Shown here piece after piece: positions 1 to 64,000 of a DNA stretch of 64,000 nucleotides; positions within the stretch are counted from its first letter, which is position 1, and the number at the start of each line of letters is the position of its first letter. The DNA is taken from sequence record NC_008515.1. The stretch is one strand, 5' to 3'. The position numbers and the translations under genes were made by a program. Origin of the DNA: Escherichia phage RB32. Below the pieces are notes generated by a model. That model ran no database searches. It was not told the origin of the DNA and was given only the letters and a program-made list of their open reading frames with translations.

Positions 1-2178
1 TTAGGCCGCAAGGGCCTTCATAGTTTTAGCGATTTGGGAAACTTCATCATCACTTAAAGAGTTGCGATAACCGATGAAGTCGGAAACAATACGGAATTTC
101 TTGGTAAACTCAGCAACCATTTTATCACTGTTTTTTGAAGCATTATTTGATAATACATCAAAAAGATTAGTTACTGTCCAGATGTCATGACCAATGGTAT
201 CTTTTCCACCATTAAAATATACACCCTGTAATGAACTAACCATATTAGCGAGTCGTGTATATTCTTCAGAAACTTCATCTACACTGAAGTACTTCATCAT
301 AAAATCTAGCTCAGGATACTTGATAATTTTATCAATATATCGTTTAGCTGAACTTGAATAACCTACATACTTATCATAATCTACATCATCAAAAGCATCT
401 ACATATAAATCACGTAAAGCTTCAAAAATACATTGGCACTGACCGAGTTCTTTTACCTTTTTCTGTAAAAGCGGACGAATAACATAAAATTCATTAATGC
501 CAATAAGATTAGCCATACGAATCAAAATATTCATAGATGGATGACAAAGAGATGTAGTACCATCCATAGAGAAAATATCAGAACGATGCATATACGCTAC
601 ATAACCAGTAATTTCATCTGCTTCTGACGTGAGCGTAAATAATTCCTCTTTTTCCCAGCGCCCGTCTTTAATTTCAAACTTAAATGCTGTAGCAGCTTTA
701 GGACGAGGAGCTTTACTTTTAACTACCTTTGGAATATAGCTTTTAACTAAAGCTTCAATTTCTGACAAATAATGAATGTTAACTTCATCACTTTCAAACA
801 TCGCCATAATGTCAGGAAGCAAATCAATCTGCGATTCTACTTCTGGATTAATAAACAGAAGGCGTTCGTTGTGATGAATATTTAAAGTGTTATTAAATTC
901 ACTATCATCTAACGCATGTGCTAATCCACGGACAATATTAACACGATTTTTAATATTATCAATAACGATATTAATTTTTGTTGTATTAATACCAAACAGA
1001 CGATAACTTGATGCAATGGCTGAAGTTTCATGACTTTGCTTAATGCGTTTCAGTCGAGGGTCAAGATTTACTTCATACACAACTCCTGCATTGCATAACT
1101 TACTGTCAGGTTCAAACATGCTTTGCATCTTTTTATATGACAGATTTTTAGTCGTGAATTTGACTGAATTACTAATCATATAATCTCGAGCAGAATACCC
1201 CATCTTCATCAATTCACGGTATGTGTGACGAGGAGATGTAGATTCTTTAAATCGTTTTACATCTTCATTAAATGCTTTCTCACTAAGCTCTTTAACTCGT
1301 TCAATAATATTTTTACGAGTACGATCATCCAGTGAAAGAGCTTCACGAGATGGAGCAATATCAAGTGAACCCATTGGAAACTTAATGTAATTCACTTCAT
1401 TGCGAATGCTTAGCCAGTTACGGTCTCTAATAACACCATCGATAGGATAAACAATACCACCATAGATAGCATATAATCCACCACGATCAGGCCAGTATCT
1501 TTCTGGATTTACGCCGTAATAATCATCAAAATCCGGAAAATAATCAATTTCGCGGTCAAGACCATTAATGATAGCCAAATCTTTGAATGGTCGCATGATA
1601 TAAGAAACTTCATAAGCAAAGTTTCTAAAGTCTTTTTCTTCAACTGGAACTACGATTTCAATACCAGTTTTATCATCTGGACCCATTTCTTTTACGAATG
1701 TAGGTTTAATCTGTGGTCCATCACCATCCATGTAAGCTACATAACCACGAATTTCACCTTTATGATACGAAGTAATACTAAACGTATCAGTATAACTAAA
1801 CGGAGATTTAGAACCTAAACCAAATCCGCCAATGAAATCGTTAGATTCAGCCTTAGATGAACTGAAGTATGAATTATACAGACCAGGAGAATTATCATCA
1901 CCCTGAATATCAAAATCACTCATACCCGGACCAAAATCTCGACAAACAAATCGCGGATCTAAACGTCCAGGAACTTGTATAATAAATTTTTCAGGATTTC
2001 CATTAAGTGCATGAGCATCAATCATGTTAGTAATCAATTCACGGACTACTGCGCGAATCTTGTTTGTATACAAATCAGATGACAGAATTTTAAATACTTT
2101 AGGAGATGCTGTGATGCTAAATGCTTTTGATTTAGAACCATTACCAAGAATTGTTTCTTTTTCAGTGGTGATAATCAT
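1..2178 (-). CDS. rIIA: rIIA protein (rapid-lysis / exclusion locus)
   Basis: 725-aa ORF starting [14 protein letters not shown]; length and N-terminus match T4 RIIA as recalled; stop codon at window positions 1-3; gene 39 lies upstream as in the T4 map. Confidence 0.9.
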
Positions 2179-2188
2179 AATTTCCTCA

Positions 2189-2392
2189 TTAATTCATATT
2201 ACGCTTAATAACTTCAGCAACTTCTAGTAGTTCATCTTTAGTTGCGGTGTCAGATTGAATTTTATCTCTAATATCTTTAAAGCGGTTTTTAAATTCTTCG
2301 GCTTCTCCCATATCGAAAAAGCGTTGAATGATTCTATATTCTCGATGAACTGCTTTATCAAAAAGTTCTAAATTTACTTTATATGATTTCAT
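2189..2392 (-). CDS. small hypothetical protein (rIIA.1 position)
   Basis: 67-aa ORF between rIIA and gene 39; early-type promoter immediately upstream. Confidence 0.65.
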
Positions 2393-2417
2393 TTCAATAT
2401 CCTCATTTGCCCAATTA

Positions 2418-2447
2418 ATTATACCACATCCTTGTGGTAAAGTAAAC
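2418..2447 (-). promoter_or_regulatory. sigma70-type early promoter (-35 GTTTAC, 18-bp spacer, -10 TATAAT) reading toward rIIA.1
   Basis: minus strand reads GTTTACtttaccacaaggatgtggTATAAT upstream of the 2392 start codon. Confidence 0.5.
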
Positions 2448-4267
2448 TACTGGCTCATCCATTCTTTACGAAGGTCAGCGTTATCTCCCATGAGCATTTC
2501 AAAAAGCTCTTTCCAGTTCTCAGGAAGTTTAACAACATCATATACTGGATTTTGAATCATCTCACGATATTCAGATTTTTCCAAAGAGCCAAGTCCTTTA
2601 ATATAACGGATGCTATGTTTAGGTAGAGCATCTTTGGCACTCTCATATTCAGCGACTGTATAAAACCATTCTTGTTTTTTGCCGACCTGAGCGATGATTA
2701 CAGGAGTTTTGACAAAACGAATTCGTCCTTGCTCAAACAATTCTGGCCAATTACTAAAAAATCCGAGCAGAGAAGGATAAATGCTTCCTAGACCATCATG
2801 GTCAGCATCAGTCATAATAGCAATATTATGATAATTCAAGTTTTCAGCTTTTTCACCAAGAACTAATCCAGTGATTGCGCAAATATCAAATAGTTCTTTG
2901 TTTTTAAGCATATCAGCATATGACATACCCCAACTGTTGAGAACTTTACCACGTAATGGATAACCACCATGAAGTTCTTTATCACGAACATCAATAAGAT
3001 ATCCGATAGCCGAATCACCCTCAGTCAAGAACAATGTAGTATCAGCATCTTTACCACAAAGATTCGCTTTAATATGTTTATGAACCTTAGCTTTAGAAGC
3101 CTTTTTAGCTGCTTTAGTTTCTGCTGCTTTTTCTGCCGCCAATTTACGAGCCAAAGCAGCTTCAATAATCGGCATTAAAATTGCTTCATTATTTAGAATA
3201 GCACGTGAAATCTTTTTAGCATCAAGTTGAATATGACTACGAATTTCGCCAAATGGAGAAGTCAAACGCTCTTTAGTTTGAGAATCAAATCGCATGTTTT
3301 TCATATCACGAACAAACATAACGATAGTCAAACATTCTTTGACACGTGCTTTAGTTACATCAATTTTGAACTTACGTTTGATTTGTGGAATAAGGTCTTC
3401 ACAAATATCATCCATAACACAGTCAATGTGATGGCCACCATTCTTAGTGTGAATGTTATTCACGTAAGTTAATTGACGAAATCCATCCGGTGAACGACCA
3501 ACCGCAATAGAACAATTTTCTTGCTCTTGAACAATAGCATGTTCATCATACTGCCGTGCATATTTCTTAAAATTACCCTGAACCTTTTTACCATTAAAGG
3601 TAAATTGAATATCAGGATAAACAACAGCAAGTGTCTGGAGACGATCTAATGTAATGTCAAGATAAACTTGGGACAACTCATTAGTTTCAAATGACATAAA
3701 ATCAGGAATGAAAGTAACACGAGTTCCTTTCCATTTTCCAGGAATATCTTCCCATGATTTATTTTCCATGCCATTTGAACAACGAACTACAATATTATTT
3801 TGACCATCACCAGTTTCACCGACAAACATCACAGAAAAAATGTTTGTCAAACTAGAACCAACACCGTTCATACCGCCGGTGACGCGTTCTTTATCATCAC
3901 CGAAGTTACCACCTGCTTTTGGAATAGTCCATGCAGCAACAGGACCAGGAATTTCTTCACCGGTAGGTGTTTTAACCATCGCCTGTGGAATACCGCGACC
4001 GTTATCTTCAACTGTTACTTGATTGTTTTTAATAGTAACATTAATTTTATTTGCGAATTTAAACTTAGTACGAATACCTTCATCTACTGAGTTATCGATA
4101 ATTTCATCAATAAGCTTAACAAGACCAGGTACATACTGAACACTTTCCCATTTACCAAACAGAAAGCGCTCATGCATTTCATTAGCTGAAGAGCCAATGT
4201 ACATGCCGCTACGCTTTTTGATATGTTCAATATCGCTCAGAATTTTAATTTCATTCTTAATCATCAC
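2447..4267 (-). CDS. 39: DNA topoisomerase II large (ATPase) subunit, unsplit gp39+gp60 form
   Basis: 606-aa ORF; N-terminus MMIKNEIKILSDIEHIKKRSGMYIGS (GyrB-like ATPase), C-terminal ~150 aa correspond to T4 gp60; continuous frame, no bypass gap. Confidence 0.9.
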   Translation of the reverse strand: MMIKNEIKILSDIEHIKKRSGMYIGSSANEMHERFLFGKWESVQYVPGLVKLIDEIIDNSVDEGIRTKFKFANKINVTIKNNQVTVEDNGRGIPQAMVKTPTGEEIPGPVAAWTIPKAGGNFGDDKERVTGGMNGVGSSLTNIFSVMFVGETGDGQNNIVVRCSNGMENKSWEDIPGKWKGTRVTFIPDFMSFETNELSQVYLDITLDRLQTLAVVYPDIQFTFNGKKVQGNFKKYARQYDEHAIVQEQENCSIAVGRSPDGFRQLTYVNNIHTKNGGHHIDCVMDDICEDLIPQIKRKFKIDVTKARVKECLTIVMFVRDMKNMRFDSQTKERLTSPFGEIRSHIQLDAKKISRAILNNEAILMPIIEAALARKLAAEKAAETKAAKKASKAKVHKHIKANLCGKDADTTLFLTEGDSAIGYLIDVRDKELHGGYPLRGKVLNSWGMSYADMLKNKELFDICAITGLVLGEKAENLNYHNIAIMTDADHDGLGSIYPSLLGFFSNWPELFEQGRIRFVKTPVIIAQVGKKQEWFYTVAEYESAKDALPKHSIRYIKGLGSLEKSEYREMIQNPVYDVVKLPENWKELFEMLMGDNADLRKEWMSQ

Positions 4268-4291
4268 TTATCCTCGTTTGGTTTCGGGAAT

Positions 4292-4319
4292 ATTATACTC
4301 CAATAATCATAAAGCTAAA
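4292..4319 (-). promoter_or_regulatory. putative MotA-dependent middle promoter for gene 39
   Basis: minus strand TTTAGCTTTA (MotA-box-like) + 12 bp + TATAAT, 25 bp upstream of gene 39 start. Confidence 0.4.
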
Positions 4320-4331
4320 GGCCCGAAGGCC
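4320..4331 (-). terminator. GC stem with UUCG tetraloop (GGCC-UUCG-GGCC on the transcript) just after the upstream gene stop
   Basis: plus strand ggcccgaaggcc directly 3' of the stop of ORF 4334..4603; same hairpin type recurs at many gene junctions. Confidence 0.45.
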
Positions 4332-4333
4332 TT

Positions 4334-4603
4334 TTATTTAAAACGAATAGTCGAATCCTTGAAGAATAGTCCAGAACATACTGTTCCTTCTACTTTCTGC
4401 CCAGTAGGTCCAATAGCACGAAATCCAGTATGCTGGAAATCATTTTCAGAGCAACCGAACCAATTATATCCAGTGATTTCAATATTAGTAAAACCGCTTG
4501 AAGACAAAACTTTGGTTGCATTATCAGCATCAGTACATCCTATTAAAGACACTGCTAATACTAATGCTGCAATAGAACGATTAACATATTTCATAATTTT
4601 CAC
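4334..4603 (-). CDS. putative lipoprotein (signal peptide with lipobox-like LIGC)
   Basis: 89-aa ORF, N-terminus MKIMKYVNRSIAALVLAVSLIGC. Confidence 0.6.
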   Translation of the reverse strand: MKIMKYVNRSIAALVLAVSLIGCTDADNATKVLSSSGFTNIEITGYNWFGCSENDFQHTGFRAIGPTGQKVEGTVCSGLFFKDSTIRFK

Positions 4604-4971
4604 TTAAATTTAATGGCTTGAAGAAGACTAATAACTCTCAAGCGACTTCTTTCATCTTTAACTGTAAAGGAAAGAGGGTCACCAGATTTCATAGTGATAG
4701 TGCATCCAAAATCAAAATCTTCTGTAACTTCTTCGAATAGGTCAAATTCTTCATCATAAATTAGAACATTACTCTGAAAACTGTGAAGAATTTTTCCATC
4801 ATTTCCAGATGCTGTACTAATCATTGTAACATTATTACCTTTCATATCTTCAACGATAAATTCGCTTGTAGATATTACATTACTAATAGAACCATTCCTA
4901 TAAATAGCAGAAAATAGATATTTCTTTTCTTCACCTTCGCGAATGCGATATTTCTTACCGATTTTAAACAT
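4600..4971 (-). CDS. hypothetical protein
   Basis: ORF track 4600..4977; first ATG is the third codon (MFKIGKKYRI...), 4-nt overlap with downstream gene. Confidence 0.55.
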   Translation of the reverse strand: MFKIGKKYRIREGEEKKYLFSAIYRNGSISNVISTSEFIVEDMKGNNVTMISTASGNDGKILHSFQSNVLIYDEEFDLFEEVTEDFDFGCTITMKSGDPLSFTVKDERSRLRVISLLQAIKFK

Positions 4972-4973
4972 AA

Positions 4974-5150
4974 TCACCCTTTAAGTAAGTCGTAAAATCC
5001 ACCATTCACATGCTTAGGAGCGGAAACTAACCGAATAGCAATCCGATGACAATCAGGACATACATCAGTATCTCTTTCAGAAATTTTCTTGATTTTTTCG
5101 TATTCTTTTGCACAGTCTTTGGATTGACATTTATAATCATAAAGAGGCAT
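4974..5150 (-). CDS. small zinc-ribbon protein (CxxC...CPxC), below the ORF-track size cutoff
   Basis: 58-codon ORF read by hand: MPLYDYKCQSKDCAKEYEKIKKISERDTDVCPDCHRIAIRLVSAPKHVNGGFYDLLKG; fills an otherwise empty 175-bp gap. Confidence 0.4.
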   Translation of the reverse strand: MPLYDYKCQSKDCAKEYEKIKKISERDTDVCPDCHRIAIRLVSAPKHVNGGFYDLLKG

Positions 5151-5152
5151 AA

Positions 5153-5566
5153 TTATTCCTTAAAGTGAGCTTTCAACATCTGATACAAGGACCATGCTTG
5201 TTCATTATTTTCAATAGTAACTTTCATTACCGGGAATTCAGATGGTTCAGTTACTGGTGCAGGGTCTTCCTGCTCTTCAGCAGCCTGATATGGATTTTCC
5301 ACTTCATTAAAGAACTCGGCTTCGTTGCTAGAAAGCCAGATAAAGTTTTCGTCAATGACTGTACCTCGTGATGAATATCCAACTATGCCAGTAGATGTCA
5401 CAATTTTAGTAGGACGCCCGTAATAGTCAACATCTAAAATTTTAAAAGGTTCCATACCTAAACGCCGCGCATAGATTCCGTTATCAGTATGGTCTTTAAT
5501 AAAATTTTCTTGAGCTTGTTTATTTTTGAATTGATACCATTTATTAACTTCAAATTTAATAGCCAT
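5153..5566 (-). CDS. goF: hypothetical protein at the goF (comC-alpha) position
   Basis: ORF track 5153..5584; likely start [13 protein letters not shown] at 5566 in a TAATG overlap with the cef stop; naming by position and size only. Confidence 0.45.
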
Positions 5567-5781
5567 TAATAAATTTCCTTCCAATAAGTTGTGCCATTTT
5601 CAGTAATTTCACGAAATACACCATAAATTGGTTGTTTATCACCGACTTTCTCATACACATAAACAGAAGTCAAGTGAGTAAACTTGCTAGTATGTTCCTT
5701 TTGAACTACTACCAAATTTGGATCAAATAATACATCTTCAAATTCATCATTAGTGCAATTCTGAACAATTTTACGTTTCAT
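5566..5781 (-). CDS. cef: small protein at the cef position (71 aa)
   Basis: 71-aa ORF, same length as T4 Cef and in the expected map position; sequence identity not verified. Confidence 0.5.
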
Positions 5782-5952
5782 TACAATTTCCTCATTAATT
5801 GAACATTGGAGCGATGCGTTTCAGAAGAGTAGCAGCACCTTTGGCGAATTTTCCATTTTATTCTCCAAGTTGTTTTCTGTATCAGTAGTTGATATTGATA
5901 TAGTACCATAATCAACTACTGATGTATATAGTTTTATGAAAAATTTTAAACT
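5782..5952 (-). promoter_or_regulatory. early-promoter-like region with conserved leader and an 11-codon mini-ORF (possible remnant of a lost gene start)
   Basis: minus strand tggTACTATatcaatatcaact...ttggagaataaaATG, as upstream of imm.1 and the 326-aa ATPase gene, but the ATG opens only MENSPKVLLLF before a stop. Confidence 0.35.
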
Positions 5953-6450
5953 TTATGCACAGCGAGCTTTGCTATAGTGTTTAATCCAACTTTCAGGAAT
6001 GACTTTGTATGTTCCTAAAAATACCGCATTGTACAGCTTAACACCATCTTCTACCCATTGATCGGTAATGTATGCACACATAGCGCGAGTACGATGTTTT
6101 TGAACAACCCCTTCCTCATCTTCGGTAAATTCGAATTCATAAGGAGCAATGAACTTAATAGCCTGACCGAGTTTCCACTTAAAGTCTACACCTACGTGCG
6201 AAGTATCAATCGTTTCAATTCCTTTAGCAGGAACAGCTTTCAAAAACGCAGATTCAAGAAATTTCGCACGAACATAGCCAAACTGAGGTTTAGACTTTCC
6301 ATCTTTAGGAATGATACGCACTTTTACTTCAGAATCTTCATCTTTAACACCATGCTTAAGCTGAATGCTTACAATTTCGACCAATTTTCCTGCTGCTTTA
6401 GAACGGGATTTATCAGATACACGAGCAATTTCACCAATATTAATAATCAT
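5953..6450 (-). CDS. motB: MotB-like protein (modifier of transcription B position)
   Basis: 165-aa ORF at the position of T4 motB (162 aa); C-terminal region shared with the next ORF. Confidence 0.55.
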   Translation of the reverse strand: MIINIGEIARVSDKSRSKAAGKLVEIVSIQLKHGVKDEDSEVKVRIIPKDGKSKPQFGYVRAKFLESAFLKAVPAKGIETIDTSHVGVDFKWKLGQAIKFIAPYEFEFTEDEEGVVQKHRTRAMCAYITDQWVEDGVKLYNAVFLGTYKVIPESWIKHYSKARCA

Positions 6451-6494
6451 AGTTATCTCTCACTTGTTAAAAAGATTTTATACTCCACAGGACC

Positions 6495-6524
6495 ATTATA
6501 CTCTGGTCCCAAGAGTTTGTAAAC
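6495..6524 (-). promoter_or_regulatory. early promoter (-35 TTTACA, -10 TATAAT)
   Basis: minus strand TTTACAaactcttgggaccagagTATAAT upstream of 6450 start. Confidence 0.45.
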
Positions 6525-6526
6525 TA

Positions 6527-7066
6527 TTAATTCAAAATAGCTACCACTGCACTACGAGGTACTACGCTAAAATCACCTGCATGAACAACGTTCAGAAGTT
6601 CAACGCCATCTTCAATCCATTGGTCTGTTACCCAGCCACAGACCGAAATAAATGGAGTCTTGATAGCTACCGCACGAGTCAGAAGGTCAGTAGGATCAAC
6701 TTCTTGGAAGAGGATAATCTCTGCTTCAAAGACTATAGTTTTAATTACTTCATCATTATCTAAGCGGTGTACTCGAATCGCATAAGCTTTATTCTTATTA
6801 TACCAGTTACTTTTTGAAAAGCTTTTAACCACAAACTCGCCTTCACCAAAAACATTAGTCAATGCTTTATAACCCAAATTTAGTTCAGTAGTTTTAATTT
6901 CAGTTTCAACCAGTTTGTAGGTTTTGCCGATTTCAATAGCGGTAGTCATAGTAGGTTCCTTAATTTCCAGTGGTTTAACAGGGCATACATAAGTGCTTAC
7001 AACATCAAAATCAATCAGTTTAGCTACCGGATTTGGTATGTATTCAGGATTATAATTAAATTTCAT
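6527..7066 (-). CDS. MotB paralogue
   Basis: 179-aa ORF; C-terminus CGWVTDQWIEDGVELLNVVHAGDFSVVP resembles CAYITDQWVEDGVKLYNAVFLGTYKVIP of ORF 5953..6450. Confidence 0.55.
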   Translation of the reverse strand: MKFNYNPEYIPNPVAKLIDFDVVSTYVCPVKPLEIKEPTMTTAIEIGKTYKLVETEIKTTELNLGYKALTNVFGEGEFVVKSFSKSNWYNKNKAYAIRVHRLDNDEVIKTIVFEAEIILFQEVDPTDLLTRAVAIKTPFISVCGWVTDQWIEDGVELLNVVHAGDFSVVPRSAVVAILN

Positions 7067-7068
7067 AA

Positions 7069-7608
7069 TTATCTCATTTCAATAAAATCTACGAGTTCGG
7101 CATAGGATTTACGGAACATTACTTGATGCCCACCAATGATAACTTGGTCATCTGGTACTTCGTATACAGCAAGATAAAATCCTTTCGAAGATAATTCTTC
7201 CCGCTCTTCTCGCGTGAACCATCTCATCATATCATACTCACTAGCGAAAGCAAAATGATAAAGAGCTATAAACCATCCTGGAATATGATATTCTACTCCA
7301 ACATAATCTTTCTTGAACTTAGTATTAATTACTATATTAGCGTTTTTAACTAATAGTTTATCTTCGTGTGGTAAAGGAATTCTTTTATTATTATCGCTAT
7401 GATGCATAAAATTAGGTCTGTCATAACCTACGTGTAATAGCCACTCTTCACTCCATGAATCTATTATACTCCTGTACGGCGTTATTTGAACACAAAGATT
7501 TCGACGTATTGTTATAGCATCTTCATAATCAAGAATACTAAACGATGATTCAACACGATAAATTTTCATTTTATTATCCTCAGTAGCTATGGTGTTATAA
7601 TACCACAA
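7069..7608 (-). CDS. hypothetical protein
   Basis: 179-aa ORF, 3-nt spacing to downstream gene, early promoter upstream. Confidence 0.55.
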   Translation of the reverse strand: MWYYNTIATEDNKMKIYRVESSFSILDYEDAITIRRNLCVQITPYRSIIDSWSEEWLLHVGYDRPNFMHHSDNNKRIPLPHEDKLLVKNANIVINTKFKKDYVGVEYHIPGWFIALYHFAFASEYDMMRWFTREEREELSSKGFYLAVYEVPDDQVIIGGHQVMFRKSYAELVDFIEMR

Positions 7609-7626
7609 CTAACCGAGGAAGTAAAT
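7597..7626 (-). promoter_or_regulatory. early promoter (-35 ATTTAC, -10 TATTAT)
   Basis: minus strand ATTTACttcctcggttagttgtggTATTAT. Confidence 0.4.
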
Positions 7627-7632
7627 AACTTT

Positions 7633-8316
7633 TTATCGTTTTGTTGGAAGAGACAGAGGATCGCAATCTTCCTCTGACGGAGCATCTTCAAGACCCATAG
7701 CGTATCGCAAAGCATACTTCATCATCAGGATGTCTTTCGCACAGTCATGAATAGAATTATGCGCAACGAATCCATCTAAAGTTCCCTTTGGAAGGGGACA
7801 CGTTGTCATATCACGAACAAGCAGAAGTGCTTCAATTCTGGTACGAATATCACGCTGATTCCAGAATTTACATGGTTCTAACTTAAATGTATCAAGCTCA
7901 TTCTCGGAAACGCCGTTAAGACGTTGAATATCGCGAATGAGATCGACTAAAATTGGAAAATCAAACGACATTCCACGGCACCAGCCTTGAGATTTCCAAG
8001 GATCGATATTATGTGCATTGATGTAATCATTAAATTTTGCAATACCATCAATGGTGCTTACATCTTCATCTGATGGTGCAATATTTTTTCGAGCTTCAGG
8101 AGATTGATTCTTCCACCATTCGATAGTGCTTTTAGTAAAAAGACGATGTCCTTTTTGGCTTTTTAAATCAAACTTGATTTTAATGCCGCGTGAAACTAAT
8201 TCATCAAATGTTTCAACTACTTCTGGATTAGGGTCAAAGGCAATAACAGCCAAATCAATAACAGCTGCCTTTTCACCGCTTCCCATTGTTTCAAAATCTA
8301 TAATAAAATCAAACAT
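7633..8316 (-). CDS. dexA: exonuclease A (DEDD-type 3'-5' exonuclease)
   Basis: 227-aa ORF MFDFIIDFETMGSGEKAAVIDLAVIAF; matches T4 DexA length and DnaQ-like Exo I motif. Confidence 0.85.
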   Translation of the reverse strand: MFDFIIDFETMGSGEKAAVIDLAVIAFDPNPEVVETFDELVSRGIKIKFDLKSQKGHRLFTKSTIEWWKNQSPEARKNIAPSDEDVSTIDGIAKFNDYINAHNIDPWKSQGWCRGMSFDFPILVDLIRDIQRLNGVSENELDTFKLEPCKFWNQRDIRTRIEALLLVRDMTTCPLPKGTLDGFVAHNSIHDCAKDILMMKYALRYAMGLEDAPSEEDCDPLSLPTKR

Positions 8317-8558
8317 TAAATTTTCCTCGCTAAATCGCGAATTTGGCCTACAGTATAGTCTTGAATATAAACTTTATTAATAGGTTCATCAATAAATTTT
8401 GCCATAGATTCAATATCTTTTTGCATCTCTTCAAGACTGTATATTATCTTTAAAGCTTTTTCGCGAATAGTAATATTTTCAGGACCAGAATTTTTCTCAA
8501 TGACAGCTTTAACATTTGTCATAAGAGATTTAAACTGACACCAACTTAATTCAATCAT
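8316..8558 (-). CDS. hypothetical protein (dexA.1 position)
   Basis: ORF track 8316..8591; internal Met at 8558 limits the overlap with the upstream ORF to 8 nt. Confidence 0.5.
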   Translation of the reverse strand: MIELSWCQFKSLMTNVKAVIEKNSGPENITIREKALKIIYSLEEMQKDIESMAKFIDEPINKVYIQDYTVGQIRDLARKI

Positions 8559-8811
8559 TAATAACCGCCTTATAAAGATGGCTAATTTCACCTAAAATGT
8601 AATCACTGATTGTAACAGTTTTTACTTCACCACAAAAGAATTCTAACGCAATCAAATCTCGTTCAATTTCTTCCAATTGAAGCATTAACTTGCCTGATTC
8701 AGTTTTCACATTTTTGCGATTTTTGCTATAAGCTATTTCATAAATTTCGCTTACTTTATCTTGAAGAAGATAAAACTGATCTTTAGTTATTTCCACGAAT
8801 AGCTTCCTCAA
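8551..8811 (-). CDS. hypothetical protein (dexA.2 position)
   Basis: 86-aa ORF between dda and dexA. Confidence 0.5.
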   Translation of the reverse strand: MRKLFVEITKDQFYLLQDKVSEIYEIAYSKNRKNVKTESGKLMLQLEEIERDLIALEFFCGEVKTVTISDYILGEISHLYKAVIND

Positions 8812-8817
8812 ATTTAA

Positions 8818-10137
8818 TCATACATAAAACACATCATAACGACCACGGGTAACACCAACATAAAGAAGCTGCTGTGCTAGTTCAGCATCTGCATAATGAA
8901 TACAAGGTGTATAAATGAAAGCACGATCTACAGACATGCCCTGAGCTTTATGGAATGTTGACGCAGGAAGTGCTTTCACTTTACTGAACTGTGATTTAGC
9001 ATCCCAAAAATCACTCCACGGAGCTTTTCCGCCTTTGTTCCAATTTTTATAAGTTTCTGCCGTTTTACCTAAAAATAAATTAAACTTATATAGCTCTTCA
9101 TCAGATGAAATTATTTTAATCTTTTCACGATAATATTCATCATCGCCGTAAGTTTCTACTGTTAAATCCCAATGACGAATTAAGTATTCTCCAGAAACAC
9201 CACGAGCTTTAACAAAGGTTGATGTATACTCTGCTTCTATAATACGAACTAATTGTCCGTTATTAAAAATAATTTCTGACACAGGCTTTCCATCAATTTT
9301 ATATGTTTTAATTAATGGTTCCTGCATTACAATAATTTCACCGACAATAAAATCTTTATCAGTTTCAAAAATCTTTTTACGAATAATGCTATTTAACTTG
9401 TCAACAGATTTATTCGTAAATGCCATTACGCGATTTTCAAACAAATCATCTAGTGATTTGACGATTGAAAAATAATTTACCATAAAATCGCGTAAAGCGG
9501 TATCACCAGTAAATCCACGTACTCCATGCCCGTCAACAACTTTATCATAAATCCACTTACCATTACGAACATCAGTAGCTACATCAATAATAGGAGCATT
9601 ACTGCGTTTAACTTCAGTAAGTTCACACTGATAAAAATCTTTGTGTGTAAAGAATGGACTGATATAAGCAGTGTTTTCTCCTGGGTCAACAGGTCTGATT
9701 TGCTTATTATCACCTATTCCAATTATGGTACACCATGGCGGGATAGTTGAAAGCAGAATTTTAAATAGCTTTCTATCATACATTGACACTTCGTCGCAGA
9801 TTAATACCCTGCATTTAGCTAAATCTGGTACTTCCTTCTGTTCAAAAAGAACATTTTCTTCATATGTTACCGGGTTAATTTTAAGAATGCTGTGAATAGT
9901 ACTCTCTTCTTTCCCCGACAGTTTTGAAAGAATCTTTTTAGCTGCATGTGTAGGAGCTGCCAAAATGATACCAGTTTCGCCTGTTGATATTAAAGCTTCA
10001 ATGATGAACTTAGTAAGAGTAGTCTTACCAGTACCAGCAGGTCCATTAATAGTTACATGATGTTTCTTTTCTTTAATAGCCCTCATAACGATGTTAAAGG
10101 CATTTTTCTGGCCTTCTGTCAAATCATCAAATGTCAT
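8818..10137 (-). CDS. dda: Dda DNA helicase (SF1)
   Basis: 439-aa ORF, Walker A GPAGTGKTT; length equals T4 Dda. Confidence 0.9.
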   Translation of the reverse strand: MTFDDLTEGQKNAFNIVMRAIKEKKHHVTINGPAGTGKTTLTKFIIEALISTGETGIILAAPTHAAKKILSKLSGKEESTIHSILKINPVTYEENVLFEQKEVPDLAKCRVLICDEVSMYDRKLFKILLSTIPPWCTIIGIGDNKQIRPVDPGENTAYISPFFTHKDFYQCELTEVKRSNAPIIDVATDVRNGKWIYDKVVDGHGVRGFTGDTALRDFMVNYFSIVKSLDDLFENRVMAFTNKSVDKLNSIIRKKIFETDKDFIVGEIIVMQEPLIKTYKIDGKPVSEIIFNNGQLVRIIEAEYTSTFVKARGVSGEYLIRHWDLTVETYGDDEYYREKIKIISSDEELYKFNLFLGKTAETYKNWNKGGKAPWSDFWDAKSQFSKVKALPASTFHKAQGMSVDRAFIYTPCIHYADAELAQQLLYVGVTRGRYDVFYV

Positions 10138-10445
10138 CGTAAATTCCCTGCAATTGGTATACTAACAATACGCCCAGTATCTAAAATTCGCTGATATAAT
10201 CTTTGTGTGTCTACGTCAGGCTTAACATGTTTAACTTCTATTTTATTAAACCAAAACTTGCGTGGAGTCTCAACTAATCTTGGAATTCCCTTACCTAAAG
10301 CTAGTTGATACTGCTCTTTAAGAGTGGTAAATACTTTATCAGCAATCTTCCATTCAAAAAATACAGCAGGACGATGTTCATCAAGCGGAACTGGCGCCGT
10401 AAATCCGTCTTTGTCTCGGTAAACTATCGCATATACATAAACCAT
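10134..10445 (-). CDS. hypothetical protein (dda.1 position)
   Basis: 103-aa ORF, ATGA overlap with dda. Confidence 0.55.
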   Translation of the reverse strand: MVYVYAIVYRDKDGFTAPVPLDEHRPAVFFEWKIADKVFTTLKEQYQLALGKGIPRLVETPRKFWFNKIEVKHVKPDVDTQRLYQRILDTGRIVSIPIAGNLR

Positions 10446-10446
10446 A

Positions 10447-11193
10447 TTATCCTCGGATAAGTTTAAAAATTGAACAATCTAGCGGGTATCCTCTTTTTAA
10501 TTTGAGTTTATCAATAAATGACAAGTTTTGAAACCGCTCTACACCTTGAATAATTTTATCACACATATCATATTGCATTTCTGCTTCTGACAACTTTTTC
10601 ACAATTTTCCAATCCGAGCCTTTAAGAAGAACGTTCAGTTTAACAACTTCAGCGCCTTCTGCTATGCGAGAACCATCAATACGAGCTTTAAGTGCTATAA
10701 TCGTTAGCTTAACGTCAGAAGTTTGTTTTGATTTAGAAAGCTGAGAAATGTGTTCAATTCGGTTTTCACGTTTTTTCTGTATAGCTTTAATTTGATTATA
10801 AGTCTTTTTGATTTTAGCCCATTTCTTTTCATCTAAATTTAGTTTATGAACTTTTTTCGCAGATGAACGACCAATTCGCAAAGCAAACAAATCACGTTTT
10901 TCAATTAACTCCTCTAAAGTATAATCAGAACGAAATGTATTATACTTTTTCTTTACTGCAATAACATTCCCTTTAATGTATCCAACGTTATTATCAAAAC
11001 GTTCTAATGATAATTTCTCTCCTTCAATACGATTATCAAAAGGTTCTCCCGAGTAAGCACAAACTTTTTGGTCTAAAATGTTCTTAATGTAATTGAAGTC
11101 TAAGTTAAAATCTTTAGAACGTCTTTTTGCAGATGCCTGAGTATGCTCTAAACGACGTTTAATTTTACGAATTTGATTATTAGACAGCTTCAT
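10447..11193 (-). CDS. srd: basic protein at the srd position
   Basis: 248-aa Lys/Arg-rich ORF between dda.1 and modA; assignment by map position and size only. Confidence 0.45.
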   Translation of the reverse strand: MKLSNNQIRKIKRRLEHTQASAKRRSKDFNLDFNYIKNILDQKVCAYSGEPFDNRIEGEKLSLERFDNNVGYIKGNVIAVKKKYNTFRSDYTLEELIEKRDLFALRIGRSSAKKVHKLNLDEKKWAKIKKTYNQIKAIQKKRENRIEHISQLSKSKQTSDVKLTIIALKARIDGSRIAEGAEVVKLNVLLKGSDWKIVKKLSEAEMQYDMCDKIIQGVERFQNLSFIDKLKLKRGYPLDCSIFKLIRG

Positions 11194-11231
11194 ATTTTTC
11201 TCACATCTTACGGACGATTTAATACTTTATT

Positions 11232-11261
11232 ACTATAACATTTTTACCTTAACTTGTAAAC
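11232..11261 (-). promoter_or_regulatory. early promoter (-35 GTTTACA, 17-bp spacer, -10 TATAGT)
   Basis: minus strand GTTTACAagttaaggtaaaaatgtTATAGT upstream of 11193 start. Confidence 0.45.
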
Positions 11262-11318
11262 AACTTTATGTAAAAATGCTTTAAAAATTTCATGGTATAA
11301 TGAATCTAAGTCCTTCCA

Positions 11319-11921
11319 TTATAGATTAAATCCTTCAAAATCAAGAGTATAGATAGTGTATGTTGAATACTTTTTGTACTCATATCTATCTGCAATTCTA
11401 AATACACTTCCAGCTGGTATCATTACTTCTTGTTCATCTGAAACTAATTCCATATTACGATAGCGATGACTATCCGGAAACTTAAAGTTTGGATTGTATT
11501 CTTTACAGCGTAGAGCTTTTATAGCATACTCCTGGAAATTGAATACCATAGGAGCTTTGAATTCAAAAATAACTTGTGTGTTATACTCTAAACCAGAAGC
11601 AAAATGTAGAGCTATATTTTTATCATATGAAGCTGATACGACTTTATCAAATGTAATAATATCAATTCCTTGATTTAATACTTGCTTAGTCTCGACTGGA
11701 ACACCTCTCCAAAGAGGTTTATCGTTTGGAACCAAACGAGATTTGATTATTTCATTTAACCAAGTATGGTCATCTGGTTTGTTGGTAATACAATGAATTA
11801 AAAGTTCAATTTCAGATAAATTAAACCCTTCAGAAAGTAATTCTTCACGAATAGAAGCACGCACCGATGCATCCATTGATTTTATTTTAAAATCTTTTAG
11901 TTGCATTACTGAGTATTTCAT
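11319..11921 (-). CDS. modA: ADP-ribosyltransferase ModA
   Basis: 200-aa ORF, same length and position as T4 ModA; sequence-related to the adjacent 207-aa ORF. Confidence 0.7.
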   Translation of the reverse strand: MKYSVMQLKDFKIKSMDASVRASIREELLSEGFNLSEIELLIHCITNKPDDHTWLNEIIKSRLVPNDKPLWRGVPVETKQVLNQGIDIITFDKVVSASYDKNIALHFASGLEYNTQVIFEFKAPMVFNFQEYAIKALRCKEYNPNFKFPDSHRYRNMELVSDEQEVMIPAGSVFRIADRYEYKKYSTYTIYTLDFEGFNL

Positions 11922-12541
11922 TCAACTACCTCAATATCATAAACTTTAAATGTTCCAAATGAATCGTGTAATTTTTCTTTTGAAATAGAAGTTATTCTAT
12001 ACTTTCCAATTGGAATCATCCATTCTTGTTCACGCACAATCATCATTAAGTTATCAGTACGTTCTGAATCTAATCCATCAGTATCTTCATACGTGTACTT
12101 AAACTCAGTATTAGGAGAAGAAAGTATAATATCGCTGATATGGTCAGAATAATTAAAAGCTTTATCAGTTTTTAAGCGAAATATTATTTCAGTGAAATAC
12201 TCAACATAAGAAAAACCACATGCTGTGTGCAAACTAGTAGTAAATGAATCTACCCTGTTCGTTGAAAACACTTCTCCAACTTGTAAATCTTTAATGAGTT
12301 CTTTTGTCGATTTTGATATACCACGATATAACTGATATGGTGATTTAGTTAAATGCTTTTTAATGATTTTATTCAACTGCCTATGAAGAGCTTCATTCTT
12401 TTTGGCTTCCATACATTGCCAAAGAATTGACTGTTCAAAGTCAGTAAATTTTTCACAGACCTTTTTATACATATCATATTGAAAATCAACGCTTTCAGCT
12501 TTTATAGATAACTGTTCAACATCTGCAAGATTAATAATCAT
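11918..12541 (-). CDS. modB: ADP-ribosyltransferase ModB
   Basis: 207-aa ORF immediately upstream of modA with ATGA overlap; length equals T4 ModB. Confidence 0.7.
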   Translation of the reverse strand: MIINLADVEQLSIKAESVDFQYDMYKKVCEKFTDFEQSILWQCMEAKKNEALHRQLNKIIKKHLTKSPYQLYRGISKSTKELIKDLQVGEVFSTNRVDSFTTSLHTACGFSYVEYFTEIIFRLKTDKAFNYSDHISDIILSSPNTEFKYTYEDTDGLDSERTDNLMMIVREQEWMIPIGKYRITSISKEKLHDSFGTFKVYDIEVVE

Positions 12542-12567
12542 GATAGCCTCCGTATACTTCAGAAGCT

Positions 12568-12597
12568 ATCATATCATTGTTAGAAAGGAAAGTAAAC
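12568..12597 (-). promoter_or_regulatory. early promoter (-35 GTTTAC, -10 TATGAT)
   Basis: minus strand GTTTACtttcctttctaacaatgaTATGAT upstream of modB. Confidence 0.45.
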
Positions 12598-12608
12598 AAC
12601 TTTTTGAA

Positions 12609-12791
12609 TTATTTTGCCCAGGGAGCCCAAGGCGGAGGGTCAAGATGGTATGAAGCTAGTTCTTCTAGAAGAGCATCTGGGGCTTCAATTCCATAATTCT
12701 GTAATACTATACGGTACTCTTTCTTATAATCACTAGAATCATTCTGGTTATTCGTAGAATGATTATCTTCTAACATCTCAAATAAATCCAT
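12609..12791 (-). CDS. hypothetical acidic small protein
   Basis: 60-aa ORF. Confidence 0.5.
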   Translation of the reverse strand: MDLFEMLEDNHSTNNQNDSSDYKKEYRIVLQNYGIEAPDALLEELASYHLDPPPWAPWAK

Positions 12792-12799
12792 ATTAATTC

Positions 12800-13270
12800 C
12801 TAGCGATAAAAACCAAAATGACGATTAGCTTCAGCAATCTTTCTTTCTTCTTCGGACATTCTCCAGCGTAGTCCAACATCAAAATGAGCCCAGACCATCT
12901 TAACAAATGCATTTATATCTTTAATATCTTCAATAATGAATGTTTTACTTTTAAAAGGCTGACTCGCTAATTTAACTTTATCATCTTCAAACAGGTCAAA
13001 AAGACCATATTCGTGAGCTCTTTTATAGCCTTTAATAGTTAAAGCTTCAGAAGAAGAAAATGGTGAATCTGTATTCTGCAAAATATCTTCAGTATGCTTT
13101 ATAATTAGAATAATATTTTCTGGATATTTTCTTTCTTTTATATCTTTAATTAAAATATCCGGATTTTCTGCTAAAGGAATAATTAACGAGCAATTTTTAT
13201 CAAGTGTATTTACTGATTTACCTTCTTTAGACATAAATCCTATTGAATACAGTTTTGCTACTTCAATCAT
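12800..13270 (-). CDS. hypothetical protein (possibly mrh-region)
   Basis: 156-aa ORF. Confidence 0.55.
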
Positions 13271-13415
13271 GTGATTTCCTCTTGCCTACTAATGGACCAT
13301 CAGGAATTTTGTTTTCCTGGATATACTTCTCATTTTCTTCCATCATTTTACTACCGATTTTAAGAAGCAAATCCAACGCTTCATTTGCTTTAACCTTAGC
13401 TTCTTCTAATGTCAT
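13263..13415 (-). CDS. small hypothetical protein, below ORF-track cutoff
   Basis: 50-codon ORF read by hand ([50 protein letters not shown]); overlaps next start; weak RBS. Confidence 0.3.
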
Positions 13416-13423
13416 ATCTTTGT

Positions 13424-13627
13424 TCACGATTTATCCCCATAGATGTCTCTCATCAATTTAAGCGCTGAGCGTTCTAGTTTCTTTTCTTTCTCAGCACTAA
13501 TCATTGATTTCATCCATTCTTCTGATTCGTTCTGCATTTCTTTATTTGCTTGTTCAACCCAACCATCGTCAATGTACATTGAGTTTGGTCTATTGAACCA
13601 TTCAAACATTTTCTTCAGAACTTTCAT
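13424..13627 (-). CDS. hypothetical small protein
   Basis: 67-aa ORF; its first 21 codons lie inside copy 1 of the 91-bp tandem repeat. Confidence 0.5.
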
Positions 13628-13745
13628 TTGTTTTACCTAAAACAACAGTAGGAGCATCGTCAATGTACATTGAGTTTGGTCTATTGAACCATTCAAACAT
13701 TTTCTTCAGAACTTTCATTTGTTTTACCTAAAACAACAGTAGGAG
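13564..13745. repeat. perfect tandem duplication, 2 x 91 bp
   Basis: 13564..13654 is identical to 13655..13745 (catcgtcaatgtacattgagtttggtctattgaacc...aacagtaggag). Confidence 0.85.
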
Positions 13746-14190
13746 CATCATCAAATTCATGAATTTTTAGCAAATTTGGATGTAAACTATTCCATACAGA
13801 AGAAATAAAGTATGATAACGCATCTTCACTCGCAATTATAAATTTGTTTCCTTTGTCTATTTTCCAGTTATATACTGAATCGTACGAATAAAAAGATAAG
13901 GGTTTATCATTATATTGTTCTGCGCTAACATTAATGTATTCGGATTTAGTAAATGCTTCAATTGCTCTAAATGGAATATTTGGTACAGTTTCAATAATAC
14001 CAATCTTTTTAAGTTTTATTTCAGCATCTTCTGGAACTGGCATTGAAACGAAATTTTCTACGAGATACATTGGGTCACAATAACCCTTATCAATCATTAC
14101 GGCTACAGTAATTGGAACATCTTTAGCAAACGACATGCTATTACTGCTAATATACATTTCAAACAAAATCGCTTCCATAATTTTCCTCAA
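13693..14190 (-). CDS. hypothetical protein
   Basis: 165-aa ORF; last 53 nt lie inside copy 2 of the 91-bp tandem repeat. Confidence 0.55.
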
Positions 14191-14531
14191 TCACAAGATG
14201 TAGATGAACAACTAGAATCACAAGAACTTCCGCATGAATCGCCCGTCCATACATGAACAGGAACATTAGTATCATATGAATCAGAACTAGACTGTGTATT
14301 CTGTGTGTTAGATGATGTAGTAGGTGTTGACCAGCGCCAAGGATTTTTATAATATTCTTGGGCTTCTTCATAAGTCATAGTAACTGCTTCTACTGTTCCA
14401 TCTCCCATATAAACATACTCAACTACAGTTAAAGGAAGGTAGTCATTTGAAATAGGAACTACACCTTCCCCAGGAGTCGTAGAGAAAAAATCCGTAAAGA
14501 AACTTTTAAACCAATTAAAGATAAACATCAC
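14187..14531 (-). CDS. hypothetical protein with Ser/Cys-rich low-complexity C-terminus
   Basis: 114-aa ORF ending ...[17 protein letters not shown]. Confidence 0.5.
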
Positions 14532-14740
14532 AAAAATCCTCTTTGAAATTCGACTCTTTGAAATCCACCCCAGTCAGTATATCGCATTTCAGCATTGAAC
14601 TCGACTGAACCATCTGCATGCATCATGAATGAATGCGTGACGACATCACAATCCCAGCTTTTCATACCCCATTTATCAGCGATAGCTTTATCAAGAACCT
14701 TCTGGAGGTCTTCATTTGGTTTAATCCAACGATTTAACAT
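14528..14740 (-). CDS. hypothetical protein
   Basis: 70-aa ORF with early promoter upstream. Confidence 0.55.
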   Translation of the reverse strand: MLNRWIKPNEDLQKVLDKAIADKWGMKSWDCDVVTHSFMMHADGSVEFNAEMRYTDWGGFQRVEFQRGFL

Positions 14741-14766
14741 AGTGTTCTCCTCTATAAGATATTTTT

Positions 14767-14796
14767 ATTATACCACACTCATTTTGACATGTAAAC
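14767..14796 (-). promoter_or_regulatory. early promoter (-35 GTTTACA, -10 TATAAT)
   Basis: minus strand GTTTACAtgtcaaaatgagtgtggTATAAT. Confidence 0.45.
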
Positions 14797-14810
14797 CATA
14801 AAATGAAAAA

Positions 14811-14830
14811 AGGAATCCCGGAGGATTCCT
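14811..14830 (-). terminator. hairpin after the soc stop (AGGAAUCC-UCCG-GGAUUCCU)
   Basis: plus strand aggaatcccggaggattcct followed by T-run on the transcript. Confidence 0.45.
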
Positions 14831-14838
14831 TAAATTAT

Positions 14839-15096
14839 TTAACCACCGACACCAGGTGTCGGTGTAACAGTCCAAAGACCTTCATTAGCAGTGATCCATC
14901 CAGTACGCTGATTTTCTTCATATACTGTAGAATATGCTGCTTTTTCAGAAGGGAATGTCTGATAATGAGCACCAGAAATTTTGTGAACATCAGAATAAAG
15001 AGGGAAAGCTACAGAAATTTCTTTACCCTGAATTGTACCACCATCAACTGCTTGGTCAAATGTTTTGATATTAACATAACCGCGAGTACTAGCCAT
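14839..15096 (-). CDS. soc: small outer capsid protein Soc
   Basis: MASTRGYVNIKTF...VAFPLYSDVHKISGAHYQTFPSEKAAYSTVYEENQRT, near-identical to T4 Soc as recalled; 85 aa. Confidence 0.9.
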   Translation of the reverse strand: MASTRGYVNIKTFDQAVDGGTIQGKEISVAFPLYSDVHKISGAHYQTFPSEKAAYSTVYEENQRTGWITANEGLWTVTPTPGVGG

Positions 15097-15164
15097 GTAA
15101 TTCTCCTTTTATTTAAATTACATGATTATTTATAATAAATTCTCGCGGCTTTTAAGACGAACTG

Positions 15165-15683
15165 TTAATAACCTCGGTCTTGACGAGCAAAGTTTTCAGC
15201 ATTTTTCAGATAATAAAGTTTAAAGATTTCTTCTGCTGTAAGACCAAGACCTTGGAACATGTTCAGAACGAAATGGAGAATATCAATCATTTCAAATTTA
15301 ATTTCCAATTGGTCTTGTGGAGACAAATCAGTAATCAGAGTTTCACGGCGTTCACCATGCTGCGACTTCCAAGGCTTCCATACAGCAGATGCATCTTTTT
15401 CACCATTGCTCATACCACCAAGAGAAGTCAGAAGTTCGCGGAATTCATCATCAATATAATCTTTCTGATTGCGTAGCCAATCAACAACTTCACCTGCAGT
15501 AGCCAAGTCATCAGGATGACGATTATATTCAGGTTTATCTTTAGCTAAACGAACCTGCAAAGATTTCTGCATATCAAGCATAACCTGCAGCGGGTCTTTT
15601 TCATCACCGAGAATATCCCAATATTCATTTTGAGCTTTATCAGCGCCTTCAATCAGTTGTGAACATTCGTTAAAGTAAGCCAT
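15165..15683 (-). CDS. 56: dCTPase/dUTPase (dCTP pyrophosphatase, MazG-like)
   Basis: ORF track 15165..15776; conserved gp56 sequence begins at the internal Met (MAYFNECSQLIEGADKAQNEYWDILG) at 15683, giving 172 aa. Confidence 0.85.
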   Translation of the reverse strand: MAYFNECSQLIEGADKAQNEYWDILGDEKDPLQVMLDMQKSLQVRLAKDKPEYNRHPDDLATAGEVVDWLRNQKDYIDDEFRELLTSLGGMSNGEKDASAVWKPWKSQHGERRETLITDLSPQDQLEIKFEMIDILHFVLNMFQGLGLTAEEIFKLYYLKNAENFARQDRGY

Positions 15684-15754
15684 TATTTTTCCTTTCAATT
15701 CATGGGTTAGTAGATTAATTATACAATAAATATATAAAGCAATAAGGAGGACAT

Positions 15755-15955
15755 ATGGTACAAAAATTAATGGCACTTGTTAATGCCATCAAAGGTAATA
15801 AAAAGCGTATAGCTTTTACTATTTCTGTTATGGTAGGAATTTTACTCTGGAACTTTATTTTATCACCAATTGCAATTGCGCATGGTGTTAATATTCCAGT
15901 AGTTACTCTTGATACATTTGTAGATTTAGCATTTGCTTTAGTTGGGTTAATTTAA
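15755..15955 (+). CDS. small hydrophobic membrane protein on the opposite strand
   Basis: 66-aa ORF preceded by AAGGAGG 5 nt before ATG; two predicted TM segments; stop overlaps the gp61 stop. Confidence 0.5.
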   Translation: MVQKLMALVNAIKGNKKRIAFTISVMVGILLWNFILSPIAIAHGVNIPVVTLDTFVDLAFALVGLI

Positions 15956-16980
15956 ATCTTAGCATATTTAGATAACCGCATTTTAGCCATTAACCCCTGG
16001 GCAATATTATTTTTCATATATTCCATAATTTGTTCAGGGGTTGCACCTTCCTTTCTAATCATATCATTAACATCTTTTGATTTCCAGGGAGATTTATCCC
16101 AAAACATAACCCTTTCTCCTGCATCAACTAATTTAGTCATCCGTTTAATAGTGTCAGGGTGACGAGGTTCATTATCTAAGACCCACACTCGTCTATCTTT
16201 AAATGGAACAATTTCTAGGTCTAATTGACCACCCGTAATAGCTATACCATTTTCAATGAAAAGGGAATCGATAGGTCCTTCTAGAACATATACATCGCCA
16301 TCTTTAACTCGTTCGACTCCATAGATTTTTGTTGCCTCAGGATAAGCTTTGATGGTGATATATTTTTGAGGAGCATCTTTCTTTAATGCACGCCCTTGAA
16401 ACGACTCGGCTTTTCCGTTAGCATTATAAATTGGAATAACAAGACGAGGCTCAGGTATTTCCTTTTTATATGTTCCCGGTGCTATGCTATTAACTAATTT
16501 AGGCCATTCGGTTGTAAACCAAAGATATTTCCATTTATCCTTTGGAATACAACGAGCTTTTACATATTTTATAATTGCATGGTCTTCCGCCAGTTTATCT
16601 AATCTAACGCATGACGGAAGAGATTTAATTATTTTCTTCTCAGGTTGTTTAGGAAGTTCTTTAGGTTTTTCTACTGGACGACTTTTACCTTTTTCTTTTC
16701 TTATTTCAAAGATATACTCACGATATAAATCAGGTTCAAACTCCTTTAAATATATTCCGATTGGTGCATGATAGTTACAGTTATAGCAATGAATATTTCC
16801 TTCATTATTATCACCATAATACCATCCACGAGCTTTATTCTGGTCGGTTTTTGAATCTCCACAAACAGGGCATCTAAACCGTAATTTAAAAGTTGAACTA
16901 TTATTTACTTGTGTGAATTTAGGTAAATGAGCTAATGCACGATACGCAAATTCATTATCAATCCAAGGTATTGATGACAT
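15952..16980 (-). CDS. 61: DNA primase
   Basis: 342-aa ORF, N-terminal zinc ribbon CPVCGDS...CYNCNYH; length equals T4 gp61. Confidence 0.9.
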   Translation of the reverse strand: MSSIPWIDNEFAYRALAHLPKFTQVNNSSTFKLRFRCPVCGDSKTDQNKARGWYYGDNNEGNIHCYNCNYHAPIGIYLKEFEPDLYREYIFEIRKEKGKSRPVEKPKELPKQPEKKIIKSLPSCVRLDKLAEDHAIIKYVKARCIPKDKWKYLWFTTEWPKLVNSIAPGTYKKEIPEPRLVIPIYNANGKAESFQGRALKKDAPQKYITIKAYPEATKIYGVERVKDGDVYVLEGPIDSLFIENGIAITGGQLDLEIVPFKDRRVWVLDNEPRHPDTIKRMTKLVDAGERVMFWDKSPWKSKDVNDMIRKEGATPEQIMEYMKNNIAQGLMAKMRLSKYAKI

Positions 16981-16982
16981 TT

Positions 16983-17147
16983 TTACTCTTCTTTTTCTTT
17001 AGATTCCTCTTTTTTCTTTTTAGGAATCTGTTCAGGACCTTTATTTACTACAGCGCCTGATGTTGTTCCAGTAGAGATATTTTCAGGACTACCACCTGAA
17101 TCTCCAGCGACCATATCTTCTTTGATAAATTCTTTATATGTTTTCAT
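16983..17147 (-). CDS. small Lys/Glu-rich protein with capsid-targeting-like N-terminus, below ORF-track cutoff
   Basis: 54-codon ORF read by hand: MKTYKEFIKEDMVAGDSGGSPENISTGTTSGAVVNKGPEQIPKKKKEESKEKEE; GAGG 7 nt upstream; 2 nt before gp61 ATG. Confidence 0.4.
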   Translation of the reverse strand: MKTYKEFIKEDMVAGDSGGSPENISTGTTSGAVVNKGPEQIPKKKKEESKEKEE

Positions 17148-17192
17148 ATTAACCTCTATTCATAAAAGCATTAAAAATTTGGTCATCAATAG
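17145..17192. repeat. 48-bp direct repeat, copy A (3' end of the 118-aa gene plus RBS/ATG of the next gene)
   Basis: catattaacctctattcataaaagcattaaaaatttggtcatcaatag; copy B at 17503..17550 differs at one position. Confidence 0.8.
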
Positions 17193-17505
17193 ATGGCGCA
17201 GTAATATTTTCTGCATCATTTAGCAAATCATTAATTTCATCAGATAGCATAACACATGTACCTTTATTTCCTGTAATTGTTACTGCGCAATTACGAACGT
17301 TTTCTTTATTAAATTTTAGGTTAATATTTTCGTAATGAAAATCCTTTAATGCTGAATATATTTTTAAAATAAAATTGTCTTTTACTACAATAAACCCAAC
17401 CTCACTATTAAAACGTGGTTCATGGAAACTGTAATAAACCTTTTCATCTATAAAATCGTATGAAATTTTTTCCATTTTTAAATATGAAAATTCAGAACTA
17501 TACAT
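17149..17505 (-). CDS. hypothetical protein; C-terminal 14 aa shared with the upstream gene
   Basis: 118-aa ORF ending SIDDQIFNAFMNRG; flanked by the two 48-bp repeat copies. Confidence 0.55.
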   Translation of the reverse strand: MYSSEFSYLKMEKISYDFIDEKVYYSFHEPRFNSEVGFIVVKDNFILKIYSALKDFHYENINLKFNKENVRNCAVTITGNKGTCVMLSDEINDLLNDAENITAPSIDDQIFNAFMNRG

Positions 17506-17550
17506 ATTAACCTTTATTCATAAAAGCATTAAAAATTTGGTCATCAATAG
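17503..17550. repeat. 48-bp direct repeat, copy B
   Basis: catattaacctttattcataaaagcattaaaaatttggtcatcaatag. Confidence 0.8.
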
Positions 17551-18127
17551 AAACATTTACTTTAGACTGTTTTTCTGATGGTAATTCATATCCACATATT
17601 ACAATTTTGTGATCAATATCAAAATACACAGAAGCAATATGATTAATGATGTTTTCAGTAAAGTCTAAATCAACATCAATATCTTTTTGACCACAGCCCA
17701 AAGGATAAATAATGCGAGTAATTCGATTATCTTTAACAAATATTCCACCGACATACTCTGTGCTGCGTTTAAAGTCTACACGCCGACGAAATGAAAAATA
17801 TTCAGGCTCTCTATGAGCTCGGCTCATAGGACACAACGAGTAACTAGAATAAGAGATGTCAAATCCTACGCCTTCGATATGAGCCAAAGTGTCATGATTA
17901 AACCAATTATAATCGTACGCCAAATCCATTAGATTATAATATGTAAAAGGCACCGGATTAACATCATTAGTCACAAGCATGTAATTAGCAACTGCTATAA
18001 TTTCATTGTTTTTAACGAATACAAACCGTGATTGATGCGAATGACCTGGACCCGCGTTTTCACGATTAATGATATAACACTGAGACTTTTTATATTTGTA
18101 AGAATCATACTTATACATTTGAAACAT
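17507..18127 (-). CDS. hypothetical protein (61.2-like position)
   Basis: 206-aa ORF ending VSIDDQIFNAFMNKG. Confidence 0.55.
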   Translation of the reverse strand: MFQMYKYDSYKYKKSQCYIINRENAGPGHSHQSRFVFVKNNEIIAVANYMLVTNDVNPVPFTYYNLMDLAYDYNWFNHDTLAHIEGVGFDISYSSYSLCPMSRAHREPEYFSFRRRVDFKRSTEYVGGIFVKDNRITRIIYPLGCGQKDIDVDLDFTENIINHIASVYFDIDHKIVICGYELPSEKQSKVNVSIDDQIFNAFMNKG

Positions 18128-18420
18128 TATTCACCTACCACTTCAGCAATGATATTTTTGTTATTAAAGTTTTTATCGCAATACAGAACATAATTATACT
18201 GCATTACACCACCAGACTTAAGCTGTTTTTGCACTTCAGCTTTCATTTCAGGACGATCACGCTTAACGATATTCATAATATCTGCTTCAATTTGAGTTTC
18301 AACCTCAGTCTGATCCGCAGTCATAGACCATTCGCACAAATCTTTATCATAACCTGCCATAGCAGGCTGAGCAGCACAAGAAGCTAAAGCAAAAATTGTG
18401 GCAAAGATAAATTTTTTCAT
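18127..18420 (-). CDS. sp: Spackle periplasmic protein (superinfection exclusion)
   Basis: ORF track 18127..18468; signal peptide begins at internal Met MKKFIFATIFALASCAAQPAMA, giving 97 aa as in T4 Sp. Confidence 0.8.
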   Translation of the reverse strand: MKKFIFATIFALASCAAQPAMAGYDKDLCEWSMTADQTEVETQIEADIMNIVKRDRPEMKAEVQKQLKSGGVMQYNYVLYCDKNFNNKNIIAEVVGE

Positions 18421-18481
18421 GATTAATCTCCTCAGTAGTTTATGTTTATATAGTATCTCAATTTCCAATAAAAGTAAACAG

Positions 18482-18742
18482 TTATTTTAAAACTTTTGCG
18501 TAATCACATGTTACAAACTGTTTCTCTAGCTTAACGATCTTACGAAAATACCTTTTACACTGACGAATCTGTCGCTTCGTAGGACGTACAGCAAACTTAA
18601 TAAATTCCACTCGACCAAATGGAGGACTTTCTTCTGCTGGAATATCTAACACCAATTCCCACGTATCTGCAATAAGTGCTTTGAATTGCGTATTTTTCCT
18701 GACGTTATACGGAGTAGTAGGTTTAAATAAAACAATATGCAT
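18482..18742 (-). CDS. hypothetical protein (61.4 position)
   Basis: ORF track 18482..18784; internal Met at 18742 avoids overlap with dmd. Confidence 0.5.
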   Translation of the reverse strand: MHIVLFKPTTPYNVRKNTQFKALIADTWELVLDIPAEESPPFGRVEFIKFAVRPTKRQIRQCKRYFRKIVKLEKQFVTCDYAKVLK

Positions 18743-18743
18743 A

Positions 18744-18926
18744 TTATCCTCGGCAATCCACTTCGCACACTTTCTTGTCATCAATGAAAGCTTTAACTAA
18801 TGCTTTATTAACTTCAGCATACTGAGTAGTAGCCCATTGAACGTCATCTTTCATCATTGTGGTTTCTTTAGTAAACATGCTTTCATTCTTAAACCACCCC
18901 ATAAAAACTACCTTTACCAATTCCAT
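18744..18926 (-). CDS. dmd: Dmd antitoxin (inhibitor of host RnlA/LsoA mRNA endoribonucleases)
   Basis: 60-aa ORF MELVKVVFMGWFKNESMFTKE...DDKKVCEVDCRG matches T4 Dmd (gene 61.5) as recalled. Confidence 0.85.
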   Translation of the reverse strand: MELVKVVFMGWFKNESMFTKETTMMKDDVQWATTQYAEVNKALVKAFIDDKKVCEVDCRG

Positions 18927-18984
18927 AACAATCTCCTCATTTAACCAACAAGACTACTATACCATAGTCTCGTCAGCTTGTAAA

Positions 18985-20412
18985 CTAAAATTTTAATTCA
19001 TTTGCCAAAGCATCTAACTGAGCTCGAGTCGATTCGTTTCTTTGATAGCGATTCTGTTCAGCCTGAATCTGCTGTGAACCTGCTACCTCACTCACTTCAC
19101 TTGGAGTAGAATCTTGTTCAATTTCTACCCATTTCTGATTTCCTTTTTGAACACCCATCAAAAACTTATTCCATTTGTTCTTATCACCATATCGTGATTT
19201 GATTTGCTTAATAAGTTGTTGTTCAGCAGCTGCTAACTCCTCGGTTTCAATGACCGCAAGCATAAAATCAGCTGTTGCTGGAAGACCGGCAGATTCTGCG
19301 ATATCGCTCATGTTAACATCAGAAGAATCCCAAGCTTGTTTACCAACCTGTGCTGCAGTCCAAAGAACAGTTTCGGTTTCAACAGCCAGAGCACGCAATT
19401 CCTCTGCAATAGCTTTAACAGTTGTGTAACTATTTTCTGAATAAACCCGGATGCGACAAGATTTACAAATACCTAGATAGTCGACAATAATGATTGTTGG
19501 AACAAAATTCTTCTTGAGCTTCAATTCGTTTAAAAGTGATCGAAATGTATTAGCGTCTGCTCCACCAGTAGGATACTGTTTAACGATTAAACGACCGAGA
19601 GTAGATTTCTCACGCCATTTTTCCATTTTTCCTTTATACTCAGCGTAAGAAATATGCCCATCATCAATGTCATCAAGAGAAACATCAAGCATATTAGCAT
19701 CAATACGCTTAGCGCAGACTTCTTCTGCCATTTCCATGGAAATGTAAAGAACATTATGTCCGAGCTGTAAATAATCTGCCGCCAATGAACACAGACCTAA
19801 TGATTTACCAACGTTAACGCCAGCCATTAAAACGTTCAGTGTTCCAGTTTCAGCTCCGCCTTTCGTAATTTTGTTTAGAATTCTGAGTTTAAATGGAACC
19901 TTACGAGCTTTATTCATATAAGATAGCCAACGTGCTTCGTAGTCATCCATCCAATCATGACCAACGTAACTATCAAATGAAATTGATAATGCCTGGCGCA
20001 TGATGTCAGGAATAGCACCTACATCTGGCATTTTCTTATTTCGTTTTTCCGGAGGAAGTTCAGCATTAGTTTGAATTTCGATTATTTTAGACGTAGCATT
20101 AAACATCGCCCTTTGCTGAACATATTTTTCTGTTTCTTTTACTAACCAGCTGTGGTCTTCCGGAGAATCAGCCAGTTTTGAAATAAGTGTTTTTACACCA
20201 GAATATTCTGTTTCAGTAAATGAACTATTTTCTAATGCAACATTTAACGCATTAATAGATGGAACGCTATGATACTCATTGACATGAGATTTAATTAATT
20301 TGAATGTATTTTTAGCTGGACCACTTTCAAAATATTCTGAATCCATATATGGCCAAACTTTTGAAAAATAAGCTTGATCAAATATGAGATGAGAAAGAAT
20401 AATTTCTACCAC
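18985..20412 (-). CDS. 41: replicative DNA helicase (DnaB-like)
   Basis: 475-aa ORF with Walker A GVNVGKS; length equals T4 gp41. Confidence 0.9.
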   Translation of the reverse strand: MVEIILSHLIFDQAYFSKVWPYMDSEYFESGPAKNTFKLIKSHVNEYHSVPSINALNVALENSSFTETEYSGVKTLISKLADSPEDHSWLVKETEKYVQQRAMFNATSKIIEIQTNAELPPEKRNKKMPDVGAIPDIMRQALSISFDSYVGHDWMDDYEARWLSYMNKARKVPFKLRILNKITKGGAETGTLNVLMAGVNVGKSLGLCSLAADYLQLGHNVLYISMEMAEEVCAKRIDANMLDVSLDDIDDGHISYAEYKGKMEKWREKSTLGRLIVKQYPTGGADANTFRSLLNELKLKKNFVPTIIIVDYLGICKSCRIRVYSENSYTTVKAIAEELRALAVETETVLWTAAQVGKQAWDSSDVNMSDIAESAGLPATADFMLAVIETEELAAAEQQLIKQIKSRYGDKNKWNKFLMGVQKGNQKWVEIEQDSTPSEVSEVAGSQQIQAEQNRYQRNESTRAQLDALANELKF

Positions 20413-20421
20413 ACTTACTCC

Positions 20422-20766
20422 TTAAAAGAATTTAAATTTTTTCTTTGACCTTTTATTAAATGCATCTTGTAGTTGCATTGTAATACATTTTTCTACATGA
20501 GGAGCTAACTCAGCTTTTCTTTCTTGGTCAAGAACAGCAAAGTCCATTACAACCTTTCCATCAACCCAATCTAATTTTGTCACATACACAATGTGTGTAG
20601 AACCATCTTCTAGTTTAATGACAATCTCCTGGATAACATTTTCCATGGCAGATTTAATTATCTTAAGAGACTCATTAAAAAGACGCTCTTTTCTTTCTTC
20701 TTCCCCCTCCGAAGAGGGGGATTCATCGATAATTTCTAGATCTAAATCTAAATCATCTTTATTCAT
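20422..20766 (-). CDS. 40: acidic protein at the gene 40 position (head vertex assembly chaperone in T4)
   Basis: ORF track 20422..20784; internal Met at 20766 reduces overlap with uvsX; position between uvsX and 41. Confidence 0.55.
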   Translation of the reverse strand: MNKDDLDLDLEIIDESPSSEGEEERKERLFNESLKIIKSAMENVIQEIVIKLEDGSTHIVYVTKLDWVDGKVVMDFAVLDQERKAELAPHVEKCITMQLQDAFNKRSKKKFKFF

Positions 20767-21940
20767 TAAATTCTTCCATATCACTTAACTGCTCGAGGTC
20801 AGTTTCTAAATCAGCTGCTGATTTACTTTTACTTTCTGGAGATTTAAATTTTTCAACCTTTGAGTTAATCAATTCATCAACTTCAGCTTCAACAATTTCA
20901 TTACTATCAATAGCACCTAACTGATAAGCGCGTTTAATAGCATCTCGGAATGGTTGATGCTTAAATAAAGGACCCCAGAATGTAGTGCAGTTGGTATCTT
21001 TTGCACGCCAAGATTTTTCTTCGCGAATCATCTCGCCGGTTTCTTCGTCAAGAAATTCACGAGCATACCAGCCATTTTTAGGTTTTACTACAAATCCTAA
21101 TTCTAGAGCCATATCTAACAATCCAGAATAAGGATCGATACCACCGTCAAATTTAACATCAATAAAGAATTTACTTTTTTCTTTAACGGTACGAGATTTT
21201 TCTACATTTAGAACAAATTGATACCCTTGAAGATCAGAACCATCTTTAATCTGACGTTTACCGATAATGAATACAGTATCAGCCGAATACATTACGCCTG
21301 TACCACCTGTCATCACGGTTTTACTAAACATTTCAATTGTTTCAATTGTATGGTTAACCGCAACGCATGGAATATTTTTAATGCTAAAATAAGGAGTAAC
21401 AATACGGAATAATGACTTCAGTGATTTAGCACGAGTCATATCTGCCACAGATTTTTCATTCAAGGCATCTTCCGTTTCTTTCTTAGAAGCCATATTACCG
21501 ATTGAGTCGATGAATACAATAACCTTTTCACCACGCTCAATAGCTTCAAGCTGGTTCACCATATCAATTTTCAGTTGTTCAACTGACTGAATTGGCGTAT
21601 GAATTACACGTTCCGGGTCAACTCCCATGGATCGCAAATAAGCTGGAGTAATACCAAATTCGCTATCATAGAATAGACAAACCGCGTCAGGATATTTGTT
21701 CAAATATGCCGCAACCATAGTCAAAGACATATTTGATTTAAAGTGTTTAGAAGGCCCTGCAAAAATAGTTAAACCAGATTGCATACCGCCATCAATCGCA
21801 CCAGAAATAGCAATATTAAGCATTGGGATTTTTGTACGGATTACATCCTTTTCATTAAAGAATTTAGATGTAGTCAGTTCAGCAGTCATTTTAGAAGTGG
21901 AAGCTTTAATCAAACGGGATTTTAAATCTGCAATAGACAT
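20759..21940 (-). CDS. uvsX: UvsX recombinase (RecA-like)
   Basis: 393-aa ORF MSIADLKSRLIKASTSK..., Walker A GPSKHFKS. Confidence 0.9.
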   Translation of the reverse strand: MSIADLKSRLIKASTSKMTAELTTSKFFNEKDVIRTKIPMLNIAISGAIDGGMQSGLTIFAGPSKHFKSNMSLTMVAAYLNKYPDAVCLFYDSEFGITPAYLRSMGVDPERVIHTPIQSVEQLKIDMVNQLEAIERGEKVIVFIDSIGNMASKKETEDALNEKSVADMTRAKSLKSLFRIVTPYFSIKNIPCVAVNHTIETIEMFSKTVMTGGTGVMYSADTVFIIGKRQIKDGSDLQGYQFVLNVEKSRTVKEKSKFFIDVKFDGGIDPYSGLLDMALELGFVVKPKNGWYAREFLDEETGEMIREEKSWRAKDTNCTTFWGPLFKHQPFRDAIKRAYQLGAIDSNEIVEAEVDELINSKVEKFKSPESKSKSAADLETDLEQLSDMEEFNE

Positions 21941-22018
21941 TCATTTTTTTCCATAGGCATCATTATATTTTCCTCACTGGTTAAAGATAGAGTAATTATA
22001 ACACAATAAATTTAGGCA

Positions 22019-22867
22019 TTAATCAACTACTATTGGATGAATAGCATTAAACTTATGAAATGCTTCTGATTTTTCTTTACGCGAAACACACATGCGAAGA
22101 ACCTTTAATGGCTCGTCTTCTTCACCCAACGATTTTCGTTTTTCAATATTCGATGTTTTCCAACGAGCTTGCTCTGGAAACTCTCTATTGATTTGCTCAA
22201 GCGCTCTATTATGTTTAGAATTACTACGAATTGAACTGCACCCGCCAGGAGCTTGTGCTTTTCCAGATACAACTAGATATTTGAACAAGGCCAAATGCGG
22301 ATAACCTTGATTAATTAAATTGAGAAATGCATACATATCTTCACATAAATCAATTTTTCCATACCCAATTTGTTCTGTCGTAAGTTTTCCGAGGTCATAC
22401 CATGTATTCGTGAATCCATATGAGTTTTCACGATAATTACCCCAAGATGAAGTAATTTTAAAAATTGGTAGACGAGCATGACCGTGATAATACCCGCAAT
22501 CCATGGCATCTTCAACATATTGAATCAATTCATAGAACTGTTCACGGGTTAATTGATTGACTTTATCTACACAGCGACGATCATCTCTTTTTCGCATTGA
22601 ACTCATACGAATAGTAGTATCATCGTCAATCATCCAGATTCGTTGACCTGCATACATATCAGTAATTGCTTTACGAGTACCGGCAATTCCATTAACATCA
22701 TCAGGAATAGTTACAATTTTAGCTTTAGACCCATAGGCATCATAATAAGCTTTTTCTTCATGTTCACGCACTACAATATGGGGTTCATAATCAGTCGGAA
22801 ACATATCAAGGGCAGAAACTGCCCCTACACGTTGATAGCTCGGAATTACGAATTGAATCATTTCCAC
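22019..22867 (-). CDS. DNA glycosyltransferase candidate (DxD-type), occupying the slot of T4 beta-glucosyltransferase
   Basis: 282-aa ORF with QRIWMIDDDTTIR (DxD-like); located between uvsX and 42; shorter than T4 beta-gt (351 aa). Confidence 0.5.
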   Translation of the reverse strand: MEMIQFVIPSYQRVGAVSALDMFPTDYEPHIVVREHEEKAYYDAYGSKAKIVTIPDDVNGIAGTRKAITDMYAGQRIWMIDDDTTIRMSSMRKRDDRRCVDKVNQLTREQFYELIQYVEDAMDCGYYHGHARLPIFKITSSWGNYRENSYGFTNTWYDLGKLTTEQIGYGKIDLCEDMYAFLNLINQGYPHLALFKYLVVSGKAQAPGGCSSIRSNSKHNRALEQINREFPEQARWKTSNIEKRKSLGEEDEPLKVLRMCVSRKEKSEAFHKFNAIHPIVVD

Positions 22868-23598
22868 TCACCGTTATAATCTTTTTTCACAATATGAGTT
22901 TCGCCAGTATTCCACCAATGATCAACCAAGTAAAAATGACGAGAATATACATGAAGACTTCCAACATTCCATATAATAGAACCTGCTTTATACTGACGAG
23001 TTGAATCGCCTGCATTCAAATCAGATACTAATTTATCTAATACGTATTTTTGCCATGCATAATCATTACGGAATCCGAAGACCACGTCATTTGAGCGCAT
23101 GTTAACAACCGCATTGATTTTCTTGTCACGAATCAGATACTGTACGGTATTCGTACACATGAAATCTGACATGCCATCTTTATTGTAGTCAAACTGCATA
23201 GATGGACGAGTATAAATCATGATACCACGTCGAGAATCAGGATTTTGACCAAGTTCAGCTAAACACATGTCATATTGAGCATAGTTATCTTCTGACCAGA
23301 TAGCCCAACCATAATTCGAGTTAATTTCACCTTTAGAAGATGCTACCTGCTGCCAAATCTTCGGTGTTTCACCTGGAATATCTTTAACAAACAGACTTTG
23401 AGACTTATACCATTCAAGTTCACGCTGAATGTATTCATCATTAAGAGCGCCAAAAATAAACGGTTCATCTGCTACAAATGATGCGCCAATAATTTCAATA
23501 GTTTTAACACCAGTTTTATCAATTACGAAATCTTTTTCCTTTAATGCAATTCCCAAATGAAGACGGATTTCTTCAACTGTCAAAGAGTCATTAATCAT
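22858..23598 (-). CDS. 42: dCMP hydroxymethylase
   Basis: 246-aa ORF, thymidylate-synthase-like; length and position as T4 gp42. Confidence 0.9.
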   Translation of the reverse strand: MINDSLTVEEIRLHLGIALKEKDFVIDKTGVKTIEIIGASFVADEPFIFGALNDEYIQRELEWYKSQSLFVKDIPGETPKIWQQVASSKGEINSNYGWAIWSEDNYAQYDMCLAELGQNPDSRRGIMIYTRPSMQFDYNKDGMSDFMCTNTVQYLIRDKKINAVVNMRSNDVVFGFRNDYAWQKYVLDKLVSDLNAGDSTRQYKAGSIIWNVGSLHVYSRHFYLVDHWWNTGETHIVKKDYNGEWK

Positions 23599-23605
23599 TT
23601 AAACC

Positions 23606-23755
23606 TCAATTGATACATTCATATTTAAATTGTAACAGTAATAAACCCCACCCTATGATAAGAGTTGGAATCATAGCAGGAACTGTTACGCTATAGTATA
23701 TACTTATTATAACCATCAAGATTAAAAGCAATGCTGTTATAATTTTGCTTTTCAT
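23606..23755 (-). CDS. small hydrophobic peptide, below ORF-track cutoff
   Basis: 49-codon ORF read by hand (MKSKIITALLLILMVIISIYYSVTVPAMIPTLIIGWGLLLLQFKYECIN); ATGA overlap with imm stop. Confidence 0.35.
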   Translation of the reverse strand: MKSKIITALLLILMVIISIYYSVTVPAMIPTLIIGWGLLLLQFKYECIN

Positions 23756-24003
23756 TCCTTCTCTCTGATGATAATTACCTGATTTGGCTGCGCAGACTTT
23801 TTAGTTTCACCTGCAATTGACCAAATAAATGTAATAAACCAACCAATAATTGACCAGTTAAACAGTAAAGATGTGAAAAAGATTCCTACTGTCGATTTTG
23901 ACCCACGCATCAAGGCGATAAACCATGGAAGCATGTATATAATAATAGCCAACACGCCTGAAACTAAAACCATAAAAATTGAACCTGCTACTAAAGTTTC
24001 CAT
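23752..24003 (-). CDS. imm: immunity protein Imm (superinfection exclusion, inner membrane)
   Basis: 83-aa hydrophobic ORF, same length and position as T4 Imm. Confidence 0.8.
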   Translation of the reverse strand: METLVAGSIFMVLVSGVLAIIIYMLPWFIALMRGSKSTVGIFFTSLLFNWSIIGWFITFIWSIAGETKKSAQPNQVIIIREKE

Positions 24004-24010
24004 GTTTTCC

Positions 24011-24403
24011 TCACTTAGTCAAATTTTTTACACATGAATTATAAGAATTCACTACATACTCCATCGGAGCATTTTTACCTGTACGCCATTGGTAATTATT
24101 AGCCCAATTTGCCCAAAGTTCTGCGCAGTAGTTTTCAATTTTTTCTTCGCGTGTAATTACATCCGAATTACGATATGCTTGAGCAGATTCATCTGGACGA
24201 ATAGCTTCGTCAAAATTCGCCTGCATTTGTTCTACTGTTTGCTTTGAAGCTTCTTTATAACACTTGACATTAGGATTATAAAATTTGCTTGAACAGTTTA
24301 CAATTTTTCCTGCATCAGACTGATTTACTACCGGTCCTTGAGCTACACAACCAGTAAGACCTAATGCAATAACCAAAATAGCGATTTTCATTTCATTCTC
24401 CAA
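24011..24403 (-). CDS. putative lipoprotein (imm.1 position)
   Basis: 130-aa ORF, signal peptide with LTGC lipobox. Confidence 0.6.
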   Translation of the reverse strand: MENEMKIAILVIALGLTGCVAQGPVVNQSDAGKIVNCSSKFYNPNVKCYKEASKQTVEQMQANFDEAIRPDESAQAYRNSDVITREEKIENYCAELWANWANNYQWRTGKNAPMEYVVNSYNSCVKNLTK

Positions 24404-24425
24404 ATCCGTATTAGTTGATAGTTGT

Positions 24426-24455
24426 ATAGTACCATGGAAGAACAGTCTTGTAAAC
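24426..24455 (-). promoter_or_regulatory. early promoter (-35 TTTACA, 17-bp spacer, -10 TACTAT) with conserved leader
   Basis: minus strand GTTTACAagactgttcttccatggTACTATacaactatcaact...ggagaatgaaATG. Confidence 0.45.
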
Positions 24456-24542
24456 AGTTTTGTGAAAAATTTTTAGGGAATCCAAAGGGTCCAGAATCAT
24501 CTGTTTTTCATAAGTATAGATTTATATTACTTGTATGAAAAA

Positions 24543-24558
24543 GGGACCTGGAGGTCCC
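24543..24558 (-). terminator. palindromic hairpin after gene 43 stop
   Basis: gggacctggaggtccc immediately 3' of the gp43 stop on the transcript. Confidence 0.45.
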
Positions 24559-24571
24559 TAGATTTATTCTA

Positions 24572-27268
24572 TCAGCCAAACAGGAAGTCTAACGAAGCTT
24601 TTTCTTCATAGTCCATGCCAGCCGATTCACACATACCCGCAAGCGGTTTAACAAACGATTTTTGGAACAAAGTTGAGTGGTCAATCCAAGATAGTACGTC
24701 AGAACGAATTTCTTTTGGAAGTTCTGTACCCGATGGCCAAGCAATGCACTTGTCACCAAATGGATTTCCTTCACGTAATGGAAGAACCATTACTTTATTT
24801 CCATCCAAAATTGGAGCTACACCCAGACCACTAACAGCTCGACGATAAGTTAGCACACCGCGAATATGGAACGGGCATTTAAATCCTGGCCAACCTTTAT
24901 CATCATATTTCGCTATATCGTTCGCAGTTTTTACTTCAGCAATAACTTTATAGTCGAGTTGACGATATTCTTTCTCGAAGTTCTTGTAATATTCTTGGAC
25001 AGACTCTTCGCCTTCCTGAAGAATACGACGAATACTTTCTTCGAGAGCTTCTTGCACTGCTTTTGGTGTTGAACTCTGCTGAGTTTCCATACCCATAATT
25101 TTTAGATGCGGTTCAGCAAATCGTTTATCTTCCATATCATAAACGTTCAGAGCATAACGCTTTTTCGCTTTCCAAAATCCACCAACGCCCTTTGAACCAA
25201 GTGGAGGACAAGAAATAGCTTCACGGTCCATATGCATCAGATGCTCGCGGTTATTCATATAATCGCATAACTCACGATATGCAACATCAATCATAGGTTC
25301 CATCTTTTTCTTACCGAACTGATTCATAAATTCAACCAAATCGTTCTGCTCTTTGAATCGGTCAAGACCAACTTTTTCAATAACTTTATCTACACAAACA
25401 TATACCGAATCAGTATCACCTGCTGCGATGAAATCTTCATCATTAGTTCCGCATACTTTATTCAGATATTCATTAATTTTACGAGCAATCCACTGAATAC
25501 CGACTTGGCCAAAAATTGTGATAGCAGTAGCATTTCGCAAATCATAGTAACGGAAATGAATATTACCAAGAGCACCATAAAGACTGTTAATAAGAATTTT
25601 ACGGTTCAGCTGATTTGTATTAGCAAGTGTAGCAGCTTTTTCACATTCCTCAATCAGACTATTGAGAACAGATTCAGTATAATTCGACAGTTCATTTAAG
25701 AAATCATCATTGAACTTAACATATCGTTCAACTTCTGGTTTAGTTGAACAGGACCCTGCGCCTTTCATAATAATCTTTTTAATAGCTTCGGCATTCATTT
25801 CTTCAGCGAACATTTTCTTTTTCCAGTCTTTACGCTGGAAAAATACTTTAGCGATTTCCTTTGGAATGATACCTTCTTGATGCTTATCATACATCCATCC
25901 ATTCGGAGAACAAGAATATTCATCACTCGGTTTAGGAGCTGTTCCTGCGATATATTCATGAATTGGATGAACTTTAAACTGCCCACGAATAGTCTCAGGA
26001 CTAATGTTAACCTGACGAATAATGCTCGGATACAGAGACGTCAAGTCAAAACTCATAATATATCGACGAGCAATTGGTTTAGGTTCAAATACAAATGCAC
26101 CCGGAAAACTTTGTTTAACGTGTGAACCTTGTTGAGGAATAACCTTATGTTCACCTTTCAATGAGTTAAAAATAATAGCATCCCAAGTTTTAATAGGACT
26201 CATTACACCGGAAAAAGGCATTTTAGCGTAATAAGACATACTTAAAACTAGATCAATAAACCCACGAATTTTATCAATTGCTTGAACTGATTCTACGTCA
26301 ATGATGTTATAACTAATGTATCGTTGATGATTAGTCTCACGAAGTTTATTAATAGGACCGTCGTATGGTAATTTACCCTTTTTGGTTTCATGTTGAGCAA
26401 CTGATTCCAAAGAGAATGACGGCAAATTAGTAAAAGCGAATTTCTTGTACAAATCTAAATAATCAAGAATAGATACGCCATCAATAGAATAAATTTCTTT
26501 GCTACCGTACATATTTTGAATTAGTTTAGATTTTACTCGACCGATTGGAGAGAAGCGTTTCATACTACGTTCACCGAGAACCATTTTAACGCGATTCATG
26601 ATATACGGAACGTCAAATCCCTCAATATTCCAACCAGTAAAAATAGCAGGTCGTTTCTGTTCCCAGAGATTGATATATTCCATGAGCATATCACGCTCAT
26701 TATCGAATGGCATATAAATTACTCGGTCAAGAATTTCTTGAGGAACTTCATCACCACCTTCGCAGTCGAGCTTAGCAGCTAACTTTGCATCCCATTTTGA
26801 TACTGAACCGTACATTGAATTCAACAAATCAAAGACGTAAAAACGATCGTCAATTGAATCATAATGAGTGATAGCATCAATTTCATATTCTGCTTTCATT
26901 GGGTCAGGAAATTTATCACCAGTAACCTCAATGTCGCAGTTAGCTACACGAACAAATTTTCGGTCATAAACAATTTCTGAACCATATGTATCACTGATGT
27001 AAGCGAGTTTAAAATCGTTCATACCGAGAGCTTCGAGACCGATGTCTTCCATTCGCTTCATCCAGTCTCGCGCATCTTTCATTGATGGAAATTTTTGAGG
27101 AGCGCAATTTTTACCATAAATGTCTTTGTATTTTGACTCTTCCTTACAATGTCTAAACATAGTTGGAAGATATTCTACTTCGCGAGTACGTTCCTTTCCA
27201 TTTTCATCAATATAACGTTCAACAATATTATTTCCGACTGTTTCGATAGAGATATAAAATTCTTTCAT
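24572..27268 (-). CDS. 43: DNA polymerase (family B)
   Basis: 898-aa ORF, exo motif FDIE, polymerase motif GDTDS; length equals T4 gp43. Confidence 0.95.
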   Translation of the reverse strand: MKEFYISIETVGNNIVERYIDENGKERTREVEYLPTMFRHCKEESKYKDIYGKNCAPQKFPSMKDARDWMKRMEDIGLEALGMNDFKLAYISDTYGSEIVYDRKFVRVANCDIEVTGDKFPDPMKAEYEIDAITHYDSIDDRFYVFDLLNSMYGSVSKWDAKLAAKLDCEGGDEVPQEILDRVIYMPFDNERDMLMEYINLWEQKRPAIFTGWNIEGFDVPYIMNRVKMVLGERSMKRFSPIGRVKSKLIQNMYGSKEIYSIDGVSILDYLDLYKKFAFTNLPSFSLESVAQHETKKGKLPYDGPINKLRETNHQRYISYNIIDVESVQAIDKIRGFIDLVLSMSYYAKMPFSGVMSPIKTWDAIIFNSLKGEHKVIPQQGSHVKQSFPGAFVFEPKPIARRYIMSFDLTSLYPSIIRQVNISPETIRGQFKVHPIHEYIAGTAPKPSDEYSCSPNGWMYDKHQEGIIPKEIAKVFFQRKDWKKKMFAEEMNAEAIKKIIMKGAGSCSTKPEVERYVKFNDDFLNELSNYTESVLNSLIEECEKAATLANTNQLNRKILINSLYGALGNIHFRYYDLRNATAITIFGQVGIQWIARKINEYLNKVCGTNDEDFIAAGDTDSVYVCVDKVIEKVGLDRFKEQNDLVEFMNQFGKKKMEPMIDVAYRELCDYMNNREHLMHMDREAISCPPLGSKGVGGFWKAKKRYALNVYDMEDKRFAEPHLKIMGMETQQSSTPKAVQEALEESIRRILQEGEESVQEYYKNFEKEYRQLDYKVIAEVKTANDIAKYDDKGWPGFKCPFHIRGVLTYRRAVSGLGVAPILDGNKVMVLPLREGNPFGDKCIAWPSGTELPKEIRSDVLSWIDHSTLFQKSFVKPLAGMCESAGMDYEEKASLDFLFG

Positions 27269-27328
27269 AGATATTCCTTAGTTTATAGCCCGAGTTATTA
27301 GGCTCTTGATATATTATACTCCAAATAA

Positions 27329-27342
27329 GGGGCCGAAGCCCC
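27329..27342 (-). terminator. GC hairpin with UUCG loop between regA-distal ORF and gene 43
   Basis: ggggccgaagcccc. Confidence 0.4.
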
Positions 27343-27346
27343 TTGC

Positions 27347-27568
27347 TTAAATTAATACCAGTTGTCGGTGAAAAATTGTCAATCCATCTGCATTAATTGA
27401 CTTAACGACTGCTGTAAAATGTTTTTGTTCTGGATGAACTAGTTTTTGAAATTCTACTTGAAATTTTAGTTGGAGGTTTTCTGGTAAATCAAAAAGTGTT
27501 TCTGTCGCAGAAAGATTATATTTTTCTTTAAGAGACGTCATGTATTCTTGTGGAGTTATAGCAGTCAT
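27347..27568 (-). CDS. hypothetical small protein between regA and gene 43
   Basis: ORF track 27347..27610; likely start at internal Met 27568 (MTAITPQEYMTSLKEKYN...), 2 nt after regA stop. Confidence 0.4.
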   Translation of the reverse strand: MTAITPQEYMTSLKEKYNLSATETLFDLPENLQLKFQVEFQKLVHPEQKHFTAVVKSINADGLTIFHRQLVLI

Positions 27569-27569
27569 A

Positions 27570-27938
27570 TTAATTACCAATCGTATATTTAGGAACGAGT
27601 TTCCATTCATGTTTTTGTTTAAAAGAAATAACTCGGAAGTTATTAGTTAAATCTTTCATAAAAGTTCTTTGACCAGGAACGATTTCAATCAGTCCCCAAT
27701 CTTCTAACAGCCATGCAATCGAATCACGACGAACTTCATCTTCTTCTGTCATTTCAACTTGGCGACCATCCATACGAAGCATTTCTTTAAAATGAACGAT
27801 ATAGTATAGTCCTTTTTTCTGAAGAATATGACAGGACTGATACAGAACTTTATCTTTATTATTAGCAATTCCCATACGAGTCAAAGTTTCTTTTACTTTC
27901 AGAAAATCTTCAGGTTTTTTAAGAGTAATTTCAATCAT
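27570..27938 (-). CDS. regA: translational repressor RegA
   Basis: 122-aa ORF MIEITLKKPEDFLKVKETLTRMGIANN...; length equals T4 RegA. Confidence 0.9.
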   Translation of the reverse strand: MIEITLKKPEDFLKVKETLTRMGIANNKDKVLYQSCHILQKKGLYYIVHFKEMLRMDGRQVEMTEEDEVRRDSIAWLLEDWGLIEIVPGQRTFMKDLTNNFRVISFKQKHEWKLVPKYTIGN

Positions 27939-27939
27939 T

Positions 27940-28503
27940 TTACCATTCCAATGCTAGTTTTTTGAGTTGTTTCTGTTCTTTTACGTTCTTAGTCACTTCT
28001 TTCAAAAAATCATCCGTGACTAAACCTTTTAGTTCTTTTAATACTAAAGGAAGTTTTCCATTTTTAGTAAGAATTGATTTATAGTTAATTGCATCATTTG
28101 TATTAACTTGATACCGCTTAGCAAGTAACTTAATAATCAATACTTCGGTAGAATCTTCAACCAGTTTTGCCCATTTACCATATCTTTTACCCCGAGGAAC
28201 AGCAGCCATCAGATAATTAAAATGGGCTTCATCACTTAAACCTGATCCAATTAAATTCATAGCATATACAGCTGGCATGCATTCAGGAAATTGTGATAAT
28301 GCATTCTCAACCATGTATTTTGAATAATCTTTTTGAGCAATAGAGCATTTAGTTTTATTATTAATAGCTCCAATTATTTCAAAAAATTCATTTTCAGCTT
28401 TTTCTTTAAAAGAATCAGCAGCGGATTGGACAGCTGTCCAATCTTTTGAATACCAAGCAACTTGATGCTCGTTTAATTGAATATCATCTTCAAATAAGCT
28501 CAT
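27940..28503 (-). CDS. 62: clamp loader small subunit
   Basis: ORF track 27940..28524; start at internal Met gives 187 aa as in T4 gp62; position between regA and 44. Confidence 0.8.
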
Positions 28504-28504
28504 A

Positions 28505-29464
28505 TCACTTCCACTGCATTTCACATGCCAATTGAATGAAAAGATATGCTAAATGCAATTCAGTATTAGCTGCAATACCATGATACTGGTTATTTTCACC
28601 AACAATTTCATACATACGAATAATACTTTGCGGAGTTACGCGTGTATAGATTTCTTCGGCAAGTTTACCTACGAACCACGAATAATCAGCTGCATATTTT
28701 GGTGCTAAAGCTCTGAGCTGTTTAACATCTTTATTTTTGAGAGACTCAAGAACATCATCAATAGCACCACGATCGTTAGTAACCAGTGATAAAATACCAG
28801 CATCCAAAACACCTTTAGATGAATAACTATCGAGCTCGCCAATAGTTTTACGAAAATCAGGAAAATTCTTTTTAACCAAAGCTGCTACAACTTTCATATC
28901 AGCTATAGCAATTCCTTCACGCTTGCAGATTTCAGTCAATCGACGAATCATCTGCTTCATCATTTCAATTTTATCTTCATCGGTCGGTTGACCGAATGTA
29001 ATAACTCGGGAGCGTGACTGAAGCGGTTTAATAATACCATCAATATTGTTAGCAGTAATAATAATACTACAGTTTGAGCTATAAGCTTCCATAAAGGAAC
29101 GAAGATGTCGCTGAGACTCTGCTAACCCTGAGCGGTCAAATTCATCAATAACGATTACTTTTTGACGACCATCAAATGAAGCGGCGCTGGCAAAATTAGT
29201 CAAAGGACCACGAACGAAATCAATTTTACAATCTGATCCATTCACAAACATCATATCAGCATTTACATCATGACACAATGCTTTTGCTACAGTTGTTTTA
29301 CCTGTTCCTGGAGAAGGAGAATGAAGAATAATATGTGGAATCTTACCTTTACTTGTAATAGATTTAAAGGTTTCTTTATCAAAGGCGGGAAGAATACATT
29401 CATCGATAGTAGATGGACGATATTTCTGTTCAAGAATGTGTTCTTTTTCATTTACGGTAATCAT
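28505..29464 (-). CDS. 44: clamp loader large subunit (AAA+)
   Basis: ORF track 28505..29479; Walker [11 protein letters not shown]; start at internal Met gives 319 aa as in T4 gp44. Confidence 0.9.
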
Positions 29465-29498
29465 AATTTCCTCATTCAAGTTTTAGTGTAAATTATAA

Positions 29499-29512
29499 AG
29501 GGCCGAAGCCCT
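29499..29512 (-). terminator. GC hairpin with UUCG loop between genes 45 and 44
   Basis: agggccgaagccct. Confidence 0.4.
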
Positions 29513-29515
29513 TTA

Positions 29516-30202
29516 TTAAAAATCGTGGGTAGAATCAGCTTCAAGAGCTACCACATAATTCGCGTGTTCACCTTCAAATTTAGCAGCACCTTGTTTACCT
29601 TTTGCCCAGAGCAGAAGTTTATAATTTCCTGGTTGCATTTTCATATTTGCCATATTGATAATGAAATTAAATGTATTTTCACCATCATAATCACCAAGAG
29701 TCAAAGAATATTTAACACGGGTCAGAGCAGAATCTTCTACTTTATTAAAACCGTTAATTACGATTTTACCTTCTTTTACCGTGATAGCAATTGTATCAAT
29801 TTGCAGACCACGAGATACACGCAACAGTTGTTGAAGGTCTTCAGCTTTAATTTCAGTAACAACAGATGCTACCGGGAATGGAATTGGTTTATTAGGAGCA
29901 ACTACTGTACTCGGATCGGCTGCTGGCCAAAAAATTGTTGAGCGAGCATCAGCAATTTTAATATTACCATCTTCTGACTGGGAAATTTCTGCATCATCAT
30001 TAACTAGAGACAGAATACCGAGAAAACCGTTCAAATCGTAAATTGCTACATCAAAATCAATAACGTCAGAAATATTTGCTTCCGCATAAGTTGTACCATT
30101 AACTGCGCGAGTCATAATAAATTGACCGGATTTAAGCATAATACCAGAGTTAATAGTAGCGAAATTTTTAAGCAGAGCAGTAGTATCTTTAGACAGTTTC
30201 AT
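29516..30202 (-). CDS. 45: sliding clamp
   Basis: 228-aa ORF; length and position as T4 gp45. Confidence 0.9.
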   Translation of the reverse strand: MKLSKDTTALLKNFATINSGIMLKSGQFIMTRAVNGTTYAEANISDVIDFDVAIYDLNGFLGILSLVNDDAEISQSEDGNIKIADARSTIFWPAADPSTVVAPNKPIPFPVASVVTEIKAEDLQQLLRVSRGLQIDTIAITVKEGKIVINGFNKVEDSALTRVKYSLTLGDYDGENTFNFIINMANMKMQPGNYKLLLWAKGKQGAAKFEGEHANYVVALEADSTHDF

Positions 30203-30257
30203 GTAATTTCCTTCAATTCAAATGAGATTTAATTTTATAACTAATTTAATAAAGCAA

Positions 30258-30647
30258 TTAACGATTAAAATCAGCCGCAATTGTTTCGGCAACAATTTGA
30301 GCAGCAACAATCAGACGTTCATCTGCATTGCCGCAATAATCATCTTCAAGGCGTTCATGACCATGTGCCATAAGAACCTTAGCACCGGCGTTTAGGGATT
30401 CTGTAGTATGTTTGCGCATTAGTTCAATCCATTTATTACTTACTTCACGATCGATAGCTTCATAATACGCATGACGAGCAGGTGCAGATTTAATTTTGTT
30501 CTGAATAACTTCCATTGCGTTATCAGAAAGAGACAAAACCCATGCGCGACGAATTTTATTTTGGTTTTGTGGATTTGATTCAGAACGCACGTGTTTTGGC
30601 TGAATATCTTTTACATCAACAGTATAATTCACAGTAATTTTAGTCAT
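30258..30647 (-). CDS. rpbA: RNA polymerase-binding protein RpbA
   Basis: 129-aa ORF at the 45.1 position; length equals T4 RpbA. Confidence 0.75.
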
Positions 30648-30656
30648 AATACACCT

Positions 30657-30848
30657 TTAGTCATAATAATCAGTAACAGTCCAAGCTTCATTTCTATTGG
30701 ACATTATTTTTGTATATTCTGCTTTAAATGCATTCCTAAGCATAGATTCAGTAACTATATGCTCTTCATTAGAAAAATTATTTCTCAGAATATATCGTTT
30801 TATTTCAGGAATAGTTAATAGATGCTGTCCAGTTGAATATTCTGCCAC
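30657..30848 (-). CDS. hypothetical protein (45.2 position)
   Basis: 63-aa ORF. Confidence 0.55.
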   Translation of the reverse strand: MAEYSTGQHLLTIPEIKRYILRNNFSNEEHIVTESMLRNAFKAEYTKIMSNRNEAWTVTDYYD

Positions 30849-30858
30849 AGTTCCTCCG

Positions 30859-30866
30859 TATAAATA
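30859..30866 (+). promoter_or_regulatory. T4-type late promoter box TATAAATA (gp55-dependent), plus strand
   Basis: exact TATAAATA 34 nt upstream of the HNH gene ATG. Confidence 0.5.
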
Positions 30867-30899
30867 TGTTTATCACTCGCTGTATCAAAAGGATATGTT

Positions 30900-31616
30900 A
30901 TGAATTATAAACTAATTTATGAAAAGTTAATCTCTAATGCTAAATCTCGAAAACTTGATTGCTATACTGAATCTCATCACATTATACCACGCTGTTTAAA
31001 TGGCAGCGATGATGCTTCAAACTTAGTAGATTTAACACCAGAAGAGCACTATGTAGCTCATCAACTTTTAGTAAAAATTTATCCTTCTGAACCAAAATTA
31101 GTCTATGCTGCTAACATGATGACAGTTTCTACGAAATACGCTAAACGCAACAATAAAACTTTCGGTTGGATTCGTCGTAAACTCTGGGAATTAGAAAAGA
31201 ATAAAGAATTCTCCCAGGAGACACGAAAGAAAATGTCTGATGCAGTAGCTAATAAAGCAAGACTAACTTGTCCTCATTGCGGTAAGTCTGGATTAAGCGG
31301 GAATATGAATCGTTGGCATTTTGATAACTGCCCAAATCACCCTAATCCTAAAGTTAGACCACCAATGTCTAAAGAACACAGAAATAATATCTCAAACGGG
31401 CTTAAAGCAATCGTTCTTGAAGAAACATCCTGCGAATTCTGCGGAATGATAGGCAAGAAATGCGTTATCGCAGCGCATAGAAATTTCTGCAAGAAAAATC
31501 CAAATGGACGCAAGAAAACTGAAAAGACTGGTACTTGCGTCCATTGCGGTAAAGTTACCACTTTCGGAAATTTATCAAGGTGGCATAATGATAACTGTAA
31601 ATATAAACCTAGCTAA
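30900..31616 (+). CDS. HNH homing endonuclease (free-standing, mob-like) with three C-terminal zinc-finger-like repeats
   Basis: 238-aa ORF; HNH motif ESHHIIPRCLNGSDDASNLVDLTPEEHYVAHQ; repeats CPHCGK...RWHFDNC, CEFCGM...HRNFC, CVHCGK...RWHNDNC; AGGA RBS. Confidence 0.8.
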   Translation: MNYKLIYEKLISNAKSRKLDCYTESHHIIPRCLNGSDDASNLVDLTPEEHYVAHQLLVKIYPSEPKLVYAANMMTVSTKYAKRNNKTFGWIRRKLWELEKNKEFSQETRKKMSDAVANKARLTCPHCGKSGLSGNMNRWHFDNCPNHPNPKVRPPMSKEHRNNISNGLKAIVLEETSCEFCGMIGKKCVIAAHRNFCKKNPNGRKKTEKTGTCVHCGKVTTFGNLSRWHNDNCKYKPS

Positions 31617-33297
31617 TCTTAGCTAAACTAAATCTACCAACTTTTTCCATCTGAATATGCTGACCATATTCTTGTGGGTCATGGTCTTTATGCGAAATTA
31701 TGAAGAAGTTGGTATCCTTCAAACCATCTAAAATTTTAGCTACATTTTTAATGCCTTCAGCATCAAATGCACCATCATACACTTCATCAAGAAATAAACA
31801 ACTTATTTTAACACCTGAAACTTTTTCAGCAATATCACGCCAAGTAAATAAAAGAGCAATATCAATTCGCGCTTTTTCACCTTGACTAAATGAAGCATAA
31901 CTAAAATCTTCACGACCACGGGATTTAATTGTCTCATTAAATTCTTCATCTAATGTAAACACATAATCTGCTTCCATTATTTTAAGATAATGGTTAATCT
32001 GCTTATTAAATAATGGAATGTACTTTTTAATAATAGCACCTTTAATACCAGAATCTTTGAGCATATCAGTCAAAATTCCTCGGTGGTATTTTTCCATTAC
32101 TAAATTAGTTTTTGTCTTAACAATTTTATCAAGTTCTTCTTGAAGCAGTGCTATTTCATCAGCATGGTCAATAAATTCAGAAGATGCTTTTTCTATAGCC
32201 GCTTTAACTTTTTTAGCTTTATCTACCGTCGTGATTAGAGATTGCTTTTTATTGCGAATATCATTTGCCAACGTCTGCTGGGTTTTAATATTATCTCGGT
32301 ATTCATCAACAAGAACTTTTAAATTATCACGATGTGTTGAAAGCTGTTCAAATGAATGTGTGCATTCAGAAACTTTATCTTTAATTTTAGAAACAACTTT
32401 ATCACCGGAACTTAATTGTGACAAACAGGTTGGACATAATCCACCTTCGTGATACATATTAATGACTTTATTATACGAGTCAATTTTTGATTTAATTAAA
32501 ACTGCTTCTTGACCGATTTTATTAAATGCATCAGTAGGGTCTTCATCCAAAACAATATTAACTAATCTTTCATTAGCTTCTTCTATTTCCGATTTTAGCG
32601 TTCTAGCTTCTTTTGCCAAATCATCATACATATTTTGCAGACGAGTAAGGTTGTCACCCGTTAATTTTTTCTGGCGTTCAACGTTATCATTATATATTTT
32701 AATTTGTTGGATAATACTATCTTTTTTAACATCAAGCACTTGGTTTTGTGAATTTAATTCACGTATTAGTGCTTTATTAAGCTTATCCATTTCAGCTAAT
32801 GTTCCTACCTCAAGCAGGTCTTCCACAAGCTTTCTTCGCGCAGGGGTCGACAAACCCATGAAAGGGGTATACCCTGCTGTACCAAGGACAACAATCTGCT
32901 TGAAACTGGCATATGACATTCCGATAAGCTGTTCAAATTCTGCTTGGAAATCTTTACTGCTGGCAGATTCATTAAGACGTGTACCGTTAATGGTGATTTC
33001 AAAAACGTTCGGTTTTTGTCCTCTTTTGATATAGTACTTTTTCTCATCATATTCCATCCACAGTTCAACTAAAAGTTCTTTCTTATTTGTGCTGTTTATT
33101 AATTGACCTTTCTTTACATCACGAAATGGCTTACCAAAAAGCCCAAATGTGATGGCTTCTAACATAGTAGACTTACCACCGCCATTTCGTCCAGTAATAA
33201 GAGTTTTTTGAACCTTATCTAATTGAATGTCAATAGGATTTCCACCTACTGACATTATATTTTGATACCTAACTCGGTTTAGTTTAAAATTCTTCAC
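31609..33297 (-). CDS. 46: recombination endonuclease subunit (Rad50/SbcC-like)
   Basis: 562-aa ORF, Walker A GRNGGGKST, central coiled coil with CPTC zinc hook. Confidence 0.9.
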   Translation of the reverse strand: MKNFKLNRVRYQNIMSVGGNPIDIQLDKVQKTLITGRNGGGKSTMLEAITFGLFGKPFRDVKKGQLINSTNKKELLVELWMEYDEKKYYIKRGQKPNVFEITINGTRLNESASSKDFQAEFEQLIGMSYASFKQIVVLGTAGYTPFMGLSTPARRKLVEDLLEVGTLAEMDKLNKALIRELNSQNQVLDVKKDSIIQQIKIYNDNVERQKKLTGDNLTRLQNMYDDLAKEARTLKSEIEEANERLVNIVLDEDPTDAFNKIGQEAVLIKSKIDSYNKVINMYHEGGLCPTCLSQLSSGDKVVSKIKDKVSECTHSFEQLSTHRDNLKVLVDEYRDNIKTQQTLANDIRNKKQSLITTVDKAKKVKAAIEKASSEFIDHADEIALLQEELDKIVKTKTNLVMEKYHRGILTDMLKDSGIKGAIIKKYIPLFNKQINHYLKIMEADYVFTLDEEFNETIKSRGREDFSYASFSQGEKARIDIALLFTWRDIAEKVSGVKISCLFLDEVYDGAFDAEGIKNVAKILDGLKDTNFFIISHKDHDPQEYGQHIQMEKVGRFSLAKIS

Positions 33298-33557
33298 AAA
33301 AGATTCCTTTTAATGTATCTTTTAGACCATTCTATCATATCATCATAATCTAAAAAGTATTCATCAAATTCAGCCATGCAAACAACACCTTGTGCTGTTT
33401 TTGATGTAATATAAATTATTCCAACATATCTAGAATCTTCTTCGGTATAATCAATGTTTGCTATGAATTCATCATTAATGTCAAATGTCGAAAACTTCAC
33501 AGTATGCATCCTTAATACAAGATACGGCCATATCTCGCAATGATTTAGGTGTGTCAT
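33294..33557 (-). CDS. hypothetical protein (46.1 position)
   Basis: 87-aa ORF; overlaps the next ORF, true start uncertain. Confidence 0.5.
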   Translation of the reverse strand: MTHLNHCEIWPYLVLRMHTVKFSTFDINDEFIANIDYTEEDSRYVGIIYITSKTAQGVVCMAEFDEYFLDYDDMIEWSKRYIKRNLL

Positions 33558-33744
33558 TATCTAAAATGTTGAAGTTAAAAGATACAGCCCAGTCAGTGCA
33601 GACCGTGACCTTTTTAATACAATTATCTTCAACCTCTAGCGGTTCAAACCAATATTCAATAATTTCTTTATGACCAATATCATCTTTTACTTCGCATTCA
33701 AAATGCTGACTCATCATAACATTTTTAAATTCATCAAAAGTCAT
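33481..33744 (-). CDS. hypothetical protein (46.2 position)
   Basis: 87-aa ORF. Confidence 0.5.
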   Translation of the reverse strand: MTFDEFKNVMMSQHFECEVKDDIGHKEIIEYWFEPLEVEDNCIKKVTVCTDWAVSFNFNILDNDTPKSLRDMAVSCIKDAYCEVFDI

Positions 33745-34760
33745 TGTGTTGCCTCTACATATAGCTGATTTGCATATTGAATAAGTGCTTCACGGTCAGA
33801 ATCAGTGATGTCTGGAATTGCATTAATGTATTCTTCCATCAACGTCTGAAGAGATTGAACTTCAACTTCTTCACTGTCATCTGACTCGACAGAGTTATCA
33901 ATTTTTGACACAACTCGTAATGAATGCACAACTTTTTCTAGTTCAGATTCGAACTTCGTTAGATTTTTGTCTACCTCAATTACTATAACACGTACTGATA
34001 GATTTGTAAAATCTTTATAGTCAATTTTTCCTTTAAATGGATAATGAATTCTACGATGCCAGGTAGTATTGTTTGGAATAAATTCCATTCGTTCTGTTTC
34101 TGTATCAAACATCCAGAACCCGCGAGGGTCATTCTCGTCACCTGCAGTTAGTGTCCATGGTGTCCCAATATATCTGACGTTTGCAGCCTCAGAAATAGTA
34201 TGGAAGTGACCAGACCACACTTCTTTATAAGTCTTAAGGAAATCAGGTTCAAGACCGTGAGATTTCATTCCTTTATAAAAATAAAATCCATTCAGTTCCC
34301 AGTGACCGACGCAAAAAGAAGCAGATGAAGTTTTGATGTGCTCAAGAATTTCACCAGTATTTTCTTCACACATCCAAGGAATTAAATCAATTAAACATCC
34401 GTCAAAATCTACTGTAGTAGGCTTATCATATACTTTAACATTAGGATATTTAGCCAAAAGCTCAGTAGAGGCATTTGGAGTTAAAGTATTTTTAAAGTGC
34501 ATATCATGGTTTCCTACAACAGTATGTAGGGTAATACCAGCATCATCAAGCATTTGAACTATTTCACGAGCGAACTCCATAGTTTTATGCGTGATTGCTT
34601 TTCGCACATCAAAAATATCGCCATATTGAATCCAGGTAGTAATTCCATTTTTCTTAGAATATTCTATGGCTTGTTTAATTCCATCCAACTGAATGGATTG
34701 AACCCACTCATCATCGGCTTTAACGCCTAAATGCCAATCACCTAAATTTAAAATTTTCAT
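33741..34760 (-). CDS. 47: recombination endonuclease subunit (Mre11/SbcD-like phosphoesterase)
   Basis: 339-aa ORF MKILNLGDWHLG..., calcineurin-like motifs; length equals T4 gp47. Confidence 0.9.
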   Translation of the reverse strand: MKILNLGDWHLGVKADDEWVQSIQLDGIKQAIEYSKKNGITTWIQYGDIFDVRKAITHKTMEFAREIVQMLDDAGITLHTVVGNHDMHFKNTLTPNASTELLAKYPNVKVYDKPTTVDFDGCLIDLIPWMCEENTGEILEHIKTSSASFCVGHWELNGFYFYKGMKSHGLEPDFLKTYKEVWSGHFHTISEAANVRYIGTPWTLTAGDENDPRGFWMFDTETERMEFIPNNTTWHRRIHYPFKGKIDYKDFTNLSVRVIVIEVDKNLTKFESELEKVVHSLRVVSKIDNSVESDDSEEVEVQSLQTLMEEYINAIPDITDSDREALIQYANQLYVEATQ

Positions 34761-34897
34761 ATATCAAGAACCGTCATTGAAATGCAAAATAAAATTATTG
34801 AAATAAATCCATCTGGAGTGCTAAAGAACCCAATCCAACATGCTCTAGTGAATAGATAAAATGCAAGAAAAAGTATCACATATCCAAGAAATATCAT
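34757..34897 (-). CDS. possible small membrane peptide (47.1 position), below ORF-track cutoff
   Basis: 46-codon hydrophobic ORF read by hand; its ATG overlaps the -10 of the putative middle promoter, so translation would need read-through transcripts. Confidence 0.25.
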   Translation of the reverse strand: MIFLGYVILFLAFYLFTRACWIGFFSTPDGFISIILFCISMTVLDI

Positions 34898-34923
34898 TAT
34901 ATCAAACTCCGTATAAAGCTAAA
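34896..34923 (-). promoter_or_regulatory. putative MotA-dependent middle promoter
   Basis: minus strand TTTAGCTTTA + 12 bp + TATAAT, same architecture as upstream of gene 39. Confidence 0.4.
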
Positions 34924-34935
34924 GGGCCGAAGCCC
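34924..34935 (-). terminator. GC hairpin with UUCG loop after a-gt stop
   Basis: gggccgaagccc directly after the stop codon. Confidence 0.45.
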
Positions 34936-34936
34936 T

Positions 34937-36139
34937 TTATTTTGTAATAATGTCAAATTGCTCTTTAAAGCAGAAGCTTGAATCTTGATGCTGATACAAA
35001 AATTCATATGCTTTTTCTCGCTCACGGTCATAAAGAGCTCGGTCAGATGACAGTTCTTTAATACGCTCGAATGTTGATTCCATGTCATTTTCATCAAACC
35101 AAATGATACCGCTATCATGCGAGGTCAAAGGAGTATTATCAACACGGAATTTCAAATTATCACCCGTTGATTTCCAGAAAACAGGAATTGTACCGCAAGC
35201 ACCAAGCTCGAGATGAGTATATTCTAAAGAACGTTGTAGATATTTTTTGTCCAACTTACTCAACTGATAACCAAATCCGGATTTACTCATGCGTTCAAGC
35301 ATTTCGCTATTTACATAACGGTCAAGAATTTGCGTTGGCAAATTAGGAGCAATTTTAATTTGGTCTACTTGATGAAGACGATAATACTCGTATGGAATTC
35401 CTTTTTCTTTAATAGGAATGAACGCTGGAGAACGTTCCAGACCTTCCATAATAGTACTTAGTCCTGCAGGTTTAAGATGTTTTTCATGAAAATCAAACAT
35501 CTGATAAAAACCTTTCCATGTAGTCGTACGACCAATCCAACGGTTGATATTCATGTTAATTTCAGAAACATCTTTCCAGTAGGTTGATCTAACCTTCGCA
35601 ATATCCATAGGAGGCTGAAAGTTATATACTGTCGGCGCTTCTTCAATATCATCAAACAAAGAAACTGTTTCAGGATACCATTCTTTCATCAGAACTTTAT
35701 TAAAATCGCCATTATCAGAATGACTAAAAATAACATCAGCTCGACGAACAGTTTCTTCTAATCCCAAATTTCGACGCAAAGAAAGAGAAGAATGGTCATG
35801 TTGATAAACTACAACACGAACCGAAGGTTTAATGTTATCAATAATTTTTTTATAGTTATTAATTGTGTCTTCTTCAACTGAAGTAGCAGGAACTGAATTG
35901 ATAATTAGAATATCACAATCATTTACCAGCTTAAGCGTTTTATCGTATTCTTTTGCCAATAAAACCGGAATTGAAAATGATTTATAATCATGCGCACAGT
36001 TACGAGTAAATGATTTATCTTTAGCATAAACCAAAGTTACTTCATGACCATTTTTAATAAACCAATCACGCTGCTCAAGAGAAAATTTAGTTACACCGCA
36101 ACCTTCAAGACCTCGAGCCATAAAAATACATACTTTCAT
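34937..36139 (-). CDS. a-gt: DNA alpha-glucosyltransferase
   Basis: 400-aa ORF; same length as T4 alpha-gt and in the expected position upstream of gene 47. Confidence 0.85.
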   Translation of the reverse strand: MKVCIFMARGLEGCGVTKFSLEQRDWFIKNGHEVTLVYAKDKSFTRNCAHDYKSFSIPVLLAKEYDKTLKLVNDCDILIINSVPATSVEEDTINNYKKIIDNIKPSVRVVVYQHDHSSLSLRRNLGLEETVRRADVIFSHSDNGDFNKVLMKEWYPETVSLFDDIEEAPTVYNFQPPMDIAKVRSTYWKDVSEINMNINRWIGRTTTWKGFYQMFDFHEKHLKPAGLSTIMEGLERSPAFIPIKEKGIPYEYYRLHQVDQIKIAPNLPTQILDRYVNSEMLERMSKSGFGYQLSKLDKKYLQRSLEYTHLELGACGTIPVFWKSTGDNLKFRVDNTPLTSHDSGIIWFDENDMESTFERIKELSSDRALYDREREKAYEFLYQHQDSSFCFKEQFDIITK

Positions 36140-36192
36140 TTAATATCCTCATTGTTTTGGTTTATTTTACCAAAAATTTATAAAGCAATATA

Positions 36193-36206
36193 GGAGCCGA
36201 AGCTCC
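36193..36206 (-). terminator. GC hairpin with UUCG loop
   Basis: ggagccgaagctcc. Confidence 0.4.
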
Positions 36207-36379
36207 TATCCGCATAATACGCCATACAAAGGCTCGTTAGAGCTTCTAAATTTTATACGCTTATATGTTATAGTTCCTTCTGCTTTAGCTTTATCATGAG
36301 ACTCTTTAAAGCGTCTCATCATTTCTACTTTAGAGGAACGAATTTTATTATAATCTATTTCAGAAGTCTGGGTGTTCAT
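36206..36379 (-). CDS. small hypothetical protein, below ORF-track cutoff
   Basis: 58-codon ORF read by hand (MNTQTSEIDYNKIRSSKVEMMRRFKESHDKAKAEGTITYKRIKFRSSNEPLYGVLCG). Confidence 0.3.
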   Translation of the reverse strand: MNTQTSEIDYNKIRSSKVEMMRRFKESHDKAKAEGTITYKRIKFRSSNEPLYGVLCG

Positions 36380-36382
36380 CTT

Positions 36383-36589
36383 TCACAGTTGCCACCATTT
36401 TTTGACTTGATAAGAATCAACCCACACTTTCATATTAGGGTCTGCTCTTACAATAGGAGGATTAACTTCTTTAATTGAACTATCATGGTATTCTTTTTCA
36501 GAAATTTTCACACAAAGATGACCATTCAAAGATTCAGTAAATCCTGCATTAATTTTAAGACGCTTGAATTTTACGTGTGTAAGCATCAA
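36383..36589 (-). CDS. hypothetical protein
   Basis: 68-aa ORF. Confidence 0.5.
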   Translation of the reverse strand: MMLTHVKFKRLKINAGFTESLNGHLCVKISEKEYHDSSIKEVNPPIVRADPNMKVWVDSYQVKKWWQL

Positions 36590-36872
36590 TCATATCCTCA
36601 ATCTGCGATCTAGTAGTCTTCCAAAGAATACTGATGAGTTCATCGTTATATGGCTGTTTTAGAATATCCCGACTTTTCTTGATAGCATATTCGTATTGAG
36701 CAAAATTATTATTTTCAGCTGCAATCTGAGCGTGCTTATAAAGACGATTCAGTTCGCGTTTGTTTTTAGACAATAACTTATTTGCTTTTCTTTCTGCTTC
36801 AAGACGGTTCTTTTCTTCAATAGAAGAAATAAGCTTTTCCACTTCATCATTAATTTCGGGTTTATCAGTCAT
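36555..36872 (-). CDS. hypothetical protein
   Basis: 105-aa ORF. Confidence 0.5.
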   Translation of the reverse strand: MTDKPEINDEVEKLISSIEEKNRLEAERKANKLLSKNKRELNRLYKHAQIAAENNNFAQYEYAIKKSRDILKQPYNDELISILWKTTRSQIEDMIDAYTRKIQAS

Positions 36873-36873
36873 A

Positions 36874-37092
36874 TTATTTCTCTAATATAAAATAAAAATC
36901 ATCATCTGTTAAATGATACCGATAGTTTAATTCTACACCATTAGATTTAAAAGCGGTATCATACGGATTTTCTGGATCAATATCAATGTCAAGAGCTAAA
37001 ACTTCCCTGAGATACATTTTAAGTAAATAGGGAATAGCTTCAACTTCAGGTATTTCTTCCAAGAATCCGGAGAGGTTAATCGTTAGCCTCAT
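36874..37092 (-). CDS. hypothetical protein
   Basis: 72-aa ORF. Confidence 0.5.
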
Positions 37093-37633
37093 ATAAAAAA
37101 TCCAAACTAGGAGAATCGTCTACAACACTTTTCTTTTCAGCCCCCGGTGTTCTATAGGTTGATTCTTCGTAATGCGTCATTTTATCGTAGATGTCTTGAA
37201 TAAAAGTTTCATCTACTAACGCAACCATATCGTCGTCACGGCTGTCATAGACATTGTGAACGAAGTAACTATATTTCTTTGCAACTTCCTTACGTTCTTT
37301 TTTAATACGTTGGACGAATGCATTAAAACAAGCTTGAGTTATATACGCATGTGGGTTTTTATATTTCGTTTCATCAAAATTATGAAGCCCCTTAATAGAA
37401 GCTTCTATACCATCTGCAATCATTTCTTGTTTCCAAGACTGGGTGTATCCTGAAAAGTTGAAACGTTTAGATAAGCCTTCTGCAATAAGCATAATGGCTA
37501 ATCCGATAGTATCATTCTGACGAACTACTTTATTTGGGTCTTTATTATTTGCTAATTCTGTTTTCCAATCAATAATAGCTTGTAAAAGCTCTTTATTGTT
37601 TACGTAATTATATTTAGGCTTAGTTTCTGACAT
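37076..37633 (-). CDS. 55: late-transcription sigma factor gp55
   Basis: [24 protein letters not shown]...; 185 aa from the MSETK start, as T4 gp55. Confidence 0.9.
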
Positions 37634-37715
37634 TTTCACCTCTTAGCTCAATTCATAGATCTATTATATCATAATATTTGAAGATCTATCTTAAAGCACA
37701 GAGGATGAATCAATT

Positions 37716-37937
37716 TCAAGCATTCATCAGCTTAGCTGCTCCAAGAGCTGCATCTAGTGAATCAAATTGGTCAACATATTCAATCAATTCGCCGTAATTA
37801 GCATATAACCACCATTGGCTAAATTCATACTCAAGGATGAATCCATTTCCTTCAATTTGAGTTAAACCAATGCCATTTGTATTTACTTCATATCCGGCAA
37901 GACGCAAATCGTTAATAAGAGCTTCGTTCATATTCAT
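37716..37937 (-). CDS. hypothetical protein
   Basis: 73-aa ORF. Confidence 0.5.
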   Translation of the reverse strand: MNMNEALINDLRLAGYEVNTNGIGLTQIEGNGFILEYEFSQWWLYANYGELIEYVDQFDSLDAALGAAKLMNA

Positions 37938-38260
37938 ACCTTAGCAATTTTCAGGTCTGTAAATTTTTTCTTGCGTTGATTTTTCATGCGACGAATAGTC
38001 TTATCGGAAATTTCATGCTTTTGATAAGCTTTAGATTCTACACCAAAAGCTTTAACATCAAATTCTGACAAGATATATTGAACCAGCAATTCACGGACAG
38101 TATTGCGTCCAATCTTCTGATCATTTTGTTTCATCGTCTGATGAAGCTCTTTTTCCCATTTATCCAAAATTTGAGGAGTTACAATATCGCCTTTTTCTAG
38201 CAAAGAAACTACTTTATCATATGCGTAAGAATTAATGACGTTTTTAATTTGAATAGTCAC
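37934..38260 (-). CDS. hypothetical protein (probable GTG start)
   Basis: 108-aa ORF; GAGGA RBS 7 nt upstream of GTG. Confidence 0.5.
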   Translation of the reverse strand: MTIQIKNVINSYAYDKVVSLLEKGDIVTPQILDKWEKELHQTMKQNDQKIGRNTVRELLVQYILSEFDVKAFGVESKAYQKHEISDKTIRRMKNQRKKKFTDLKIAKV

Positions 38261-38301
38261 ACATTATCCTCAATTACGTTAAAAATTTTATTATCCAAAA
38301 A

Positions 38302-38313
38302 GGGCCGAAGCCC
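38302..38313 (-). terminator. intrinsic terminator (GGGC-UUCG-GCCC followed by U5)
   Basis: gggccgaagccc directly after stop codon, followed by TTTTTGG on the transcript. Confidence 0.5.
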
Positions 38314-38514
38314 TTAGCTAAACTTTTTGGCACCCTTCCAGCCTTCATACATCATTGCGGCTGATATTAATATTGCTCCTGAGCAACTTGAATATTTGTG
38401 ATTCCAAAACCAGTTTAGAAAAACTTCATCATCAATACCTTGGGCTATCATATTTTCAAAGAACTGACGACGAGCTTCGGCAATTCGCTGCGATAATTTA
38501 GATTCAGGATTCAT
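38314..38514 (-). CDS. hypothetical protein
   Basis: 66-aa ORF. Confidence 0.5.
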   Translation of the reverse strand: MNPESKLSQRIAEARRQFFENMIAQGIDDEVFLNWFWNHKYSSCSGAILISAAMMYEGWKGAKKFS

Positions 38515-38646
38515 TTAAATTTCCCAATTGCCATTTTCATCAATAAATTTAATCCAGTCATTTACTGACCACTTGGTCGTATCGCCTTTTGGAGTAACAT
38601 TTAAAGTGTATAGCCCTTGCTTAAAAAGCATTCGTTTGATATTCAT
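38515..38646 (-). CDS. small hypothetical protein
   Basis: ORF track 38515..38730; internal Met at 38646 (MNIKRMLFKQGLYTLNV...) removes overlap with upstream ORF. Confidence 0.4.
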   Translation of the reverse strand: MNIKRMLFKQGLYTLNVTPKGDTTKWSVNDWIKFIDENGNWEI

Positions 38647-38653
38647 AATTTCC

Positions 38654-38947
38654 TCAGCTATAACGATAACACTCGTTTGATTTACGTTTAGCAACTCGTT
38701 GAGAAGTATTATAATCAAAATCATCGTCAATGTAAACTGATTTTTTCAACTTTCTTACTTCACCGCGTAATTGACGATTTAGCTCATCTTTAACTTCTGA
38801 ATCAATGCCTTTCATTCTACGCCATTTATCTGAGCGAAAAATGTTTTCAACCATATCTTTATGACTTACACCATCAGGAGCTTTACGCTTTCCGAAATAG
38901 TCATAATCACGCACTTTTAAGTCTTTACGACGATACGTTTTACCCAT
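38654..38947 (-). CDS. hypothetical basic protein
   Basis: ORF track 38654..38992; internal Met at 38947. Confidence 0.45.
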   Translation of the reverse strand: MGKTYRRKDLKVRDYDYFGKRKAPDGVSHKDMVENIFRSDKWRRMKGIDSEVKDELNRQLRGEVRKLKKSVYIDDDFDYNTSQRVAKRKSNECYRYS

Positions 38948-39122
38948 GGAGTTTAATTTCCTTAGCAACTGAACTAAATACAGCACGGTCACAAATCATG
39001 TGTTTATGTAACTTAAGTATAAGATAATAAACATCATAACCATTTACGTAAGTAACGCGAACAGCATTACCATTAATAAGATAATACTGTCCCTTTTTAA
39101 TTTCTTTATCAATCATAACCAT
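38940..39122 (-). CDS. hypothetical protein
   Basis: 60-aa ORF with early promoter upstream. Confidence 0.5.
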   Translation of the reverse strand: MVMIDKEIKKGQYYLINGNAVRVTYVNGYDVYYLILKLHKHMICDRAVFSSVAKEIKLHG

Positions 39123-39152
39123 ATCAATTCCTCAAAGGCAATTCATGTGTTA

Positions 39153-39182
39153 ATAATACCGCAGTTTGAGCTCGTTGTAAAC
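39153..39182 (-). promoter_or_regulatory. early promoter (-35 GTTTACA, -10 TATTAT)
   Basis: minus strand GTTTACAacgagctcaaactgcggTATTAT. Confidence 0.45.
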
Positions 39183-39263
39183 AACTTTGCGAAAATTATT
39201 TTAGGGAATGATAAGAAAGGAACGATAGCTTAGAATGGTAATATACAGAATGTGAGAAAGAAA

Positions 39264-39277
39264 GGCCCAGAGGGCCC
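39264..39277 (-). terminator. hairpin after nrdH stop
   Basis: ggcccagagggccc. Confidence 0.4.
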
Positions 39278-39280
39278 GTC

Positions 39281-39589
39281 TTAATCTTCTATGATATCTC
39301 TATCATATCCAAGTGAAATGAGAGTTTCTTTGAAGTGTTTAATGTTCTTTTGTCTAGAATCATTAATGAAAATGACTGGATAACGAATGTTAAGAGATGT
39401 GAATCCAGCGCGTTTAGCAAGAGATACAATCAGTGGACGATCATACTCAATCTTACCGTTATTTGTAAGAACTTTATAGAAAGTAAAAGGAGCATTAAGC
39501 TCCTTTAGAAGTTTTGTAACTGATTGACATCCAGGACAACGACCTACTTCATCTGGAATTCCATAGACTTCAATCTTATTTTGTTTCAC
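39281..39589 (-). CDS. nrdH: glutaredoxin-like protein NrdH
   Basis: 102-aa ORF with CPGC redox motif. Confidence 0.8.
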   Translation of the reverse strand: MKQNKIEVYGIPDEVGRCPGCQSVTKLLKELNAPFTFYKVLTNNGKIEYDRPLIVSLAKRAGFTSLNIRYPVIFINDSRQKNIKHFKETLISLGYDRDIIED

Positions 39590-39591
39590 AA

Positions 39592-39804
39592 CTATTCCTT
39601 ACTAAGAGCAGCATTCAGCTTGTTAGTAATTTTATCCAGACGCTCATTAAACTCACTAGAAGATAAGCCCTTTTCTGGAGAAATCAAACTAATCACGAAA
39701 AATATAGCAATAAAAGGAATAAGGAAAATAGCTCCAACTGCCATAAACAGAAAGAATGTTACAGTTGTAAGAAAATCAGCTAAACCTTTACGAAATTTAT
39801 ACAT
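39592..39804 (-). CDS. small membrane protein
   Basis: 70-aa ORF with two hydrophobic segments. Confidence 0.5.
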   Translation of the reverse strand: MYKFRKGLADFLTTVTFFLFMAVGAIFLIPFIAIFFVISLISPEKGLSSSEFNERLDKITNKLNAALSKE

Positions 39805-39919
39805 ATTTTACCCTTAATTAATTAACCAAGCATTGATAAGCACTAAACTATATTGGGAATAAAATTCTGGACCAAAATGAAAAATCATATCATTTATAGT
39901 ATCCATAATGTAATTCAAT

Positions 39920-40390
39920 TTAATCATGTTTCCACACCCCATCGGTATTTGACCAAAGCCGCTGATTATCTGATCCTCGCCACAGCTTTTTGGTCGGAAG
40001 ATTTTTCTCATACTTCCCATCAATAATAACATCAACATATTTAAGCATTTCTAGTTGTTTAATATCTTCAAACTTATATCCTGTCCACAACCAAATGCTT
40101 TTATTGGGATAAAGATTTTTTACTGTTTGAACAATGCAATGAATAACATCTCGGTTATCAGGATAGAGAGGGTCACCTCCAGTTATAGTCAATCCTTCTA
40201 TATAATCATTATTCAAACATTCAATTAATTGCTCTAGTGTTTCACCAGTGAATGGAATACCATTTCTAGCATTCCATGTTGATTTATTATAACACCCTTC
40301 ACATTTATGCAAACAACCTGTAACGAAAAGAACGGTCCTGCAGCCAGGACCATTAATAAAATCGCAAGGATAAAATCTATCATAATTCAT
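39920..40390 (-). CDS. nrdG: anaerobic ribonucleotide reductase activating enzyme (radical SAM)
   Basis: 156-aa ORF with CLHKCEGC (CxxxCxxC). Confidence 0.9.
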   Translation of the reverse strand: MNYDRFYPCDFINGPGCRTVLFVTGCLHKCEGCYNKSTWNARNGIPFTGETLEQLIECLNNDYIEGLTITGGDPLYPDNRDVIHCIVQTVKNLYPNKSIWLWTGYKFEDIKQLEMLKYVDVIIDGKYEKNLPTKKLWRGSDNQRLWSNTDGVWKHD

Positions 40391-42204
40391 TGGTGTTTAA
40401 CCCTATGCATGATTTCTTTATTTTTGCCGAGATTAAATCCGCGTTCGTTCGGATTTCCCAAATAACCACACGTTCTTCTTATTGTGTTCATCTTTTTAGG
40501 ATCAGTTTCTCCACAAATAGAACAAACAAATCCGTTTTCAGTAGGAGTCATTTCATGGGTACTTCCGCATGTAAAACACTTATCTACTGGCATATTAACA
40601 CCAAAATAATCTAAATGTTGTGCAGCATAATCCCATACAGCCTCAAGACCTTTTAGGTTATTTTTCATATCAGGAAGTTCAACATAAGAAATGTGACCAC
40701 CTGTCGCAATGAAATGATATGGCGCTTCACGAGAAATCTTTTCAAACGGAGTAACATTTTCTTCTACTGAAACGTGGAAACTGTTAGTGTACCAGCCTTT
40801 ATCGGTAACATCTTTTACGCTTCCATATTTTTCTGTATCAAGTTTACAGAAGCGATAACAAAGGTTTTCAGCAGGAGTCGAATACAAACTAAAAGCAAAC
40901 CCAGTTCTTTCAGTCCACTGTTTAAGATGAGCATTCATTTTAGTTAAAATTTCTCGTCCAATATCACGACCGACAAGAATATTCAATTCGTGAATACCAA
41001 TGTATCCTAGGGACACTGAACTTCTACCGTTTTTAAATAACTCAATTATGTCGTCATCAGGTTTAAGACGAACCCCGAATGCACCTTCTTGGTAAAGAAT
41101 AGGAGCAACAGTAGCTTTAACTCCTTTTAAGGAACTAATTCTACACATCAAAGCTTCAAAACACAAATCCATACGTTCATTGAATAATTCAACAAATTTC
41201 TGTTCGTTAAATTGTGTTCCAATATAAGAATCTAATGCAATGCGAGGAAGATTCAGTGTTACAACACCAAGATTATTACGTCCATCAAGAATTTCATTAC
41301 CAGTCGAATCTTTCCATACGCTCAAGAAACTACGGCAACCCATTGGAGAAACAGGAATAGATGAACCGGTGATAGCTTTATTATTCTTAACTGAAATAAT
41401 ATCAGGATACATCCTTTTGCTTGCACACTCTAGAGCAAGCTGCTTAATATCATAGTTCGGATCGTCTTTATAAAGATTAACGCCTTCTTCAACGAACATA
41501 ACAAGTTTAGGAAAAATAGGAGTTATCCCATCACGACCAAGACCTTTAATACGATTTTTCAAAATTGCTTTCTGAATCATTCGTTCAGTCCAGTCAGTTC
41601 CCGTACCAAATGTAATTGTTACAAAAGGAGTCTGTCCGTTTGAACTAAAGAGAGTATTTACTTCATATTCATAAGCTTGGAATGCATCGTATACGTCTTT
41701 TTCTGTTTTAGATTGGGCATAATTCAGTGCATCGGCGATTTGCCATTTTTCTGCGTCCTCGATATGTTTTGCATAGGTGCGTTTAACATAAGGAGAAAGT
41801 ACTTTATCTACATTCGCAAAAGTCGTTCCGCCGTATTGGTGAGAAGCAACCTGTGCGGTAATTTGTGCCATAATTGCAGTAGCAACGCCAATTGATTTAG
41901 GAGTTTCAATCTGCGCATTACCAAGCTTAAATCCGTTCTCAAGCATTCCTTTTAAATCTACTAAACAACAATTAGTAAATGGAAGAGCAGGGGAATAATC
42001 AATATCATGAAAATGAATAATTCCGCTTTCATGCGCTTTCATAATAAAAGACGGGACCTTATTTTTGGCAATGTGTTTAGACACAATACCAGCCATAAGG
42101 TCCCGTTGAGTTGGAAAAACACGAGAATCTTTATTAGCATTCTCGTTTAAAAGGTCTTTATTAGTTTTATGAATCAATCCTTCAATTTCTTTTTCAATTG
42201 TCAT
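40387..42204 (-). CDS. nrdD: anaerobic ribonucleoside-triphosphate reductase (intronless)
   Basis: 605-aa continuous ORF; C-terminal zinc site CFTCGS...CSICG and glycyl-radical motif RRTCGYLG. Confidence 0.9.
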   Translation of the reverse strand: MTIEKEIEGLIHKTNKDLLNENANKDSRVFPTQRDLMAGIVSKHIAKNKVPSFIMKAHESGIIHFHDIDYSPALPFTNCCLVDLKGMLENGFKLGNAQIETPKSIGVATAIMAQITAQVASHQYGGTTFANVDKVLSPYVKRTYAKHIEDAEKWQIADALNYAQSKTEKDVYDAFQAYEYEVNTLFSSNGQTPFVTITFGTGTDWTERMIQKAILKNRIKGLGRDGITPIFPKLVMFVEEGVNLYKDDPNYDIKQLALECASKRMYPDIISVKNNKAITGSSIPVSPMGCRSFLSVWKDSTGNEILDGRNNLGVVTLNLPRIALDSYIGTQFNEQKFVELFNERMDLCFEALMCRISSLKGVKATVAPILYQEGAFGVRLKPDDDIIELFKNGRSSVSLGYIGIHELNILVGRDIGREILTKMNAHLKQWTERTGFAFSLYSTPAENLCYRFCKLDTEKYGSVKDVTDKGWYTNSFHVSVEENVTPFEKISREAPYHFIATGGHISYVELPDMKNNLKGLEAVWDYAAQHLDYFGVNMPVDKCFTCGSTHEMTPTENGFVCSICGETDPKKMNTIRRTCGYLGNPNERGFNLGKNKEIMHRVKHQ

Positions 42205-42674
42205 TTTAAACTCTTTCTAAGCTGCTTCTTAAATGAAGCTATTAATTGTGTTTTGGTGTCAGATTCATTATATTCAAATCCTCTTTGAAGCATCTCGGCC
42301 ATCATTTCCTCTTTTCCTAAACGAGAAAATTCCTTTGATTTATCTCCAACAAAGTTAGGGTGAATATTATTTTGGGTGTAATCGGATTTTAAATAAGTAA
42401 GTAAATTTTCTAACCATTCAAGATAATCAACACCTTGTCCCTTTAAGCCAGAACGATTAAATTTATGCTTCATTTGACCTTCTGCGGCATTGCATAGATT
42501 ACAAAGCAATCCACGTACCTTTCCTGCTTTTGGTCCATTTAATTCATGGTCATGATCAAGATGATTAGCTTGAACATCAGGATTTAGTTCTCGTTGGCAA
42601 ATTAAGCATTTACCGTTTTGTGCATTATAAAATTTCTGTTTTTCTTCTTTGTATAATTTGCCAGTCAATAACAT
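42201..42674 (-). CDS. 49: endonuclease VII (Holliday junction resolvase)
   Basis: 157-aa ORF MLLTGKLYKEEKQKFY...CLICQ...CNLCN matches T4 gp49 as recalled. Confidence 0.9.
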   Translation of the reverse strand: MLLTGKLYKEEKQKFYNAQNGKCLICQRELNPDVQANHLDHDHELNGPKAGKVRGLLCNLCNAAEGQMKHKFNRSGLKGQGVDYLEWLENLLTYLKSDYTQNNIHPNFVGDKSKEFSRLGKEEMMAEMLQRGFEYNESDTKTQLIASFKKQLRKSLK

Positions 42675-42716
42675 AATAAAACCCTTACCTTAAATAGATA
42701 AGGGTATTTATTATTT

Positions 42717-42893
42717 TTAAGTATTGTAAAACATTCGATGCAATCGTTTATACTGTCGAATCATCTTTTTAGTAGGACGAGAATAGGTTCCTACGCAAGT
42801 GGTCATATGAGGGTCCGTAGAATGTCCTTTAATAAAAAGTTTCCAAACCTTACCGCCATTTAACTTTTCAGTATAAACCAATTCGGTTTTCAT
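42717..42893 (-). CDS. small protein whose C-terminal 15 aa duplicate the Pin C-terminus, below ORF-track cutoff
   Basis: 58-codon ORF read by hand (MKTELVYTEKLNGGKVWKLFIKGHSTDPHMTTCVGTYSRPTKKMIRQYKRLHRMFYNT); AGGA RBS. Confidence 0.4.
   Translation of the reverse strand: MKTELVYTEKLNGGKVWKLFIKGHSTDPHMTTCVGTYSRPTKKMIRQYKRLHRMFYNT
42719..42764. repeat. diverged copy of the pin 3' end (R1)
   Basis: 46 bp, 5 mismatches versus 42932..42977. Confidence 0.7.
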
Positions 42894-42904
42894 TAAAATG
42901 TCCT

Positions 42905-42927
42905 GTCAGAAAAAGAATTTTGAGTTT
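42905..42927. repeat. 23-bp exact direct repeat (R2) of pin-internal sequence at 42981..43003
   Basis: gtcagaaaaagaattttgagttt present twice. Confidence 0.8.
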
Positions 42928-42929
42928 TT

Positions 42930-43415
42930 TCAAGTATTATAAAACATTTGATGCAATCGCTTATATTGCCGAATCATTTGGTCAGAAAAAGAATTTTGAG
43001 TTTCAAGCCATTCAATATATTCTGCCGCAGCTTGCATCAGGTTACCTTCATAGCCATCGTTATTTTCTTGCGCAGCTAATTTAGCTAATGCGTATGAAAT
43101 ACGTTCACCTTGAAAAGAGGCTTCAGGCTTCTGAACAACTTGATTAGTTCGCTCTACAACTTCTTCAATTTCGCCATTTTCAACGGATTCAGTATTCCAC
43201 AAGCACCAATACGTAATTGGCTTATCATAGATATTAATAATCTTTCCACCAGAAAGTTCAATTTCAATAATTCCAGTATCAGGCTCTATATCATCTTCAC
43301 ATTCTTTTGTAAGTTCACGAACTTTAAAGACAGTACCTGCACTAAGTTCCGGCCAGTAATTACACAGCCCTGTATCAGCACGATTAATTCTAAACCACTT
43401 ATCTACTGTAATCAT
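42930..43415 (-). CDS. pin: protease inhibitor Pin (position and size)
   Basis: ORF track 42930..43433 (TTG-initiated); first ATG gives MITVDKWFRIN..., 161 aa as T4 Pin. Confidence 0.6.
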   Translation of the reverse strand: MITVDKWFRINRADTGLCNYWPELSAGTVFKVRELTKECEDDIEPDTGIIEIELSGGKIINIYDKPITYWCLWNTESVENGEIEEVVERTNQVVQKPEASFQGERISYALAKLAAQENNDGYEGNLMQAAAEYIEWLETQNSFSDQMIRQYKRLHQMFYNT

Positions 43416-43537
43416 GTCCCATCTCCATATCAATTAAGTCATTTATCGTTGGTTCATTATATACTGTTTCTTCATCAGTGTAAACCGGTTCTTCCGGCTC
43501 TGGCTCTACAGTTTCCCATCTAGCCGCCCACCAGGGT

Positions 43538-43708
43538 TTAACCCCGAAGCTTATTAAGTTCTTCATAATCAATCCAGGATTCTAGTCCTGATGGCAAATC
43601 AGATTCAATTTCCCAAAGAAGTTCTTCAATTTTCTGAAGACGATCTAATTCTTCAGCTGGAATAGTAACCATTGATGGAGTTCTTGATACACTAATATCG
43701 TAAATCAT
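43538..43708 (-). CDS. small acidic hypothetical protein, below ORF-track cutoff
   Basis: 56-codon ORF read by hand (MIYDISVSRTPSMVTIPAEELDRLQKIEELLWEIESDLPSGLESWIDYEELNKLRG). Confidence 0.3.
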   Translation of the reverse strand: MIYDISVSRTPSMVTIPAEELDRLQKIEELLWEIESDLPSGLESWIDYEELNKLRG

Positions 43709-43710
43709 AT

Positions 43711-43926
43711 TTACCCCAGTTTAACCATGCAATCGCCGTATTTCCACTTAGAAATAGACTTTTCGCCATTAGAATAATAAACTTCGAGTTTAGCACGGTT
43801 ATTTTTAATTTGAATAATCTTTGCTGTCATCAAAGTTCCATACCCATAGTAAACTGCAACTTCATCACCTACATATACCGCGCTTCCGCGGTAATCATGG
43901 ATATAATCAGTTCCTTCGAGCATCAT
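43711..43926 (-). CDS. hypothetical protein
   Basis: 71-aa ORF. Confidence 0.5.
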   Translation of the reverse strand: MMLEGTDYIHDYRGSAVYVGDEVAVYYGYGTLMTAKIIQIKNNRAKLEVYYSNGEKSISKWKYGDCMVKLG

Positions 43927-44186
43927 TTAAAGTATTCCCGCAATTGGTCAAATCCACCAATATAACTTCCATCAGGAGCAAATACCTGAGGCATTGTCAA
44001 GCCGATTTGAGTATCACGACCTAGTTTCGTCAGAAGCTCAGCAATTTTCTCATCATCAAAAACACCTTTTTCCGGCATAATGTTGATAAATTCAAACGGC
44101 TGTTTCTTCACGGTCAAAAGACGTTTTGCATTATCACAATACACGCATTTATGAATGTTGCTATCATAACCATATACTTTAAACAT
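43923..44186 (-). CDS. nrdC: thioredoxin/glutaredoxin NrdC
   Basis: 87-aa ORF with CVYC redox motif; length equals T4 NrdC. Confidence 0.85.
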   Translation of the reverse strand: MFKVYGYDSNIHKCVYCDNAKRLLTVKKQPFEFINIMPEKGVFDDEKIAELLTKLGRDTQIGLTMPQVFAPDGSYIGGFDQLREYFK

Positions 44187-44187
44187 A

Positions 44188-44430
44188 TTATTCCTTAATT
44201 CCTAGTACTTGTTTAAAAGTCTCGTCGTAATCAAGACTTTGGCCCGTTTGTTCTTTATATTTGTATATAATATCACTTACTTCTGATAGCATATTTTTAT
44301 ATGAACGAGTTAAAGCAGATTTAAGCACGCTGTATCTATCAGGAAATTTACCATGTTCATTATAATAAGCTATTGTTAATTCACGGACTGCCTTTTCAGC
44401 AGTCTCCATATATTCTTTACGCTTGGTCAT
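44188..44430 (-). CDS. hypothetical protein (nrdC.1 position)
   Basis: ORF track 44188..44571; probable start at internal Met [13 protein letters not shown]. Confidence 0.45.
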
Positions 44431-44731
44431 TTTCTTCTCGGTCAAATCGGTGTTTACAATGACGACATTTATAACGAAGATTACTAGTCTGCCAATGGAC
44501 CAATTGCACCTGTTCAGTTCCACATTCAGGGCAATTAGGAACGTTTTTAGAAGCCCTTTCGCGACGTTCAACCATGACCATTACAGAATCCCAATTAACA
44601 GGAGGGCTATAATCATCACAACCATGAATCTTTCCACGCATTTCCAGATCGTCTTCTTCACCAGCCATAATAATTTTAATTAGACTAGAATTACTTGAAG
44701 CTGCAATGTCTTCTAATAGACGCTTTTTCAT
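44417..44731 (-). CDS. zinc-ribbon protein
   Basis: 104-aa ORF with CPECG...CRHCKH. Confidence 0.5.
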
Positions 44732-45654
44732 TTCAATACCTCAATAGCATTGCGTAAACCATTTGCTTTGGCGGTTAAAGCCTTAAGAACTTTAGTATGC
44801 TCTTCAATTTGTTTTTCAACTTCAATCAAACGAGCATTGAGATATTCGCGTTCTTCTTTCATAGTATCATTCCCATGATTGGATTTTGGTGTAGGTTTAA
44901 ATTCACTAGGGTCCTTTAATTTAATAACAAATTTAGTTTCAAACAGCGAAAGACCATAATTCGTATTATCATCAAAGGATTTGACTACATCCATATCAGA
45001 TAATAACACGCGTAAATTATAAGCCAAAGAACTAATAGTTTCATTGTGTTTATTAGCTTCGCGTGGTTTCATATACGGAAGATTTTTATATATCTCGTGC
45101 GGAGCACAAATGATAATTGACAATTCAAATTGCCCATTCTGGGACGATGGAGTGAATTTAGCCGTAACCCAGTCTTTTACATTCACATTAATAGTACGGT
45201 TATCACCATGACAAAACAGTCTACGAGAATGCTTAAAAAGCATATTCACGTTATTATTGAATTCGTGTGAAAATTCACTAGCAAATTTTTCTTTACTATC
45301 TTTAGAAAACCATTCTTCTAAATAAGTTCTTTTCACGTCGTTAATAATATTAAATGTAACAACACTAGCATTTGATACATTAGTCTCAATGTAGCTTGGA
45401 TACATAAATTTTTTAACATTATTAACAGCTATCACAGAAGATAGTAATCGGGAACGTTTGAACCACTCGAGCAAAGAACCAAGAGAATGTGAATACGCAT
45501 TTTGTGTATCTTTACAAATATGGTTTTCCCATCCAATATAGTCTAAAAAATCACGAAGAATATTATTGATTACTGCTCTGTGCCCGATCTGATAATTACG
45601 GTGTTTAGTAATAAGACTGTCAAAATAATCAATATAATGTTTACGAGTTTTCAT
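44728..45654 (-). CDS. uncharacterised protein with C-terminal coiled coil (tandem family member 1)
   Basis: 308-aa ORF, starts MKTRKHY, ends ...[31 protein letters not shown]. Confidence 0.6.
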   Translation of the reverse strand: MKTRKHYIDYFDSLITKHRNYQIGHRAVINNILRDFLDYIGWENHICKDTQNAYSHSLGSLLEWFKRSRLLSSVIAVNNVKKFMYPSYIETNVSNASVVTFNIINDVKRTYLEEWFSKDSKEKFASEFSHEFNNNVNMLFKHSRRLFCHGDNRTINVNVKDWVTAKFTPSSQNGQFELSIIICAPHEIYKNLPYMKPREANKHNETISSLAYNLRVLLSDMDVVKSFDDNTNYGLSLFETKFVIKLKDPSEFKPTPKSNHGNDTMKEEREYLNARLIEVEKQIEEHTKVLKALTAKANGLRNAIEVLK

Positions 45655-45706
45655 ATTCTTCTCACTTGGTTAATGGTTTATACTCCGAGCCATCCTTGGC
45701 TTTAAA

Positions 45707-46708
45707 TTACTTAATTAACTGTAAAGCTTGTTCAAGACGATCAAGACGATTAACGGATTCTTCCCAAATCTTTTTAGCCTGCTCATATTCTTTCTGCGCT
45801 TTATTAGAAATTTCTAGAACTTCTTTATAAGCTTTTTCTAGTGCAATAACTTCTGGACGAATTTCTATCGGTTCAGGTGAATCATCAAGACATTCCATTA
45901 GTTCCTCAAGGGTAGTTTCTTCTTTAGGAGTATTCACAATTTCATCACATTTTTGTTGGTAAATTTCTTTATCAGTAGGTGAATAAGCACATTTCACTTC
46001 ACGAAGGCTAATTATAATTTTATATCCTTCCCAACCACACATATTTTTGAAAGGATATGTATGAATACTTTTTACAGTTTCCATACAGCCCAAAACCGCC
46101 TCTAATTGATAAGTTATAGTGCTAGCAATTGAGAAAAATTTATTAATGCTCTTTTGGTTAGCTTCTGGTGTAAAAAATCCATAATTCACAAAAATAGATA
46201 CTTTATTTTTATCAAGTTCATATTCTTTTATGATAATCATATCAGAAGCCAAAGGATGAATTTGACGATAATCGCCATAACATAATTTAGAAGCTGATTT
46301 TAGAATTTGTCCTTTGAAAAGTCTGAAATTACTAATCCAACGACGAGTAAAAATATTCTCAGGGTCTTCTTTATTATTGAGATGATAAGAATTAACATCA
46401 CCGAACCAATTATATCCTACTACATCTTTAGTTCGTTTAATTTCTTTCCCAAAATTACCAAGAATATCCCGATTAACCAAATATGAAAGAAGACGAGACT
46501 CTTTAAAGGTTTTCTTGATAACATCTTTATCTACACGGCTAGAAATTTTACGAACTTCATGAATAAATTTGCCGGAAGAAACAATACCTGCATCAACACT
46601 ATTGAGCCATTGATTGATAATAGAAAGAACGCTATTTTGGCCAAACATCGGTATAGCTTTATCATCAATAACGCTATTGAATGATTTGATATATTCGTTA
46701 CGAGTCAT
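45707..46708 (-). CDS. uncharacterised protein with C-terminal coiled coil (tandem family member 2)
   Basis: ORF track 45707..46759 runs through the early promoter; start at MTRNEYIKSF (GAGGAG RBS) gives 333 aa. Confidence 0.6.
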   Translation of the reverse strand: MTRNEYIKSFNSVIDDKAIPMFGQNSVLSIINQWLNSVDAGIVSSGKFIHEVRKISSRVDKDVIKKTFKESRLLSYLVNRDILGNFGKEIKRTKDVVGYNWFGDVNSYHLNNKEDPENIFTRRWISNFRLFKGQILKSASKLCYGDYRQIHPLASDMIIIKEYELDKNKVSIFVNYGFFTPEANQKSINKFFSIASTITYQLEAVLGCMETVKSIHTYPFKNMCGWEGYKIIISLREVKCAYSPTDKEIYQQKCDEIVNTPKEETTLEELMECLDDSPEPIEIRPEVIALEKAYKEVLEISNKAQKEYEQAKKIWEESVNRLDRLEQALQLIK

Positions 46709-46736
46709 ATTAATCTCCTCAGTAGAAAGTAAGAAC

Positions 46737-46766
46737 ATTATACCACATCCTTGTGGCAAAGTAAAC
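46737..46766 (-). promoter_or_regulatory. early promoter (-35 GTTTAC, 18-bp spacer, -10 TATAAT)
   Basis: minus strand GTTTACtttgccacaaggatgtggTATAAT, near-identical to the promoter at 2418..2447. Confidence 0.5.
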
Positions 46767-47788
46767 TAGTTCAGTGCATTTAGTGCATTGTTCAGTTTAG
46801 AACGTTGCTTTGTCAGATTTTGAACCCTTGACTGAGCTTGTTCTAACGCCTTTTCAGCTTCTAGCACTTCATTGGTAGCTTTAACGAGTTCATCATCTAC
46901 TGCCTTAAGAGACTTCTCAATCGCGTCAGCGTGCCATTTTTCTACAGGTTTAAAATTTGAATTTTCAGTAGGAAGAAAACTCACTTTATTAAGTTTACAT
47001 GCATCTATATTGCTTGAGCTATACATCCAAAATTTAGGATCGTTTGATAAGTAATTGGATAAATTTAAGTTATCTTGCACTTCCTGCTTTTTCTCTTGCG
47101 GGACTTCGTCCTTTCTCAAAAAATCGTATTTAAATGAAACGATCATATCAAGTTCATATGTTGTTGTATGTTCCCAATTTCGCTCAAAACGAGGTAAAAT
47201 CTTAGATTGAACAGCAGCAACAACATCCATATACTTAAATGCTTCTGTCAGCTGTGATTTAAGACATTCACAAATTGAAAGAGAATTTTTAGTATTAGGC
47301 TTAAAGCTAATTCGTGCAGTTCTATTATTTTCTTTTAACGGTCTTACTTCCATCTGAAGAGTATAACCATCAAATTTCAGATTCTTTAAGTTAATATCAG
47401 AGCCTTTTAATCGACTAGCAGTAGACAAAATTTGCTTTAATTGTCTACGGAACAGAGCAATAAATCTCCATTCAATACGATAATGATTTGGATTGAAAAA
47501 TCCAGATGATAAATCGACCTTACTTTGACCAACGCCTTGAACAATCAAAGGATTTTTATAATCAATAGTTTTACAGAAATCGGTGAGCTGTTCACGAGCA
47601 GTCATTTGTGTAATATACCCTGCTTTACTAAAATTACGCACCCATTCACTGCTATTCGTATACTTAAAGTGATGAATAACACGATTAACTTTATCAGGGT
47701 CTAAATTATTTTGGCACAAAAATGTCATAACATCACGAGTATAACTGGCATTACGAACCATATCTTCAATTTGAGAACGAGTTTTCAT
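46766..47788 (-). CDS. uncharacterised protein with C-terminal coiled coil (tandem family member 3)
   Basis: 340-aa ORF, starts MKTRSQI, ends ...AEKALEQAQSRVQNLTKQRSKLNNALNALN. Confidence 0.6.
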   Translation of the reverse strand: MKTRSQIEDMVRNASYTRDVMTFLCQNNLDPDKVNRVIHHFKYTNSSEWVRNFSKAGYITQMTAREQLTDFCKTIDYKNPLIVQGVGQSKVDLSSGFFNPNHYRIEWRFIALFRRQLKQILSTASRLKGSDINLKNLKFDGYTLQMEVRPLKENNRTARISFKPNTKNSLSICECLKSQLTEAFKYMDVVAAVQSKILPRFERNWEHTTTYELDMIVSFKYDFLRKDEVPQEKKQEVQDNLNLSNYLSNDPKFWMYSSSNIDACKLNKVSFLPTENSNFKPVEKWHADAIEKSLKAVDDELVKATNEVLEAEKALEQAQSRVQNLTKQRSKLNNALNALN

Positions 47789-47796
47789 AGTGTTCC

Positions 47797-48708
47797 TTAA
47801 GATTTAAGTAAATCAACAATTTTAATTAACTTTTCACGCTCAGATTTAGCTTTACTACTCAGTCCAGATAGTCTGAAAATTTCATCATCATATTGTTGAA
47901 TAGAAATATTCAGCTCTTCAATTTGCTTATTAAAATAATCAATTTGCTCAGAATGTTTTTCGTTACTACGAACTGGTACAGGGTTTGTAGGCAATTTAGT
48001 TAAACTGGATTCATCCGGGCGATAAATTAAAATGCAATTTGAACCAATCGGGCATTTAGCACCAGATGAATATTCTAATGTTCCAGATTCTTTTAAAACT
48101 TCAAAAGCTAAACAGAGATGATGCCCCATATTGACATAATCTGTAGAGTGAGCTCTGATATAATAATCATCGCCGCGAATACTAAATTTAAAGCATTTAA
48201 GGTCTTCTGTATTATTGGTCTTAAAAATCATTTGTTTATCTAGACCTTTAGCTAATCGAGCGCCTAATGCTAATAATCGTCGTTGATTTTCCCACAAATC
48301 TGCGATCATTTGACCAAATGATAATTTCGGCATTAGTCGACCATAAAGGTCATATCCTTTATTATAATTGCGAAGGATTTCACTCGCATTAATACGAGAC
48401 AATGCTCCAATTTTATTAAGGGCTTTCATGATGCGATTAGATAAACTCATTCCAGACCCGTTTGTTCGCTGTAAATGTTTTTCTAATCCAAATCCAATAT
48501 CAACTTTAAATTTATCTAAAATTTCAGCATGAACATCTCTGTCAATAACATTCAAATCCAAAGTTGGGTTAAATCTATGAAAAAATTTATCTGGCTCTCC
48601 ACGACGAAATACAGTCCATTCATTCATCATTTTTTTATTAACTAAAGATTTAATTACTGCATTGACATTATTAATTACGACTGACATATTTTCCTCACTC
48701 AATTTCAA
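47797..48708 (-). CDS. uncharacterised protein with C-terminal coiled coil (tandem family member 4)
   Basis: 303-aa ORF ending ...QIEELNISIQQYDDEIFRLSGLSSKAKSEREKLIKIVDLLKS. Confidence 0.6.
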   Translation of the reverse strand: MKLSEENMSVVINNVNAVIKSLVNKKMMNEWTVFRRGEPDKFFHRFNPTLDLNVIDRDVHAEILDKFKVDIGFGLEKHLQRTNGSGMSLSNRIMKALNKIGALSRINASEILRNYNKGYDLYGRLMPKLSFGQMIADLWENQRRLLALGARLAKGLDKQMIFKTNNTEDLKCFKFSIRGDDYYIRAHSTDYVNMGHHLCLAFEVLKESGTLEYSSGAKCPIGSNCILIYRPDESSLTKLPTNPVPVRSNEKHSEQIDYFNKQIEELNISIQQYDDEIFRLSGLSSKAKSEREKLIKIVDLLKS

Positions 48709-49102
48709 TTTTACTAAATATACAGAATAAGATGGAACAGACTATATAAGCACCACACACAGATTGAACTAATACCATTCCAAAGAACCAAACAATATTA
48801 TCAAACAATGTCTGTTTTACGTCGAAAGGACGTAAACTTACAGTAATATTATCACCTTTTTCTATTGAAGAATACATCTCTGGGGAAATATATTCACTAA
48901 ATCTATAACCGTCTTTGAGTTCATATACAGCAATAAACGATAAACTAGACCCCTTTCCTTGAGTTCCTGTAAGGGTATTAACTACAGTAACATCATAATC
49001 TTTATAATGCATATAATCATTAATTGCGTAATAACCATATGCAATTACTATACATAAACAACATATCAATAAATTCAATCTTTTAATTATCAACTGTTTC
49101 AT
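48695..49102 (-). CDS. membrane protein (N- and C-terminal TM segments)
   Basis: 135-aa ORF, hydrophobic stretches LLICCLCIVIAYGYYAI and VWFFGMVLVQSVCGAYIVCSILFCIF. Confidence 0.55.
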   Translation of the reverse strand: MKQLIIKRLNLLICCLCIVIAYGYYAINDYMHYKDYDVTVVNTLTGTQGKGSSLSFIAVYELKDGYRFSEYISPEMYSSIEKGDNITVSLRPFDVKQTLFDNIVWFFGMVLVQSVCGAYIVCSILFCIFSKIEIE

Positions 49103-49157
49103 AATAATCTCAATTAAAAGGGCTTAGAACCATTATACCATCCTTGGTATAAAGCGG

Positions 49158-49685
49158 TTATGCGAGTACCGTCTTTAACCGTTCTTCAAACTTCCGAAGA
49201 GTATTCTGGCGTTCAGCTCTTTGCTTTTTGTAAGTTTCAATACGCTCTGAAATGAGAGTGTATCGTTCATTTACTGATTCTTTCATAAAATCAGGAATTT
49301 CACGAGAAGCTTTAATCTCATCAAATTTATCAATAACAACTTGCTCTTCAGCAATTAAGTTATCATACATTAAAATATCTTTCTTGATGAACTCAATATC
49401 TTCTTGAGTTACACGAGATAATTTAGATGCTTTATCCTTTTTGTACTGTTCATTAGTATCACGAGACCAGTGTAATGTACGATTTTTATTCGTATTCTTG
49501 TAAATTTCTACAATACCAATCTCATCGATAATAACGATCCAATTCCAACGGGATTTGTAAATTTGTCCTCCATCAACCGTGATTTCACCTCCAATTGAGA
49601 TGTCATTAAAGAACTTGCTTTGTGCTTCAGATTTAAATTTACCATCGTTGTAATTTACCAGGTTGAAAATATCTTTAGCGTTCAT
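49158..49685 (-). CDS. hypothetical protein
   Basis: 175-aa ORF, first gene after early promoter 49714..49743. Confidence 0.55.
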   Translation of the reverse strand: MNAKDIFNLVNYNDGKFKSEAQSKFFNDISIGGEITVDGGQIYKSRWNWIVIIDEIGIVEIYKNTNKNRTLHWSRDTNEQYKKDKASKLSRVTQEDIEFIKKDILMYDNLIAEEQVVIDKFDEIKASREIPDFMKESVNERYTLISERIETYKKQRAERQNTLRKFEERLKTVLA

Positions 49686-49713
49686 TTTGTGTTCCTCCGT
49701 AGTTGATAGTTGT

Positions 49714-49743
49714 ATAGTACCACAGAGGAACAGTCTTGTAAAC
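49714..49743 (-). promoter_or_regulatory. early promoter (-35 TTTACA, -10 TACTAT) with conserved leader
   Basis: minus strand GTTTACAagactgttcctctgtggTACTATacaactatcaact. Confidence 0.45.
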
Positions 49744-49745
49744 CA

Positions 49746-50048
49746 CTAAAAGAAACTTCTTTTACAATTTTTTCCACTGAACCATGCGCTCACTGCTTTC
49801 TTAGTCTCAGGAGCAGTGTTATCCATAAACCATTCAAAGGCAGCCTTTTTATGATTCTGGAGGGCTTCTCGGGCTTTAATCTGCTCACGGTCTATTAACA
49901 CTAACATATGAGCCTTTCTTGTCACCAAGGGCTTCTTATGATTTTTTGAATACTCCCAATCATTTGTCCATCGCATCGTTGTTGCGAATTGAAGTACAGC
50001 TTCTTTAATTTTAGTTTCGTAAATTTCACGAGCCTTTGAGTATAACAT
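49746..50048 (-). CDS. hypothetical protein
   Basis: ORF track 49746..50060; GGAGG 5 nt upstream favours the Met at 50048 (MLYSKAREIY...). Confidence 0.5.
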   Translation of the reverse strand: MLYSKAREIYETKIKEAVLQFATTMRWTNDWEYSKNHKKPLVTRKAHMLVLIDREQIKAREALQNHKKAAFEWFMDNTAPETKKAVSAWFSGKNCKRSFF

Positions 50049-50130
50049 CATTACCTCCATTTACCAGTTTAATTCTAGTCATCTTTTTGATGGCAGTCCA
50101 TATAATCTATTTCTGAACTGCCTTTTTGTC

Positions 50131-50850
50131 TTAGGATTCTTCTAAATGTCTTTTCTGAAAAGTTGATACCATACTACGATACGGTTCATTTGGATATCCG
50201 TGTTTTATAGCTTCCTTTGTAAATTTTCTCCATCCATATTTAGTTTCTTTCCAAAGCTCGAATAATTCATCTTCATACTGCCATATAGTTAAATGAGAAC
50301 GCTTTGCAGCTTTAATTCCATTAATATGCTTTTCTTTTACTGCAGGATTGTTTAGTTTCTTTTTAATAATATTACTAACTTTTCTAACAAAAACTGGGTC
50401 CTTATATCGTTGCGAAGTTTTTATTGAAGTGTTTAATTTAGCTTCCGGCGTGGATGTGACCTCTTTCATCTTTTTCTTCATATGCTGTATATGATTAGGA
50501 TTTTTCCATAAATTTATAGAATGCTTTTTGCATTTTATCCTAGTTTCATCTGCAACCTTTCCTCCTTCACCCCCGTATGACAGGTTAACACAGTTTTTTC
50601 CATATTTCAATTTACCTGCCATGATATATAATATTTCAGCTTGTACCATTTTATCATAATTATCAAAAACTTCTAAAACCGTTTTTGATAATATGTGGTC
50701 ATTTGACACTTTTACACGTTCTATATAATTTCCACTACCAACATACGAATCATTGATGTTATTAGTTATATGTCGACCATAATAGTATTTCTTAATACCT
50801 GTCTTTAAATTTAATATTTCAGTTTTATAGATAGTAAAATATTTTTTCAT
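50131..50850 (-). CDS. GIY-YIG family homing endonuclease (Seg-like)
   Basis: 239-aa ORF; N-terminal FTIYKTEILNLKTGIKKYYYGRH...YVGSG resembles the GIY-(x10-15)-YIG module; basic C-terminal half. Confidence 0.55.
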   Translation of the reverse strand: MKKYFTIYKTEILNLKTGIKKYYYGRHITNNINDSYVGSGNYIERVKVSNDHILSKTVLEVFDNYDKMVQAEILYIMAGKLKYGKNCVNLSYGGEGGKVADETRIKCKKHSINLWKNPNHIQHMKKKMKEVTSTPEAKLNTSIKTSQRYKDPVFVRKVSNIIKKKLNNPAVKEKHINGIKAAKRSHLTIWQYEDELFELWKETKYGWRKFTKEAIKHGYPNEPYRSMVSTFQKRHLEES

Positions 50851-51827
50851 TTTAATAATACCGTTTCAGCGATTTCTTCCCAACCGTTTTTGTCGGTCAT
50901 AATAAAGTCAGCAAGATAAAGAGCAGTACGCAGTGAAACATTGCGTAAACGATTAACATTGACTTTCATCCATGATAATGCTTTATAAGTTTCTTCATCA
51001 GAAAGACCGCGCTTTTGCATCATGTCGGTTGAAAGAATAACATCTTCAACCCTGACCATAATTTCTTCATTAGTGTGAACACCCAAATCCAAATAAACCG
51101 AGCGGGACACTAATGCTTGTAAATGTGGAGCAAGTTTAGTACCACGGTCTAATTCGCGGTCAATGTCAACGTTTGTGATAAAAACAATCGTTCCTTTAAA
51201 TTCAAACTCACGCTCAATGCCTTTTTCTTCTAAGTAAGAAGATGCAGTGCTCCAGCAGACTTTACGGGTCTCTCCAGTGTCCAGAGCAGCTTTCAGAAGA
51301 TTAAGAATGTCCATATCAGAGAAAACATCCACATCATCAATCAAAAGGACAGAATTCTCTTCACGATTATTCCAAAGCTGCTCATAAAGACCAATACCAG
51401 AGATTTTACCATTAATGCTTTTATATTCAATGTATCCAATATCATTTGCTTTATTTAAAGCTTTATCTAAAGAATATGTTTTACCTATACCTGCCGCACC
51501 AGAGATAATTAATGAACGAATGTTTCCGTTAATAATACCATTCGTCATCATTCCCATAACATTAAATCTTTTATTAATGCGGGTTTTCATATCTTCATAT
51601 GATTCTTTAACTTCTTCAACTTTTACACCATCATATGAAATGTCTGATTTGTAAACCCAAACACCGCGACGCTTACCGTCAATTTCAACAAAAACTTTAC
51701 CATCTCCTTGTGCATCTACCGGAGCATTATCTGGGAACCATTCACCTAAGAGCTCAAAAGTTCCAGAGATTTCTTTACCAAAGTAGATACCCTTATTGAT
51801 AGTTACAGTTTTCATTTTATTCTCCAA
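50847..51827 (-). CDS. P-loop ATPase (AAA-like)
   Basis: 326-aa ORF; Walker A GAAGIGKT, Walker B LLIDDVD; ATGA overlap with the GIY-YIG gene. Confidence 0.65.
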   Translation of the reverse strand: MENKMKTVTINKGIYFGKEISGTFELLGEWFPDNAPVDAQGDGKVFVEIDGKRRGVWVYKSDISYDGVKVEEVKESYEDMKTRINKRFNVMGMMTNGIINGNIRSLIISGAAGIGKTYSLDKALNKANDIGYIEYKSINGKISGIGLYEQLWNNREENSVLLIDDVDVFSDMDILNLLKAALDTGETRKVCWSTASSYLEEKGIEREFEFKGTIVFITNVDIDRELDRGTKLAPHLQALVSRSVYLDLGVHTNEEIMVRVEDVILSTDMMQKRGLSDEETYKALSWMKVNVNRLRNVSLRTALYLADFIMTDKNGWEEIAETVLLK

Positions 51828-51849
51828 ATCCGTATCAGTTGATAGTTGT

Positions 51850-51879
51850 ATAGTACCATAAAGCTTTATGCTTGTAAAC
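51850..51879 (-). promoter_or_regulatory. early promoter (-35 TTTACA, -10 TACTAT) with conserved leader
   Basis: minus strand GTTTACAagcataaagctttatggTACTATacaactatcaactgatacggatttggagaataaaATG. Confidence 0.45.
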
Positions 51880-51909
51880 CGTTTTGTGAAAAATTTTTGA
51901 AATAAAAAA

Positions 51910-51927
51910 GGGAGCCCGAAGGCTCCC
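51910..51927 (-). terminator. intrinsic terminator (GGGAGCC-UUCG-GGCUCCC followed by U-run)
   Basis: gggagcccgaaggctccc after the stop of the 337-aa gene; T-run follows on transcript. Confidence 0.5.
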
Positions 51928-51929
51928 TA

Positions 51930-52943
51930 TCATTTATAATAACTTCGGTGGTTTTCAAGATAGACCTTCTCAAGGAAGTCATCCCAGAAACCCATGTCTA
52001 CTTTTTGCTGCATACCGTTCTTAGAAGCTTCAGTAGATGCTGCTTCTACTTGATCGACCACATCTTCCAAAAACTCTTGAACTGTTTTAAATGGATGTTT
52101 ACCCAACTTCACGTCGAGAATAAATGGAGCATCTTGGAGTGGATAAACCAAGTCACCAGTTTTGTAAATTTCCAATAGTTGAAGTCCACCACGACAAGCA
52201 TGACTCAGAGCTTTCCAGTCAATGCCTTCATTGGCTTCGGCCTTACGAGCGCGTTCACCATATTCAGCATCTAATTTGTTCAGTGACTGCTTAAGCTCAA
52301 TAAGAGAAAGAGTTGTCTGATATTTACGACCCAACACAGTGTAGAACGTTTGTGGGCCTGTTTTCTCATGATTATGGAACACCCATTCACAGAATTCGTT
52401 TTCTGGAAGACGATGCTTAATATCTTCAACTTTAGTACGACGCTGCTTAATGGAACCGTCTTCTTGGTAATCAACCCATTGCTCAGGGATTTGATTAACT
52501 ACTTTCAATACATCGCGTAATGCAGCCAAACGAGAACCCTTGACGCCATATTTAGAAGCTTGCTTACGGACATATCCTAAATAGGATTTCATGTTAGTCG
52601 TATAAAAACGAGAACGGTTGTCTTGAATAAACTTCCACACATCAGGCAAATCAGATTTAACCACTAATTCAGGTGGAGTGTGAAGCATATCCAATGCTAC
52701 AGTTTCACCATCTGCTGCTAATTTAAAGAAATATTTAAGACTATATAGTTCATGGTCAATATCATCTTTAGTGTTTTTAGATGATGTGTTGTTGGTATTT
52801 TTACTCATATGCTCTTTAACATTTCCGATAAGAATATCGCGAGCAGGAGGAACAAAAATTTCTTTAAAATCTACATCAGATTCTGGGGTAGAAGTTCCAT
52901 AAAGATGACTACCAAAATAGCTTTTCATTACTGTTTTCATCAT
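51930..52943 (-). CDS. nucleotidyltransferase-fold protein (minimal NTase signature GS-x3-G-x5-SDVD)
   Basis: 337-aa ORF; N-terminus MMKTVMKSYFGSHLYGTSTPESDVDF fits the Pol-beta-superfamily NTase motif. Confidence 0.55.
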   Translation of the reverse strand: MMKTVMKSYFGSHLYGTSTPESDVDFKEIFVPPARDILIGNVKEHMSKNTNNTSSKNTKDDIDHELYSLKYFFKLAADGETVALDMLHTPPELVVKSDLPDVWKFIQDNRSRFYTTNMKSYLGYVRKQASKYGVKGSRLAALRDVLKVVNQIPEQWVDYQEDGSIKQRRTKVEDIKHRLPENEFCEWVFHNHEKTGPQTFYTVLGRKYQTTLSLIELKQSLNKLDAEYGERARKAEANEGIDWKALSHACRGGLQLLEIYKTGDLVYPLQDAPFILDVKLGKHPFKTVQEFLEDVVDQVEAASTEASKNGMQQKVDMGFWDDFLEKVYLENHRSYYK

Positions 52944-53401
52944 TCAGCCTTATATTCAATAACAGGACATACTTTAGCTTTACGAGCTTTTAAAAATTCA
53001 ACGATAATCGATTTCTTGGGTTGAATAGGAGGTAAACCTTTATACGCCCTATCAATATTTTCTACGTGTAAAGCATAATCCTTTTTCCATTTATAATCTT
53101 TATATTTTTCACGCAAATGTACAGGAATAACAAATGAACCAATAATAAGTAAAACAACCAAAAGCGCAAGTATAAATGCTGATGGAAGCAAAGTCCATAA
53201 ACTACCAAAAATAAGCCAACGCTGTAGGCTTTCTGCACAAATAATTGTTAGCCCTACGAGTATAGCACATCCAAAAATAGAAACGAAAAATGTAGGAATG
53301 GCAATAGACCAAAAATATGCGCATAGTGTCTTAGGTCGTTGCCATTCATCGTTAAACATTTTGAATAATTTATAGTGCCAAGAGTTTTCATTAATAATCA
53401 T
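52940..53401 (-). CDS. membrane protein (three predicted TM helices)
   Basis: 153-aa ORF; ATGA overlap with the NTase gene. Confidence 0.55.
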   Translation of the reverse strand: MIINENSWHYKLFKMFNDEWQRPKTLCAYFWSIAIPTFFVSIFGCAILVGLTIICAESLQRWLIFGSLWTLLPSAFILALLVVLLIIGSFVIPVHLREKYKDYKWKKDYALHVENIDRAYKGLPPIQPKKSIIVEFLKARKAKVCPVIEYKAE

Positions 53402-53403
53402 AA

Positions 53404-53925
53404 TTATCCTTTCATTGAAGGCGTAACGGTTGTTAAATACTTAATCATAGCTTCAGCTTCTGATTTTGATAATGAAATTTCTCCATTGTTTTGACGAATA
53501 GAAATAAAATCCGGATGACGGTCACCACCAGCTTTTAAAACACACATATAAGTATCAGTTTCATCTTCAATATTTGAAATGATTGAAGCAGTTCCACATG
53601 AATGCGGTTTTTGATAAATCAATACAGCTTTTCTTCCGCCATTTGACTGTTCATAGGCTTTTAATACATCAAACAAATCAGTTCTTTTATCAATAGCTAA
53701 AATGTTATTTTCATCTTCAATGTTAAATCCTTCGGATACTTCATAAAGCGTTACCCATAAATCACCGATGTCAATAACAGCATTTACTTTTCCACGGCTT
53801 TCAAGAATATGACAAATTTTCTTGATTTCGTCATAGCTCATTTTAATAATATCATCTCCTTGACTAAGAAAGATGTCATTTTTAAATTCAACGCGAATTA
53901 AACCGCTTCCACTTGAAATAAACAT
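53404..53925 (-). CDS. hypothetical protein, paralogue of the next ORF
   Basis: 173-aa ORF ending ...GEISLSKSEAEAMIKYLTTVTPSMKG. Confidence 0.55.
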   Translation of the reverse strand: MFISSGSGLIRVEFKNDIFLSQGDDIIKMSYDEIKKICHILESRGKVNAVIDIGDLWVTLYEVSEGFNIEDENNILAIDKRTDLFDVLKAYEQSNGGRKAVLIYQKPHSCGTASIISNIEDETDTYMCVLKAGGDRHPDFISIRQNNGEISLSKSEAEAMIKYLTTVTPSMKG

Positions 53926-53931
53926 ATTTCC

Positions 53932-54465
53932 TCACTTTGAAATCATAGTTGGAATGACAGAATCAAGATAAGTCTTTAGTGCAATAGCTTCGTCTTTGTT
54001 TAATGTAATGATATGTGATCGAAAATCGTCAATTTGACGAATAGATACTACATCTCCCTCTTCATAGCATTTTGAAACATTTAAAATAGTTTCATCATTC
54101 TGATTACAGGAGTTAGTAATAATAGCATTACAATTTTTGAGCCATTTTAAACTATGTTTTCTTTCATTAGAATAATAAAAATATTTAATCTTAGCTATAA
54201 AACTATCCCAATGGATAACTGATAAACACATTGACTCACTTTTAATATTAAATCCTGGGCATGAAGAATAAAAATGAATTTTGTGCTCATCATTGATGCT
54301 TACTATTTTATCAGTATAAGGATATTCAATTTGGGTTAAATGAATGATTTCACTAGGCGTAAAATATAGCATATCGTCTTCTTGCGTCAAACGATACATG
54401 TTATTTACTTTTTCTATAGCCAATTCACCAAAAAGCGGACTAACTTCTAATACTAATCGTTTCAT
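53932..54465 (-). CDS. hypothetical protein, paralogue of the previous ORF
   Basis: ORF track 53932..54489 (GTG); ATG start MKRLVLEV; ends ...IITLNKDEAIALKTYLDSVIPTMISK. Confidence 0.5.
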   Translation of the reverse strand: MKRLVLEVSPLFGELAIEKVNNMYRLTQEDDMLYFTPSEIIHLTQIEYPYTDKIVSINDEHKIHFYSSCPGFNIKSESMCLSVIHWDSFIAKIKYFYYSNERKHSLKWLKNCNAIITNSCNQNDETILNVSKCYEEGDVVSIRQIDDFRSHIITLNKDEAIALKTYLDSVIPTMISK

Positions 54466-54624
54466 ATTGATTCTCTTCGACTCACTCACAATTACATACT
54501 CCTTTGAATAATATCAATAATGTTGTTCACCAGATTATAAGTAAACATTGGGTAATTATATTGAATCATTACATACACAACAAACAAAACTTTCATTCTC
54601 TTCTCCTTGACAGTTGACAAGATT

Positions 54625-54654
54625 ACTATACCATAACCTTGCCAACTTGTAAAC
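54625..54654 (-). promoter_or_regulatory. early promoter (-35 GTTTACA, -10 TATAGT)
   Basis: minus strand GTTTACAagttggcaaggttatggTATAGT. Confidence 0.45.
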
Positions 54655-54656
54655 CG

Positions 54657-54830
54657 TTAAATGTTGTTTTCAATAAAATTTTGAAGCTTTGTGTGAGCAT
54701 CAACCATGATTTTCATTTCTTCTTTGGCGAAAGCTGTACCTCTTTCCCGAGCAGAATACTCATAGTCAGAAACTGCATTAGCATATTCTTCAATTAGCTT
54801 CATTAAAAACATCTGCTTTTCAGTTTTCAT
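54657..54830 (-). CDS. small hypothetical protein, below ORF-track cutoff
   Basis: 57-codon ORF read by hand (MKTEKQMFLMKLIEEYANAVSDYEYSAREGTAFAKEEMKIMVDAHTKLQNFIENNI). Confidence 0.3.
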   Translation of the reverse strand: MKTEKQMFLMKLIEEYANAVSDYEYSARERGTAFAKEEMKIMVDAHTKLQNFIENNI

Positions 54831-55014
54831 TATTCCACCTAATCATTTCAAGATATTGAACTAACTTAGCTTTAGATTTATCCAAATCCCTTTTAGCTGA
54901 TTCTATACCATCGTATGAATATCCTTCACAATGCTCAACTGCTAATTGGTATGAATCTATTTCAATATCATGCGCTAATTTAATGATTTTTTCAAACTGT
55001 TCGCGTGTTAGCAT
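54820..55014 (-). CDS. small helical protein
   Basis: 64-aa ORF MLTREQFEKIIKLAHDIEID... Confidence 0.5.
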   Translation of the reverse strand: MLTREQFEKIIKLAHDIEIDSYQLAVEHCEGYSYDGIESAKRDLDKSKAKLVQYLEMIRWNNEN

Positions 55015-55016
55015 AA

Positions 55017-55220
55017 TTAAACTCTCGTATTATGATCGATAATTTCATCAAGAAACATATCTAACGCTTCTAAAGCATTATCAACTTTAGCTTCAAGTTC
55101 ATCAATGCCTTTATTTGCAATGCCTGACGAAAACCAAGCAAAGTCACTAAGTTCCTCGTCTGCTTTACGAATTAAAGCTACCAATTCCTTAATTTTATCC
55201 GCTTGTTCGATACTAATCAT
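55017..55220 (-). CDS. small helical protein
   Basis: ORF track 55017..55256; internal Met [24 protein letters not shown]. Confidence 0.45.
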   Translation of the reverse strand: MISIEQADKIKELVALIRKADEELSDFAWFSSGIANKGIDELEAKVDNALEALDMFLDEIIDHNTRV

Positions 55221-55408
55221 TATTCCACCACATATGAAAGAGAGAATATTGCACACGCCATGTGAGTTGCAACTTCATCACACATATTATAACGTTTCTT
55301 AAGAAGTTCTACAAGTTCTTCACTAGTAACTTCATCCATGTCGACGAAAAAATCACCATTAATGATGACGTAGATATTTCCTTCTTGATTAAGTGCTTCA
55401 ATTTTCAT
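55220..55408 (-). CDS. small acidic protein
   Basis: ORF track 55220..55453 runs through the promoter; start at [10 protein letters not shown] with GAGGAG RBS. Confidence 0.5.
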
Positions 55409-55436
55409 GATGTTCTCCTCTTTATCCGATGGTTGT

Positions 55437-55466
55437 ATAGTATCACAGCTCAAATGGAAAGTAAAC
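55437..55466 (-). promoter_or_regulatory. early promoter (-35 GTTTAC, -10 TACTAT)
   Basis: minus strand GTTTACtttccatttgagctgtgaTACTAT. Confidence 0.45.
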
Positions 55467-55481
55467 CGTTTAAATGAAAAA

Positions 55482-55499
55482 AGTCTCCCGAAGGAGACT
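55482..55499 (-). terminator. intrinsic terminator hairpin after the rI.-1 stop
   Basis: agtctcccgaaggagact followed by T-run on transcript. Confidence 0.45.
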
Positions 55500-55503
55500 A
55501 ACG

Positions 55504-55890
55504 TTATTCGAGGGAAAGAAGATATTTACTCTGGTAAAACATTCCAGTAATATCATCTATCGTGCTTTGAATGGCTGGAGGCATTTCTTTGTAAATGCTG
55601 TTAGATTGGTCTAGTATGCGATCAATCATTTTAATTGTGTCGGTAGGAAGTTTACTGGCATCTGGAATTGAAGGTGTGTATTTTCTACCAGAATACCCCA
55701 AATATTGCTCACCAAATTTATCAATCAAATCTGGCAACTCGGAGAAAATAAAATCGTATGCTTTGTGTCTAGCATAATTTTTAGTTTCAAAATGTGCAGA
55801 ATGAAAATAAGCTTGTGCAGCCATTAATAAACCTAAGTATTCATCTGCCTTTGAAGGTTTTCCACTTTGTGAAAAGTCGCTGAATTTCAT
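55504..55890 (-). CDS. hypothetical protein (rI.-1 position)
   Basis: 128-aa ORF immediately downstream of rI with ATGA overlap. Confidence 0.55.
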
Positions 55891-56180
55891 TCAGTCTCCA
55901 ATTTAATGTTCATAATTCTAGCGTATGATTGTGCCATCTCCGCGCCTCGCTCTATACATTCAAAATCAGAAGAGCACGGGTCATTTTTATAGGTCGTTCT
56001 CATAAAACTATAGAATTGTTCAGACGATTCTACGCTTTTATTTTCAAAAAGTGTATAAACGTGCCTAATACCAGATTCCATAAATTTATCAAAATGAGGA
56101 TCGACATTCGCTTCAATCGATGGAGATAAAACAAATGACAATCCTAGCATGGCAAAAAGTGCCGTTGCTTTTAAGGCCAT
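55887..56180 (-). CDS. rI: lysis-inhibition regulator RI (signal-anchor periplasmic protein)
   Basis: 97-aa ORF MALKATALFAMLGLSFVLSPSIEANVDPHFDKF... matches T4 RI as recalled. Confidence 0.85.
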   Translation of the reverse strand: MALKATALFAMLGLSFVLSPSIEANVDPHFDKFMESGIRHVYTLFENKSVESSEQFYSFMRTTYKNDPCSSDFECIERGAEMAQSYARIMNIKLETE

Positions 56181-56192
56181 AAAGGCCTCCTA

Positions 56193-56405
56193 TCATTTTT
56201 GTCCTGTATTTACTTTATGCCGGTGCACGGCCTTAACTTTATCAAGGTATTTTTCAAAATTTCGCAATCTAGTATAGTCTGCCGGAGATTGGTTGAGCGA
56301 TACTTCTCGACGCAAAGCTGAAATGATATTTCCAACTTCCCTACGAATTTCATCTAATTGAAGCACAGTAAGATTGCGAAGTTGCTTTTCAGTTAATTGT
56401 AGCAT
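56193..56405 (-). CDS. hypothetical protein (rI.1 position)
   Basis: 70-aa ORF. Confidence 0.5.
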
Positions 56406-56447
56406 ATATACCCCTTTAGTTAGATAAACCTATTTATAACTTTTGCA

Positions 56448-57029
56448 CTAACCGAGTTTTTTAGTTAATTCATTCCAATGTTTTCTACACAAAGAAACAT
56501 AAATTTCATCACCAATACAGATTTGATTACCTTCTTTAACGGGTGTTCCATCTTCCATTAATCGAGCTGTCATAATAGCTTTTTTACCACAATGACAAAC
56601 TGCCTTTAGTTCAATAAGTTTATCTGCAATCGCCAAAAGTTCTTTAGAACCTTCAAACAATTTTCCAGCGAAATCAGTCCTTAATCCATAAGCCATAACA
56701 GGAACATTATATGTATCAACAATTCGGCTCAATTGATGCACCTGTTCAGTTTTTAAAAACTGGGCTTCATCTACAAATACGCAATGAATATCTTTTTGTG
56801 CTTCAGCCCATTTATAGAACTCGAAAATATCCATATCATCTGTAATAATATTCGCTTCCTGCTTAATTCCAATGCGAGAAACGACTTCACAGACAGAATC
56901 ACGAGTATCAATAGCAGGCTTAAGAACTAATACACTCATTCCACGTTCTTTATAATTGTGTGCAGCAGTCAAAAGAGAAGCAGATTTTCCAGCATTCATT
57001 GCTGCATAAGTAAAAATTAAACTCGCCAT
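56448..57029 (-). CDS. tk: thymidine kinase
   Basis: 193-aa ORF, P-loop NAGKSASLL, zinc site CHCGKKA; length equals T4 Tk. Confidence 0.9.
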   Translation of the reverse strand: MASLIFTYAAMNAGKSASLLTAAHNYKERGMSVLVLKPAIDTRDSVCEVVSRIGIKQEANIITDDMDIFEFYKWAEAQKDIHCVFVDEAQFLKTEQVHQLSRIVDTYNVPVMAYGLRTDFAGKLFEGSKELLAIADKLIELKAVCHCGKKAIMTARLMEDGTPVKEGNQICIGDEIYVSLCRKHWNELTKKLG

Positions 57030-57030
57030 C

Positions 57031-57219
57031 TTAGTCCTTAGTTAAATTTTCTAAATATGTTTCTAAATCATTTTCAGCTTTATCGATAGATTTTACTAAT
57101 TCATAATATGTTTCGGCATCTCCATAATCAGAAGATAATTCAAAAGACAAATCCTTTTCTAAACTAATAATTTCACCAACTAAAAATAATATTTCGTTCT
57201 TTTGTTCGCGAGTAATCAT
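57031..57219 (-). CDS. small acidic helical protein (tk.1 position)
   Basis: 62-aa ORF MITREQKNEILFLVGEIISLEKDL... Confidence 0.5.
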   Translation of the reverse strand: MITREQKNEILFLVGEIISLEKDLSFELSSDYGDAETYYELVKSIDKAENDLETYLENLTKD

Positions 57220-57401
57220 AAGGAATTTATATAATTAATAAGTTCTTGTTCTTTATTATCGAATTCTTTAGAAAGTTCTTCGTACTCGTTTGCACTAAAA
57301 GGACCGCATTCATTACAAACTTTTTCCAATTCACTATTTTTATCCATAACTTCATGGATAAGAGAAAAGAGTTTGTCTTTTTGTTCTTTGCTTAGGCTCA
57401 T
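57216..57401 (-). CDS. small acidic helical protein (tk.2 position), paralogue of tk.1-like ORF
   Basis: 61-aa ORF MSLSKEQKDKLFSLIHEVMDKNSEL... Confidence 0.5.
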   Translation of the reverse strand: MSLSKEQKDKLFSLIHEVMDKNSELEKVCNECGPFSANEYEELSKEFDNKEQELINYINSL

Positions 57402-57571
57402 ATATTAATTTCCAGAAGTTTTAAAATAATTCGCTTTTGCTTAAATATTTCCATAGTTAAATGATCAGTATCTTTTTGACCAATTCCAATAGCAAAACCT
57501 TTATTAGCAACGAGTTCAATTAAATTATCAAGTTCACGTGACACTTCATATTGTAACTCAGAACTATTCAT
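57398..57571 (-). CDS. small hypothetical protein (tk.3 position), below ORF-track cutoff
   Basis: 57-codon ORF read by hand (MNSSELQYEVSRELDNLIELVANKGFAIGIGQKDTDHLTMEIFKQKRIILKLLEINI); ATGA-coupled at both ends. Confidence 0.4.
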   Translation of the reverse strand: MNSSELQYEVSRELDNLIELVANKGFAIGIGQKDTDHLTMEIFKQKRIILKLLEINI

Positions 57572-57795
57572 TTCGGTTTACCTTCTTTAACGAAATCTGG
57601 ATAAGGATAAAATCCCGAATAAAATCCTTCACCTTTATGATTGATGCATCCTTTATTAGAACAATAGCACCAATAATCGAAATCACAAGCCATTTCATCA
57701 TTACATAAAGCAAAAACAACCGGCCATTTACACTTTTCACAATGGGCATTTTTAAGAATACTAGTTTGGCTCATAACCATGTAACCTTTAAGCAA
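57568..57795 (-). CDS. cysteine-rich small protein (probable zinc-binding)
   Basis: 75-aa ORF with CEKCKW...CNDEMACDFDYWCYCSNKGCINH. Confidence 0.5.
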   Translation of the reverse strand: MLKGYMVMSQTSILKNAHCEKCKWPVVFALCNDEMACDFDYWCYCSNKGCINHKGEGFYSGFYPYPDFVKEGKPK

Positions 57796-57998
57796 TATTC
57801 TTCTACATGTTGTTTACGACCTTTCTTATCAATAAAGGTATATTCAACGAATGTTCCAATGTAGTCTTTATCTACATCATGTGGACTATTAATTGGACAT
57901 TTAGTACGACAAATGCGTTCCCATTGACGAATAATTACTGTCTTATTCTTTGGGTCATATGGATGTGGATAATGTATATTCATAATAATGGTTCCCAA
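57771..57998 (-). CDS. hypothetical protein
   Basis: 75-aa ORF. Confidence 0.45.
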   Translation of the reverse strand: MGTIIMNIHYPHPYDPKNKTVIIRQWERICRTKCPINSPHDVDKDYIGTFVEYTFIDKKGRKQHVEEYCLKVTWL

Positions 57999-58447
57999 TC
58001 AACAATCACAATTTCTAATTTAGAGGAATATGTATCTAAAATCCCCTCAATAATATCCCAGTTCCCTTTACCTATGCCTGCACCAATCCTAGGCATATAG
58101 ATTGTAGGTTTAGTCAGTTTATTTTCACCAAACTCATTTAATTCTAACATACAATTCATTAAAGCGGAATACTCAAAATTTGGCCCTGGTTGAAATTGAG
58201 TATAAAGATTAAAGCAATACGCTTTATGAGTCCTAAAGTATTTTTCATAGACTGAGTAAGAACCGAGTTTAGTTACATCACCACATTCAGTCTGTAATTT
58301 ATCAGCTTCCAAAATTTTAGGGAAAGCTTTGGTTAATTGACCCGCTACACCTGAACCCATAGTATGAAAACAATTGCATCCATGCGCAATATTTTTACCT
58401 TCAGCGAAAAGGGCGACAATATCGCCCTTGATATATTTTACAATCAT
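57980..58447 (-). CDS. macro-domain-like protein (ADP-ribose binding/processing fold)
   Basis: 155-aa ORF; N-terminus IVKYIKGDIVALFAEGKNIAHGCNCFHTMGSGVAGQL resembles macrodomain GD[IV]...N.AN....GGGV pattern. Confidence 0.5.
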   Translation of the reverse strand: MIVKYIKGDIVALFAEGKNIAHGCNCFHTMGSGVAGQLTKAFPKILEADKLQTECGDVTKLGSYSVYEKYFRTHKAYCFNLYTQFQPGPNFEYSALMNCMLELNEFGENKLTKPTIYMPRIGAGIGKGNWDIIEGILDTYSSKLEIVIVDWEPLL

Positions 58448-58791
58448 CTAGTACTCAATCCTCGATTATAAGAATCTACCAAACGGTCAACCATTGAATG
58501 ACAAGCGGCTTTATCTTTCTCCTCCGCAACTGAACATTCTAAGGTATTCCACTTTTTAGCATATCGTTTTAATAATGTATCGTTTTTGTATCTGCTTGAT
58601 TTATCTCTTTCTCCGTCTTTATATGCATATATTAATTTCTGTGCAAATTCAGCTTGGCATGCTTTATTTTTCCCACAATAATCTGCCGCAGTGCGGTTTA
58701 CATATTCTCTAATTTCAGTATATGATGTATCTGCTGACGCAGAAGCAGAAAATGAAATTAATCCTATACATAAAACCAAAATTTTAGTCAT
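58444..58791 (-). CDS. secreted/periplasmic protein (cleavable signal peptide)
   Basis: 115-aa ORF, N-terminus MTKILVLCIGLISFSASASA. Confidence 0.55.
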   Translation of the reverse strand: MTKILVLCIGLISFSASASADTSYTEIREYVNRTAADYCGKNKACQAEFAQKLIYAYKDGERDKSSRYKNDTLLKRYAKKWNTLECSVAEEKDKAACHSMVDRLVDSYNRGLSTR

Positions 58792-59329
58792 TTACTATTT
58801 CCAAAAGTTTATTATTTTTAAGGTAATTAGCCTTTTCTAGGACTTCAGAAGCATATTTAGAACCTGCTTTAACATTCCATCCCGAATTATAAGAGGATAT
58901 TGCTTTTCTTATATCGCCCTTATGTATATTTAACCAATAAGAAAGTTCAATGTACGCCCAGGAAGCTGAATTGGATCGTTTATTCAACATTCTTTTTATT
59001 TCAGCATCGGTCATATTATAACCAAGTTCCTTAACTCTTGCTCGCATAGTAGGCAAATAATTTTGGAACATTCCGTAGGCATGATGCTTTGGTTTAGATT
59101 TTAAATTAACTCCGCCAGAGCTTTCTTGCCATAAAATAGCAGCCATTATATGACCTAATCCGCTCTTGTGGATATTTTTATGTGTTTTATATTTTCCATC
59201 CTTAGAAAATTGTTCCCCGAATTGATACGCGTAACGCATGTTATCGAGTTGGACATTACTGAAAGTATGCTCGGAGCTATGTGCCATCATTGAAATGGCC
59301 AATAGACCAGCGAGTAGTGCTTTTCTCAT
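58784..59329 (-). CDS. secreted lytic-transglycosylase-domain protein
   Basis: 181-aa ORF with signal peptide MRKALLAGLLAISMMAHS and SLT-like motifs ILWQESSG, AYGMFQ, SYNSG. Confidence 0.6.
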   Translation of the reverse strand: MRKALLAGLLAISMMAHSSEHTFSNVQLDNMRYAYQFGEQFSKDGKYKTHKNIHKSGLGHIMAAILWQESSGGVNLKSKPKHHAYGMFQNYLPTMRARVKELGYNMTDAEIKRMLNKRSNSASWAYIELSYWLNIHKGDIRKAISSYNSGWNVKAGSKYASEVLEKANYLKNNKLLEIVND

Positions 59330-59336
59330 GCTTACC

Positions 59337-59798
59337 TCATTGAGTTTTAATTACTGCTTTAGAAGCCTTTCCTGGTAAACGACGACTATTGATAATTGCC
59401 ATCCTGCACTGAAGTGACGGGTCTTTGAACTTCGCATTAGGTTTACAAACTGTAAATCCAAGCCAAAGATTTCCATCTGTGATTTCTAAACGTCCAGGAC
59501 GATATTCAACCCCATCAATAAAATCCTCGTCAATGTCAGGACGCGGAGGCATACTCAGGAATTCATTAACTTCTAAAACATGGTCTTTTATTTTATGGAA
59601 TAATTCAAAAACGTATGTCTCATCAATCTCCCGTTGAATTGCGCGATCAAGAAGATGCTGAGAATATTTTAGATGAAACGATGAGACCCCTGCTGCTTTT
59701 GATGCCTCACGAATCTCATTGTTAATTTGACGAAACTCCGACTCAAAGTGACGACGAAGCTTATTTCGACGGATAAAAACTTCTGTATTGATAGTCAT
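59337..59798 (-). CDS. regB: endoribonuclease RegB
   Basis: 153-aa ORF; length and position (between tk/vs region and the IP/e region) as T4 RegB. Confidence 0.75.
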   Translation of the reverse strand: MTINTEVFIRRNKLRRHFESEFRQINNEIREASKAAGVSSFHLKYSQHLLDRAIQREIDETYVFELFHKIKDHVLEVNEFLSMPPRPDIDEDFIDGVEYRPGRLEITDGNLWLGFTVCKPNAKFKDPSLQCRMAIINSRRLPGKASKAVIKTQ

Positions 59799-59825
59799 GT
59801 TATTCTCCTCTTAACTGATAGAAAA

Positions 59826-59855
59826 ATTATACCACAGTCAAGAGGAAAAGTAAAC
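59826..59855 (-). promoter_or_regulatory. early promoter (-35 GTTTAC, 18-bp spacer, -10 TATAAT)
   Basis: minus strand GTTTACttttcctcttgactgtggTATAAT upstream of regB. Confidence 0.5.
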
Positions 59856-59857
59856 AA

Positions 59858-60136
59858 TTATTCTTTAAATCTAATCAATTTATTCATAGACTTTGAAACT
59901 TCTGCACGAACCTCATGTAGATTTTTGAGCTGTTCAAGACGCTGCGTATAGTAAGCAATTTCATCTTCTTCGAGACAGTCCTGTGAATCTTCTTTAAGAT
60001 AACGTGTATAGTCCTGAAAAGCGTTACGAACTACTTCCTGGAAATCATCAAGACTTTGAATTTTCTTAGTAGCAGCAGATACATGACGAGGGGCAGTATA
60101 ATACTCATAACCAAACCCTGCGCTTAATTGAGCCAT
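59858..60136 (-). CDS. hypothetical protein
   Basis: ORF track 59858..60178; internal Met [13 protein letters not shown] gives TAATG-type coupling. Confidence 0.45.
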
Positions 60137-60402
60137 TAGTATTTTTCCTCTGGTTGGAACACTGCACGACAAGCCCACATACTGGCTTCTTTGAGTTTCG
60201 TTTTAGCAATAGTTAACTGATCGAGGCTTTCGGCGTAATTCTTCACGAGTTCATCATCTTCACAATTATCTAGTGCTTCCCAGAATTCATCATACAAAGC
60301 ATCAAAGATAAGTCCTAAACGAACTTCAGCATCTTTGATAGCATTCACTTTACTGATTTTATCGTCAGTATGTGGCTTATAACCTTTAATGTCTTCAATC
60401 AT
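60136..60402 (-). CDS. hypothetical protein
   Basis: ORF track 60136..60438; internal Met at 60402. Confidence 0.45.
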
Positions 60403-60616
60403 ATTTGACTTCCTCACCAGTACATAAATCGTATTCAACTAAACGAATAGGTTCATGAATGCCATATCCCTGAACAGAAATTTCTGTCGTAGGATAAATT
60501 CCGTCAATATCACCCATATTCCACGCTTCATTAAATTGCTGTTCGCCTGAATTACTAAACCACTCGGCGAAAGCATTTAGAACATCTTTAGAACCTTCAA
60601 TAATTATCTTTGCCAT
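60395..60616 (-). CDS. hypothetical protein
   Basis: 73-aa ORF. Confidence 0.5.
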   Translation of the reverse strand: MAKIIIEGSKDVLNAFAEWFSNSGEQQFNEAWNMGDIDGIYPTTEISVQGYGIHEPIRLVEYDLCTGEEVKYD

Positions 60617-60978
60617 TACAAACTCTCGGTGAAGGTACGAGCGATAACGTCGCGCTGCTGTTCCGGAGTCAGAGAGTTAAAGCGAACTGCATAACCGGAT
60701 ACACGGATGGTCAGCTGCGGATATTTTTCCGGATGCTTAACTGCATCTTCCAGAGTTTCACGACGCAGAACGTTAACGTTCAGGTGTTGACCACCTTCAA
60801 TTTTAACTGTAGGCTGTGGCTCAATTTCAATTTCACGGGCATGCAAACCATAGAAAATTTCTGGGTCTACAAAAGAGTCCTCTTTAAAGGTTTTAGAAAC
60901 GATAATTCGTGCTTGAATACCATCTTCAAAATAAATAGTACCTTTATGTGTGCCTTCAAGAATTTGATATGCTTTCAT
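60616..60978 (-). CDS. autonomous glycyl-radical cofactor (GrcA/YfiD-like)
   Basis: 120-aa ORF; C-terminal ...[56 protein letters not shown] carries the RVSGY glycyl-radical motif; 3' half is GC-rich with host-like codons. Confidence 0.8.
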
Positions 60979-60985
60979 ATAAACC

Positions 60986-61315
60986 TCAATTAGAAAATAA
61001 ATTTATCCAAGATTGTTCTTTAATTAAAAATGGCTCAGAATCATATGCCATTAAACTTTGCGTAATTAATCCTTTAAAAGGTCCATCAATAAATTCCATG
61101 GTAAAATATGGAATTTTATTCATTAGCCGTGCATTAGGAGCCGTGCACAAAACTCTGCATCCTTTGAATACACCTTTTTGTAATTTGTATTGCTTGGGAT
61201 AAAATTCGCTCAAAATGTTATTATTTGCTAAAATTTCAAAATGATTCACCAATTTATTTTTAATAGTTTTTGGCGAAAAATAAAGATATTCGAAAAGCTG
61301 AGTGTCTGTCATCAT
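60986..61315 (-). CDS. hypothetical protein (possibly C-terminal part of a frameshifted gene)
   Basis: ORF track 60986..61366; internal Met [10 protein letters not shown]; overlaps upstream ORF in another frame. Confidence 0.4.
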
Positions 61316-61851
61316 TGCATTCCGATTACGAAAAACTGTGGACGAGTAATACCACCAATACAACATTTAATATTACAGCAGCAGTGTACAGTGTCAATAT
61401 GGACACTATAAATCTTATCCATATCAGGAGATTTGACGGGCTCATCAATTATATACAAAATTCGCGAAAGCGATAAACCTCTGAACTTGCTTCCTTTATT
61501 ACCAATAAAACTGCGCACAGAATCAGTAAATAAACGAAAACGTATATCATCATTAGAATAACGCGAAAATTCCTTTTTAATGTTATTTGCAGAAATTTTA
61601 GCGTAAGCTGAAGTATTAGAAAGAACAATAACTGTTCCGCCATCATACAACCAATTAGCAGCAAAGTTAGTCACAGCAATTGATTTACCGGATTGACGTC
61701 CACCATCTAGTCGAAGTGTGCAATACTGTTTAAGTAAGTCTTCAAATGGTGGAATATAATCGTTTTTACAAATTTCTTCTACTCTAGCATCAGAATGGTG
61801 TGTAAAAGCATTCATCAGGGATAGATAAGGACCAGTTAAAAATGTTCTCAT
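61312..61851 (-). CDS. P-loop NTPase-like protein (possibly truncated/frameshifted)
   Basis: ORF track 61312..61899; start MRTFLTGPYLSL; Walker A-like GGRQSGKS, Walker B-like ILYIIDEP; odd Cys-rich C-terminal tail. Confidence 0.4.
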   Translation of the reverse strand: MRTFLTGPYLSLMNAFTHHSDARVEEICKNDYIPPFEDLLKQYCTLRLDGGRQSGKSIAVTNFAANWLYDGGTVIVLSNTSAYAKISANNIKKEFSRYSNDDIRFRLFTDSVRSFIGNKGSKFRGLSLSRILYIIDEPVKSPDMDKIYSVHIDTVHCCCNIKCCIGGITRPQFFVIGMQ

Positions 61852-62004
61852 TTTATTCTCTCTAGGTTTGGGCCATTCCATGGCGCATGAATTGTCCATT
61901 TCTGTATTTACCCATTACCGCACTTGGGCTCGACCTTATTACAGGTTGGCGGGAATCCCTCACAGAATCATGAGGTCCAGCTTGTTCCCATATTTCTTAT
62001 TTGC

Positions 62005-62478
62005 TTATTTGAATGATTTAACGTACTGAATAGAACCTTTACTATTCACGAAAGCGATTTTACCATTTTTATTATACATTGTAGCAGTACGTTGATAGCC
62101 ATAAGTTTGTTTACCAGATTGATAACCAACTAATGCGAAATTATCTTCACCCATTTTATTCTGTTTAGCGCGAATACGTTCATGACCATGTGCCATAAGA
62201 ACCTTAGCATCACCGGTTGCAATGGATCGACGAGTTTTTTCATCTTCAACTGTATTAACAAAGTCGTCAAATGAATCAAATTTAGCATGAGATTTATTAT
62301 ACAGTTTTCCATCTACTGCATAATTATATCCCTGTACATCCATCTCAACTTCTGTACCATCATCCAGTACAGCAGTGATTTTCTGTCCTTTTTTAAATTT
62401 CAAAAGATCAGTAAAAGATTCAGCAATAATTTGAGAATTAATAGCTGCTTCAGTAATAAATTCTTGATATGTTTTCAT
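62005..62478 (-). CDS. internal protein with capsid-targeting sequence (IP-locus protein)
   Basis: 157-aa ORF starting MKTYQEFITEA, the conserved T4 internal-protein CTS; located just upstream of e as the IP locus. Confidence 0.7.
   Translation of the reverse strand: MKTYQEFITEAAINSQIIAESFTDLLKFKKGQKITAVLDDGTEVEMDVQGYNYAVDGKLYNKSHAKFDSFDDFVNTVEDEKTRRSIATGDAKVLMAHGHERIRAKQNKMGEDNFALVGYQSGKQTYGYQRTATMYNKNGKIAFVNSKGSIQYVKSFK
62177..62209. repeat. 33-bp exact repeat shared with rpbA (30352..30384)
   Basis: cgttcatgaccatgtgccataagaaccttagca occurs in both genes, encoding [11 protein letters not shown] in each. Confidence 0.85.
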
Positions 62479-62538
62479 GTGTATCCTTTAAATGTAAATA
62501 TTTTAATTAATAATTTATCTCTTCAAGTAACTGTGAAT

Positions 62539-62568
62539 ATACTATCACAATTCTAGAAGAAAGTAAAC
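62539..62568 (-). promoter_or_regulatory. early promoter (-35 GTTTAC, -10 TAGTAT)
   Basis: minus strand GTTTACtttcttctagaattgtgaTAGTAT upstream of the IP gene. Confidence 0.4.
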
Positions 62569-62572
62569 AACT

Positions 62573-63545
<973 letters not shown>

Positions 63546-63611
63546 TTTAATTTCCTACAATCACTCACAAACTCTTTCATTGATTCATTTTCAATATAAG
63601 ACATGTAGCTA

Positions 63612-63908
63612 TTATATTCTTTTAATTGTATTTTGTAATCTTTTTTTTTTTCTTTGCCAATTTATTTTAAAATTATCATAATGAAAATATAACATGGTAC
63701 CAAAGAATGAAAATAATGAAATAATTTTAGTATAGTGAAGTTCACTCCAAACTTCTATTATATTTACTGTGCCGTCGATGTTTAAAATAAGACAGTCAAT
63801 TAACAATCCAAAAAGACTACCCGCAAGAGCTGCAGCCAACGCCACAGCAAAAATTAAAAATGACTCAGGAAGCGAATATTTGACTTTATTTAGTTTTGGC
63901 TTTTGCAT
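63612..63908 (-). CDS. membrane protein
   Basis: 98-aa ORF with hydrophobic segments FLIFAVALAAALAGSLFGLLI and IISLFSFFGTMLYF. Confidence 0.5.
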   Translation of the reverse strand: MQKPKLNKVKYSLPESFLIFAVALAAALAGSLFGLLIDCLILNIDGTVNIIEVWSELHYTKIISLFSFFGTMLYFHYDNFKINWQRKKKRLQNTIKRI

Positions 63909-64000
63909 CGTGATTCCTTAACAAATTTCATAATTTCATCAAATTCATACGCAGCAAGTTTAAGCTGGTGTTCCTTTTTAATCTTTTTACACTGTGCTTT
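63892..64000 (-). CDS. C-terminal fragment of a gene continuing beyond the window end
   Basis: open frame from the window edge to a stop at 63892 (...KAQCKKIKKEHQLKLAAYEFDEIMKFVKESRCKSQN). Confidence 0.3.

Follow-up and report, generated by a model that had tools for sequence, protein, structure and literature searches.

The field of RNA repair began with the Pnkp and Rnl1 enzymes of phage T4, which counter PrrC. RloC-type nucleases have been proposed to defeat repair by Pnkp and Rnl1 through excision of the wobble nucleotide. The enzymes closest to the nucleotidyltransferase (NTase) considered here belong to the RlaP family. Bacterial RlaP, as shown for the Pseudomonas enzymes, adds one or two NMPs to the 3'-OH of RNA and then stops, is inactive on DNA, and prefers mimics of cleaved tRNA, in particular the 5' half; in vitro, any RNA 3'-OH is used and specificity is moderate (bioRxiv 10.64898/2025.12.29.696909). 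The same study places T4 NrdC.11 in SSN cluster 5 of PF10127, separate from cluster 1a (bioRxiv 10.64898/2025.12.29.696909). Phage RlaPs have been predicted to replace the nucleotides lost to RloC-type anticodon nucleases ahead of ligation (PMC7824862). A different use of an NTase is found in Hailong, in which HalB (PDB 9dbh/9dbj) produces oligodeoxyadenylate and is partnered by the membrane channel HalA.

In this report, we analyzed a phage locus in which an NTase gene lies next to genes for an ATPase, a small membrane protein and an endonuclease, a composition that an earlier note on this DNA had read as a possible nucleotide-signalling or abortive-infection module. Our main finding is that the region 50131-53401 is probably an ordinary part of the T-even 'nrdC-mobD' early accessory region, with four genes acting independently. 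All four are already catalogued T4-type early genes, and the nrdC.11 family has already been named and biochemically characterised. Their adjacency reflects T-even gene order and not a nucleotide-signalling module, and we advise against listing the cluster among candidate modules for signalling or abortive infection.

Layout of the locus and its transcription signals

The window, that is, the whole stretch of 64,000 nt that was analyzed, matches Enterobacteria phage RB33 with 100% identity; nrdC.10 and nrdC.11 are annotated there. Every feature of the earlier note was found on the minus strand where it had been placed (Table 1), and the synteny that the note had suggested checking was found to hold among related T-even phages.

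Table 1. Features of the region, with window coordinates and the evidence for each
Feature	Coordinates	Strand	Evidence
Membrane protein RB33_098, 153 aa	52940..53401	-	ORF, hydropathy, PHROG 944
nrdC.11 ortholog, RlaP-family (PF10127) Pol-beta-fold nucleotidyltransferase, 337 aa	51930..52943	-	T4 identity, Pfam, PHROG 388
Intrinsic terminator, end of mobD.2-nrdC.11 transcription unit	51903..51928	-	Hairpin + U6, folding energy
Sigma-70-type (T4 early-like) promoter of nrdC.10	51850..51878	-	-35/-10 match, conservation
nrdC.10 ortholog, AAA+ ATPase, 322 aa	50847..51815	-	AAA+ motifs, T4 identity
Free-standing Seg-like homing endonuclease gene, probably of GIY-YIG type, between nrdC.10 and nrdC.9	50131..50850	-	PHROG 314, PADLOC HEase, SegH/SegB similarity

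The strong terminator hairpin noticed previously (51928-51909, GGGAGCC-UUCG-GGCUCCC followed by U6) was confirmed both by folding and by conservation. Its MFE is -17.7 kcal/mol (z = -3.67), a value equalled by 0 of 200 shuffles; the hairpin is identical in T4, and compensatory changes preserve its stem in the relative L019 (76% identity). The early promoter proposed at 51850..51879 is likewise present, as TTTACA-17-TACTAT with a TG upstream (extended), and is kept in T4, L009, L049 and L019; a generic promoter scan is not enriched relative to shuffles (39 sites found, 33.4 expected). Neither a canonical TATAAATA late promoter nor a MotA-box middle promoter was found in 50000-54700. The conserved terminator and promoter divide the region into two transcription units that set the NTase apart from the ATPase, so that co-transcription, which had been suggested for the whole cluster, holds inside each unit and not across the terminator.

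The ATGA couplings that had been described at two junctions do exist in the sequence: the stop TGA of the membrane-protein ORF shares an ATGA (52943-52940) with the first ATG of the NTase ORF, and an ATGA joins the ATPase and endonuclease genes at 50850-47. GenBank places the NTase start at the second ATG (52940), so that the two genes overlap by 1 nt and the product has 336 aa. Over the 15.5 kb of annotated sequence that surround the locus, 4-nt overlaps occur at 7 of 33 gene junctions and overlaps of any kind at 13 of 33. In most loci, moreover, the NTase start overlaps whichever gene lies upstream, be it that of the membrane protein, of MobD or of various soluble proteins. ATGA overlaps are thus routine in this genome and carry no special signal, and we rejected them as a sign of a functional pair, since the NTase start overlaps the upstream gene, whatever that is, in most loci and such overlaps are common across the region. 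The coupling of the membrane-protein gene to nrdC.11 would be of the generic kind, a stop/start overlap such as T4 gene packing produces.

Family assignment and possible role of NrdC.11

The 337-aa protein bears the minimal nucleotidyltransferase signature previously attributed to it (FGSHLYGTSTPESDVDF) and is 98% identical to T4 NrdC.11. It matches Pfam RlaP with 44.2 bits, against a gathering cut-off of 23 bits (E = 2.5e-11), and RlaP is also matched by 52 of 52 diverse relatives. Residues G11, S12, D23, D25 and D85 are all invariant in 36 T4-like sequences; across the 52 relatives (32-54% identity), G11 and S12 are invariant while D23, D25 and D85 are conserved in at least 90%. The NTase fold that had been proposed thus retains all three catalytic carboxylates in both alignments. 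The catalytic set, hG[GS]...DxD plus a third Asp, is shared with bacterial PfRlaP and PaRlaP; the predicted layout, in which a helical domain lies C-terminal to the NTase domain, may be shared as well. Judged from its sequence, NrdC.11 is classified as a divergent RlaP-family nucleotidyltransferase. The divergence is apparent in several respects: the Pfam match covers the N-terminal NTase half only (profile positions 23-142 of 249), the protein is ~60-80 aa longer than this 249-position profile, its AF2 model (pLDDT 88.7) shows an additional, beta-rich insert (residues ~150-212), and its gene lies outside any RtcB or RNA-ligase operon, unlike the defining neighbourhood of the RlaP family. Because of the half-profile match and the insert, substrate choice may differ from that of bacterial RlaP.

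Other NTase families were considered. Among NCBIfam models nothing scored above the cut-offs, the MntA model reaching 13.2 bits (E = 0.06) against a cut-off of 60 bits; Pfam NTP_transf_2 also stayed below its cut-off (E = 0.091), and no PADLOC model matched at E <= 0.1. The HMM comparison proposed in the earlier note therefore found RlaP and not CD-NTase, MNT or AbiEii, and we rejected these three assignments, as the protein belongs to the RlaP family and matches no defence-NTase model. Two-domain NTases of the kanamycin nucleotidyltransferase type (1kny, 3c18) share 8-11% identity with NrdC.11 and a low global TM-score (0.24-0.34), and their acceptor is a small molecule, not RNA. In T4, the protein also goes by the name Y05H (NP_049709); our literature search found no functional study of nrdC.10 or nrdC.11 (Y05G, Y05H) in phage.

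We infer that NrdC.11 may act in RNA repair during phage infection. It would restore the nucleotide removed from tRNA by a host RloC-type anticodon nuclease, and the phage Pnkp and RNA ligase would then reseal such tRNAs, so that the NrdC.11 step would be one of counter-defence within RNA repair, a role that we regard as plausible. If NrdC.11 does restore the wobble nucleotide, T-even phages would hold the next move of the arms race, an idea that has already been published. RB33 encodes pseT and rnlA too, and it is because these lie ~80 kb from nrdC.11 that the RNA-ligase neighbourhood is absent here. Records with the NTase and with Rnl1 number 639 and 637 in phages of Escherichia, 286 and 287 in Klebsiella, 83 and 83 in Shigella, 75 and 77 in Aeromonas, 69 and 69 in Acinetobacter, and 56 and 56 in Enterobacter, these being genus-level counts and not record-level co-occurrence, and both genes are perhaps just near-universal in Straboviridae. 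ATPase record counts diverge from the two others (Klebsiella, 149; Vibrio, 121). Both nrdC.10 and nrdC.11 of T4 are dispensable in laboratory E. coli, as established by deletion (PMC9825161), which fits conditional accessory genes. The HIDEN-SEQ preprint singled out the ortholog of PseT, but not that of NrdC.11, as important in a clinical isolate.

The evidence from the RlaP family would also fit a modification of RNA 3' ends for a purpose other than the repair of anticodon loops, such as the mending of tRNA 3'-CCA ends trimmed or blocked by host toxins, or the tailing of host or phage transcripts to alter their stability. Consistent with this, RlaP accepts any RNA 3'-OH in vitro, NrdC.11 represents a divergent subfamily with an extra insert, and nrdC.11 is found without a ligase neighbourhood in T4-like phages. 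However, the preference of the bacterial enzyme for the 5' half of a cleaved-tRNA mimic, together with a genus-level distribution of the NTase that tracks that of Rnl1, speaks for anticodon repair, and we consider a role elsewhere on RNA unlikely.

The membrane protein and the partners of NrdC.11

The 153-aa protein contains two long hydrophobic stretches, at about residues 25-60 and 62-98, that could form two to three TM segments according to hydropathy, and it ends in a Lys/Arg-rich tail. The previous description of it as a three-TM membrane protein thus stands as to its nature, and the number of segments has to be loosened. It matches PHROG 944 'membrane protein' (E = 1.9e-50); no PADLOC defence model matched, and no solved PDB chain did so significantly, the best being CrcB (E = 1). 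Of the 40 loci in which the NTase is at least 60% identical, 35 have a homologue of the membrane protein (26-50% identity) no more than 2.5 kb upstream of the NTase, and only 12 have it directly adjacent. None was found in the T4 stretch 43-58 kb, where the mobD homing endonuclease occupies that position, or near the NTase in any of the distant loci. The membrane protein is a Tevenvirinae-restricted neighbour of nrdC.11.

A membrane protein coupled by ATGA to an NTase could evoke Hailong: NrdC.11 would be a HalB-like oligonucleotide synthase whose product, a short (deoxy)oligonucleotide, either gates the membrane protein or, as a decoy, keeps a host HalA channel shut, and would in that event be a phage counter-measure to a DNA-gated defence. 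We consider this extremely unlikely. HalB belongs to another Pfam family, and no sequence-level relation between it and NrdC.11 was found, their likeness being confined to the shared NTase core (16% identity). PDB searches with the NrdC.11 sequence alone and with a profile of 52 sequences returned no matches and hence no link to HalB, whereas all the diverse relatives score as RlaP. As for the product, RlaP does not extend DNA and halts after its one or two additions to RNA, whereas HalB makes oligodeoxyadenylate. Hailong needs a HalB NTase together with a HalA-type channel; here, the membrane protein resembles at best CrcB, without significance, and its direct adjacency is limited to some T-even genera, so the nrdC.11 locus does not present that pairing.

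The relationship between the NTase and the ATPase also depends on lineage. The ATPase gene is found downstream of the NTase gene in 33 of 40 loci when NTase identity is at least 60%; the figure drops to 5 of 23 loci for identities of 50-60% and to 0 of 18 for those below 50%. Conversely, only 17 of 79 ATPase loci have an NTase within 10 kb. Spacer lengths run between 112 and 2290 nt, five genomes carry the two genes 39-111 kb apart, and one or the other occurs alone in many lineages, with differing phyletic distributions. Adjacency is limited to T-even and Acinetobacter T4-like phages.

These data bear on the earlier reading, in which NTase, ATPase and membrane protein form one module of a nucleotide-signalling or abortive-infection-like kind or, on the phage's side, antagonize CBASS, Pycsar, Thoeris or toxin-antitoxin systems. 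The three genes are indeed clustered, co-oriented and close together across Tevenvirinae, and the early region is rich in anti-defence genes, among them nrdC.1, a reported Septu inhibitor. Such a module is nevertheless very improbable: none of the three proteins has a PADLOC match, the NTase is of the RlaP type, a conserved terminator and promoter separate it from the ATPase at a variable distance, the two enzymes are often alone or far apart, and the membrane-protein gene is missing from the T4 stretch examined. Another conceivable reading is limited to T-even and Acinetobacter T4-like phages: there, NrdC.10 would assist NrdC.11 in a lineage-specific way, for instance by remodelling RNA or tRNA at the expense of ATP and feeding it to the NTase. 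Both genes are expressed early, and the same-strand order NTase then ATPase is seen in 38 of 63 loci (NTase identity at least 50%), but they have separate promoters with a terminator in between, variable genes are inserted between them, Aeromonas and Vibrio phages carry both far apart, and in distant phages the ATPase keeps the company of UvsW, UvsX and gp32 instead; we hold a helper function to be very unlikely.

NrdC.10 and the homing endonuclease

Independent action of the genes, our preferred reading, leaves NrdC.10 to be considered in its own right. The Walker A (GAAGIGKT) and Walker B (LLIDDVD) motifs noticed earlier are both present in its translation. The ATPase gene is real, but its length had been overestimated: the 326-aa reading begins at a TTG within the Shine-Dalgarno sequence TTGGAG, while the ATG at 51815, which is the annotated start, yields 322 aa, and 39 of 39 aligned homologues start at most two residues from it. 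This ATG is most likely the start, as judged from these alignments. The protein has a beta domain at its N-terminus, then the AAA+ core with its helical lid, and possesses Walker A, Walker B, sensor 1, arginine finger, sensor 2, the alpha-beta-alpha core and the lid; it is a complete AAA+ protein of ambiguous clade (clamp loader/initiator, MoxR and MCM were considered). It is 99% identical over residues 1-316 to T4 NrdC.10 (Y05G, NP_049708; PHROG 1250), which has the same position and the same promoter upstream. Insertion of the homing endonuclease gene at the 3' end of nrdC.10 accounts for two differences from T4: the six C-terminal residues are changed, and the product falls 3 aa short of the T4 length.

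A PDB sequence search with the ATPase gave only noise, PADLOC defence models gave no match, and all close homologues are on phage-sized contigs. Behind its own early promoter, NrdC.10 would be an active-looking oligomeric AAA+ ATPase. In distant T4-like phages, a UvsW-like helicase comes next after the ATPase in 24 loci, and in 13 the ATPase itself comes after UvsX and gp32. Because of these neighbours, our guess is that NrdC.10 could be a remodeller or loader associated with replication or recombination, a DNA-metabolism reading whose basis consists only of the neighbours of distant relatives and generic fold matches. For a widely conserved phage AAA+ protein, the company that it keeps in marine T4-like phages, with UvsW, UvsX and gp32, offers a modest new lead.

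The downstream gene had been described as encoding a GIY-YIG-like endonuclease, and several lines of evidence agree on a homing endonuclease, probably of GIY-YIG type. A GIY-YIG-like motif (YYY-x11-YVGSG...R...E...N) can be read at the N-terminus, whose domain is 31% identical to SegH and 26% to SegB (E = 2e-6 to 4e-6). The protein matches PHROG 314 'homing endonuclease' (E = 1.7e-30) and PADLOC HEase (E = 5e-8), the sole PADLOC match among five proteins scanned; Pfam GIY-YIG gave no match at E <= 0.1. The gene would be a selfish element inserted at the 3' end of nrdC.10, its cleavage activity being predicted. Like Seg genes, it is a promoter-less cassette that overlaps the upstream gene and is distributed sporadically, copies with at least 95% identity being present in 65 phage records, compared to about 500 for the flanking ATPase at the same threshold. 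The gene is absent from T4, whose nrdC.10/nrdC.9 insertion site is empty, and the C-terminal region of the protein differs from the Seg family in resembling the HNH enzyme MobD. Its distant relatives adjoin tk, uvsY, nrdD and tRNA genes.

Four neighbouring genes in two transcription units

The locus is best explained as four independent genes: one for an RlaP-type nucleotidyltransferase (NTase), one for a small membrane protein restricted by lineage, one for an AAA+ ATPase and one for a putative selfish homing endonuclease. An earlier note had proposed that the first three form a module of the nucleotide-signalling or abortive-infection type, or a phage antagonist of one; an adjacency limited to certain lineages, a terminator and a promoter conserved between the NTase and ATPase genes, and overlaps that are routine in the region all argue against this proposal.

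The features that the note had described, that is, the ORFs, overlaps, motifs, hairpin and promoter, were all found. The TGA of the 153-aa ORF overlaps the first ATG of the NTase ORF (ATGA), and the ATPase stop overlaps the endonuclease ATG; the 337-aa protein carries the minimal NTase signature (FGSHLYGTSTPESDVDF), and the ATPase has both a Walker A (GAAGIGKT) and a Walker B (LLIDDVD) motif. Some details changed. The ATPase ORF is present, but its start is most likely the ATG at 51815, giving 322 aa rather than 326: the TTG at 51827 falls inside the Shine-Dalgarno sequence, the annotated start is the ATG, and 39 of 39 homologues aligned begin within two residues of it. The membrane protein, described as having three transmembrane segments, contains two long hydrophobic stretches that could make two to three. 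Co-transcription stands inside each of two units, but not across both.

The NTase stop codon is followed by a strong terminator (GGGAGCC-UUCG-GGCUCCC and U6) with a minimum free energy of -17.7 kcal/mol (z = -3.67; 0 of 200 shuffles fold as well), then by an early promoter, TTTACA-17-TACTAT with TG upstream. A generic promoter scan gave no enrichment (39 found versus 33.4 in shuffles), and the promoter was therefore called on position and conservation. Both elements are identical in T4; in a relative whose NTase is only 76% identical (locus L019), the hairpin is kept via compensatory changes (AAAGGCC/GGCCTTT) and both promoter hexamers are retained.

Features of the locus and of homologous loci (window coordinates unless a locus is named)
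Feature	Position	Strand	Remark
nrdC.1 ortholog	44188-44430	-	RB33_086
GIY-YIG-like endonuclease gene	50131..50850	-	
Segment similar to MobD C-terminal part	50131-50460	-	residues 130-231
ATPase gene (nrdC.10 ortholog)	50847..51815	-	
NTase-ATPase spacer	51816-51929		equivalents in loci L007-L084
Early promoter	51850..51878	-	
Terminator	51903..51928	-	
NTase gene (nrdC.11 ortholog)	51930..52943	-	337 aa
Membrane-protein gene	52940..53401	-	153 aa
T4_y05I paralogs	53404-53925; 53932-54489	-	tandem
T4 MobD C-terminal part	L002:13472-13777		T4 locus
Membrane gene, MobD, NTase	L013:8782-11011		one Tevenvirinae genome
ATPase and UvsW-like genes, example	L123:9947-12900		one of loci L114-L152
Long UvsW-like ORF	L138:5242-7821		859 aa

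The 3.5 kb around the locus is 100% identical in Enterobacteria phage RB33 (KM607001.1; record coordinate = window + 119) and 96-98.5% identical in many other Tequatrovirus genomes. The RB33 annotation reads, in transcription order on the minus strand, mobD.2, mobD.1, two unnamed genes (173 aa, then 153 aa), nrdC.11, nrdC.10, a 'putative site-specific intron-like DNA endonuclease' and nrdC.9. T4 has the order mobD.1, mobD (HNH), nrdC.11, nrdC.10, nrdC.9, so neither the 153-aa gene nor the GIY-YIG-like gene occurs in it at these positions. The RB33 NTase is 98% identical to T4 NrdC.11, and the ATPase 99% identical to NrdC.10 (residues 1-316).

The tandem paralogs upstream belong to the Pfam T4_y05I_N/T4_y05I_C 'putative transcription factor' family; they are MobD.1 and an extra 173-aa copy, mobD.1 being alone in the T4 region examined. 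Farther downstream lies nrdC.1, reported in T4 to inhibit the Septu defence (HIDEN-SEQ preprint); one or more counter-defence genes are therefore present in the same early region.

Conservation of the gene neighbourhood

The comparison covers 82 loci surrounding homologues of the NTase and 79 surrounding homologues of the ATPase. The order NTase then ATPase is held among T4-like relatives with NTase identity of at least 60%, where the ATPase lies downstream on the same strand in 33 of 40 loci; the corresponding figures are 5 of 23 at 50-60% identity (all Acinetobacter-type) and 0 of 18 below 50%. Around the ATPase, an RlaP gene occurs within 10 kb at only 17 of the 79 loci, and in each of these the ATPase shares 61% identity or more with that of RB33. 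Five genomes (Aeromonas-type, Vibrio VH7D and one metagenomic) hold both genes 39-111 kb apart, and in the phage collection the NTase exceeds the ATPase by about 137 records in Klebsiella phages, while the ATPase exceeds the NTase by about 62 in Vibrio phages. Among T4-like phages, between 112 and 2,290 nt separate the two genes; other genes have therefore often been inserted here, and the site is an insertion hot spot. In most loci an ATGA overlap joins the NTase start to the gene upstream, be it one for the membrane protein, for MobD or for one of various soluble proteins, and 13 of 33 gene junctions overlap in the annotated 15.5 kb around the locus. Because of these distributions, the generic overlaps and the conserved terminator and promoter, we attribute the proximity of the genes to inherited T-even gene order, not to an operon of joint function.

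Homologues of the membrane protein (26-50% identity) lie upstream of the NTase in 35 of the 40 loci with NTase identity of at least 60%, but directly adjoin it in only 12; more distant NTase loci almost entirely lack them, and none was found in the T4 stretch examined (43-58 kb). These figures bear on a reading that would give meaning to the NTase fold's resemblance to Hailong HalB and to the coupling of the membrane protein. We hold that reading to be very improbable; as to membership of a defence NTase family, PADLOC returned no match, and traces of MntA and NTP_transf_2 stayed below threshold.

In one Tevenvirinae genome, a membrane-protein homologue is followed by a MobD homologue (79% identical to T4 MobD) and then by the NTase. 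From the gene arrangement, an insertion of MobD appears to have separated the membrane gene from nrdC.11, which suggests a route by which T4 came to be without the membrane gene.

The nucleotidyltransferase and its probable role in RNA repair

The NTase matches Pfam RlaP (PF10127; 44.2 bits against a 23-bit threshold) and PHROG 388 'nucleotidyltransferase'. Its catalytic carboxylates are kept, with G11, S12, D23, D25 and D85 invariant among 36 T4-like homologues. A profile search of 1.84 billion representatives yielded 1,485 clusters at E <= 1e-30; most of the best 150 are full-length matches of about 310-350 aa. In a diverse sample of 52 relatives from these clusters (32-54% identity to RB33), all 52 obtained an RlaP score, G11 and S12 were invariant and the three Asp positions were at least 90% conserved. 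In the AlphaFold model (pLDDT 88.7) the N-terminal domain is alpha/beta and the C-terminal domain helical, with a beta-rich insert at about residues 150-212; no sequence relative was found in the Protein Data Bank.

RlaP takes its name from an association with RNA ligase genes, and is predicted to restore nucleotides lost at broken RNA ends before ligation, for example the wobble base removed by RloC (PMC7824862). According to a preprint of December 2025, two Pseudomonas RlaPs extend RNA 3'-OH ends by one or two NMPs (with a preference for the 5' half of a cleaved-tRNA mimic), accept dATP, never extend DNA, and are required for recovery of chargeable tRNA after nucleotide loss; T4 NrdC.11 was placed in a separate cluster of the family, its function being called unknown (10.64898/2025.12.29.696909). 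NrdC.11 would be an RlaP-type RNA 3'-end nucleotidyltransferase that most likely helps the phage to repair RNA damaged by anticodon nucleases of the nucleotide-excising kind. RB33 also encodes pseT and rnlA, the classical partners in repair, about 80 kb from nrdC.11. Per genus, the number of phage records with the NTase parallels that with Rnl1, and the ATPase differs; the parallel is suggestive only, being one of genus-level counts for two genes that may both simply be near-universal in the phage family.

Phage records per host genus
Host genus	NTase	Rnl1	ATPase
Escherichia	639	637	556
Klebsiella	286	287	149
Shigella	83	83	76
Aeromonas	75	77	48
Acinetobacter	69	69	72
Enterobacter	56	56	36
Vibrio	59	54	121

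T4 nrdC.10 and nrdC.11 are non-essential by transposon sequencing (insertions at 69/71 and 65/68 sites) and 'Not Fit' in a dCas13d knock-down screen; an nrdC.11-mobD.3 deletion is tolerated (PMC9825161). In a clinical isolate, the PseT ortholog was highlighted as important but the NrdC.11 ortholog was not (HIDEN-SEQ preprint).

The ATPase and the homing endonuclease

The ATPase matches PHROG 1250 (unknown function) end to end, and gives weak, sub-threshold matches to Pfam AAA families, clamp-loader PHROGs and Hda. Over 39 homologues, down to 53% identity, the invariant positions are Walker A, Walker B (D160, D161), N215, an S-R238-S motif and R291/R296; judging from position, the last three may be sensor 1, arginine finger and sensor 2, respectively. 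Its model (pLDDT 89.7) consists of a five-strand N-terminal beta domain (~70 residues), a long helix, an AAA+ core and a helical lid. A UvsW-like helicase (ResIII/Helicase_C) directly follows the ATPase in 24 distant, mostly metagenomic T4-like loci, at 10-470 nt, or farther in three of the 24, and at 13 loci the ATPase comes after UvsX (RecA) and gp32 homologues. A NrdC.10 role linked to DNA replication and recombination is a weak lead. One UvsW-like ORF is 859 aa long versus the usual ~481, with an intein-like insert (Cys start, His-Asn end) just past the helicase Walker A region.

The GIY-YIG-like gene beside the ATPase presents the typical picture of a sporadic, free-standing homing endonuclease. 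PHROG 314 'homing endonuclease' (E = 1.7e-30) and the HEase models of PADLOC both match its product, whose N-terminal half shares 26-31% identity with the GIY-YIG enzymes SegB and SegH. Pfam GIY-YIG gave no match; by our own reading, the protein has YYY-x11-YVGSG, then Arg, Glu and Asn at I-TevI-like spacing. Copies at least 95% identical occur in 65 records versus about 500 with the flanking ATPase at that level, more distant relatives occupy other genomic sites, and the NrdC.10 C-terminus is altered at the insertion. T4 carries mobD instead, on the other side of the same nrdC.11/nrdC.10 pair. Over a C-terminal segment, the GIY-YIG-like protein shares 32% identity (E = 1.8e-6) with the C-terminal part of T4 MobD; from this similarity, the GIY-YIG-like and HNH nucleases on either side of the gene pair appear to have a probable DNA-binding module in common.

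Follow-up and report, generated by a model that had tools for sequence, protein, structure and literature searches.

What do the small genes between tk and regB of Escherichia phage RB32 encode, and do they act together? We addressed this question in a 64,000-nucleotide stretch of the phage genome (the window; NC_008515.1), whose DNA is 100% identical to that of phage RB33 (KM607001.1). A first-pass annotation, made from the nucleotide sequence alone, had described the interval as a cluster of a Cys-rich protein, a macrodomain-like protein, and two secreted proteins, one of them resembling a lytic transglycosylase. Very probably, the interval is a standard T4-type early gene string in which Tk.4 is a copy of the anti-DarT factor AdfM, Vs.1 an exported SLT protein, the 115-aa product Vs, and RB32ORF111c a Cys4 protein. 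It would constitute a patchwork of accessory genes rather than a single machine; tk.3, tk.4, vs, and vs.1 are non-essential in T4.

The ORF list places all four of the proposed ORFs on the minus strand at the positions given for them. The macrodomain gene and the two genes for secreted proteins had not been recognized as the named T4 genes tk.4, vs, and vs.1, and a fifth gene of the interval, tk.3, whose product is identical to T4 Tk.3 in 69 of 70 residues, had been overlooked (Table 1). Gene order is the same in the annotations of RB33, RB14, and T4, except that RB32ORF111c and RB32ORF110c are without a T4 counterpart. With these two extra genes, the segment from tk to regB holds eight ORFs in the window phage and six in T4. 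The impression that the region has fewer ORFs than the vs.1–vs.8 block of T4 is wrong, as the annotations of RB33, RB14, and T4, set side by side, give two more than in T4. Here as in T4, regB is located between vs.1 and vs.3, with vs.3–vs.8 on the upstream side of regB (window 59858-61899). Overlapping stop and start codons join RB32ORF111c, tk.3, tk.4, vs, and vs.1, with an ATGA overlap between the tk.3 start and the tk.4 stop.

Table 1. Genes and sequence features of the tk–regB interval (positions refer to the window)
Feature	Position	Strand	Description
Gene string, leftward		-	regB, vs.1, vs, tk.4, tk.3, RB32ORF111c, RB32ORF110c, tk.2, tk.1, tk
RB32ORF110c	57398..57571	-	57 aa; phrog_3452, E 2e-31; annotated in RB33 and RB14
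RB32ORF111c	57568..57780	-	70 aa from ATG 57780, 68 aa from ATG 57774; PF23895
tk.3	57771..57983	-	70 aa; DUF7202, PF23832, E 7e-38
tk.4 (adfM in T4)	57980..58447	-	155-aa stand-alone macrodomain
Tk.4 Gln84 codon	58196..58198	-	at the catalytic Lys position of TARG1 (K84) and DarG (K80); Gln85 in SCO6735
vs	58444..58791	-	115 aa; annotated valyl-tRNA synthetase modifier; phrog_1256, E 2e-39
Vs Sec-like signal peptide, residues 1-20	58732-58791	-	predicted; ends ASA|D
vs.1	58784..59329	-	181 aa; identical to T4 Vs.1
Vs.1 signal peptide, ~residues 1-18	59276-59329	-	sequence pattern
Vs.1 catalytic Glu69 codon	59123-59125	-	predicted; invariant Glu69-Ser motif
Promoter-like site, sigma-70-type	59826..59854	-	TTTACT, 17 nt, TATAAT, with TG; upstream of regB

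Judged by sequence and fold, Vs.1 is an exported SLT-type (GH23) lytic transglycosylase whose activity and biological role are predicted. The earlier view of a 181-aa signal-peptide protein with SLT motifs stands: Residues 61-154 match Pfam SLT (PF01464) with 25.1 bits, barely above the gathering score of 21.3, and the signal-peptide pattern recurs in 38 of 38 homologues. SLT enzymes are characterized by a catalytic Glu-Ser at the end of a helix, together with a GxxQ and an (A/S)YNxG motif. In Vs.1, the catalytic glutamate in question is present as E69, which is invariant among the 38 homologues and, together with the nearly invariant S70, closes helix 59-70. Moreover, G86, F88, and Q89 as well as Y147, N148, and G150 are invariant in this set, and both the GxxQ and the (A/S)YNxG motif are present. 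The fold is goose-lysozyme-like and resembles Slt70, MltF, and MltE, a link made by fold comparison only, as single-sequence and profile searches against solved structures gave no significant sequence match. Vs.1 would thus carry a Sec signal peptide and work in the periplasm as a family-1 (SLT) lytic transglycosylase, Glu69 serving as the catalytic acid. Its family also separates it, as had been claimed, from the endolysin e and the baseplate lysozyme gp5, which are of the T4-lysozyme type. Compared with small periplasmic SLT/GH23 enzymes (the catalytic domain of E. coli Slt70, MltE, and EtgA), Vs.1 differs by an N-terminal helix with invariant Q27, N30, and G38. Unlike these enzymes, Vs.1 has family members in phages only (T4-like, Ackermannviridae-like, and Felixounavirus-like), and vs.1 is coupled to vs.

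The adjacent 115-aa protein, for which a cleavable signal peptide had been suggested, is identical in 115 of 115 residues to T4 Vs, the modifier of valyl-tRNA synthetase (ValRS; Muller and Marchin 1975/1977, cited by PMC8076793). Its N-terminus comprises a basic residue, a hydrophobic stretch, and an AxA-type site, an arrangement kept in all homologues down to 21% identity while the sequence itself is variable. It is picked up by a crude home-made signal rule, which asks for a basic n-region, 9-16 uncharged residues as h-region, and small residues at positions -3 and -1, and which flags 7 of the 183 window ORFs of at least 50 aa, Vs and Vs.1 included; two of the others, Sp and rI, are known to be periplasmic. 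Vs and Vs.1 look like Sec-exported proteins with a type I signal peptide, a predicted cleavage, and a predicted periplasmic location, which would leave mature Vs with 95 aa and 11.0 kDa, compared to 13.06 kDa for the uncleaved protein. C45, C86, and C97 are kept in every homologue, again down to 21% identity, while C39 is present in closer homologues but has shifted its position in the three sequences that diverge most; the cysteines fall into two short-range pairs. A full scan of 1.84 billion proteins recovered 8 representative clusters of the Vs family, all from T4-like phages, and searches of Pfam for remote relatives returned scattered chance-level matches only. A likeness to the two-disulfide protein CP12, seen as weak PDB matches (E 0.4-0.65), was rejected because profile comparison did not support it (probability 23%). 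The 115-aa product is Vs, annotated as a binder of the host ValRS and encoded by a gene coupled to vs.1.

The purpose of ValRS modification by T4 has been a question since the 1960s. A cytoplasmic ValRS target is hard to reconcile with the export signal on Vs, and a purely cytoplasmic role fits poorly because of the Sec-type signal, the conserved cysteines, and the near-constant coupling to vs.1. We tentatively consider that Vs may instead be a Sec-exported, disulfide-bonded, periplasmic partner of Vs.1, both forming a conserved two-gene envelope module that ancestrally lay beside the lysis-inhibition gene rI. ValRS binding would then be secondary, occur after cell breakage, or derive from the genetic vs locus having been assigned to this ORF by position. 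This reading is possible, though doubtful. The export-type N-terminus and the paired cysteines, the detection of Sp and rI by the same rule, and the restriction of the family to T4-like phages are consistent with it, and the gene neighborhoods point in the same direction. The vs start overlaps the vs.1 stop or lies ≤5 nt from it in 49 of the 57 loci with both genes, every Vs-seeded locus is on a contig that also carries vs.1, and tk.4 is lost from nine loci that retain both vs.1 and vs. Distant phages encode additional signal-peptide and membrane proteins after vs, and an rI-like gene comes next. Further, transposon reads per site in T4 are low for vs (26.6) and vs.1 (22.6) compared to 179-767 in the neighbors, and both fall further in M9. 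Vs with a His tag at its N-terminus is insoluble in the cytoplasm, and the 1986 deposit names the vs ORF only as the anonymous “ORF 60.9”. The mass of cleaved Vs is also near that of the purified ValRS-modifying phage factor, which is said to be roughly 10 kDa.

An envelope role of Vs is opposed by the classical biochemistry, in which the phage factor was reportedly purified bound to ValRS and had in vivo effects with valS(ts) hosts. Additionally, synteny is high among T4-like phages in general, which makes adjacency weak evidence, and the common transposon phenotype could be caused by polarity of vs.1 insertions on vs. A function of Vs as inhibitor (immunity protein) of Vs.1 is disfavored, as T4 vs.1 insertions are not neutral but mimic vs insertions. 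If Vs is exported and acts with Vs.1 in this way, the poor growth of vs mutants in minimal medium would reflect an envelope defect, and the ValRS account would have to be revisited. We found no discussion in the searchable literature of the Vs sequence looking exported; a family that looks designed for export and is linked to a periplasmic enzyme that cleaves peptidoglycan could reframe the old ValRS problem.

Tk.4 consists of one macrodomain, which sequence profiles and a structural model assign to the ALC1-like (TARG1/DarG/Poa1p) class; ADP-ribose binding or hydrolysis is predicted. Residues 22-132 match Pfam Macro (PF01661) with 28.0 bits against a gathering score of 22, and the model displays a three-layer alpha/beta/alpha fold with a central mixed sheet, as in macrodomains. 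Profile and model comparison to macrodomain families agree, in line with the macrodomain-like character initially ascribed to the 155-aa protein. PDB sequence matches comprise BT1257 (6.5e-10), Poa1p (2e-6), TARG1 (2e-4), DarG (3.6e-4), and SCO6735 (4.5e-4). The glycine-rich loops lining the ADP-ribose cleft are conserved: G33, A35, P119, I121, G122, and G124 are invariant among 60 homologues and G128 is nearly so. In the profile alignment, the glycine-rich loop pairs with PRIGCG of TARG1 and BT1257. N25 and Y82-T83-Q84 are likewise invariant in the 60 homologues.

Q84 sits where TARG1 and DarG have their catalytic Lys. In hhalign comparisons, it is placed opposite K84 of TARG1, with Gly126 opposite D125, and it aligns to the Gln of “MIGQ” in BT1257. 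K80 of Thermus DarG, K84 of TARG1, and Q85 of SCO6735 are equivalent; SCO6735 cleaves dT-ADP-ribose and needs Gln85 (Q85A is inactive), and it additionally inhibits DarT through interaction (PMC9411070). Tk.4 is not a true DarG, as it reaches 29.4 bits against the 250 of the NCBIfam equivalog NF048014, and the match spans positions 2-146 of the 338-position profile, where Tk.4 ends. In contrast to DarG (PDB 5M3I, 5M31, 7OMU), it is without the second, DarT-binding domain and carries Gln84 in place of the catalytic Lys80. A Gln at this position is common to Tk.4, SCO6735 of Streptomyces coelicolor (PDB 5E3B), and BT1257 of Bacteroides (PDB 2FG1/2AFC). However, the SCO6735/BT1257 subclass is marked by a “mobile loop” five residues longer than that of DarG and TARG1, which Tk.4 does not have; the alignment to BT1257 leaves a six-residue gap in Tk.4 directly after Q84. 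The HGCNC motif of Tk.4 is also nearer to that of Poa1p than to those of SCO6735 and BT1257. Because Gln84 replaces the catalytic Lys and an Asp partner is missing, the active site would be of SCO6735/BT1257 type and would probably work through a positioned water instead of a Lys nucleophile. We infer this mechanism with reservation, since Tk.4 lacks the longer mobile loop of that subclass. Our analysis adds the placement of AdfM as a short-loop, Gln-type protein that is closest to SCO6735/BT1257 and no DarG copy, which predicts catalysis without a Lys nucleophile and singles out Q84 and N25 as candidate key residues.

The T4 counterpart of Tk.4 has been named AdfM (anti-DarT factor, macrodomain), which T4 needs to resist DarTG2; in the one DarTG2 system used, tk.4 was the single match of a T4 transposon screen, and a clean knockout sensitizes T4 (preprint, bioRxiv 10.1101/2025.11.20.689424). 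T4 without adfA and adfN is still resistant to DarTG2. Window Tk.4 and T4 Tk.4 are identical in 153 of 155 residues, equal in length, and located at the same position between vs and tk.3; by sequence and position, window Tk.4 is the orthologous copy of T4 AdfM. The two exchanges, C55 for W and T112 for I, affect positions that are variable in the family. The proposal of a DarTG-linked macrodomain that reverses defensive ADP-ribosylation agrees with these genetics of a nearly identical protein. The idea was right but not new, because T4 tk.4 was shown in 2025 to disarm DarTG2. As stated, the finding is largely known: The genes are named, and the macro and SLT assignments of tk.4 and vs.1 are about twenty years old, dating from 2003-2006.

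Tk.4 would protect phage DNA from DarT2, the toxin of DarTG2, most likely as a glycohydrolase that removes ADP-ribose from thymidines in single-stranded DNA; the enzymatic step is predicted, while the need under DarTG2 is shown for T4. Our literature search found no biochemistry on T4 or RB33 Tk.4. A related activity is described for PhiKZ gp104, also called “AdfM”, a phage macrodomain directed against DarTG2 that removes ADP-ribose from DarT2-modified DNA in vitro (Cell Rep 2026, PMC13309987). In gp104, a conserved Asn matters, and Tk.4 has the invariant N25; gp104, a protein of an unrelated jumbo phage, undergoes import into the phage nucleus and is likened to Tk.4 by description, not by sequence. 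It is conceivable that Tk.4 only binds DarT2 or its product without hydrolysis, given that SCO6735 inhibits DarT by interaction as well.

That Tk.4 is a housekeeping ADP-ribose-1''-phosphate phosphatase like yeast Poa1p, rather than a DNA de-ADP-ribosylase, is improbable, although its RefSeq label reads “phosphatase”, its HxCNC motif is similar to HSCNC of Poa1p, and four of six tk.4 orthologues match the A1pp phosphatase domain in full in conserved-domain searches. We know of no source of ADP-ribose-1''-phosphate in T4 infection, and the sole known tk.4 phenotype is specific for DarTG2. Poa1p aligns a Ser to the invariant Gln84, the very position at which SCO6735 needs its Gln to cleave dT-ADP-ribose (PMC9411070). 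Very improbable is a role of Tk.4 in editing the phage's own ADP-ribosylation, by reversal of Alt, ModA, or ModB marks or of RNA chains on host proteins, even though modA and modB lie within the window (11319-12541) and macrodomains generally reverse protein ADP-ribosylation. The T4 transferases ModA and ModB modify arginine, and T4 tk.4 insertions are neutral in the absence of DarTG2 (log2FC -0.07 to +0.13). The TARG1/DarG/SCO6735 class, however, is described to act on acidic residues and thymidine (PMC9411070), and arginine reversal is ascribed to another macrodomain type (PMC10951314); no result supports the connection to ModA and ModB drawn in the first-pass annotation.

RB32ORF111c is a small protein of the Cys4 type, predicted to bind zinc and absent from T4. 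It matches PF23895 (Phage_zn_bind) with E 3e-29 and 101 bits against a cut-off of 27. Among 18 distinct homologues, only C14, C17, C40, C46, N48, and H49 are invariant, giving the pattern CxxC ... CSNKxCxNH; the remaining three cysteines are not conserved. Whereas the PF23895 match upholds the zinc-binding-like character of the ORF at 57568-57795, its length of 75 aa does not hold, as it needs a TTG start and the two ATGs yield shorter products. Both ATG starts lie in the region that overlaps the tk.3 stop. RB32ORF110c, situated just outside the interval originally delimited, is the first of two ORFs found in T2/RB14/RB32-type phages and not in T4.

It is scarcely credible that the four, in fact five, genes work together as a single module, such as an island of ADP-ribosylation and envelope counter-defense: They are cotranscribed and translationally coupled, and the same early genome region has other anti-DarT genes (a 61.2/AdfA homologue), but ATGA overlaps and tight packing are usual throughout this T4 region, transposon phenotypes differ between the genes, and gene content is fluid, with RB32ORF111c absent from T4 and tk.3, RB32ORF111c, and tk.4 variable among relatives while vs.1–vs is constant. 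Apart from the vs.1–vs pair, no evidence joins the four genes of the proposed cluster functionally.

A GC-rich 9-bp hairpin at the tk.4 start (58409-58429) has an ordinary folding energy (z = -0.72) and was discarded as a candidate. Promoter and terminator scans of the region gave site counts not above shuffled expectation. The top match of the consensus scan (10/12, a consensus match alone) is the site upstream of regB, a plausible early promoter for regB, vs.1, vs, tk.4, and the following genes.

The 2.6 kb around 57568-59329 is identical (100%) to KM607001.1, Enterobacteria phage RB33 (119 subtracted from a record position gives the window position), and 98% identical to T2, RB14, RB18, and several hundred further Tequatrovirus genomes. 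All genes of the region lie on the minus strand, in an order worked out by combining the sequence and its ORFs with the annotation of RB33, RB14, and T4. The 8-nt overlap of vs.1 with vs is followed by an ATGA-type overlap at each junction from vs through tk.2; the "cluster" singled out by the first-pass annotation is the ordinary packing of T4 early genes. Its observation is largely correct, and the four proteins it described are real: the Cys-rich, 155-aa, and 181-aa ORFs match Pfam families, while the 115-aa protein is T4 Vs, the valyl-tRNA synthetase modifier. It overlooked tk.3 within this interval, and its impression of fewer ORFs than in the T4 vs.1-vs.8 block stems from a mistaken map. 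regB separates vs.1 from vs.3-vs.8 in T4 too, vs.3-vs.8 lie upstream of regB in the window, and the tk-regB interval of RB33 equals that of T4 plus two ORFs.

Features of the tk-regB region and further features of the window
Feature	Position	Strand	Remark
regB	59337-59798	-	
vs.1	58784-59329	-	
vs	58444-58791	-	
tk.4	57980-58447	-	
tk.3	57771-57983	-	70 aa, DUF7202, E 7e-38
RB32ORF111c	57568-57780	-	
RB32ORF110c	57398-57571	-	
tk.2	57216-57401	-	full 61-aa ORF
tk.2 as deposited for RB33	57216-57347		132 nt
tk.1	57031-57219	-	
tk	56448-57029	-	
Inverted repeat in tk.4	58409-58429		8 bp, perfect, GC-rich
Gene 61.2	17507-18127	-	AdfA counterpart, adjoins sp
modA + modB	11319-12541	-	
86-aa ORF	4334-4594	-	lipoprotein-type N-terminus SLIG/C
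imm.1 (as annotated)	24011-24391	-	126 aa, lipoprotein-type N-terminus GLTG/C

Vs and Vs.1 are identical to their T4 counterparts, and Tk.4 and Tk.3 differ at only 2/155 and 1/70 residues, so that T4 knowledge applies to these four RB33 proteins. Tk.3 carries a conserved N-terminal motif, HYPHP.DPK.K. The Cys-rich protein RB32ORF111c exists as described, but its length of 75 aa presumes a TTG start; the start is instead an ATG overlapping the end of tk.3, which gives 70 or 68 aa. It matches Pfam Phage_zn_bind (E 3e-29), and only C14, C17, C40, and C46 of its seven cysteines are conserved (CxxC ... CxxxxxCxNH), a pattern forming a putative Cys4 zinc site in agreement with the family name. This ORF is not found in T4, and its presence varies among relatives. 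The RB33 GenBank record leaves a gap beside its shortened tk.2. The full ORF is uninterrupted, with 59 of 61 residues identical to T4 Tk.2, and it overlaps the RB32ORF110c stop; the deposited start is probably wrong.

Tk.4 matches Pfam Macro with 28 bits (gathering score 22) and has relatives in 2845 of 50,697 phage records. Its sequence matches among solved structures are BT1257 (E 6.5e-10), yeast Poa1p (E 2e-6), human TARG1 (E 2e-4), the Thermus DarG macrodomain (E 3.6e-4), and SCO6735 (E 4.5e-4); a second list of structures, with unlabelled figures, comprises BT1257 (18.4), Poa1p (17.9), M. tuberculosis DarG (17.5), Thermosipho DarTG with ADP-ribose (17.0), and TARG1 (16.8). The A1pp/macro assignment of tk.4 dates from 2003-2006. 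The proposal that this macrodomain could read or reverse ADP-ribosylation, as used in host defence, to be examined on DarTG hosts, is correct and the experiment has already been done, because a November 2025 preprint identified tk.4 as the sole T4 gene specifically required on a host carrying the toxin-antitoxin defence DarTG2, found a clean tk.4 knockout sensitised, and renamed the gene adfM. According to an earlier study, T4 without adfA and adfN stays DarTG2-resistant. Further, the unrelated phage macrodomain PhiKZ gp104 strips ADP-ribose off DarT2-modified DNA in vitro (2026 paper). Since gene 61.2, counterpart of the anti-DarT factor AdfA, and modA and modB also lie in the window, the early region holds several ADP-ribosylation-related genes, none of them adjoining tk.4. 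Codons 7-13 of tk.4 contain an inverted repeat (AAGGGCGA...TCGCCCTT) flagged on the plus strand by a terminator scan; its folding energy as RNA is unremarkable (z = -0.72).

The tk.4/adfM preprint labels the protein a DarG homologue. Profile comparison pairs the invariant Gln84 of Tk.4 (motif Y82-T83-Q84) with Lys84, the catalytic residue of TARG1, and pairs Gly126 with Asp125, the partner of Lys84. K84 of TARG1 corresponds to K80 of DarG and Gln85 of SCO6735, which together with BT1257 forms a subclass cleaving thymidine-linked ADP-ribose without the Lys; Q85A abolishes SCO6735 activity (PMC9411070). In BT1257, the equivalent Gln is aligned with Gln84 of Tk.4. In contrast to this subclass, Tk.4 lacks six residues exactly at the longer "mobile loop" and, unlike DarG, it falls below the NCBIfam DarG equivalog (29 bits versus 250) and has no second domain. 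Judged by its sequence, Tk.4 would work like DarG and SCO6735 while being a strict member of neither class, because of the loop deletion, the failed equivalog, and the missing second domain; it is a short-loop, Gln-type, stand-alone macrodomain.

The SLT assignment of the 181-aa protein is likewise correct and already known: the similarity of vs.1, non-essential in T4, was published in 2006, citing earlier PSI-BLAST matches. Vs.1 matches Pfam SLT (25.1 bits versus 21.3), and its homologues occur only in phages (77 clusters; 2044 phage records). A predicted N-terminal signal peptide and three SLT motifs are kept in 38/38 aligned sequences, with E69, the presumed catalytic Glu, G86/F88/Q89/N90, and Y147/N148/G150 invariant; sequence searches against solved structures gave no match. 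A missing catalytic glutamate, the second condition under which the first-pass annotation would have been refuted, therefore does not apply. A divergent group (L055-L079, e.g. L056:4953-5570), from Det7-type phages of ~157 kb, shares ~30% identity, is 199-205 aa long with four Cys and a signal peptide, and lies in a different context, beside large ORFs of ~770 and 800-920 aa; no Vs homologue was detected at these loci. Weaker relatives occur in 84-89 kb Felixounavirus-like phages.

Of the leads, only the export signal of Vs together with its coupling to Vs.1 holds some promise. As the first-pass annotation described, Vs begins with a predicted cleavable signal peptide: MTK, an 11-residue uncharged hydrophobic stretch, and SASASA/D. 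This architecture recurs in 13/13 database homologues and nine more distant ones from related loci, although the sequence itself varies; the Cys are conserved as two close pairs. A simple N-terminus rule flagged 7 of the 183 window ORFs, namely Vs, Vs.1, Sp and rI (both known periplasmic), two lipobox proteins, and one spurious ORF. Vs with an N-terminal His-tag is insoluble in the E. coli cytoplasm.

Among 80 loci collected with Vs.1 as seed, the vs start overlaps the vs.1 stop or lies within 5 nt in 49, and vs follows 0.5-1.2 kb downstream in eight; in nearly all of the 23 loci lacking a vs profile match, Vs.1 is divergent and its genomic surroundings differ. By eye, L044 has a Vs-like ORF directly after vs.1. 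Nine loci combine vs.1 and vs without tk.4, and in the most distant of those without tk.4, the genes after vs encode more exported or membrane proteins, and an rI-like gene is also present there. In the transposon tables published for T4 (10.1101/2025.11.20.689424, Extended Data Table 6), vs and vs.1 resemble each other and differ from the adjoining genes: mean reads per site in liquid LB (vs, 26.6; vs.1, 22.6) are ~7-30x below those of flanking non-essential genes (regB, 179; tk.4, 290; vs.3, 652; tk.3, 767). Insertions are also depleted in minimal medium (vs, log2 -2.19, q = 0; vs.1, -0.87, p = 0.0055) and, for vs.1, on a clinical isolate (-1.20, q = 0.015); the text of that study covers vs in M9 only. 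The shared behaviour fits a common pathway, and polarity of vs.1 insertions on vs would also fit; it argues against Vs as an inhibitor of Vs.1. Export of Vs and joint action with Vs.1 is a tentative and rather doubtful reading, and the annotated function is retained.

In distant T4-like phages, vs precedes a conserved ~140-aa protein with a signal peptide (L048:5842-6859, L051:5812-6804, L054:5830-6859, L044:5823-6266, L052:5864-6304), followed in L048, L051, and L054 by a ~100-aa membrane-anchored and an rI-like exported protein. Thus, the distant vs.1-vs pair lies within a run of envelope proteins, whereas T4 and RB33 have tk and tk.1-tk.4 between vs and rI. In the original 1986 T4 deposit X04567.1 (L112:4861-6210), vs.1, vs, and tk.4 appear without names, as ORFs 61.4, 60.9, and 60.5; putative -35/-10 elements are listed before ORF 61.4 and before ORF 60.5.

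Follow-up and report, generated by a model that had tools for sequence, protein, structure and literature searches.

The vs.6 locus and its protein product

The window (the whole stretch of phage DNA that was analysed, 64 kb in length) carries on its minus strand the gene vs.6, embedded in the T4-type gene order vs.8-vs.7-vs.6-vs.5-vs.4-vs.3-regB. The 1.9 kb tested at this locus are 100% identical to Enterobacteria phage RB33 (KM607001.1; Tequatrovirus), where the CDS is noted as vs.6, and in the vs.6 comparisons below "RB33" stands for the window sequence on the basis of this match. The genes vs.7, vs.6 and vs.5 are tightly packed, as in an operon. The features on which the analysis draws are the following.

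60616..60978, minus strand: vs.6, an open reading frame of 120 codons plus TAA, encoding the GrcA/YfiD-type autonomous glycyl-radical protein of the phage; ortholog of T4 vs.6 (Y06I)
60801..60978, minus strand: phage-type 5' part of vs.6, which specifies the diverged N-terminal half (gene nucleotides 1-178, comprising codons 1-59 and the first base of codon 60)
60632..60800, minus strand: host-derived tract (gene nucleotides 179-347), encoding residues 60-116, the glycyl-radical module (...RVSGYAVRF...ARTF)
60694..60696, minus strand: Gly95 codon; this glycine of the RVSGY motif corresponds to PflB G734 and is the predicted site of the glycyl radical, from the translation and family alignments
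60616..60631, minus strand: tail of vs.6, the final 13 coding bases and the stop codon, with phage-lineage variants
60984..60987, minus strand: GAGG, a Shine-Dalgarno-like motif of putative function read from the sequence, 5 nt upstream of the vs.6 ATG and overlapping the vs.7 stop
60395..60616: vs.5 open reading frame, whose start overlaps the vs.6 stop (TAATG)
40387..42204: NrdD open reading frame, within the window
39920..40390: NrdG open reading frame, within the window

T4 vs.6 (Y06I) occupies the same position between vs.7 and vs.5, has the same length and is identical to the window protein at 119 of 120 residues, the sole change being Arg73 in RB33 versus His73 in T4. Promoter and terminator scans around vs.6 returned results at chance level, and searches for non-coding RNAs found no tRNA in the whole 64-kb window and no Rfam family in its 56-64 kb portion.

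The Pfam Gly_radical domain is recognized in residues 61-101 of the protein (E = 2.8e-18), and the phage profile phrog_1209, labelled 'unknown function' in PHROGs, covers it at full length (residues 1-120 on profile positions 1-121, 210.5 bits). By this full-length match and by its position between vs.7 and vs.5, vs.6 belongs to a phage family with homologues in 1,587 phage records. The column of Gly95 is invariant in the family alignments and lies within the segment aligned with PflB 697-759; from these family relationships, Gly95 is predicted to be the radical carrier.

The closest solved relative of vs.6 is the NMR structure of YfiD/GrcA (6owr; E = 8.6e-42 over vs.6 residues 22-120), and residues 58-120 align with PflB 697-759 (E = 5e-26). 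In a structure model of moderate quality (pLDDT 73.9, with the linker residues 58-69 below 50), the vs.6 module superposes on the C-terminus of pyruvate formate-lyase (PFL) at 2.1 A over 52 columns. The resemblance to the C-terminal glycyl-radical domain of PflB and TdcE extends to both sequence alignment and modelled fold, but vs.6 is devoid of the catalytic barrel. The architecture is that of GrcA: a small protein of about 14 kDa that stands alone and has at its C-terminus a PFL-type glycyl-radical module containing the RVSGY motif. Profile comparison, described below, connects the N-terminal half to that of GrcA as well. As judged from these comparisons, vs.6 belongs to the GrcA superfamily over its full length, and its 3' module alone has been copied afresh from the host. 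Its score falls below the 170-bit equivalog cut-off of the NCBIfam family TIGR04365 'spare_glycyl' (153.3 bits, aligned from residue 20; E. coli GrcA reaches 234 bits) because the N-terminal half has diverged, so that a function identical to that of GrcA is not guaranteed. We consider vs.6 to be a phage-specific relative, rather than an equivalog, of GrcA that probably works like GrcA.

The earlier note mentioned that the T4 homologue Y06I has been described as able to repair oxygen-damaged PFL, and so it is reported: as cited in PMC8683613, Wagner et al. (2001) found Y06I to be activated by PFL activase and to restore oxygen-cleaved PFL. By extension, the C-terminal module of vs.6 would mimic the last approximately 63 residues of the host PFL, and the host PFL activase (PflA) would install a glycyl radical on the RVSGY loop, as the work on the T4 protein indicates. 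The radical form of vs.6 would then dock on PflB molecules that have lost their own radical loop to oxygen damage and restore their activity, which could keep host fermentation running during infection under fluctuating oxygen, once host genes are no longer expressed and no further host GrcA can be made. That the phage supplies its own PFL spare part in vivo would be the simplest reading of these relationships; we know of no in vivo phenotype for any vs.6 mutant.

Extent, composition and donor of the host-identical tract

Gene nucleotides 179-363 match grcA in every one of the 5,426 complete E. coli genomes searched (5,426/5,426; blastn, 96.8-97.3% identity, E = 2e-81). Within this segment, nucleotides 179-347 match the SK1144 allele of E. 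coli grcA without a mismatch (169/169) and are one base off a K-12-like allele. Upstream of nucleotide 179 the similarity to grcA collapses at once, the 5' part being without a nucleotide match to E. coli, and a maximum chi-square search places the breakpoint between nucleotides 178 and 179 (chi2 = 117, a value reached in 0 of 2000 permutations). At the opposite end, the last five sense codons preserve the host amino acids, each with a synonymous difference, the first of these codons straddling the tract boundary; the tail positions 348, 351, 354, 357, 358 and 360 vary with the phage background, not with the host. T4 vs.6 is the same kind of mosaic, with 97.8% identity to E. coli grcA over its last 186 nt and an exact run of 138 nt, but the host-identical run of RB33 ends 9 nt earlier at the 3' end (nucleotide 347 versus 356). 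When the entire 64-kb window was compared with the 5,426 E. coli genomes by megablast, the sole match was 60612..60800, to grcA and, more weakly, to pflB. Given that the nucleotide identity of PflB and TdcE to the tract is only 75-81%, neither can be the donor.

The base composition changes along with the similarity. The GC content of the tract is 49.7%, compared with 34.4% for the window and 34.3% for the 5' part of vs.6, so the gene is not uniform; no 169-nt stretch elsewhere in the window is as rich in GC, the value of the tract being reached at 23 of 63,832 positions of a sliding window of this size, all of them overlapping the tract (z = 3.7). Similarly, GC3 is 0.43 in the tract and 0.20 in the vs.6 5' part, while the 50 long open reading frames of the window average 0.24 and do not exceed 0.30. 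Of the enterobacterial-type codons that had been pointed out by eye, CTG accounts for five of five Leu codons in the tract (9% in the phage reading frames) and CCG for three of three Pro codons (15%).

The tract shows what is expected of gene conversion from the host: inside a phage-like gene, it is nearly identical to the host gene at silent sites, has a sharp breakpoint and is host-like in composition. The principal claim of the earlier note, that the gene is mosaic and has recently taken up a piece of host sequence, is hence supported quantitatively by identity, breakpoint and composition and by the dS of zero reported below. Its impression that the C-terminal approximately 60 amino acids are nearly identical to E. 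coli GrcA holds, vs.6 residues 61-120 being identical to GrcA 68-127; the divergence that it saw in the N-terminal part is borne out by alignment, and its estimate of the tract as about 60616..60800 was accurate to within the 16-nt tail.

The N-terminal half, too, traces back to GrcA. Profiles of this half built from 12 diverse phage homologues and from 12 host GrcA proteins align over all 59 columns in hhalign (probability 97%, E = 9.8e-11, 25% identity), and the phage-type version is conserved across phage genera, from T-even to T5-like and jumbo phages. The N-terminal half is, by this profile evidence, an anciently diverged, phage-specific homologue of the GrcA N-terminal half and not a foreign element. 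Since the two N-terminal halves are homologous, the mosaic represents homologous replacement inside an old phage gene rather than a fusion. A fold search with the modelled N-terminal half (from the same model, pLDDT 73.9) yielded nothing significant, the only matches being weak and KOW-like (TM about 0.24). Apart from the identical module, vs.6 shares with E. coli GrcA (YfiD) the format of a small stand-alone protein and the homologous N-terminal half; it differs in that this half is only about 25% identical and seven residues shorter, in the phage composition of the 5' half of the gene and in its placement in the separate phage family phrog_1209.

To identify the donor, the tract was compared with a grcA set comprising two E. 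coli strains, K. pneumoniae and 80 further species, dS being computed by the Nei-Gojobori method over the 56-codon core of the module. For RB33, T4, Aplg8 and RPN187, core dS to E. coli is 0 (0 of about 42.8 silent sites), whereas the core of E. coli grcA itself stands at dS 0.43 from Citrobacter amalonaticus, 0.60 from K. pneumoniae and 1.15 from Salmonella. The donor was therefore a gene of the Escherichia lineage, and the transfer was very recent. In a neighbour-joining tree of the core, the Tequatrovirus and Mosigvirus tracts all fall inside the Escherichia clade (282 of 300 bootstraps); the split that unites K. pneumoniae with Jiaodavirus was recovered in only 140 of 300. In E. coli, grcA is found universally, the two halves of the host gene do not differ in composition, and the gene has diverged in line with the enterobacterial species tree; together, these properties set the direction of transfer as host to phage.

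Host-matched versions and the age of the tract

A vs.6 homologue with a mosaic structure of the same kind is found in the Klebsiella phages of the genus Jiaodavirus, where GC3 is 0.17-0.19 in the 5' part and 0.56-0.58 in the 3' part. The tract of Jiaodavirus Shinkou is 96.0% identical to grcA of K. pneumoniae, 92.0% to that of K. aerogenes (record LR134122.1, in which grcA is frameshifted and which was used for blastn identity only) and 86.9% to that of E. coli; in KPV15 (IMG/VR locus L130), the core is 98.2% identical to K. pneumoniae grcA and includes an exact run of 140 nt. The 5' junction is at the same codon as in the E. coli phages, and the tract again ends in phage-specific variants of the last codons, including an Ala for Ser change. 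The module residues that distinguish the two hosts, LEDAVKH in E. coli versus LLDAVEH in Klebsiella, follow the host at both differences. In the phage collection as a whole, identity to the E. coli tract reaches at least 95% in 504 records, identity to the K. pneumoniae tract lies at 95-99% in 77 records, and full-length host grcA is present in none of the collection's records.

Host matching is not universal, given that no Salmonella-type tract was found in the phage collection: the best identity band to Salmonella is 90-95% (3 records), and the full-length matches listed are at 83.8-84.3%. Karamvirus (CC31), Slopekvirus and Pseudotevenvirus are without a recent host tract, with core dS of about 0.9-1.1, and in Krischvirus and in T5-like, Aeromonas and jumbo phages dS is saturated. 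The longest exact matches with sampled hosts measure 12-29 nt in the unconverted lineages, compared with 35-175 nt in the converted genera.

A separate observation concerns a group of approximately 150-kb phages from human oral and HMP metagenomes. One member, L125, shares an exact run of 53 nt with H. parainfluenzae grcA and over nucleotides 94-171 has 4 mismatches to it, versus 9-14 in its relatives. As a possible third host-matched case, this group is suggestive only. A candidate Yersinia-type tract (L133) was rejected, being a complete bacterial grcA inside a 'viral' contig.

Among the phages of E. coli, the age of the tract varies independently of that of the phage DNA around it. Between RB33 and the Mosigvirus RPN187, identity is 70.9% in vs.7 and 87.1% in the vs.6 5' part, rises to 169 of 169 bases in the tract, and drops again to 68.8% in the 16-nt tail, 69.7% in vs.5 and 68.0% in vs.4; the corresponding dS is 0.50 in the 5' part and 0 in the core (Fisher p = 4e-6). 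Conversely, JK45 and O157 typing phage 13 are separated from RPN187 by a 5' dS of 0.06-0.09, yet by a core dS of 0.10-0.16. Counted against E. coli, the tract has accumulated 6 silent changes in JK45, 4 in O157 typing phage 13 and 2 in ph0021, but none in RPN187. In Tequatrovirus backgrounds, the tail variants form a nested series of 3' end points, in the order RB33, L106, L105 and T4 (the second and third being loci of the phage collection). Signatures of host alleles were also sought in the phage tracts. Two sites, 219 and 282, are polymorphic among hosts as well as among phages, an overlap that is not significant (p about 0.15).

Proposed recurrent conversion, its alternatives and its implications

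We consider it probable that vs.6 is an old phage gene of the GrcA family whose 3' module has been overwritten by host grcA, more than once, and whose product is a spare part for PFL. With respect to the mechanism, we infer that phage DNA and host chromosomal DNA meet in the infected cell and that homologous recombination (gene conversion) overwrites the 3' module of vs.6. Host DNA is fragmented during T4 infection, homologous recombination in T4 is very active (UvsX/UvsY, gp46/47), and marker rescue of T4 from cytosine-containing plasmids with short homologies is routine. The patch would be limited to the sole stretch of vs.6/grcA similarity sufficient for pairing, from the EGGQHL codons to just before the stop. 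Because the grcA-like module is the only usable host homology of the window, it is also the only place in the window where such recombination can act. Patches have to end inside the homology block, which accounts for the fixed 5' limit at the EGGQHL codons as well as for the phage-type bases retained at codon 60 and in the last few codons; the last codons of vs.6 also hold the ribosome-binding region and the overlapping start of vs.5. Gene flow would be one-way because the phage kills the donor. A host-like copy would be the best substrate for the next conversion and would be overwritten faster than it drifts, whereas a copy that has drifted past the pairing range would escape conversion, and this could generate the two states seen among phage lineages. 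Most of the conversions are synonymous, and the pattern may accordingly be neutral, arising as a by-product without adaptive value.

Several other explanations have to be set against this scheme. A single host capture in the common ancestor of Tequatrovirus and Mosigvirus, followed by purifying selection that extended to silent sites, would explain the 5' junction and the Ile codon at position 60 that are common to all E. coli-type phages, and the protein sequence of the module is indeed under very strong constraint. This scenario would nevertheless require zero synonymous changes in about 42.7 sites next to a 5' part with dS of 0.36-0.50 and between flanks that are about 70% identical. Moreover, host species under equal constraint differ at 14-25 silent sites, and the divergence of the tract does not scale with that of its flanks. 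Silent changes are evidently tolerated, as JK45, O157 typing phage 13 and ph0021 attest, and a single ancient capture maintained by selection therefore does not fit the data; we regard it as very unlikely. Alternatively, one or very few captures from the host could have been followed by spread among co-infecting T-even phages through phage-phage homologous recombination. It is established that T-even phages recombine freely, the identical 169-nt block would be a good substrate, and JK45, a phage classified as Tequatrovirus with a Mosigvirus-like 5' part, shows that local exchange occurs. Against such spread as the main process, exact ends at the limits of host homology on both sides are not expected in backgrounds that are only 70% identical, the separate K. 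pneumoniae-type tract in Jiaodavirus goes unexplained, and the tracts still match the living host allele instead of drifting away from it jointly. We consider this explanation unlikely on the whole, while noting that part of the apparent recurrence could stem from tracts passed from phage to phage during co-infection, with no new copying from the host. Two further explanations, an assembly artefact produced by merged host reads and transfer in the opposite direction, from phage to host, have a negligible probability. Host DNA does contaminate phage preparations, but nothing specific speaks for an artefact here: the tract is found in more than 500 independent phage records including classical T4, its junctions are always in-frame and its tail variants are phage-specific. 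Phage-to-host transfer runs counter to the universality of grcA in E. coli, its internally consistent composition and its agreement with the species tree.

The remaining alternative concerns function. According to the earlier note, vs.6 might serve the anaerobic ribonucleotide reductase of the phage; in this form, vs.6 would be a spare part for oxygen-cleaved NrdD, possibly activated by NrdG. The proposal derives some appeal from gene order, which is nrdD-nrdG-vs.6-nrdC-nrdH in Aeromonas phage PX29, with the vs.6 start overlapping the nrdG end, and nrdD, one open reading frame, vs.6 in the Yersinia jumbo phage fHe-Yen9-04; a function in nucleotide metabolism was also guessed in an earlier genome paper (PMC1524935). 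The protein itself points elsewhere. A BLASTP comparison detects no similarity between vs.6 and the NrdD of the window (E = 2.7) and leaves the NrdD glycyl motif RRTCGYLG unaligned, and the PDB sequence hits at E <= 0.01 include no NrdD chain, so that the module does not resemble the NrdD glycyl-radical region, whereas the alignment to PflB 697-759 is the strong one noted above. In addition, the module is copied from host grcA, a PFL-type part, and in RB33 vs.6 is 18 kb away from nrdD and nrdG. The NrdD role thus found no support in sequence, and for RB33 it seems quite improbable; the gene order in PX29 and fHe-Yen9-04 could just as well mark an 'anaerobic module', or mean that NrdG activates vs.6 in these two phages.

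Thus, we favour host-to-phage conversion on repeated occasions, overlaid by some exchange between phages, as a reasonably likely account. Whether the process goes further, with one-way gene conversion from the host chromosome still at work in strictly lytic T-even phages and holding the vs.6 module to the version of the current host, is a proposition that we regard as evenly poised.

The vs.6 gene, its family and its in vitro activity are already known for T4. In the literature searched, we did not find a description of the nucleotide-level mosaic, the host-matched versions or the uncoupling of the tract from its background; prior mention is possible, key older papers lying outside the scope of that search. 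The nearest parallel is with the mosaic psbA and psbD genes of cyanophages, which reportedly arose by intragenic host-phage recombination in an auxiliary metabolic gene. Both cases involve a lytic phage of the T4 type with its own homologue of a metabolic gene of the host, and in both, parts of that homologue are host-like in sequence and composition. Unlike psbA and psbD, vs.6 contains a short patch (169 nt) with sharp limits set by homology and identity to a living host allele, and its host-matched versions occur in two enterobacterial phage genera. We further caution that many database records call vs.6 'pyruvate formate-lyase', 'GrcA' or even 'ribonucleotide reductase subunit'.

The vs.6 gene offers a very clean and quantifiable example of host DNA written into a strictly lytic coliphage by homologous recombination, within limits set by homology. 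The existence of host-matched versions for two host genera, together with the uncoupled age of the tract, makes recurrent conversion directly testable in T4, for which genetics is better developed than in any other available system, and the tract could serve as a marker of the recent host genus of a T-even lineage. If continuing conversion does operate, the tract would record the genus in which a phage has recently grown, Escherichia or Klebsiella, and lineages that have drifted beyond the pairing range would have escaped permanently. It would also follow that virulent phages with modified DNA recombine naturally with host chromosomes, often enough to homogenise a 170-bp segment. Ongoing conversion may, furthermore, keep the spare part compatible with the PflA and PflB of the host.

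Genes packed around vs.6 in the window

Gene junctions are closely packed on both sides of vs.6, as follows (window coordinates):

60614..60618, TAATG, in which the start of vs.5 overlaps the stop of vs.6
60984..60992, GAGG upstream of vs.6, with which the stop codon of vs.7, TGA, overlaps

The positions at which the final five vs.6 codons differ silently from the host sequence fall at the expected ribosome-binding region of vs.5. Two further neighbours deserve mention:

60136..60402, minus strand, vs.4, two ORFs downstream of vs.6
62005..62478, minus strand, a single ORF noted as Ip4 in RB33, between vs.8 and the lysozyme gene e

In the close relative 215Ecol030PP, a feature within the 1.9-kb match to this region is labelled 'anti-CBASS protein 2'; we take the T4 vs.4 product to be Acb2. 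The T4 counterpart of the Ip4 region is different:

L098 (T4), 4940-6416, denV, ipII and ipIII

The presence of Ip4 in RB33 versus denV, ipII and ipIII in T4 represents a local swap of gene content between phages that are very close.

Haemophilus-like modules in phages from human metagenomes and the host grcA records

A separate phage group comes from human oral/HMP metagenomes:

L123-L128 (IMG/VR contigs of 33-154 kb), a vs.6 homologue of ~130 aa

The nearest grcA to the glycyl-radical module of these proteins is that of Haemophilus parainfluenzae, at 80-87% identity. One member of the group, L125, contains a 53-nt exact run, and its 3' part has fewer mismatches than those of its relatives; at this locus a third host genus may have been the donor of a partial conversion patch.

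With respect to the bacterial sequences, PLSDB files as plasmids both a 5.37-Mb chromosome of K. pneumoniae (L099, CP125156.1) and pieces of the K. aerogenes chromosome (L100, LR134122.1), and these misfiled chromosome records were the source of the Klebsiella grcA sequences. The K. aerogenes grcA is frameshifted as recorded (LR134122.1). Furthermore, an IMG/VR contig classified as 'viral' (L133) contains a complete bacterial grcA.

Homologues in T5-like phages and in ribonucleotide reductase clusters

Homologues of vs.6 are also present in T5-like phages of E. coli, Salmonella and Klebsiella:

L094, L095, L096 1501-1869 (T5-like Demerecviridae), vs.6 homologue

The E. coli and Salmonella examples are surrounded by a tRNA gene region; the Klebsiella record carries no RNA annotation. 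A recent host tract was found in none of these three loci, the core being ~72-77% identical to any host, with dS saturated. The labels that these records give the homologue differ: formate acetyltransferase, 2-ketobutyrate formate-lyase or ribonucleotide reductase subunit.

In two distant phages, the homologue is housed in the anaerobic ribonucleotide reductase cluster:

L097 (Aeromonas phage PX29), 1-3447, gene order nrdD-nrdG-vs.6-nrdC-nrdH
L091 (Yersinia phage fHe-Yen9-04), 1-1157, gene order nrdD, a single ORF, vs.6

In PX29, the start of vs.6 overlaps the end of nrdG. Judging from gene position, the vs.6 proteins of PX29 and fHe-Yen9-04 could be activated by NrdG.

Follow-up and report, generated by a model that had tools for sequence, protein, structure and literature searches.

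A short patch in the rpbA gene of phage RB33 very probably copied from the internal-protein gene Ip4

The rpbA and Ip4 loci and their common 33-mer

The 64-kb stretch of DNA analysed here (hereafter, the window), the numbering of which is converted to that of the Enterobacteria phage RB33 record KM607001.1 by adding 119, contains two exact copies of the 33-mer CGTTCATGACCATGTGCCATAAGAACCTTAGCA, at positions 30352-30384 and 62177-62209. Both copies lie in minus-strand genes, annotated in KM607001.1 as rpbA and Ip4, and the translations show a common reading frame and an identical 11-residue peptide. The two sites are direct repeats, with 31.8 kb between them. The genes and the features of Ip4 that are relevant here are the following:

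30258..30647, minus strand: rpbA, RNA-polymerase-binding protein of 129 aa, proposed recipient of the patch (Pfam PF10789 and the annotation in KM607001.1)
62005..62478, minus strand: Ip4, internal virion protein of 157 aa, proposed donor (Pfam DUF7412, phrog_3155, and the annotation in RB33 and AR1)
62446..62478, minus strand: capsid-targeting sequence MKTYQEFITEA, the N-terminus of Ip4 (translation)
62177..62209, minus strand: proposed source of the patch, at positions 270-302 of Ip4; it encodes (D) plus the 11-residue peptide in a predicted helix, residues 91-102 (family invariance and AF2 model)

The initial annotation of this DNA had called attention to an exact 33-mer common to rpbA and to an internal-protein gene starting with MKTYQEFITEA, read in the identical frame in two otherwise unrelated proteins. 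The repeat was recovered at both of the positions that it gave, and the translations agree with it on the frame and on the N-terminus. The search for further copies that it had proposed yielded no more of them in the window, where a third copy was not found even with up to 3 mismatches allowed, along with 186 phage records that carry the 33-mer. Among 100 shuffled sequences, no copies of the 33-mer were detected, that is, none are expected by chance.

RpbA matches the Pfam family PF10789 (Phage_RpbA; E = 1e-43, 148 bits, with a cut-off of 25) and phrog_1285 (E = 3.4e-53), and the gene is flanked, in a conserved position, by genes 45 and 45.2 (gp45, Gp45_2). In a passage of PMC8076793 that cites Herendeen et al. 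(1990), T4 RpbA is stated to bind the core of the host RNA polymerase. T4 RpbA is chain G of the PDB entry 8K58, the title of which names a TEC (‘TIEA-TEC complex’); a search of the literature returned no paper behind 8K58, 8K59 or 8K5A, the sole text match to ‘8K58’ being a paper on SPO1 Gp49 that contains this identifier in its data statement. The protein P0007 (ENA, 177 aa) ends in 32 residues identical to those of RpbA, preceded by an N-terminal region that is unrelated and has Pfam matches of the methyltransferase type; it is encoded on a 1.4-kb contig that is probably a chimeric assembly.

Ip4 is covered over its full length (residues 1-157) by DUF7412 (PF24183; E = 5.7e-96) and matches phrog_3155, ‘internal virion protein’, with E = 6e-102. 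Its N-terminus fits the T4 internal-protein pattern MKTYQEFI.E with an I-x-E protease-type site (MKTYQEFITE/A) and produces short matches to other internal-protein PHROGs; M1, K2, F7, and E10 are nearly invariant across the Ip4 family. The presence of the capsid-targeting sequence suggests that Ip4 is loaded into the phage head and enters the host along with the DNA, and the protein is probably cleaved at the putative I-x-E site.

Ip4 adjoins the lysozyme gene e on the downstream side of the latter, in the gene order nudE - e - Ip4 - vs.8 that is found also in AR1. In RB33, the IP locus (window 61900-63100) holds Ip4 as the single internal-protein gene between e and vs.8, without denV. In some relatives, a query consisting of this locus is matched in two parts that flank an endonuclease V gene, so the content of the locus is polymorphic; T4 presumably carries ipII and ipIII at the site where RB33 has only Ip4. 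The gene vs.6 (window 60616-60978, minus strand) encodes a GrcA/YfiD-like protein annotated as autonomous glycyl radical cofactor.

RpbA and Ip4 are not homologous

We considered deep homology of RpbA to Ip4 and rejected it because RpbA of the T4 type shows no sign of it: comparison of T4-type RpbA with Ip4 gives a BLASTP E-value of 33, alignment of the two families with hhalign yields a probability of 0.6%, and no match to DUF7412 is detectable in T4-type RpbAs even at E ≤ 10. These searches bear out the view that the two proteins are otherwise unrelated. The RpbA of RB33, in contrast to the T4 type, is similar to Ip4 (BLASTP E = 1e-6) and weakly matches the DUF7412 and phrog_3155 profiles (E = 0.02). 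Given that the similarity vanishes without the shared patch, these profile matches are due wholly to it.

Anatomy of the patch

The rpbA gene of RB33 differs from that of T4 at 15 of the 390 nucleotides, and 11 of these 15 differences fall within 21 nt (gene positions 270-290); when 15 differences were placed at random 200000 times, none of the placements reached 11 in 21 nt, the maximum being 8. All 11 clustered differences carry the Ip4 base. At the protein level, they amount to six substitutions, F91V, I92L, T94A, S95H, C96G, and G97H, along with a synonymous change of the K90 codon, whereas the remaining four differences, at positions 102, 318, 336, and 360, leave the protein unchanged. 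Accordingly, the RB33 protein is 95% identical to T4 RpbA (PDB 8K58_G), with all the differences within residues 91-97, and deviates from it at residues 91, 92, 94, 95, 96, and 97 alone. The sequence AKFIMTSCGER occupies the position of the patch in RpbA of T4 (both in the genome and in chain G of 8K58), AR1, and teqhal, and homologues with 78% and 67% identity have AQLVLTRCGER and AKFVLDPSGGTR, respectively, which are T4-like. The limits of the patch, as delineated by these comparisons, are:

30352..30384, minus strand: putative maximal converted tract, in which all 33 nt agree with Ip4; codons A89-R99, at gene positions 264-296 (exact match to 62177-62209; comparison with T4, teqhal, and AR1)
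30358..30378, minus strand: putative minimal converted tract, 21 nt, gene positions 270-290, with 11 substitutions compared to T4 rpbA (all 11 have the Ip4 base)
30379..30384, minus strand: 5' microhomology TGCTAA (gene sense) between ancestral-type rpbA and Ip4 (rpbA of T4, teqhal, and AR1, and Ip4)
30352..30357, minus strand: 3' microhomology TGAACG (gene sense) between ancestral-type rpbA and Ip4 (three-way comparison of rpbA)

The ancestral-type rpbA reads TGCTAAATTTATTATGACTTCATGTGGTGAACG, and Ip4 reads TGCTAAGGTTCTTATGGCACATGGTCATGAACG. The two match at 22 of the 33 positions, with perfect 6-nt ends at equal spacing, which would have been the state before the event. In the window, the pattern TGCTAA-N21-TGAACG occurs only at the rpbA and Ip4 sites, with 0.01 occurrences expected by chance. 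When the ancestral rpbA 33-mer was slid over both strands of the window, Ip4 tied with one other site for the best ectopic match (21/33). Thus, the similarity between rpbA and Ip4 before the event (21-22/33) is at the chance level, yet among the best in the window; because it is equalled at another chance site, this similarity does not by itself explain the choice of Ip4.

Distribution of the patch and direction of the probable transfer

When 141 nt of rpbA, with the patch in the middle, served as the query, 455 phage records matched, among which only RB33 is 100% identical; the next-best record has 93.0% identity, and T4 has 92.3%. The 33-mer itself was found at 187 places in 186 phage records, so RB33 alone has two copies. 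Among the matches listed, the other annotated copies lie under internal-protein or hypothetical genes, including one in T2. The patch type of rpbA is absent from about 450 other Tequatrovirus rpbA genes. A degenerate peptide scan of IMG/VR detected no chimeric rpbA and only two Ip4 genes, the 12-residue form specific to rpbA was not encountered in metagenome contigs, and among 5.8 billion clustered proteins, the only RpbA with this segment is that of RB32/RB33.

On the Ip4 side, G89, D90, L94, M95, A96, G98, H99, R101, and I102 are invariant in 15 members of the family, down to 61% identity; among these 15 are proteins whose names refer to phages of Salmonella, Serratia, and Klebsiella. Among eight Ip4 alleles, four synonymous sites vary within the 33-mer, which indicates constraint on the protein rather than on the nucleotides. 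The patch in rpbA is exactly the resident RB33 haplotype of Ip4, a haplotype that RB33 has in common with RB18 and one IMG/VR contig.

On the RpbA side, we compared six homologues, T4-type and more distant ones, with RB33 set aside. In this set, positions 90-96 and 98 are not invariant and constitute the sole variable part of the C-terminal half, whereas G88, A89, G97, R99, L100, E101, and D102 are invariant. Most of the substitutions in RB33 thus fall in the variable part of RpbA, which suggests that the change is tolerated; G97H, however, affects a residue that is invariant in the homologues compared.

The RpbA outgroups are T4-like, so the state of RB33 rpbA is derived; together with the identity of the segment to the invariant core of the Ip4 family, this points to transfer from Ip4 to rpbA. 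By these comparisons, the segment is native to Ip4 and foreign to rpbA.

An alternative source of the patch would be an unsampled, divergent rpbA allele from which a mosaic segment was acquired by ordinary homologous recombination, the identity to Ip4 being secondary or the legacy of an older transfer. Such a scenario would be in keeping with the mosaicism of T-even genomes and with the other patches, of 6-19 substitutions, that are seen between RB33 and AR1 and are donor-less within the window. We nevertheless regard it as very unlikely: the protein clusters, IMG/VR, and the metagenome contigs contain no such allele beyond that of RB32/RB33, all 33 positions of the patch agree with the Ip4 haplotype resident in RB33, and the patch stops at the microhomologies with Ip4.

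Authenticity of the RB33 sequence

The patch is present in only one record of the phage collection, one in which a unique tandem duplication of 91 nt occurs elsewhere as well, so an artefact of sequencing, assembly, or consensus calling in the RB33 record has to be considered; the initial annotation, too, had named an assembly or chimera artefact as an outcome that would overturn its claim. However, the identical chimeric protein is filed for RB32 in a separate, earlier deposit (ABI94876.1, YP_802994.1), a line of support that consists of protein records rather than DNA. Furthermore, two contigs of 50-200 kb bear the exact RB33 RpbA protein. The RB33 genome was assembled de novo using Velvet (k = 51, 57, and 63); the input consisted of paired 250-bp reads, with a coverage of 3355x (PMC4293622). 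The 33-nt repeat is shorter than the k-mers, so the two loci cannot merge in the assembly graph. The patch is also in frame and ends exactly at the microhomologies. The RB32 protein records combined with the k-mer size make an artefact extremely improbable. RB33 and RB32 are 99.93% similar and come from the same collection (PMC4293622), and therefore represent a single lineage, even though the sequence is confirmed.

The unlikely reading of the shared segment as a functional element

In the initial annotation, gene conversion or a shared functional element had been favoured over convergence, and it was suggested that, were the motif a contact of RpbA with RNA polymerase, the packaged internal protein might act on the same surface of the host after injection. 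The first of these options is borne out by the clustering of the differences, the donor bases, and the microhomologies, whereas the second founders on the absence of the motif from the other rpbA genes. Explaining the 33-mer as a shared element, either an RNA-polymerase-contact peptide or a cis-acting DNA or RNA signal maintained by selection, is highly improbable in our assessment. It is true that both copies of the motif are translated in the same frame, that its core is invariant within the predicted helix of Ip4, and that the coding strand contains AAGG-N6-ATG, which resembles a ribosome-binding site followed by a start codon. However, the canonical T4 RpbA, the one present in the TEC-titled entry (8K58_G), reads AKFIMTSCGER at this position, which leaves the proposed polymerase contact unsupported; the motif is missing from about 450 other rpbA genes; and RpbA positions 90-96 and 98 vary among the homologues. 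Neither does the segment behave as a conserved cis-acting nucleotide element, given that the eight Ip4 alleles differ by four synonymous polymorphisms, which speaks against nucleotide-level constraint, and that no rpbA other than that of RB33 contains it.

The comparison of predicted structures, which the initial annotation had suggested, likewise lends no support to a common structural element. In the AF2 model of Ip4 (pLDDT 73), the motif lies in a helix (residues 91-102, pLDDT about 70-80), whereas in the model of RB33 RpbA, which is poor (pLDDT 50), the patch falls in a low-confidence, non-helical linker (segment 88-109, pLDDT <50). The RpbA model retrieves 8K58_G through sequence only. 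A search of the PDB with the Ip4 model found no significant structural neighbours, the best E-value being 0.47.

A model of the event

Taken together, these observations make it very likely that, in an ancestor of RB32 and RB33, sequence passed from Ip4 to rpbA in one short event, either an ectopic gene conversion or a template switch. To the extent that sequence comparison can establish them, the patch, its donor, the direction of the transfer, the bounds of the tract, and its restriction to one lineage are all established. The molecular route is more conjectural: the sequence fits both template switching and synthesis-dependent strand annealing, and either could have been used.

In the proposed event, the donor would be an Ip4 gene of the same genome type, in direct orientation, whether in the same copy of the genome or in a sister copy. 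A 3' end extending in rpbA would pair with the Ip4 copy at one microhomology, either by a template switch during replication or by strand invasion in the course of break repair, in the recombination-dependent replication of the T4 type. This end would then copy about 21 nt (at least 21 and at most 33) and rejoin rpbA at the second microhomology. As a result, the imperfect direct repeat would become a perfect one, Ip4 would remain unchanged, and the product would be a chimeric RpbA that acquired six substitutions at once, in the most variable loop of a protein that elsewhere is strictly conserved. A crossover between the direct repeats would delete essential genes, so presumably only the non-crossover product would be viable. 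Efficient homologous recombination in T4 is presumed to need far more homology than 6 nt per side. With flanking homology of only 6 nt per side, the event must have been rare.

The six substitutions in RpbA were probably tolerated or neutral rather than selected. The opposite view, namely, that the graft of the conserved core of the Ip4 helix into the hypervariable loop of RpbA is adaptive, altering the seating of RpbA on RNA polymerase or allowing escape from a host factor that recognises RpbA, and that T-even phages recurrently use such ectopic, microhomology-templated patches for multi-residue jumps in the loops of host-takeover proteins, appears distinctly unlikely to us.

Comparison with known systems

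The closest parallel seems to be templated mutagenesis in phage T4: Schultz and Drake, writing in Genetics in 2008, reportedly described templated complex mutations at imperfect direct repeats in this phage. Their laboratory cases are said to involve donors a short way from the mutated position, in or around a single gene. The rpbA patch resembles such mutations in that clustered substitutions would be copied, in one step, from an imperfect repeat that is thereby made perfect, in the same group of phages and with the same machinery. What sets it apart is the distance to the donor, which belongs to an unrelated gene 31.8 kb off, the length of the tract (21-33 nt), and the fixation of the change in a natural isolate.

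Ectopic gene conversion, as in the bacterial tuf genes and in the antigenic variation of pilE/pilS, is similar in being a one-way transfer without crossover that leaves the donor unchanged. Conversion in tuf and pilE/pilS is recurrent and relies on long homology between true paralogues. Here, in contrast, the genes are unrelated, the homology is confined to two 6-nt blocks, and there was apparently only one event.

FoSTeS/MMBIR template switching shares with the rpbA patch the microhomology at both junctions, the short templated replacement, and the outcome, a protein-altering multinucleotide mutation. The template switching studied in yeast involves inverted repeats and nearby templates (PMC8604942), unlike the distant direct repeat in a phage genome that is at issue here. 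As in the shuffling of the IP locus, an Ip gene of the polymorphic locus beside gene e is involved in the case of RB33. Work from the Krisch laboratory is said to have documented modular shuffling of this locus in T-even phages, where variable Ip genes have the capsid-targeting sequence in common. In that process, whole genes are swapped via conserved flanks, whereas here an intact Ip4 only donates a 33-nt patch outside the locus.

Other patches and repeats in the window

We also examined 34 kb of aligned RB33 and AR1 sequence for clustered patches with a donor inside the window. Apart from the rpbA patch, this yielded a single candidate, a local 23-nt repeat, GTCAGAAAAAGAATTTTGAGTTT, which is an exact direct repeat (42905-42927 and 42981-43003) with the copies 76 nt apart. 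It was rejected as a second templated patch because it corresponds to a homology breakpoint: the first copy lies exactly at the RB33/AR1 homology break and looks like the footprint of a mosaic recombination junction.

Six further clusters, each with 10-19 substitutions between RB33 and AR1, are located at 38440-38479, 46631-46656, 47168-47196, 57030-57067, 58343-58364, and 63385-63405; no exact donor of at least 16 nt for any of these was found inside the window or in the AR1 stretch. These clusters may be ordinary mosaic patches or may have been templated by donors elsewhere in the genome; on the broader reading of recurrent patches mentioned above, clustered RB33/AR1 patches could include further templated cases with donors outside the window.

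Two other repeats were observed. A perfect 91-nt tandem duplication (13564-13654 and 13655-13745) spans the mrh/srh junction, taking in the end of the one gene together with the beginning of the other; it is unique to RB33 in the collection, and about 500 other Tequatrovirus records span the query in 220 nt, as expected of a single copy. A 49-nt direct repeat with 98% identity (17145-17193 and 17503-17551) has its copies 358 nt apart.

Implications

The rpbA patch is a fresh instance of an already known type of event; it reveals neither a new system nor a link between an internal protein and RNA polymerase. Its value is that of a clean natural case, in which the donor, the recipient, the direction, the limits of the tract, and the ancestral state can all be read from the sequence. 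For annotation and homology searches, it carries a warning, in that weak matches such as those between RpbA and DUF7412 (E = 0.02) imply neither common ancestry nor shared function. For phage evolution, it indicates that a phage protein can gain six amino-acid changes in one step, by way of some 21 bases from an unrelated gene and microhomologies of 6 bases.
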